DNA from: Abditibacteriaceae bacterium
GTDB lineage: Bacteria > Armatimonadota > Abditibacteriia > Abditibacteriales > Abditibacteriaceae
NCBI GenBank assembly: GCA_031372065.1
Contig: JANMKN010000009.1
Coordinates: forward strand, 1 to 15,738
Direction: 5' to 3'
DNA length: 15,738 nt
Shown here: positions 1 through 15,738 of the stretch, piece by piece
How positions within the stretch are numbered: the stretch's first letter is position 1
Layout: each line of letters begins with the position of its first letter
Made by a program: the position numbers and the translations under genes
Notes under the pieces: model-generated
Told to the model about the DNA's origin: nothing
The model's database searches: none
The model's input: only the letters and a program-made list of their open reading frames with translations

Positions 1-75
1 CGCCAAGCCGATGACTTTGCCTTCGGGCCAGCCGCGCTGTTTGTGATTTTTTCCTGTTATGATTTTTTCGTCCAT
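1..75 (-). CDS. 5' end of a gene running off the window; probable RtcB-family RNA ligase (tentative)
   Basis: ATG at 75-73, frame open to the window edge: MDEKIITGKNHKQRGWPEGKVIGLA. From memory this resembles the N-terminal extension of Deinococcus/Bacteroidetes-type RtcB (xGKxxxxxGx(P)EGKxxGLA). Only 25 aa are visible and the RBS is weak (AGG at 82-80). Confidence 0.45.
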   Translation of the reverse strand, partial: MDEKIITGKNHKQRGWPEGKVIGLA

Positions 76-87
76 AAAACCTAAATC

Positions 88-130
88 AAAAAAAAAAAGG
101 CGGGGGTGTCTAAAAAGCGACACCCGCGCC
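88..130 (-). terminator. Intrinsic terminator (attenuator) upstream of the partial gene
   Basis: On the minus strand GGCGCGGGTGTC (130-119), an 8-nt loop and GACACCCCCGCC (110-99) give 11/12 bp, followed by 11 U (98-88). It ends 12 nt before the ATG at 75. Confidence 0.85.
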
Positions 131-133
131 GGA

Positions 134-149
134 ACAGCTATAAAGCTGT
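134..149. other. Small hairpin between the leader stop codon and the terminator
   Basis: Perfect 6-bp inverted repeat ACAGCT-ataa-AGCTGT. Confidence 0.4.
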
Positions 150-153
150 CAGG

Positions 154-300
154 TCATAGCCCGAAAATGGTATGATTTACACGATTTGGGGCCAGTTGGC
201 AGGTTTGGTGTCGCGCTCTTTGCGTTGAACGCCGAGCGAGCCGATGATTTATGCAATAAATGCAAGAGTGCGTCTGGTTGTCAGTCCGATGAGTTTTCAT
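154..300 (-). CDS. Putative leader peptide (uORF), 48 aa
   Basis: AGAGGAGGTT (315-306) then CGCGC then ATG at 300, with TGA at 156-154. Translation: MKTHRTDNQTHSCIYCINHRLARRSTQRARHQTCQLAPNRVNHTIFGL. It lies between the promoter and the terminator and is not in the supplied ORF track. Confidence 0.7.
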   Translation of the reverse strand: MKTHRTDNQTHSCIYCINHRLARRSTQRARHQTCQLAPNRVNHTIFGL

Positions 301-338
301 GCGCGAACCTCCTCTGAATTGGGCCGTCTCGTGCGGCG

Positions 339-381
339 AATTGAAACTATACCGTGCGGTTTCAATTTTGTCAACAAAATT
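339..381. promoter_or_regulatory. Two palindromes overlapping the promoter (candidate operators)
   Basis: AATTGAAAC-N11-GTTTCAATT (339-367, perfect 9 bp) and AATTTTG-tcaa-CAAAATT (364-381, perfect 7 bp, around the -35 box). Confidence 0.5.
346..374 (-). promoter_or_regulatory. Sigma70-type promoter driving the leader and the downstream gene
   Basis: -35 TTGACA (374-369), 17-bp spacer, -10 TATAGT (351-346). Predicted start near 340, about 25 nt before the leader SD. Confidence 0.8.
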
Positions 382-400
382 TATAACAGAACTTTGTGAA

Positions 401-449
401 GTTGAGAGTTTTGAGTTAGGAGTTGGCGCAAAACCCCTAACTCAAAACT
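401..449. repeat. Heptamer-derived inverted repeat upstream of the CARF gene
   Basis: Degenerate 7-mers GTTGAGA/GTTTTGA/GTTAGGA. Perfect 14-bp inverted repeat AGTTTTGAGTTAGG (407-420) / CCTAACTCAAAACT (436-449), ending 6 nt before the ATG at 456. Confidence 0.75.
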
Positions 450-455
450 GTTTTT

Positions 456-890
456 ATGATTGTGCTTTTTTCGCCGTTGGGTTTGTCCTACGGCACGCTT
501 TATTCGGCAATTCTTTCGGTGCGCCCGCAACGCGTGGTGGTGATTACCTCGCCGCAGGCGGCCAATCTGCTGCATTCGGCGGTGGACGCGGCGCGCTTTT
601 TTTATAGCGGATTCGCTGTGGAAACGCACATTTTGAGTGACCCCTTTGCGGGCTTTAGTGAAGGTCGCGCCTTGGCGCCCGACTTGGCCCTGCGCGCTGG
701 TGAAATCAATGTGGTCAATCTCACTGGCGGCACCACTGTTTTGCAGGATTGCGCCCGTTCCATTGCCGATATTTTGCGCGAGGCCAACAAAAATGTGCAG
801 GAAGTTGCCGTTGTGGATGGCCGCGATAGCGATGAACAGGCACGTCAGCCACTGGTGTTGCGCCATCTGGTTGAAGTGCCTGCTCTTTGA
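456..890 (+). CDS. Stand-alone CARF (CRISPR-associated Rossmann fold)-like protein, possible ring nuclease or nucleotide sensor
   Basis: 144 aa. It has the N-terminal strand-loop LFSPLGLSYG (CARF motif I), a second strand RVVVITS, and VVNLTGGTT matching the CARF [D/N]xTGG motif II. No effector or HTH domain is attached. Confidence 0.7.
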   Translation: MIVLFSPLGLSYGTLYSAILSVRPQRVVVITSPQAANLLHSAVDAARFFYSGFAVETHILSDPFAGFSEGRALAPDLALRAGEINVVNLTGGTTVLQDCARSIADILREANKNVQEVAVVDGRDSDEQARQPLVLRHLVEVPAL

Positions 891-1055
891 AACGCTTTTA
901 GAAACGCGCTTGGGAACGGCATAAAATGTTTGCAGTCTGTCTTTGGGTTTTGAAATATGTAGTTTGCCCGCGCTTGATTTTGACAGCGCGTTAAACTGCT
1001 TTGCATACGAGTTGTTTTGTAGTTTGAAGTGATTGGTTGACGAAGGAGAACCACT

Positions 1056-3641
1056 ATGTGGCAACGATTTACCGAACGGGCGCGGCGGGTGATTTTGCTG
1101 GGGCAGGAAGAAGCCGGCAAGATGAATTCCAGCCACGTCGGGACGGAGCATTTGTTATTGGGTCTGGTGCGAGAAAACGAAGGCGTGGCCGCGCAGGTGC
1201 TCACCAAAATGGGCGTTTCGCTGCAACGCGTTCGCGAAGAGATCGAAGACGAAATTGATCACACCGACGAACCAGCCGGCAGTGAACCGAAACTCACGCC
1301 GCGCGCCAAGCGCGTGCTGGAACTGGCCGCTGATGAAGCGCGACGGATGCGACACAATTACATCGGCACCGAGCATCTGCTTTTGGCATTGCTGCGCGAA
1401 AAAGATGGCGTCGCCGCCAATGTTTTGCGCAAAATGGGCCTGAATTTGGAAAAAGCGCGCCATCAAGTGATGGAATATCTCGGCCCCGAATCGCCGCAGG
1501 CTGAAAAAGCGGGCAGTGATCGGGAAAAAGAGCGCGAACGCGGCACTGGCGGGCCGGGTGGACGCGGCGCACGTTCGCAAACACCCGCGCTTGACCAGTT
1601 TGGTCGCGACATTAATCAATTGGCGCTCGACGGCAAACTTGATCCGGTCATTGGAAGACAAGCGCAAATTGAGCGCACCATCCAGATTCTTTGCCGCCGC
1701 ACCAAAAACAATCCCGTTTTGGTCGGCGAACCCGGTGTCGGCAAAACTGCCATTGTCGAAGGCCTCGCGCAGCGCATCGTGGCGCATGATGTGCCCGAAC
1801 CGCTGATTGACAAAAAAATCATCGCGCTTGACCTTGCTACCGTTGTGGCGGGCACCAAATATCGCGGCGAATTTGAAGAGCGCATGAAGCGTATCATGCA
1901 CGAAATTCGCAACAGCAACGGCAAAATTATCGTGTTCATTGACGAATTGCACACGATTATCGGCGCTGGTGCTGCCGAAGGCGCCATTGATGCCTCGAAT
2001 ATGCTGAAACCGGCCTTGGCGCGCGGCGAAATGCGTTGCATCGGCGCGACCACGCTCGATGAATATCGCAAATACCTCGAAAAATCCGGCGCGCTCGAAC
2101 GGCGTTTTCAGATGGTTTTGGTGCCCGAACCAAATGCCGAAGATGCGCTTGAAATCATGAAGGGCCTGCGCCCGCGCTATGAAGAATTTCATGGCGTGAA
2201 AATTACCGACGAAGCGTTGAACGAAGCCGTAGATTTGTCGCAGCGTTACATCAATTCGCGCCAATTGCCCGACAAAGCCATTGACCTCATTGACGAAGCC
2301 GGAAGCCGCGTGAAACTGCGCGTCGCTTTGCCGCCGCGCGAACTGCGCGAGTTGCAAAAGCAACTGGACGAACTCAATTTGGAAAAAGAAGCCGCCGTCA
2401 ACAACGACGAATACGAAAAAGCCGCCGAACTGCGTGACCGCGCGCAAGAACTCGAAAAGAAGCTCGAAAACGCGCAGGAAACGTGGCAAAGCCAGCGCAG
2501 CGAAACCGACGAGCAACCAACTGTCACCGAAGATGACATCGCGCAAATCGTCAGCGATTGGACGGGCGTGCCGGTGCGCCGCTTGACCGAAGCCGAAACC
2601 GCCAAACTGCTGCGCATGGAAGACGAGTTGCACCATCGCGTCATCGGTCAGGAAGAAGCGATCAAAATCGTTTCCAAAGCCGTGCGGCGTGGGCGCGCGG
2701 GCCTCAAAGACCCGAAACGTCCCACCGGCGTGTTCATGTTCGTTGGCCCGACCGGTGTCGGCAAAACCGAACTGGCGCGCGCTTTGGCCGAGTTTATGTT
2801 CGACGACGAATCGGCTCTCATTCGCCTCGACATGAGTGAGTATTCGGAACACTTCAACGTGTCACGGATGCTGGGTTCACCTCCCGGTTATGTCGGCTAC
2901 GATGAAGGCGGGCAATTGACCGAATCGGTGCGGCGCCGTCCGTATTCGATTGTGCTGTTTGACGAAATCGAAAAGGCGCACCCGGAGATTTTCAATACGC
3001 TGTTGCAAATCTTCGACGATGGCCGCCTGACCGATGCGCAGGGCCGCATTGTGGACTTCAAAAACACGATTATCATCATGACGAGCAACGTCGGCACATC
3101 GGGCCTCGATAAAAGCCTTGGTTTGCGCGACCTCTCCACCAGCGGCCAAAGTGCTGATGCGGCTTACAACACCATGAAAAGTCGCGTGATGGAAGCGTAT
3201 TCGCGGATGTTCCGTCCCGAATTCCGCAACCGTTTGGACGAGGTGATTGTGTTCCATCACCTGACGCACGCGGAAATTTTGCAGATCGTGGATTTGATGT
3301 CGAAGCGTGTGGAAAACGAATTGGCGCGGCGCGAAATGAAGTTGGAATTTCTGCAAGGCGCCAAAGAGTTGCTCGCCAAAGAAGGCTACGACCGGCAGTT
3401 CGGTGCGCGTCCGCTCCGTCGCGCCGTGCAGCGCCTCATCGAAGACCCTCTCGCCGAGCGCATCCTGATGGGCGACTTTAAAGCGGGCGATACCATTTAC
3501 GTGGACGCCCAAAACGGCGAAACCGTCTTCACCACCGAGTTGCCGACGCCGCTCGATGAAGTTCTCGAACCCATCGGCGAACCCGCAGGTGATGTGTCGG
3601 ACGACGACGAAGAACGCCTCTCGGCCATGATGGACGAGTAA
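1056..3641 (+). CDS. clpC: ATP-dependent Clp protease ATP-binding subunit ClpC
   Basis: 861 aa, RBS AAGGAG at 1043-1048. Two Clp_N repeats ([18 protein letters not shown]), Walker A GEPGVGKT and GPTGVGKT, Walker B VFIDE and VLFDE, a short UVR-type middle domain ([11 protein letters not shown]), pore loops KYRG and GYVG, and an LGL ClpP-docking-like loop. Confidence 0.96.
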
Positions 3642-3643
3642 GG

Positions 3644-3678
3644 CGAATGCGGAGTGCGGAAGTCGGAGTGTGGAATGT
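3644..3678 (+). repeat. Degenerate heptamer tandem repeat (GGAATGC family, 5 units)
   Basis: CGAATGC GGAGTGC GGAAGTC GGAGTGT GGAATGT lies just after the clpC stop codon. Confidence 0.75.
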
Positions 3679-3679
3679 A

Positions 3680-3714
3680 AAAACGGCGGGCGATTGAAAA
3701 TCGCCCGCCGTTTT
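3680..3714. terminator. Bidirectional intrinsic terminator
   Basis: Perfect 16-bp inverted repeat AAAACGGCGGGCGATT-gaa-AATCGCCCGCCGTTTT between convergent genes, with A and T runs at the two ends. Confidence 0.85.
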
Positions 3715-4333
3715 ATTCTCCGTTATAGGGTTCGTTTACATCATAAGCAATAGACCAAAGTTTCCCGTTGTGGAACTCATAGTCGGCCTCGTATTCCCAT
3801 TTAACCCAATAAAACGTATTACGCTTACCGTCCCATTTTGTCAAACGCAACAAAATAGGAGCGCGATAAATATAAGTGCGAATTTTGGTTTTACGGTTGT
3901 AATTATCTTCTTGTGGCATTGTGCCAAGTTTGCTTACAACTTTTTGCGGACTGTCCCCGATATTAACGCCGGTTCCGTTTGTCAAGCGGGGCAATTGCGC
4001 CTTTTGAACAGGCTCGTCGTCGATTCCCTCACCGTAAACCAGCCGCTTGCTATTGGGACTCAATGTCAAAGACAACGAAGAAATCTTGCCTGCCCCGTCA
4101 TCGGCCAGTTCAAGATAGTAGTGTGATTTCGGGTCGTATTTTATCCAACGCTTCTGGCGGAAATTAACGGTTTCGCTGGTTTGTAGAGAAGGATTGATTC
4201 GGCTACCTGCCAACTCAATGCGCACGAAGCGATCTGAAAAACGCACATCAGGATAGGACTTGGTGGTCGTATCGGAGTAGCCCATGAGCGTTGTGCCCAA
4301 TAACAACAAATTCAGAAGGCAGAATTTTTTCAT
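3713..4333 (-). CDS. Secreted hypothetical protein
   Basis: 206-aa ORF with an N-terminal signal peptide-like segment (MKKFCLLNLLLLGTTLMG). Visibly more A/T-rich than clpC. No family recognised. Confidence 0.7.
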   Translation of the reverse strand: MKKFCLLNLLLLGTTLMGYSDTTTKSYPDVRFSDRFVRIELAGSRINPSLQTSETVNFRQKRWIKYDPKSHYYLELADDGAGKISSLSLTLSPNSKRLVYGEGIDDEPVQKAQLPRLTNGTGVNIGDSPQKVVSKLGTMPQEDNYNRKTKIRTYIYRAPILLRLTKWDGKRNTFYWVKWEYEADYEFHNGKLWSIAYDVNEPYNGE

Positions 4334-4363
4334 AGGAAAAGTTTAGCAACCTCGCGCAAAACA

Positions 4364-4645
4364 TCACAAAATTCCCGTTTCAATCTCCTCCAAATAGAGA
4401 AAAGTGGGCGCTTTGACGCCCGCTTGTTGGCGGATTTCGACGAGGCGCGGCGACTCGAAAAAGGCTTTGGCGTCTTGCAGTGATGTCCACTGCGAGAAAT
4501 GCACGAGATTGTTGGCTTCGGCGTCGAAACGCAGCAGTTGATAGCTGATTTCTCCGGCGTCTTTGCGGATTCCGGCGGCCTTGTCGAAAACGCTTTTCCA
4601 TGCGGCGTAATCTTCGACTTCGTGGATAATCAAGACAAAAGGCAT
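4364..4645 (-). CDS. Antibiotic biosynthesis monooxygenase (ABM)/dimeric alpha-beta barrel family protein
   Basis: 93 aa from MPFVLIIHEVEDYAAWKSVFD to WTSLQDAKAFFESP...AGV, a typical pattern for this small ferredoxin-like family. Start moved to ATG 4645, which has an AAGGA RBS. The longer track ORF runs through repeat DNA. Confidence 0.8.
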   Translation of the reverse strand: MPFVLIIHEVEDYAAWKSVFDKAAGIRKDAGEISYQLLRFDAEANNLVHFSQWTSLQDAKAFFESPRLVEIRQQAGVKAPTFLYLEEIETGIL

Positions 4646-4680
4646 AATTTCCTTGGCGTTTTGCGGTTTGGTTTGATTGC

Positions 4681-4719
4681 GGACACGCACCACCCACCGG
4701 GTTCCCGGCGTGTCCCTAC
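4681..4719 (-). repeat. GTAG-family REP-like palindrome (single copy)
   Basis: Minus strand begins GTAGGGACACGC and ends GCGTGTCC. The 8-bp stem pairs 4708-4715 with 4681-4688 and follows a GTAG tetranucleotide. Confidence 0.5.
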
Positions 4720-4736
4720 AGCGTTGCGCGCAACTC

Positions 4737-4826
4737 ATTCTACCGTTTGCCCGACTGATTCTATCGTAGAATGAGACGATTCTACGACTAAATGGCCTGA
4801 CTCTACCGTAGAATCAGGCCATTTAG
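4737..4826. repeat. 21-bp periodic array with palindromic core ATTCTACnGTAGAAT, ending in a long hairpin
   Basis: Units start at 4737, 4758, 4779 and 4800: ATTCTACCGT, ATTCTATCGTAGAAT, ATTCTACGAC, ACTCTACCGTAGAAT. A perfect 13-bp inverted repeat pairs 4788-4800 with 4814-4826. Confidence 0.75.
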
Positions 4827-4851
4827 CCACTGAAAGTCTTTTGAGCTATGT

Positions 4852-4880
4852 AATATAATAAATACCTACGGCGTTTCCAA
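4852..4880. promoter_or_regulatory. Possible overlapping divergent promoters
   Basis: Plus strand has TATAAT at 4854-4859 with a poor -35. Minus strand has TTGGAA (4880-4875), a 17-bp spacer and TATATT (4857-4852), pointing to the ABM gene. Confidence 0.35.
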
Positions 4881-4916
4881 TTATTACCCCGAACAATTGC
4901 GCGCTTTGCAGGGCTA

Positions 4917-5032
4917 TTTGGAAGCGCCAACCCGCCCACATTTACGAAGCCGCCGGAGCCGCGAATTTACGTCTTGAACGCGAAGATTGGTATGCCTTGT
5001 GGACTGCTGCGTGGGGACGGAAAGTGCCCTAA
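4917..5032 (+). pseudogene. C-terminal remnant of an aldo/keto reductase (YdhF-like)
   Basis: Reads FGSAN(P), then an apparent 1-nt deletion near 4931-4933, then AHIYEAAGAANLRLEREDWYALWTAAWGRKVP*. This matches the characteristic AKR C-terminus (GxxNPxxIxEAxxAxxLxLxRExWYxLWxAAxGxxVP). The rest of the gene is absent. Confidence 0.65.
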
Positions 5033-5035
5033 CTT

Positions 5036-5082
5036 GGAGTGCGGAATGCGGAATTTCCACTCCACATTCCGCACTCCGCATT
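5036..5082. repeat. Inverted heptamer array (GGAATGC/GCATTCC)
   Basis: Perfect 13-bp inverted repeat GGAGTGCGGAATG (5036-5048) / CATTCCGCACTCC (5065-5077). It fills the spacer between the stop at 5032 and the ATG at 5087. Confidence 0.8.
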
Positions 5083-5086
5083 TGAA

Positions 5087-5761
5087 ATGTCTCCTCAACT
5101 GCAAGAATTAGTTGTCGAACACGCTTTGACCGCGCTGGAAAAGCAAATGCGCTTTGATGCGTGGTTGGGGCGCCACGGCTGGCATTGGGAACGCGAAAGC
5201 GGGCTTTTAACGCTGCGGCGCTTTGAAGAAAACGAATTCGTTTGCGCGACGCAGGCTTTGGGCAGCGTTTCGCGCATGAGCGACACATGGACGTGGATTT
5301 GGGCCAATGATTTAGCCGAAGTTAGTGACGAATTGATGACTTCCGCGCGGCAATTGCGCGCTTTGGGCGAAGAAAATCATGTGCCGGAATTTATAACTGG
5401 CGAATTTCCGCACGCGCAGGTTGATGCGCATTTGCTGTCGCTGGTGGCGATGGGAATTGTAAAGGCCGATGCGTATTTTCGCGGTGCCTATTTGGGTGGC
5501 GAAGGCTTTGTTCTCATCAATCGCGGTGCGTTAGATGCTGTTTTACCGCCGCTGCCCAGAAGCGCCGCACAAGTTTGTAAAATCGTGCGCGAAGTGGACG
5601 CGCTGTGCGAGGATCATCGCCGCGCTGTTACTTTTTATTTGTGCCATCATAATTGGATTGTCGAGGCAGATAACGAAAACCTTACGGCGTGCTATGATAA
5701 AGAAGAAATTCAATTGACTTTTGAAGATAAACGCTTAGTGGCAGTTGGAAACACCTCTTGA
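5087..5761 (+). CDS. Hypothetical protein, DUF6882-like
   Basis: 224 aa from MSPQLQE. The motif W..E...GLLT...QALGSVS..SDTWTWIWAN resembles DUF6882. The track start at 5039 lies inside the heptamer repeat. Confidence 0.6.
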   Translation: MSPQLQELVVEHALTALEKQMRFDAWLGRHGWHWERESGLLTLRRFEENEFVCATQALGSVSRMSDTWTWIWANDLAEVSDELMTSARQLRALGEENHVPEFITGEFPHAQVDAHLLSLVAMGIVKADAYFRGAYLGGEGFVLINRGALDAVLPPLPRSAAQVCKIVREVDALCEDHRRAVTFYLCHHNWIVEADNENLTACYDKEEIQLTFEDKRLVAVGNTS

Positions 5762-5817
5762 AAACAGTGAGGCTTAACCTCCTCGCAAAAAAGAAAACAC
5801 GCTAAAATCTGATTGTT

Positions 5818-6411
5818 ATGAACGAAGAAATACAGGATTTCTCCGCATTGGAAGTGCCCGGCGAGGAAGGCGTTTACTATTGTTGGCGGCATCGCAAAGT
5901 GACAACGCGTTTGCGTTGTGGGCGCTGCGAAAAGCCGATTTGCCCCAAATGCACGCGCATGGGGCCAACCGGCGCGCGCTGCGTTGAATGCGCCTCCAAT
6001 CGGACGCAGCATATTTATAAAGTCGGCATCGGCCATTTGGTGCTGACTTTTTTGGCTTCCTCGATTTTTAGCGTCATTGCGGTGCCGATTATTCAGCGCG
6101 CCGGGCTGTATTTGTTGTTTTTCGCACCCATTATTGGCTCTGTGCTGGGTAAAGGCATTGTGGTCGTCACGCGCGGCAAACGGGGGCCGATGCTGTCATG
6201 GGCGGCGACGCTGGGTGCCATTTTAGGAACGTTGGTTGGGGCCTTTCCACAAATTTTGCAGCTAATACTCTTCTCGCAAATGCAAGGACAATTGCCAGAC
6301 GGAGCAGGCGCGAGCGCCATGCAATATCAAATGTCCATGATAGCCGACTTAGGCTACGCTTTGATTTATTTAGTAATCGTCATTCCAGCCCTTTGGTATT
6401 GGATCAAATGA
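5818..6411 (+). CDS. B-box-type zinc finger membrane protein
   Basis: CWRH...CGRC...ICPKC...CVEC Cys/His cluster, followed by about four hydrophobic segments. Confidence 0.8.
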   Translation: MNEEIQDFSALEVPGEEGVYYCWRHRKVTTRLRCGRCEKPICPKCTRMGPTGARCVECASNRTQHIYKVGIGHLVLTFLASSIFSVIAVPIIQRAGLYLLFFAPIIGSVLGKGIVVVTRGKRGPMLSWAATLGAILGTLVGAFPQILQLILFSQMQGQLPDGAGASAMQYQMSMIADLGYALIYLVIVIPALWYWIK

Positions 6412-6508
6412 GTGCGGACTGCGAAATGCGCGGGCGCCCTTTGGGCAGGATGGAATTTTGCACTCCGCATTCCGCATTCCGCATTCCGCATTCCACATTC
6501 TGCACTCG
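6409..6508. repeat. Inverted heptamer array (GGAATGC/GCATTCC)
   Basis: TGAGTGC GGACTGC GAAATGC starts at the stop codon. A central GCCC-ttt-GGGC follows, then 7 GCATTCC-type units (6460-6508) ending 2 nt before the ATG at 6511. Confidence 0.85.
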
Positions 6509-6510
6509 AA

Positions 6511-7245
6511 ATGTTTCCTTTGCGCGAAGTGCATCGCCCGAAAAAGACGCCGTGGGTGACGCGCGTTTTGATTTTCGCCAACGTCGCGGCTTTTGTATGG
6601 CAAATGGCGCAGTGGAACATTTTTCACATGGCGCCCGAAGCGCGTTGGGGCGTGGTGCCGCATTGCTACCTTGCGCCGGGCAGTTGCGGCGTGCTTTTGC
6701 CCGAAGATGCTGGTCGTTTGGGCTGGCCGCTGCTTACTTCGCTGTTTTTGCACGGCGACTTGCTACATTTGGCGTTTAATATGTTGTTTTTGGGCGTCTT
6801 TGGGCCGGGTTTGGAAGATCGCTTCGCGCAAATGAGCCTCGGCAAAGTGCGCTTTGCGCTGCTGTATTTTGCCTGCGGCATCGGCGCCAGTCTGCTGCAT
6901 ATCGCCACGCATGCGCTGTCGAGCGCGCCGGTTATCGGCGCCAGTGGCGCAATTGCGGGATTGCTCGGCGCGTATTTTATTTTGCTGCCGCGTTCGTGGA
7001 TTCTCACTTATGTGCCGCCGATTTGGTTTTTTCCCGTTCCCGCGCCGCTGTTTTTGGTGTTGTGGTTCGCCGCGCAAATTTCCGGCGCGTGGGCTGCGGT
7101 GAGTTCCTATTTGCCATTCGGCACGCCCGATAGCGACGCCGCGCAAATCGCGTGGATTGCCCATTTAGGAGGCTTTCTTTGCGGCGCGCTGGCGGGATGG
7201 TCGGTGCAGCCGTGGCGCTGGAAACGCCGCGCGGCGCCGCGCTAA
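6511..7245 (+). CDS. Rhomboid family intramembrane serine protease
   Basis: Starts MFPLRE...TPWVT, a typical rhomboid N-terminus. Motifs SLFLHG..HLAFNM, catalytic GASG and AHLGG. The track start at 6412 is repeat-derived. Confidence 0.93.
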   Translation: MFPLREVHRPKKTPWVTRVLIFANVAAFVWQMAQWNIFHMAPEARWGVVPHCYLAPGSCGVLLPEDAGRLGWPLLTSLFLHGDLLHLAFNMLFLGVFGPGLEDRFAQMSLGKVRFALLYFACGIGASLLHIATHALSSAPVIGASGAIAGLLGAYFILLPRSWILTYVPPIWFFPVPAPLFLVLWFAAQISGAWAAVSSYLPFGTPDSDAAQIAWIAHLGGFLCGALAGWSVQPWRWKRRAAPR

Positions 7246-7330
7246 AGTCGTTAGAGGGCCTCAGAAAACCTTAAACCCGGCATCTGTTGTAAAATGTGCG
7301 GTGTTTACTGCCTGCTGTCAATTCCAACTC

Positions 7331-8893
7331 ATGCGTCCCTTTTCTCGCGTTTCTCTTTTTGGCTGTAGCCTGATTTTGCTTTCCGCTACGATGGCTTCTT
7401 CACGCGCTGCCGCGCCAGACATGGCCTCATTTAAACCGGCGCCGCTTTTTGACAAGACGAACCTAAAAGTTAAGCCTTTGCCGAATGGATTGCGTGGCAT
7501 TGTGCGCACTGCGACAGGTAGCGGAGTGGTTTGCGTGCAGGTGTGGGTGAAGGCCGGAGCGCGTTACGAAAGTGAGAACAACAGTGGCGTTTCACGCTTG
7601 CTGGCCGAAGCCGGTTTGAACGGCTCAAAAAATTACCCGCGTCGCGCCGAGGCTGGAGGCACCTTGCGGGGCGGTGTTCGCGAATCGCTGGAAACTATCG
7701 GCGGCGATGTAAAAACATTCACCTCGCGCGATGCTACTTTTTTAAGCGTCACGATTGCTGCGCAGTATTTGCCGCAGGCGTTGCGCGCTCTCTCGGATGC
7801 TGTGTTACGTCCCGATCTTTCCAACGAATCAGTTGCCGAAGCGCGGCAAGACGTGGCCGGTGAGCAAAGTCGTCGGGAAAATGATGCGCTGGATTCTTCG
7901 TTAGACATTGCCTATCGTCTGGCCTTTGAAAAGCATCCCTATCGCAAACCGGCGGGCGGCACGGCGCATAGCATCGAAACTGTCACGGCGGCACTGGCCC
8001 GCTCGTTCCATCAAACGCATTTTATCGGGCCGAATATTAGCGTCGTAGTGGTGGGCGATGCCCAAGTTGATGTCGCGAATAAACTGATTACTGAATTTTT
8101 CGCTGATGCCTTGACGGCTGTGCCCGACAAAACGAATATCTCTCCTGAAAGTGCGCCGCCGCCATTCAAAAGTTTGGCCCGGCGCTTTGCCTCGCGGAAC
8201 AAAGTGGTAACGCTCGGTTTTCGCTCTCCCGGCATCGCCAATCCCACCGAAGTGGTCGCTACGGATATTTTGCTTTCGCATTGGAAGGAAGGCGAAGCCG
8301 CGCAATTGCGCTCGGTGTTATTGGGGGCTTCGCGTGATGAAGACCTCGATGAAAAGCCCAACGAAAAAGATAACGGTGCCACCAAAGTTGAGGCGCCCGC
8401 TTTGGGGTTTGACGTGGATTATCTGACGCAGCGCGATCCCGGTTTGCTAACGGTCACGCTGGTTGTGAATCCAGAGGCGCGTTCGGGCGATGCCATTGGC
8501 TTGGTAATGGACGAAATTGAAAAAGTGCAGCGCGAAGGTCTGAGCGGAGAAGCATTAGCGCGGGCCAAGCAATCGCTGACGCGGCAATATATCGAGCAAA
8601 GCGACACAGTCTCCGGTCAGGCCGGAGCCTTGGGCTTTTATGACATGATCGGCGATTATAATTTCGCCGTCGAATATCTTGATCGCATCGGGCACATTAC
8701 AAGCGATGATGTCAAGCGCGTGGCGCAAAAATATCTGTCGCGCACAGCCTATGTGCAAGTTGTCGCCGAGCCATTGCCTGCCGCGCGCCCGAAAATTCCC
8801 GGCACGCCACTCGAAGGCGGCAGTGGTTCGATTACCGCTTCGATTCCTGTGCCGCTGAAAGTGCCGCTACGCGCTCCGTGGCTCAAACCGTAA
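7331..8893 (+). CDS. M16 (insulinase/pitrilysin) family protein, exported, lacking the HxxEH zinc motif
   Basis: LPNGL, VWVKAGARYE, HPYRKP..GT, VVVVGD and ITSDDVKRVAQKYL are M16 hallmarks. The HxxEH position reads RLLAE (7595-7609). Signal peptide-like N-terminus from ATG 7331; GTG 7301 is an alternative start. Confidence 0.85.
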   Translation: MRPFSRVSLFGCSLILLSATMASSRAAAPDMASFKPAPLFDKTNLKVKPLPNGLRGIVRTATGSGVVCVQVWVKAGARYESENNSGVSRLLAEAGLNGSKNYPRRAEAGGTLRGGVRESLETIGGDVKTFTSRDATFLSVTIAAQYLPQALRALSDAVLRPDLSNESVAEARQDVAGEQSRRENDALDSSLDIAYRLAFEKHPYRKPAGGTAHSIETVTAALARSFHQTHFIGPNISVVVVGDAQVDVANKLITEFFADALTAVPDKTNISPESAPPPFKSLARRFASRNKVVTLGFRSPGIANPTEVVATDILLSHWKEGEAAQLRSVLLGASRDEDLDEKPNEKDNGATKVEAPALGFDVDYLTQRDPGLLTVTLVVNPEARSGDAIGLVMDEIEKVQREGLSGEALARAKQSLTRQYIEQSDTVSGQAGALGFYDMIGDYNFAVEYLDRIGHITSDDVKRVAQKYLSRTAYVQVVAEPLPAARPKIPGTPLEGGSGSITASIPVPLKVPLRAPWLKP

Positions 8894-8924
8894 AATCACT
8901 GATCTGCTTGCCCAAAGTTTTTCC

Positions 8925-10454
8925 ATGAATTCACACAGGATATTTTTGTCGCCCTGCGCTCATCAAAAGCAGCCTGTCGCAAAGTTGTGCGCTGTTGGCC
9001 TTGGTTTAGGCTATTTTATGTCGTTGGGCATGGCCGCGCCTGCTGCGAACAAGCCAACTTTGCCTCCCAAAGTTCAATTGCCAGCGGTAAAGCCAACGCC
9101 AAAGCCCGCTTTGCCTTATGTGGCCGCTTTGCCGCGCCCTGTCTTGGAAGCACCGATGGTGAAATTGTCCAACGGCGCCGTGTTAATATTGCGCACTGAC
9201 AGGCTGGCGCCGCGCGTGGCAATTTCACTGGTTTTCAAAGCTGGTGCGTCCGACGAAGACACCAAAAATGCCGGTTGGCGCCGCCTTTTAGCGGACGCCA
9301 TGCTGCGTGGTTCGCTGGGTTCCGACGGCAAAGCCCACGAAAGCCGCGATGTGCGCCGCGCTGCCGAAGCGTTGGGCGGCACGGTGGGTGCCACTGTGGG
9401 CGACGATCAGATTGAATTTTGGGCCGTGGGAAATAGCGCCACACAAGATAAATTGCTTGATTTGGTATTGCAAATGGCGCTGCATCCGCGCCTTAGTGAT
9501 GCCGATATAGAAACCACGCGTGAGCGTTTGCTGGCGCGATTGGATGTGGAAACCAACGATGTGCCGACGCAAGCCGTCAATGCCTTGCGCAACCAACTTT
9601 ATCGTAATCCCGAAGGGGAGCCTGTAGCATATGGACTGCCAAGTAACGGGTTGGAATCTTCGATCAAATCTCTGGCACCCGCGCAATTACGACGCTTGCA
9701 CGCGGCATTTTTTCGATCCGATAAATTAGTGGCCGCGATTACGGGTGATGTCTATGGGCCAGTGGTGAAAGCGCGGCTGGAAGACATTGAAAAAGGTGTT
9801 GAGGTGAATTCCGATGATTTGCCTTTGGGATTGCCGCCGCAAATAGCGCCGCCTTCTAATGAGCGCCCGCCGCTGGTGGTCAAACAATATCCGTCTAATG
9901 CTCAGGTTCCCATCGCGTGGCTTTTCGCGGGCTATCCTTTGCCCGCTATCAGCAGTGACGAGGCGCCTGCCTTGCGCGTGTTATGCGTGATTTTAGGCGA
10001 AATGCCGCGCTCGCGTTTGGAGCGCCGTTTGATGGGCGTGCCTTTAATTCCTGAAGATAACGAAGTGATGGTTTTTCAAGCTGCCACTCAATGGACAGCG
10101 CGTCGGTGGGCCGGTGAATTGGTCGTTTTTGCGCAAACGCGCTCTGGCGACATTGAAGGCGCCAAAAACGCGCTGTTAGATGAAGTTGCCAAAATGCGCG
10201 ATGGCGCGCCGACACAGCCTGAATTGGAACGTGCCAAAAACTATTTGAGCGGCGCGTGGGCCACCGAACGCGAAGGTCTGCGTGAACGTGCTTTTCAAAC
10301 CGCGCTGGCGCCCGCCCTCAGCGGCGCTGACCCGAAATTTTCCGATGTCGAATGGACCGCGCGCATTGCCAAAGTTGACGCCGAAGATGTGCGCCGCGTC
10401 GCGGGAAAATACCTGAAAAACTACGCGATGACTTTAATCATGCCCGAAGATTGA
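8925..10454 (+). CDS. M16 family protein, second subunit, lacking HxxEH
   Basis: LSNGA, FKAGASDE, AITGD, SRLERRL, ELERAK and VDAEDVRRVAGKYL are present. The HxxEH position reads RLLAD (9282-9296). Hydrophobic N-terminal segment followed by a Pro-rich linker. Exact start uncertain. Confidence 0.85.
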   Translation: MNSHRIFLSPCAHQKQPVAKLCAVGLGLGYFMSLGMAAPAANKPTLPPKVQLPAVKPTPKPALPYVAALPRPVLEAPMVKLSNGAVLILRTDRLAPRVAISLVFKAGASDEDTKNAGWRRLLADAMLRGSLGSDGKAHESRDVRRAAEALGGTVGATVGDDQIEFWAVGNSATQDKLLDLVLQMALHPRLSDADIETTRERLLARLDVETNDVPTQAVNALRNQLYRNPEGEPVAYGLPSNGLESSIKSLAPAQLRRLHAAFFRSDKLVAAITGDVYGPVVKARLEDIEKGVEVNSDDLPLGLPPQIAPPSNERPPLVVKQYPSNAQVPIAWLFAGYPLPAISSDEAPALRVLCVILGEMPRSRLERRLMGVPLIPEDNEVMVFQAATQWTARRWAGELVVFAQTRSGDIEGAKNALLDEVAKMRDGAPTQPELERAKNYLSGAWATEREGLRERAFQTALAPALSGADPKFSDVEWTARIAKVDAEDVRRVAGKYLKNYAMTLIMPED

Positions 10455-10486
10455 GCGCGTGATTTGGGGAAATATTTCCGTGTTTC

Positions 10487-11446
10487 ATGTCAACCGAACT
10501 GCACGACAGCACTTCTTTGCCGCGTCCCGCTTCTGCGCCTCCTGACAGCGCAGAAAAGGGCCATGAAACGCATATTCTCGCCGGTGCGCACGCGCAGATT
10601 GCCATCAACGATGCCGATGACCGCGACAGTATTCTCGGTAGTCTGCGCGAATTGTGGCAGCACCGTTTGCTGATTCGTGAATTGGCGCAGCGCGATTTGA
10701 AATTGCGCTACAAAAATTCCGTTGCGGGCATCGCGTGGAGTTTGCTCAATCCAATTCTGCTGATCTTTGTCATCACCATGATGCTCAAGTTCAGCAAACT
10801 GCAAACGATTGACAATTATTCGGCTTATCTTTTTGGCATTATTTTTTTGTGGAATGCTTTTCAGAATGCGCTGCTTGACGGCTGCATTTCGATTTTGGCG
10901 AATGCCGGTTTGGTGCGCAAAGTTTTCTTTCCGCGCGCTATTTTGCCGATTATTTCGCTGCTTTCCAATGGCTTTCATTTTGGCATTGCCTTTGGCTTCA
11001 CACTGGCTTATTTTTTCGCCTTGCGCACTTATCCCGAACAATTGAATTGGCGTTTTTTGATGGTCTTTCCTGCCGTGTTTTTTACTGGTGTTTTGGCGCT
11101 TGGTTTGTCATTTATTCTGGCTTATCTTAATGTGTTTTATGAAGATGTGCGCTTTATTGTGCAGGCCCTTTTGCAACTGGCGTTTTACACGATGCCGGTG
11201 TTTTTCAGCATCGAACAAGTCGCCGCGCAGCCGAAACTTTATGCCCTTTACATGATGAACCCGCTGGCGGCCCTGTTAGTCACCTATCAACGCGCCCTGC
11301 TGCGCCCGCCGGTCACTCCCAACGTTCAGCCAGTAGATATTCCGTGGGCTTATTTTGGCTTGGCCTGCGTTTCCAGCACCGTGATTTTGCTCGTTGGTTT
11401 TCGCTTGTTCGAGCATTACAAATGGGAAATCGTTGAGCGGGTTTAG
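10487..11446 (+). CDS. wzm: ABC-2 polysaccharide export permease (Wzm/RfbA/TagG family)
   Basis: RDLKLRYKNSVAGIAWSLLNP, LVRKVFFPR, NVFYEDV, FYTMPVFF and MNPL motifs, with multiple TM segments. Confidence 0.9.
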   Translation: MSTELHDSTSLPRPASAPPDSAEKGHETHILAGAHAQIAINDADDRDSILGSLRELWQHRLLIRELAQRDLKLRYKNSVAGIAWSLLNPILLIFVITMMLKFSKLQTIDNYSAYLFGIIFLWNAFQNALLDGCISILANAGLVRKVFFPRAILPIISLLSNGFHFGIAFGFTLAYFFALRTYPEQLNWRFLMVFPAVFFTGVLALGLSFILAYLNVFYEDVRFIVQALLQLAFYTMPVFFSIEQVAAQPKLYALYMMNPLAALLVTYQRALLRPPVTPNVQPVDIPWAYFGLACVSSTVILLVGFRLFEHYKWEIVERV

Positions 11447-11458
11447 AACACAAATTTC

Positions 11459-12613
11459 ATGGTAAATTCTCGCCGCCGTTGGAGCAAAAGCGAAAAACTG
11501 CTCATCCTGTCGCCTTTGCTGATTGTCGCCGCGTGGTTGATAGCCGCACAGTCCCCTTGGATGATCGAAAGAATGTTGGGGCGGCCTCGTGTTATAAAGC
11601 TGCCAGCAGGAACTGTTTTGCGTGGCATCGCGTTGTCCAGCGATGGTGCCCTTGTAGCGGCTGGTGGAACTCGCCAAGCCTCAAAAGGTATTTTGAAGGG
11701 AGCAGGCGATACTTATTTAGCGGATGTGCTTGCTGCGCAGAGAACACGCACCATTGTCGCGCCTCAGTGGCGAGAAAAAAATAGGGGTTGGGTGGGCTGG
11801 GACACCTTTGGATTAGCCCTTTCCCCTAATGGGAGATTCTTAACACGCTGTAGCATCGGGAGTAACAATTATATTTTTGATACAAAAACAGGAAAGCAAA
11901 TCACCGTTTTGCCATTTGCGGCTCAACGTGCGATTTTTTCTTCTGATGGAAAATACTTGGCTTTGGCTACGGGTAGTGAGGTGCATATTTGGGATGTGTC
12001 CAAATCAAAAAACATTCGCACTTTTCGTGGAACACATTATAATGATGTGGAATTTTCTTCCGATGGAAAATTGTTGGCTTGTATTAAATCCATTGAGTTG
12101 ACCACTTCGCGCAGCACTTATAAAAATTATAATGGCCCCGTTCAAATCTGGGAGATTGCTACGGGCAAACTTTATCAGGAATTACCCGGCGAATCTACGA
12201 TTGCCCTATCATTTTCTCAAGATGGCTCGCGGTTGGTCAGTGTTGAGCAACAGGGTAACAGCTTGATTCCGGGTTTCTATGGCCGGGTTAGAATGTGCGA
12301 TGTGAAAACTGGGCGTGTGCTGTGGACAATTGAAGGAAAGCCGCAAAAAGACGGAAGTCAAGATGAAACTGTTGTTTCAAATGATGTTGCTTTTTCGCCG
12401 GACGGTAATAAGATTGTGCAGCATAACATAAGGGCTGATCTTACATGGCGCGATGCCGCAACGGGTGAACTTTTGAAACAAATGAAGCCACCTGGCACGC
12501 ATTTCGATTCCTGTTCCACGCCTCCCTCAATGGTATTTTCGGCAGATGGAAAAACTTTAGTCAGTCGTGCTGGTGATGAAGTGCATATTTGGGACATCAA
12601 ACCGAACCAATGA
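11459..12613 (+). CDS. Membrane-anchored WD40-repeat beta-propeller protein
   Basis: Basic N-terminus plus one TM helix, then repeated (A/F)S(P/S)DG and IWD/IWE motifs. More A/T-rich than its neighbours. Its stop overlaps the next start (ATGA 12610-12613). Confidence 0.85.
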   Translation: MVNSRRRWSKSEKLLILSPLLIVAAWLIAAQSPWMIERMLGRPRVIKLPAGTVLRGIALSSDGALVAAGGTRQASKGILKGAGDTYLADVLAAQRTRTIVAPQWREKNRGWVGWDTFGLALSPNGRFLTRCSIGSNNYIFDTKTGKQITVLPFAAQRAIFSSDGKYLALATGSEVHIWDVSKSKNIRTFRGTHYNDVEFSSDGKLLACIKSIELTTSRSTYKNYNGPVQIWEIATGKLYQELPGESTIALSFSQDGSRLVSVEQQGNSLIPGFYGRVRMCDVKTGRVLWTIEGKPQKDGSQDETVVSNDVAFSPDGNKIVQHNIRADLTWRDAATGELLKQMKPPGTHFDSCSTPPSMVFSADGKTLVSRAGDEVHIWDIKPNQ

Positions 12614-13335
12614 ACAACGCCATCGAAGTCACGAATGTAACCAAATCTTTTCAGCGTTTGCACCGCGAGACGAGTGTGAAATCGGCGGTGTTGAAATGGG
12701 TGCGTTTGCAATTTCCGCGACGCGAAACGTTTACGGCATTGCGCGATGTTTCGTTTCAGGTGCCGCAGGGGCAAACTGTAGGTGTCGTAGGGCGCAACGG
12801 GTCGGGTAAAAGCACGCTTTTGACGTTGATCGCGCGCATTTATCGGCCCACGCAAGGACGCATTGTGGTGCGCGGACGCGTGGCGGCTTTGTTGGAACTC
12901 GGCGCGGGATTCAACGACGAATTTACCGGGCGCGAAAATGTTTTTCTGAATGGCGTGATTTTGGGCCTAACCCACGAAGAACTCGAAACGCGCCTTGAGG
13001 GCATTGTTGCCTTTGCCGACATCGGCGATTACATTGATACGCCGGTTAAGCATTATTCGTCGGGCATGAAAGCGCGTTTGGGTTTTTCCATCGCGGTGCA
13101 TTCGTCGCCCGATGTGCTTTTGGTAGATGAAGTCTTGGCCGTTGGCGACGCGGAGTTTCAGGAAAAATGTTTTGCCAAAATTGAAGAATTCAAAGCGCAG
13201 GGTGTGACAATTTTTTTCGTGTCGCACGATATTCACGCCATGCGCCGCGTAGCTGATCGCGTGTTGTGGATTGAAGACCACATCGTGCGCGCCGACGGCC
13301 CGGCTGCCCGCGTGCTGGAAGAATACGCAAAGTGA
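12610..13335 (+). CDS. wzt: ABC polysaccharide export ATP-binding protein (Wzt/RfbB/TagH family)
   Basis: 241 aa from MNNAIEV. Walker A GRNGSGKS, LELGAGF, signature YSSGM, Walker B LLVDE, VGDAEFQEKC and VSHD. No C-terminal extension. Confidence 0.92.
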   Translation: MNNAIEVTNVTKSFQRLHRETSVKSAVLKWVRLQFPRRETFTALRDVSFQVPQGQTVGVVGRNGSGKSTLLTLIARIYRPTQGRIVVRGRVAALLELGAGFNDEFTGRENVFLNGVILGLTHEELETRLEGIVAFADIGDYIDTPVKHYSSGMKARLGFSIAVHSSPDVLLVDEVLAVGDAEFQEKCFAKIEEFKAQGVTIFFVSHDIHAMRRVADRVLWIEDHIVRADGPAARVLEEYAK

Positions 13336-13462
13336 CGAGTAATGAGTGGAAAGTGATGAGTAAAAAGTAGCAGTCAGTCACTCATCACTCATCACTCATC
13401 ACTCATCACTCATCACTCATCACTCATCACTCATCACTCATCACTCATCACTCATCACTCAT
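13332..13462. repeat. Inverted heptamer array containing a perfect (CACTCAT)12 microsatellite
   Basis: Degenerate GTGATGA-type units (GTGACGA GTAATGA GTGGAAA GTGATGA GTAAAAA) start at the wzt stop. They are followed by 12 exact CACTCAT copies (13379-13462), the last supplying the AT of the start codon. Confidence 0.95.
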
Positions 13463-14429
13463 GACTGACATTTCCATTGGCATTGTTTCGTATAACACGC
13501 GCGATTTGTTGCGCGATTGTTTGCAAACGCTGCGTGAACGCGCCGTCGAAGGTGAGGCAACCATCGAAGTCATCGTGGCCGATAACGGTTCGAGCGATGG
13601 CAGCGTGGAAATGGTAGAGCGCGAATTTCCAGAATTTCAGGCGTTTTATACGGGCGGTAATATCGGTTACGGGCGCGCCAACAACGCGGCATTTGAGCGT
13701 GCCACGGGCCGCTATTTTTTCGTTTTAAATTCAGACACAGAAGTGGAGCCGGGCGCTTTGCGCGAAATGGTTCAATTCATGGACGCGAATCCGCAAGTGG
13801 GCGGCGCAGGCGCGAAATTAATCTTGCCCGATGGTTCGACGCAACCCTCGGTTGGCACCGATCCAACATTGCGCGCCATTTTTTTTGAGCAAACCTATCT
13901 GGATAAATTGCTGCCGCACAGCAAATTAACCGGTGGTTATTTGCTGACGTGGTGGGATTACAAAGAGCGCCGCGAAGTAGAGCAAGTGTGTGGCGCGTGT
14001 TTGTTTGTGCGGCGCGAAGCGTGGCATCAAATCGGCGGCTTCGATCCGGCGTTTTTTATGTATTTTGAAGACACCGATTTTTGCCTGCGACTGCGCCGCG
14101 CCGGTTGGCAAATTTGGTATTTGCCCGAAGCGCGCATTCAGCATCGTTTGGGCGGCAGCAGTGGCAGCGATTATCGCGTGCGGGCGCTGATGGTGTCGTC
14201 GTATAATCACAGCCGCTATTATTTTTGGACGCGCGAACGCGGCCTTTTGGCGGGGCGTTTATCCAAAGCCTTTACTTTGCTGGGCGCGGGTTTGCGTTTG
14301 TTGGCGTGGACAATAAAATGTTTAATTCATCCGCGTGACCGCGAAGCGCGAATGCAGCAAAAATTGTTTCGTCGCGTCTGGCGCCTCACCTACGCCATGC
14401 AGCCGAATAGGGAAGAAAACGGGCTATGA
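13461..14429 (+). CDS. Glycosyltransferase family 2 (WbbL/rhamnosyltransferase-like)
   Basis: SIGIVSYN, VADNGSSDGS, NIGYGRANN, LNSD, GACLFVRR and GGFDPAFFMYFEDTDFC motifs. Confidence 0.92.
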   Translation: MTDISIGIVSYNTRDLLRDCLQTLRERAVEGEATIEVIVADNGSSDGSVEMVEREFPEFQAFYTGGNIGYGRANNAAFERATGRYFFVLNSDTEVEPGALREMVQFMDANPQVGGAGAKLILPDGSTQPSVGTDPTLRAIFFEQTYLDKLLPHSKLTGGYLLTWWDYKERREVEQVCGACLFVRREAWHQIGGFDPAFFMYFEDTDFCLRLRRAGWQIWYLPEARIQHRLGGSSGSDYRVRALMVSSYNHSRYYFWTRERGLLAGRLSKAFTLLGAGLRLLAWTIKCLIHPRDREARMQQKLFRRVWRLTYAMQPNREENGL

Positions 14430-15547
14430 AGATCGCCTTTGATGCGCGTTGGCTTTTTCAGGGTGGGCATGGTGATGTCACTTATTTGCGCAACTTGATA
14501 CGCGCTTTGGCTCGCACCGCGCCAAACGACGAATTCTGCCTTTATTACCGCGAATTTGACGCCCTGCGCGAATCGCTCACTGCCCAGCATTCCAACATTC
14601 ACACGCGCGAATTAAGGTTCCCGGTTGGCGCTTTATGGAATCAATGCGCGCTGGTGCCCGCTTTGCGCCGCGACGATATGAGCGTGCTGCACGGCAATTA
14701 TATGCTGCCGCTTTGGGCGTCTTGCCCGATGGTCGTTACCATTCATGATGCGACATTTCGCTTGTTTCCCGACTGGATTCCTCGCCGCGCCGCGCGTATT
14801 ATGAATGTGCTGATTCCACTTTCGGCGCAAAAAGCGACGCGCATACTGACGGTTTCAGAGTGTTCCAAAAGCGATATTGTGCGCTGTTTTGGCGTGCCTC
14901 CAGAGAAAGTGACCGTTATTTATAATGGCGTTTCGCCACAATTTAGCGCACACGATCCGATGGAATCGCATAGGCGTGTGCGCGAAGCGTATCCTGAATT
15001 GTCAGGCCCCTTTGTCGCCGCCATTGGCTTGCGTGGCGCGCGAAAAAATATCGGCGTTGTGTTGCGCGCCATTTTGCAATTGAAGGAGCGCGGCGCGTGG
15101 CCGGATAATATGAAACTCGCTGTCGCAGGCACACGCGCGCAGTTTCCCGACGCGGAATTTGAAAAATTACAAGACATAGCCGTGTTTCTTGGTTTCGTCG
15201 AAGAATCGCTGTTGCCCGACATTTTCGCGGCAGCGCAGTGCAGCGTTTATCCGAGTTTGTATGAAGGTTTTGGCCTGCCGGTTCTCGAAGCAATGGCGTG
15301 CGGCTGTCCGGTCATTTGCAGCAATACTTCGTCGCTGCCCGAAGTCGCGGGCGGCGCAGGCGCGATGCTTTCGCCAACGGACGAAGAAGGTTGGGCCAAT
15401 GTGCTGGAAAGTGTGCTGCACGACGAAAATCATCGTGCTGTTTTGCGGGATCGCGGCCTCAAACGCGCCGGGGAATTTTCGTGGGAAAAATGCGCGCGCC
15501 AAACGCTGCAAGTGTATGCCGAAGTGACGGGAGCAACGCGTGGCTGA
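14426..15547 (+). CDS. Glycosyltransferase family 4 (GT-B, mannosyltransferase-like)
   Basis: MKIAFDAR, VVTIHD, LTVSECSK, RKN and YPSLYEGFGLPVLEAMACG (EX7E). ATGA overlap with the upstream gene. Confidence 0.93.
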   Translation: MKIAFDARWLFQGGHGDVTYLRNLIRALARTAPNDEFCLYYREFDALRESLTAQHSNIHTRELRFPVGALWNQCALVPALRRDDMSVLHGNYMLPLWASCPMVVTIHDATFRLFPDWIPRRAARIMNVLIPLSAQKATRILTVSECSKSDIVRCFGVPPEKVTVIYNGVSPQFSAHDPMESHRRVREAYPELSGPFVAAIGLRGARKNIGVVLRAILQLKERGAWPDNMKLAVAGTRAQFPDAEFEKLQDIAVFLGFVEESLLPDIFAAAQCSVYPSLYEGFGLPVLEAMACGCPVICSNTSSLPEVAGGAGAMLSPTDEEGWANVLESVLHDENHRAVLRDRGLKRAGEFSWEKCARQTLQVYAEVTGATRG

Positions 15548-15738
15548 AAAGATTTTGCTCATTCAGCCACGCTGGATGACCAACGCCATGACGCGGCAAA
15601 AAGTGGAATTTTGGCGCGAAAAATATCCGCGCGCCGCCTTTACTTTGCTTTCGCCTGCGCCCATAGAAAATATTGCCCTCCTCAACTTGATTTTGCCGCC
15701 ATTGGAGCCGCAAAAAATGGCGCAATTCGCGCGAAAAT
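15540..15738 (+). CDS. 5' part of the next gene, possibly a glycosyltransferase (weak GT9-like N-terminus)
   Basis: GTG at 15540 with GGAG upstream, overlapping the GT4 stop. The frame is open to the window end: MAEKILLIQPRWMTNAMTRQKVEFWREKYPRAAFTLL... Confidence 0.55.
   Translation, partial: MAEKILLIQPRWMTNAMTRQKVEFWREKYPRAAFTLLSPAPIENIALLNLILPPLEPQKMAQFARK

Follow-up and report, generated by a model that had tools for sequence, protein, structure and literature searches.

The window, by which we mean the whole stretch of DNA analysed (15,738 nucleotides), is an entire contig (G000:C405) of an assembly that is 94% complete. An rtcB gene, truncated by the contig start, reads leftward from position 75; a small CARF gene and clpC read in the opposite direction. 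The features of the locus are listed in Table 1.

Table 1. Features at the left end of the window (positions of the window; strand as + or -).
Feature	Position	Strand	Remarks
rtcB RNA ligase, 5' end, 25 codons	1..75	-	remainder on contig C398 (L001 1153-2583)
Intrinsic-terminator-like hairpin with U-tract	88..130	-	stem 130-99, -22 kcal/mol; in 26/27 family genomes
Leader uORF, 48 codons	154..300	-	stop 23 nt before hairpin; peptide unconserved across genera
Shine-Dalgarno sequence GGAGG of the uORF	308..312	-	perfect GGAGG in 22/26 leaders
Sigma70-like promoter of rtcB, TTGACA-17-TATAGT, 11/12	346..374	-	similar site in 25/26 leaders
Imperfect palindromic repeat	394..455	.	short matches on 8 other contigs; outside the conserved layout
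Stand-alone CARF protein, 144 aa, single domain	456..890	+	ORF, AlphaFold2 model, structure searches, motif alignment
clpC (Clp_N, two AAA+ modules, UVR)	1056..3641	+	co-directional with CARF; apparent third member of an ancestral block

A sequence-only reading of this DNA had called the left gene RtcB from a stub of 25 aa, for which Pfam gave nothing useful. The call is borne out by contig C398 of the same assembly, which matches window 1-133 at 91% and carries a complete 476-aa rtcB (PF01139, E 2.4e-81, profile positions 1-423 of 426); this copy is the sole RtcB match in the assembly. About 12 positions differ between the first ~130 nt of the window and C398 (L001:2509-2649), and one public contig of 912 nt shows full identity with window 1-34 as well as with C398 1631-2542. 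The rtcB 5' region exists in at least three variants, two of them within this assembly and another on a public contig, and the assembly is therefore probably broken there; the differences are either strain variation or an error at the contig end. Public contigs cover window 127-399, 184-1085 and 338-972 with zero differences, and the C398 rtcB and the CARF region of the window are both found on public contigs of the same three runs, at similar depth and with nearly no differences. In a relative (locus L002) the divergent rtcB, the CARF gene and clpC lie in this order on a single contig. The one RNA run covered only clpC.

The protein encoded at 456-890 had been described as a single-domain CARF protein, and the fold was borne out by structure searches with an AlphaFold2 model (117-sequence alignment, pLDDT 93.4). 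In Foldseek the top match was a Thermus Csm6 CARF (E 4e-7), and all 29 listed rows were CARF proteins. VIA-align gave CARF proteins at ranks 1-22 (Z 15.3-8.9), the first non-CARF row having a Z of 8.1; the match to the Crn1 enzyme Sso2081 had a Z of 13.7, with an rmsd of 2.5 over 138 aligned residues. A language-model atlas search also led to CARF clusters. The model thus confirms the prediction of a bare CARF domain with a Rossmann-like fold. Neither Pfam nor NCBIfam had a useful match for this protein; a PDB sequence search with a profile of the clade described below had no significant match, while a wider profile matched Can2 and Can1.

Both CARF motifs are present as the sequence-only reading had claimed. 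Motif I reads SPLGLSYG, with G9-L10-S11-Y12 encoded at 480-491, and motif II reads NLTGGTT (N88-L-T-G-G-T-T94, at 717-737); the C-terminus contains D121-x-R123...Q128-x-R130-x-P132. The serine or threonine that the superfamily has after strand 1 is there (S11). After strand 4 the superfamily pattern is given as [DN]x[ST]xxx[RK] (PMC4012209), and the K/R of this pattern is missing in the window protein and in 93 fused relatives. At the start of the gene, 19 of 20 orthologues (window 456 and 19 others) are without an SD-like motif upstream. Three orthologues have a -10-like hexamer 5-6 nt 5' of the start, which together with the missing SD suggests that the CARF mRNA may be leaderless.

Next we analyzed the relationship of the protein to known CARF families. 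PADLOC gave a full-length match to the C-terminal CARF of CARF2--CARF_HEPN_CARF (PDLC01838-01840), with an E of 4.6e-31 over residues 3-141 for PDLC01839 and 1e-8 for the next model. By profile similarity the protein belongs with the extra C-terminal CARF of the Csx1-type CARF-HEPN-CARF effectors. Searching 1.84 billion cluster representatives with a profile gave 439 matches; among the best 150 of these (50% clusters), 92 are C-terminal domains in proteins of at least 500 aa and 22 are apparently short stand-alone proteins. The large relatives that were scanned are Csx1-type or CYTH-CARF7-HD proteins; two of the latter (P0241 and P0270) exceed 1000 aa and carry the CARF relative at the C-terminus. 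Near relatives outside the clade also include N-terminal CARF fusions to an NYN RNase, an HD_4 domain or a Card1-like nuclease (P0272, 555 aa; L057:3-893; P0130). No CARF relatives were found on viral contigs. The parent-family signature is LGxSPG...GGTT...DRR...Q..P, and when the clade alignment was compared with that of the wider set by hhalign, the probability was 100, the window protein being part of both alignments.

The genomic setting of these relatives was examined in a metagenome scan with the wider profile, in which the best 80 of 111 loci were kept (68 distinct domains) and neighbours were labeled from one representative per cluster. Of these best 80, 70 loci lie outside the clade: 49 are fused and 21 apparently stand-alone, some of them ended by the contig. 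A type III gene is nearby in 39 of the 70 and any cas or CARF gene or array in 57; rtcB is nearby in none. The 10 kept clade loci from the same scan have cas genes in 0/10, rtcB in 4/10 and clpC in 2/10. In type III loci the parent domain occurs at the C-terminus of Csx1 or as a separate gene of ~150 aa after it (P0217, P0156, P0165; L060-L139). PADLOC has Csx3, Csx16 and Csx20 fusions in the same C-terminal slot of Csx1, and these three are described as confirmed ring nucleases (PMC12409355; PMC12669027 supplementary table 2). Because the slot also takes these enzymes, the parent CARF family is by analogy likely to be a ring nuclease, and from its sequence it looks like an uncharacterised family of this kind. 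In titles and abstract openings we met no earlier description of the clade; the 2020 classification behind the PADLOC label may name the parent domain, and PMC11229360, as far as its text was available, deals with a different protein, Csm6-2. The parent fusion architecture is already catalogued under the PADLOC label, and the clade is a CRISPR-free form of a known kind of CARF.

The clade itself is almost confined to one family. The gene is present, always as a single copy, in 20 of 27 family genomes, and the named close homologues belong to Abditibacteriaceae / Abditibacteriota. In the phylum outside the family, 274 genomes gave one match, a CARF-HD fusion, and a wider search of 401 genomes gave six further weak partial matches. 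The rtcB loci of the seven family genomes without the gene showed no CARF remnant. A careful tree indicated that the clade is monophyletic with a support of 97/98; it contained 13 of the 20 family sequences, leaving out the other 7 and most fused relatives, and the large tree was computed in quick mode. Its nearest neighbours in the tree, at a weaker support of 84/86, are stand-alone forms and N-terminal fusions to NYN, HD and Card1-like domains.

Frames are intact in 20/20 carriers (one ended by its contig, one with an altered C-terminus), and near-full-length homologues number more than 150. Of 190 pairs, 172 were unsaturated, and over these the median dN/dS is 0.17 and the maximum 0.31. The median identity is 68% for CARF and 68% for RtcB, with a Mantel rho of 0.52 (18 genomes). 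The clade CARF is under purifying selection and is conserved as much as RtcB.

The change that marks the clade lies in motif I. The sequence-only reading had taken TGGTT in motif II as a hint of a different ligand; GGTT is, however, the norm in the CRISPR-linked relatives (78 of the 93 fused ones, with K/R at that position in none), and is therefore not special to this locus. At position 11, S or T occurs in 95% of the 93 fused relatives versus 32 of 117 clade members (A58, S29, N26, T3, V1), and position 12, which is mostly P outside the clade, is aromatic in all 117 (Y 116, F 1). The clade-specific change in sequence is G-L-S-P to G-L-[A/S/N]-Y: the serine is relaxed and a tyrosine is fixed beside it. 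The window protein and its nearest kin retain S11 and have DGR in place of DRR. Core residues kept in the clade are G9, G13, S32, N88, GGT, Q97, D121, R123, Q128 and P132; R47, F48, H50, H58, R71 and R130 are conserved surface residues specific to the clade.

Homologues recur beside rtcB. The two genes are directly divergent in 14 of the 20 carriers, with a gap of 307-584 bp and in 4 of 6 genera, albeit nine of the 14 cases are from one genus. In three carriers CARF lies 2.9-10.2 kb from rtcB, and in three more the genes are on separate contigs, two of these clearly unlinked. A clpC or Clp_N gene follows CARF immediately in 8/20 and is a few genes away in 2 more; the ancestral block appears to have been a leftward rtcB followed by rightward CARF, an optional Clp_N gene and clpC. 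A gene encoding only Clp_N often lies between CARF and clpC (L028:16781-17497; L030:10610-11641; L050; L053; L054). The downstream neighbour of rtcB changes every few genomes, and CARF-rtcB is the best-kept adjacency within these loci. CARF stayed by rtcB while clpC moved off in five genomes (G084, G059, G161, G197 and G143), which amount to about two events in two g4 lineages, and partings of CARF from rtcB, in g2, g5 and g6 genomes, are about equal in number. In several g4 genomes the CARF start is only ~17-45 nt from the rtcB -35 box, and promoter overlap could by itself be enough to keep the two genes together. The gene link is thus real and not decisive; a functional link between CARF and RtcB is one that we infer.

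The rtcB gene has an elaborate leader of its own. The sequence-only reading had proposed a sigma70 promoter with an attenuator; promoter (374-346) and hairpin (130-99) are both present on the minus strand, and the claim had missed the uORF (300-154) between them. The order promoter, Shine-Dalgarno sequence, uORF and terminator precedes rtcB in 26 of 27 family genomes (window 88-374; L028-L056, L002), counts that come from related and hence not independent genomes; the exception is G188, where rtcB lies within an operon. The uORFs have 30-48 codons, with conserved length and stop position and an unconserved peptide. Their stop falls 15-36 nt ahead of the stem in 24/26 leaders; the two remaining frames give 0/26 and 4/26. 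The hairpins are GC-rich (-20 to -29 kcal/mol), each with a U-tract, and two types can be told apart, with GGTGTC/GACACC and GAAGGC/GCCTTC arms. Complementarity of the uORF to the 5' arm exceeded that of shuffles in only 3/26 leaders, so that no antiterminator helix is demonstrated across the 26; Rfam had no match at gathering level, and its weak matches were taken as chance. An inverted repeat, AATTGAAAC...GTTTCAATT, at window 339-366 overlaps the -10 box of rtcB, and relatives keep only half of it.

This leader belongs to a known kind. In PA5471.1-armZ of Pseudomonas aeruginosa and in whiB7 of mycobacteria, a uORF and then a terminator are described before an RtcB-like or translation-stress gene (PMC12057347; 10.1101/2023.06.02.543512). 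All of them share a uORF that has an SD sequence and stops shortly ahead of an intrinsic terminator, whereas the rtcB uORF differs in being longer and in its unconserved peptide. The leader is the same in all seven genomes without CARF; since it looks self-contained and its layout does not depend on the presence of the gene, CARF is not needed as a regulator of rtcB. From the leader sequences, rtcB is probably induced through its own leader RNA and not by the CARF protein.

We also searched for the CRISPR, cyclase and RNA-repair genes with which a CARF protein might work. As had been claimed, the ORFs of the window showed neither a cas gene nor an array. In the genome of the window, only Cas3 and an array of ~8 repeats on contig C183 (L140) were found, with no type III genes, mCpol, rtcA or TROVE; C183 also has a WYL gene and recombinase, replication and mobile-element genes. 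In the family, cas10 and RAMP genes each occur in 2/27 genomes, the SMODS cyclase in 0/27 and RtcR (PF06956) in 0/27, all absence counts being limited by incomplete genomes. The absence of CBASS rests on SMODS and is to that extent incomplete, since a search for the CD-NTase PF21654 gave 0/27 and no match in any control genome either. Ten more genomes gave weak PF22335 matches, at best E 6e-7 and for the most part to the C-terminal half; these genomes have no RAMP genes, and we took the matches for probable GGDEF-type domains and not for Cas10. Thus 18 of the 20 CARF carriers are without cas10, among them three genomes assembled in 1-2 contigs each (G033, G059, G084). In the two genomes with cas10 the CARF gene adjoins rtcB, outside the cas locus. 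The two type III loci of the family (L058, L059) lie among ParB and mobile-element-like genes and have NE0113-type CARF genes of their own. The proposal of CRISPR independence thus holds for most carriers, which have neither type III CRISPR nor a detected CBASS cyclase. The rtcA gene is not a neighbour: it occurs in 7/27 family genomes, each time on another contig.

Comparison with three known systems places the protein further. With the C-terminal CARF of CARF-HEPN-CARF proteins it shares the GGTT of motif II and the D-R-R...Q...P tail, whereas the clade is stand-alone, in CRISPR-free loci beside rtcB and clpC, vertically inherited, and has variable-Y in place of S-P in motif I. Like the Crn1 enzymes Sso2081 and Sis0455 (PDB 7YGH, 7Z55) it is a small CARF without a toxic effector, but it has 144 instead of ~178 aa and no type III locus. 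Crn1 enzymes are reported to need R105/K106 of motif II (PMC10018336, PMC9638899), which the window protein lacks, having GGTT instead; R123 and R130 might substitute for the catalytic Lys/Arg. Motif I of Crn1, G9-T10-S11, is in register with residues 9-11 here, GLS in the window and GL[A/S/N] in the clade. In Sso2081 this motif positions the 2'-OH and is proposed as a mark of degrading CARFs (PMC10018336), while S11 is described as dispensable in the ring nuclease Sis0455 (PMC9638899); decay of the serine in the clade is therefore no proof that cA4 cleavage was lost.

The third system is enterobacterial RtcR, in which a CARF-type domain is likewise encoded divergently beside rtcB (rtcR-rtcBA). 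The RtcR family is described as mostly lacking the basic residue of motif II (PMC4012209), as the window protein does. RtcR differs, however, in having AAA+ and HTH domains and in its CARF family, the protein here having no PF06956 match; rtcB here has a sigma70-like promoter and leader, and rtcA is unlinked. The analogy to rtcR/rtcB drawn in the sequence-only reading is not upheld, given 0/27 for PF06956 and a leader that is indifferent to CARF.

A bare CARF under lasting selection with no cyclase at hand needs another ligand or partner. The fact that CARF is held as tightly as RtcB while 18/20 carriers are without Cas10 makes it probable that this ligand or partner lies outside cyclic-oligoadenylate signalling, and the clade is likely to serve a purpose outside CRISPR now, perhaps by binding broken RNA ends. 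The reading we favour, albeit tentatively and at less than an even chance, is that a domesticated and likely dimeric CARF binds, and perhaps slowly trims, short 2',3'-cyclic-phosphate (>p) RNAs beside RtcB, and does not control rtcB transcription. A CRISPR-ancillary CARF, probably of ring-nuclease type, would have landed between rtcB and clpC in the ancestor of the family. Its dependence on cA4 would then have been lost, as the missing cyclase and the motif I change suggest, and the new ligand would be >p RNA; ring-nuclease products (A2>p) and the RtcR ligand serve as models for this, the RtcR CARF being reported to bind >p-ended tRNA halves (PMC7790460). The dimer, assumed from the family, may buffer the pool of damaged RNA that RtcB would repair, and ribosome stalling in the uORF may keep the leader terminator from forming and so induce rtcB. 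The clade protein has no output domain, which counts against this reading. A bolder form, quite unlikely in our estimate, is that a ring-nuclease-type CARF was domesticated independently of RtcR: the remodelled bare dimer would capture >p RNA ends and hand them to, or gate, RtcB, while a ribosome-sensing leader would set RtcB levels. If true, CARF-RtcB coupling would have arisen a second time, here at a step after transcription.

Several other explanations have to be weighed against this. The CARF may have acquired a function that has nothing to do with RtcB; it could, for instance, be a nucleotide-gated partner of ClpC or of the downstream Clp_N protein, with the rtcB adjacency being an ancestral order held by overlapping promoters. 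The co-directional clpC or Clp_N gene, directly downstream or within a few genes in ten carriers, would fit such a job, as would G237, where divergent rtcB and clpC are adjacent and CARF is absent, the many clade-specific surface residues and the self-contained regulation of rtcB. However, clpC is distant in the five genomes named above and also in G019, with CARF equally conserved, and a promoter-like site at 899-927 separates CARF from clpC in the window; we consider this explanation not very likely. It is unlikely, too, that the CARF has kept the role of a cA4 ring nuclease or sponge and is retained on the chromosome to switch off type III systems, which would arrive and be lost with mobile DNA. 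That idea draws on the relatives that sit in the Csx1 C-terminal slot, as Csx3, Csx16 and Csx20 do, or in a separate gene after a Csx1-type gene, on the register of motif I with that of Crn1 (PMC10018336), on the core residues from G9 to P132 that are kept and on the two family genomes with cas10. Against it, the gene is as strongly selected as rtcB although most carriers lack cas10, motif II has no R/K, S11 is relaxed, and ring-nuclease activity is only putative even for the CRISPR-linked relatives.

That the protein is a minimal counterpart of RtcR, sensing RNA ends and turning rtcB on, for example via the leader, we judge very unlikely: the divergent geometry, the lack of RtcR in 27/27 genomes and the reported binding of E. 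coli RtcB to the RtcR CARF (PMC9650030) would suit it, whereas the protein has no DNA-binding or ATPase domain and belongs to another CARF family, and the leader layout is identical in the seven genomes without CARF. Hardly credible is the alternative that the sequence-only reading itself had raised, a decaying remnant of a Csx1-type fusion. Absence of the gene from 7/27 genomes, the NYN, HD and Card1-like fusions among the nearest outside relatives and the 19/20 starts without an SD could be taken that way, and the idea is already largely refuted by the dN/dS of 0.17, with intact frames in every carrier and the large number of near-full-length homologues against it as well.

A CARF protein that stands alone is commonly interpreted as an off-switch of CRISPR. 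As a small soluble protein with CRISPR-linked relatives that differ at motif I, the clade CARF comes with a clean natural control, so that non-CRISPR CARF ligands are directly testable; the same comparison bears on a possible ring-nuclease activity, so far uncharacterised, of the parent domain, the extra CARF at the C-terminus of Csx1 fusions.

In five family genomes (L040, L042, L043, L051, L053) the RtcB frames have ~700-810 codons and are split near profile position 50, a pattern in the sequences that is consistent with inteins.

Follow-up and report, generated by a model that had tools for sequence, protein, structure and literature searches.

The PA5471.1 leader of Pseudomonas aeruginosa reportedly comprises 13 codons. 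As far as the sources drawn on here describe it, it resembles the leader reported below in having a constitutive promoter, a translated leader and a terminator (PMC12057347, PMC13041342), and in that ribosome stalling switches on armZ (PA5471), a gene of the RtcB family. A tRNA-repair defect, loss of cca, is reported there as an inducer (PMC12057347, PMC13041342), and an early stop, the Q3 amber mutation, turns armZ on (PMC13041342). The whiB7/wblC leaders of mycobacteria, within the part of the account used, are alike in their long uORF of variable length and sequence, their response to general translation stress and their choice between terminator and antiterminator; they are unlike in controlling a transcription factor, in an alanine-enriched uORF and in the raised expression that follows loss of the start codon (PMC10274678). 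The rli80/hflXr, bmrB/bmrCD and vmlR systems of Listeria and Bacillus share, in partial descriptions, a logic of anti-antiterminator, antiterminator and terminator (PMC6310831, PMC13689557, PMC5314783). A start-codon mutation gives the OFF state in rli80/hflXr (PMC6310831). Leaders of this type appear in these descriptions as short and equipped with a stalling motif (RLR in rli80); no motif is conserved here.

For the regulation of RtcB in bacteria without RtcR, the leader described below offers a compact and testable answer. The rtcR gene is a CARF-domain gene and the divergent neighbour of rtcBA. In Salmonella and E. coli, according to the portion of the source considered, RtcR-rtcBA likewise ties the expression of rtcB to RNA damage (PMC7790460). 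The locus studied here has a sigma70-type promoter with attenuation in place of the sigma54 activator RtcR, and its CARF protein is stand-alone. An RtcR domain was detected in none of the 27 genomes of the family comparison, with E. coli serving as the positive control.

The window, the whole stretch of DNA that was analyzed, is 15,738 nt long and is the start of contig C405. It opens with the first codons of rtcB on the minus strand, preceded by a leader which, at a probability of about 0.68, is a conserved ribosome-dependent transcription attenuator that would use the RBS of its own uORF as the OFF latch. The features of the locus are as follows.

456-890, plus strand: stand-alone CARF-fold protein of 144 aa, divergent from the rtcB leader
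374-346, minus strand: sigma70-type promoter TTGACA-17-TATAGT, agreeing with the consensus at 11 of 12 positions
315-301, minus strand: ribosome-binding site of the uORF, with the SD AGAGGAGGTT at 315-306 and the predicted anti-antiterminator strand, segment 1, at 313-301
300-154, minus strand: leader uORF of 48 codons, from ATG at 300 to TGA at 154; frame and stop position conserved, peptide sequence not
216-198, minus strand: segment 2, approximately codons 29-34; predicted partner either the RBS (OFF) or the terminator 5' arm (ON)
194-157, minus strand: hairpin at the 3' end of the uORF, a predicted fold inside the predicted antiterminator junction
150-133, minus strand: other junction hairpin, downstream of the stop codon and upstream of the terminator, a predicted fold
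130-88, minus strand: intrinsic terminator, with the hairpin at 130-99 (-20.9 kcal/mol) and the U tract at 98-88
130-117 and 110-99, minus strand: terminator arms, the 5' arm being segment 3 and the 3' arm segment 4
75-1, minus strand: rtcB (RNA ligase), first 25 codons; the ORF leaves the contig, and a full 476-aa copy is on contig C398

The promoter, SD, 48-codon frame, terminator and the ATG at 75 had been listed in an earlier note on this DNA, and every segment quoted there is present at the position reported. Judged by its sequence, the locus has the promoter-uORF-terminator arrangement by which putative ribosome-dependent transcription attenuators are recognized. Positions 1-1500 of the window contain 2 promoter-like sites, versus 0.8 in shuffled sequences, and transcription would start near position 340 on the minus strand. 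The folding energy of the 340-88 RNA has z = -2.9. The uORF stop is separated from the terminator by 23 nt. The segment 2 strand is the same in the relatives G001 and G002, both of which also have a counterpart of the 150-133 hairpin with changed sequence; hairpins resembling 194-157 were seen by eye, uncounted, at the uORF stop in most relatives.

Conservation was assessed in 27 genomes, probably Abditibacteriaceae, each of which holds this rtcB type; among named records, those that have the closest RtcB together with this terminator belong mostly to Abditibacteriaceae. The related genomes are not independent. Promoter, SD, uORF and terminator precede rtcB in 26 of the 27 genomes (25 parsed automatically and G014 by hand, one locus having been dropped as a duplicate row), and G007 was the sole genome among the 27 examined without the cassette. 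A near-consensus promoter lies upstream of the uORF in the 25 genomes parsed automatically. The first in-frame stop is located 18-49 nt upstream of the terminator in 26/26 genomes and within 18-32 nt in 23 of them. A stop at 15-50 nt from the terminator, an interval set post hoc when the data had already been seen, occurs in 26/26 uORFs against 3.3 expected and in 6/52 of the other frames. Selection for the frame and stop position of the putative uORF is supported at the sequence level. The uORFs of the family have 30-48 codons. With 27-48 codons, no conserved residues and this stop-to-terminator distance, the leader is unlike the shorter PA5471.1. The peptides do not align across genera, and differences between close genome pairs are mostly amino-acid-changing. 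The amino-acid diversity of the 26 uORFs is not raised (mean excess -0.24 and -0.12 against two nulls); Trp occurs in 3/26, and alanine, at a ratio of 0.94, is not enriched.

Beyond the family, 73 distant rtcB loci were considered, 6 of 79 having been skipped for too little upstream DNA. A terminator was found in 5 of them at a threshold of -12 kcal, at which AT-rich terminators may be missed, and the cassette in 1, a Ktedonobacterales genome. Among 169 Ktedonobacteria-class genomes, 42 have this rtcB type, and 25 of the best 30 loci have a terminator. The stop lies 15-44 nt before the terminator in 18/18 Ktedonobacteria leaders with a single SD-start candidate; in the remaining 7 of the 25 the start was picked among several candidates. 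A profile built from the Ktedonobacteria leaders matches Abditibacteriaceae terminators (best E = 1e-8), its top match in the genome studied here being the overlapping copy on C398 (E = 0.018). The Ktedonobacteria cassette is homologous to that of the family. The Abditibacteriaceae and Ktedonobacteria groups are sisters in a quick RtcB tree (SH-aLRT 84, unstarred), beside Anaerolineae sequences. The cassette travels with rtcB and not with the flanking genes, and rtcB and leader were likely transferred jointly, the direction being either way.

The antiterminator was examined by folding and by comparison. In RNA ending before the terminator 3' arm, 214-207 pairs with 124-117 at P = 0.97. In the minimum-energy fold this helix is continued by pairing of 201-198 with 130-127, which encloses two hairpins; the same fold is predicted for G001 and G002. 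The helix 2:3 drawn in the earlier note is supported by this probability and by its retention in the two closest relatives. The covariation check of the helix was positive in the Ktedonobacteria leaders, whereas the energy tests in the own family were negative. A contiguous uORF-arm helix is better than in shuffles in 14/25 Ktedonobacteria leaders. In their MAFFT alignment, with pairs selected from those same sequences, 78% of cells are paired, versus 71% after shuffling (0/500) and 33-52% in slid controls, and there are 23 two-sided changes versus 12.8 when shuffled; the covarying antiterminator spans 10-15 bp. Energy and helix-length tests of the family antiterminator against shuffles were positive in 2/26, 3/27 and 0/27 cases. 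The arm prefers its own uORF over others only in Ktedonobacteria (p = 1e-4, against p = 0.44 in the own family). In 17/27 family loci, a set that includes one added metagenome locus, the arm heptamer finds at least 6 of 7 Watson-Crick matches in its own uORF, against 5.8 expected. Two arm types favor their own leaders (7/10 vs 3/10 and 9/11 vs 2/11), which is essentially one evolutionary contrast.

The segment that would oppose this helix is the RBS. As long as the terminator arm has not been transcribed, the partner of 216-201 is 313-301, the SD and spacer of the uORF itself; 10.7 pairs are expected for this helix in the window. When the full-length RNA is folded to minimum energy, the RBS helix and the terminator occur together. 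For the window alone, neither of the two alternative helices of segment 2 is significant (p = 0.23 and 0.57). The RBS-uORF duplex is better than in shuffles in 9/27 family and 2/25 Ktedonobacteria leaders, with 1 and 1 in the control window; with 18-nt windows the counts are 10/27 and 4/25. The RBS favors its own uORF over others by -2.39 kcal/mol in the family (permutation p = 5e-5) and by -2.09 kcal/mol in Ktedonobacteria (permutation p = 1e-4), near-duplicates having been removed so that 21/27 and 21/25 representatives were kept. In a sliding window the signal is strong only at starts from ATG-19 to -7 in the family and from ATG-22 to -13 in Ktedonobacteria. The partner of the RBS overlaps segment 2 in both phyla, and joint RBS-plus-arm windows end mostly 6-46 nt upstream of the stop. 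In folded context the RBS helix has at least 6 pairs in 18/27 family and 19/25 Ktedonobacteria leaders and exceeds the shuffled values in 22/27 and 20/25; it is weak (<6 pairs) in 9/27 family leaders, part of genus g2, and in 6/25 Ktedonobacteria leaders. An anti-antiterminator helix 1:2 is thereby predicted, with the RBS as strand 1. As segment 2 has its conserved partner in the SD/start region, the sensing zone would be the RBS and early uORF, not four particular codons.

The leader would operate as follows. With the RBS (313-301) vacant, either since no ribosome has loaded or since the ribosome is already at the stop, segment 2 (216-201) would pair back to it; the terminator at 130-99 would then form and re-initiation would be damped. 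A ribosome stalled on or close to the start, or queued ribosomes reaching the RBS, would leave segment 2 free to capture the emerging terminator 5' arm, and RNA polymerase would read into rtcB. The signal would be that ribosomes fail to advance across about 30 unconstrained codons, and not one amino acid; possible causes of the stall are cut tRNA or rRNA, ribosome antibiotics and starvation. The choice would be kinetic, the finished terminator always being the most stable fold.

In the computed energies the full-length terminator is favored by 6.4-24.3 kcal/mol in 26/26 free family RNAs and likewise at every ribosome position, and it has P of at least 0.99 in the full-length RNA of the window. 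The gap in the window is -8.3 kcal/mol in free RNA, -6 to -7 with a ribosome on codons 1-4, where it narrows by just about 2 kcal/mol, -15 to -16 on codons 29-31 and -13 to -15 at the stop. With the terminator favored at equilibrium, the switch has to be kinetic. Once the RNA extends to the terminator loop, helix 2:3 has P = 0.97 without a ribosome and 0.85 when one occupies the stop; since it forms even then, the OFF state needs helix 1:2 to be kinetically trapped. The modeled energies at the ribosome positions fit the proposed direction, and folding alone does not show switching.

The main competitor, which we consider improbable, is a switch of the whiB7 or PA5471.1 type, with the antiterminator as default, an RBS helix that merely limits initiation, and termination only after complete translation, so that untranslated RNA would be ON. 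The P = 0.97 of helix 2:3 in free RNA that stops short of the 3' arm agrees with it, as does the resemblance of the uORFs to those of whiB7 in their variability in length and sequence. The precedents, to the extent they are described, point the same way: start-codon loss raises whiB7 (PMC10274678) and Q3 amber raises ArmZ (PMC13041342). Against it, in each of the two phyla the strand pairing with the RBS overlaps segment 2, and this pairing precedes transcription of the arm; moreover, a model without the latch has no clear route by which a stop-bound ribosome would free the arm, the partner being about 55 nt upstream. The RBS latch and this competitor differ in what happens when initiation fails. 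The latch predicts OFF without initiation, hence at start loss a response like that of rli80, whereas PA5471.1 and whiB7, in their partial descriptions, go ON; for PA5471.1 this is a comparison by description and not by sequence. The precedent of PA5471.1 invoked in the earlier note resembles the leader in general attenuator type and behaves the other way upon an early stop, which gives ON there. The literature searched gave no description of this leader. The leader is also set apart from rli80, bmrB and vmlR, by what their partial descriptions contain, in that its strands are about 90 nt apart and segment 1 is the RBS itself.

It is very unlikely that the leader is a trp-like switch which senses a stall over codons 10-13, as the earlier note had proposed by taking these codons as segment 1. 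That helix (272-262 with 223-212) is possible on paper, at -10.7 kcal/mol, but has P of at most 0.01 in free nascent RNA; only a ribosome placed at codon 20 raises P to 0.49-0.66. The matching duplex has just -3.6 kcal/mol in G002 and -7.5 in G001. Own-leader pairing is not significant in family windows starting from ATG-4 to ATG+8, a scan in which codons 10-13 lie outside. Of the proposal in the earlier note, the three-helix logic fits, including termination in the absence of translation, and its segment 1 is unsupported. Nor is the leader an amino-acid attenuator of the trp or his type, as the peptides are unaligned across genera and no tandem control codons and no conserved run of them are kept in the family uORFs.

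Equally slight is the chance of a steric action without an alternative helix, in which stop read-through or frameshifting would carry the ribosome onto the terminator arm and the leader would sense mistranslation. The tight stop-to-terminator spacing would suit this, as would the lack of significance by energy of the family's own antiterminator, whereas the homologous Ktedonobacteria leaders carry the covarying antiterminator, and the specificity between RBS and segment 2 would have no role.

Still less credible is an ordinary terminator behind an independent small gene or small RNA, with rtcB expressed by leak or from another promoter. In its favor, the terminator is strong and is the preferred fold at equilibrium, and relatives with longer spacers could have a second promoter. 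Against it, the peptide is unconserved and the differences between close pairs mostly change the amino acid, the cassette accompanies rtcB and not its flanking genes, the 23-nt gap between hairpin and rtcB ATG in the window is without a promoter-like site, and the Rfam riboswitch, T-box and leader covariance models gave 0 matches in the window at gathering score.

Divergently from the leader lies the gene at 456-890. A Pfam search of its protein gave no match. Its structural model (pLDDT 92.7) has CARF proteins throughout the listed Foldseek top matches, the best being Csm6 (E = 2e-7), and a profile match to Can2 (E = 1.8e-4) and the Atlas also point to CARF; by this model the product has a CARF Rossmann fold. 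The gene is present in 20/27 family genomes, in 14 of these directly divergent from the leader and in 3 more within about 10 kb, versus strong Cas10 matches in 2/27. Distant homologues of this protein frequently form the C-terminal domain of proteins with about 570 aa, some of which contain other CARF domains; such fusions would fit a ring-nuclease role instead. The gene was not found in 169 Ktedonobacteria-class genomes; therefore the attenuator does not need it. That this protein senses broken RNA with 2',3'-cyclic phosphate ends, as the CARF of RtcR does, and acts on the leader or its ribosome is hardly to be expected: the CARF fold, the divergent position in 14/20 genomes having the gene, the rarity of strong Cas10 matches (just 2/27 genomes, none in the own genome) and the binding of such tRNA halves by the RtcR CARF in the part of the source used (PMC7790460) favor it, whereas the Ktedonobacteria-class genomes keep the cassette without the gene, 7/27 family genomes also lack it, and the protein is a single domain without a DNA- or RNA-binding output domain, for which the binding role is hypothetical.

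Downstream of the CARF gene, 1056-3641 on the plus strand carries an AAA+ chaperone gene, which we take from its sequence to be of the ClpC type; in the relative G001 the chaperone gene is directly divergent from the leader and the CARF gene is missing.

If the RBS-latch mechanism is true, it would represent an RtcR-independent control of RNA repair in which ribosome failure itself reports RNA damage. Its design rule would be unusual, with the RBS as latch, a stop about 22 nt upstream of the terminator and an irrelevant peptide, and a 250-nt element like the rtcB leader would serve as a general reporter of translation stress. As the kind of switch is known from PA5471.1, whiB7 and hflXr, no new principle is gained. 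The CARF-only neighbor is a candidate non-CRISPR reader of broken RNA. A wider scheme is doubtful. In it the leader would be a sequence-free sensor of ribosome traffic: the RBS as anti-antiterminator would admit one ribosome, re-latch after it has finished and open upon a jam in the first approximately 30 codons. The leader would have moved with rtcB between Ktedonobacteria and Abditibacteriaceae and would replace RtcR, joined in Abditibacteriaceae by a CRISPR-independent stand-alone CARF protein that senses or clears cyclic-phosphate RNA ends.

The assignment of the RtcB-type gene made in the earlier note is confirmed by the copy on C398, which matches PF01139 with 274.6 bits over model positions 1-423 of 426; the first 25 residues of that copy agree with the window at 23/25. 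The models of the PrfH-associated RtcB/ArmZ subfamily score below their cut-offs (TIGR03073, 130.5 vs 271.8 bits; PRK09588, 162.3 vs 407), which places this rtcB outside the PrfH-linked subfamily. No prfH-like gene was seen downstream of rtcB in 12 loci inspected by eye. In five family genomes, G022, G017, G020, G016 and G014 (L035-L039), the rtcB Pfam match is split in two within frames of about 720-810 aa, which suggests inteins. The rtcB frame is apparently broken in G002 (C8, approximately 1719057-1720144; open frames of 282 and 228 aa) and in G020 (C268, approximately 4603; a separate 82-aa tail), which appears to be sequencing error or a true frameshift.

The end of C398 overlaps the window by 133 nt at 91% identity (window 1-133 with C398 2509-2649). 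Bases of about 40-111 lie at the contig end, and bases 1-110 of the window differ from C398 by 8 substitutions, in 6 of which the window base copies its neighbor; the C398 base never does. At positions 93 and 103, C398 and the relative G002 agree and the window differs, so miscalled bases at the contig end, or else strain variation, probably account for the U11 run and the stem mismatch. The U run at 98-88 noted earlier does exist, its count of 11 being probably in part miscalled, and the real terminator is inferred to be stronger than the version in the window. The final 10 nt of C398 are like the spacer of the relative G003 and unlike the window, so the assembly may contain a mixture of two leader variants.

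A REP-like palindromic repeat with dozens of partial copies genome-wide occupies 400-450 of the window, and other palindromic elements occur between terminator and rtcB start in several relatives, where the spacer ranges from 19 to >200 nt. The Ktedonobacteria leaders (L171-L200) often have extended -10 promoters (TGnTA..T), with the SD preceded by a longer, structured 5' stretch, and several of their uORFs end in Arg-rich runs. A scan of the own 6.14-Mb genome for promoter, SD, uORF and terminator returned 4 matches, the rtcB leader among them. The three others, C374:22321 (minus), C211:7797 (minus) and C139:2961 (plus), have 20, 37 and 52 codons with stops 18-25 nt upstream of the terminator, and the protein following the C374 cassette is, by its sequence, presumably a glutamine amidotransferase/peptidase C26.
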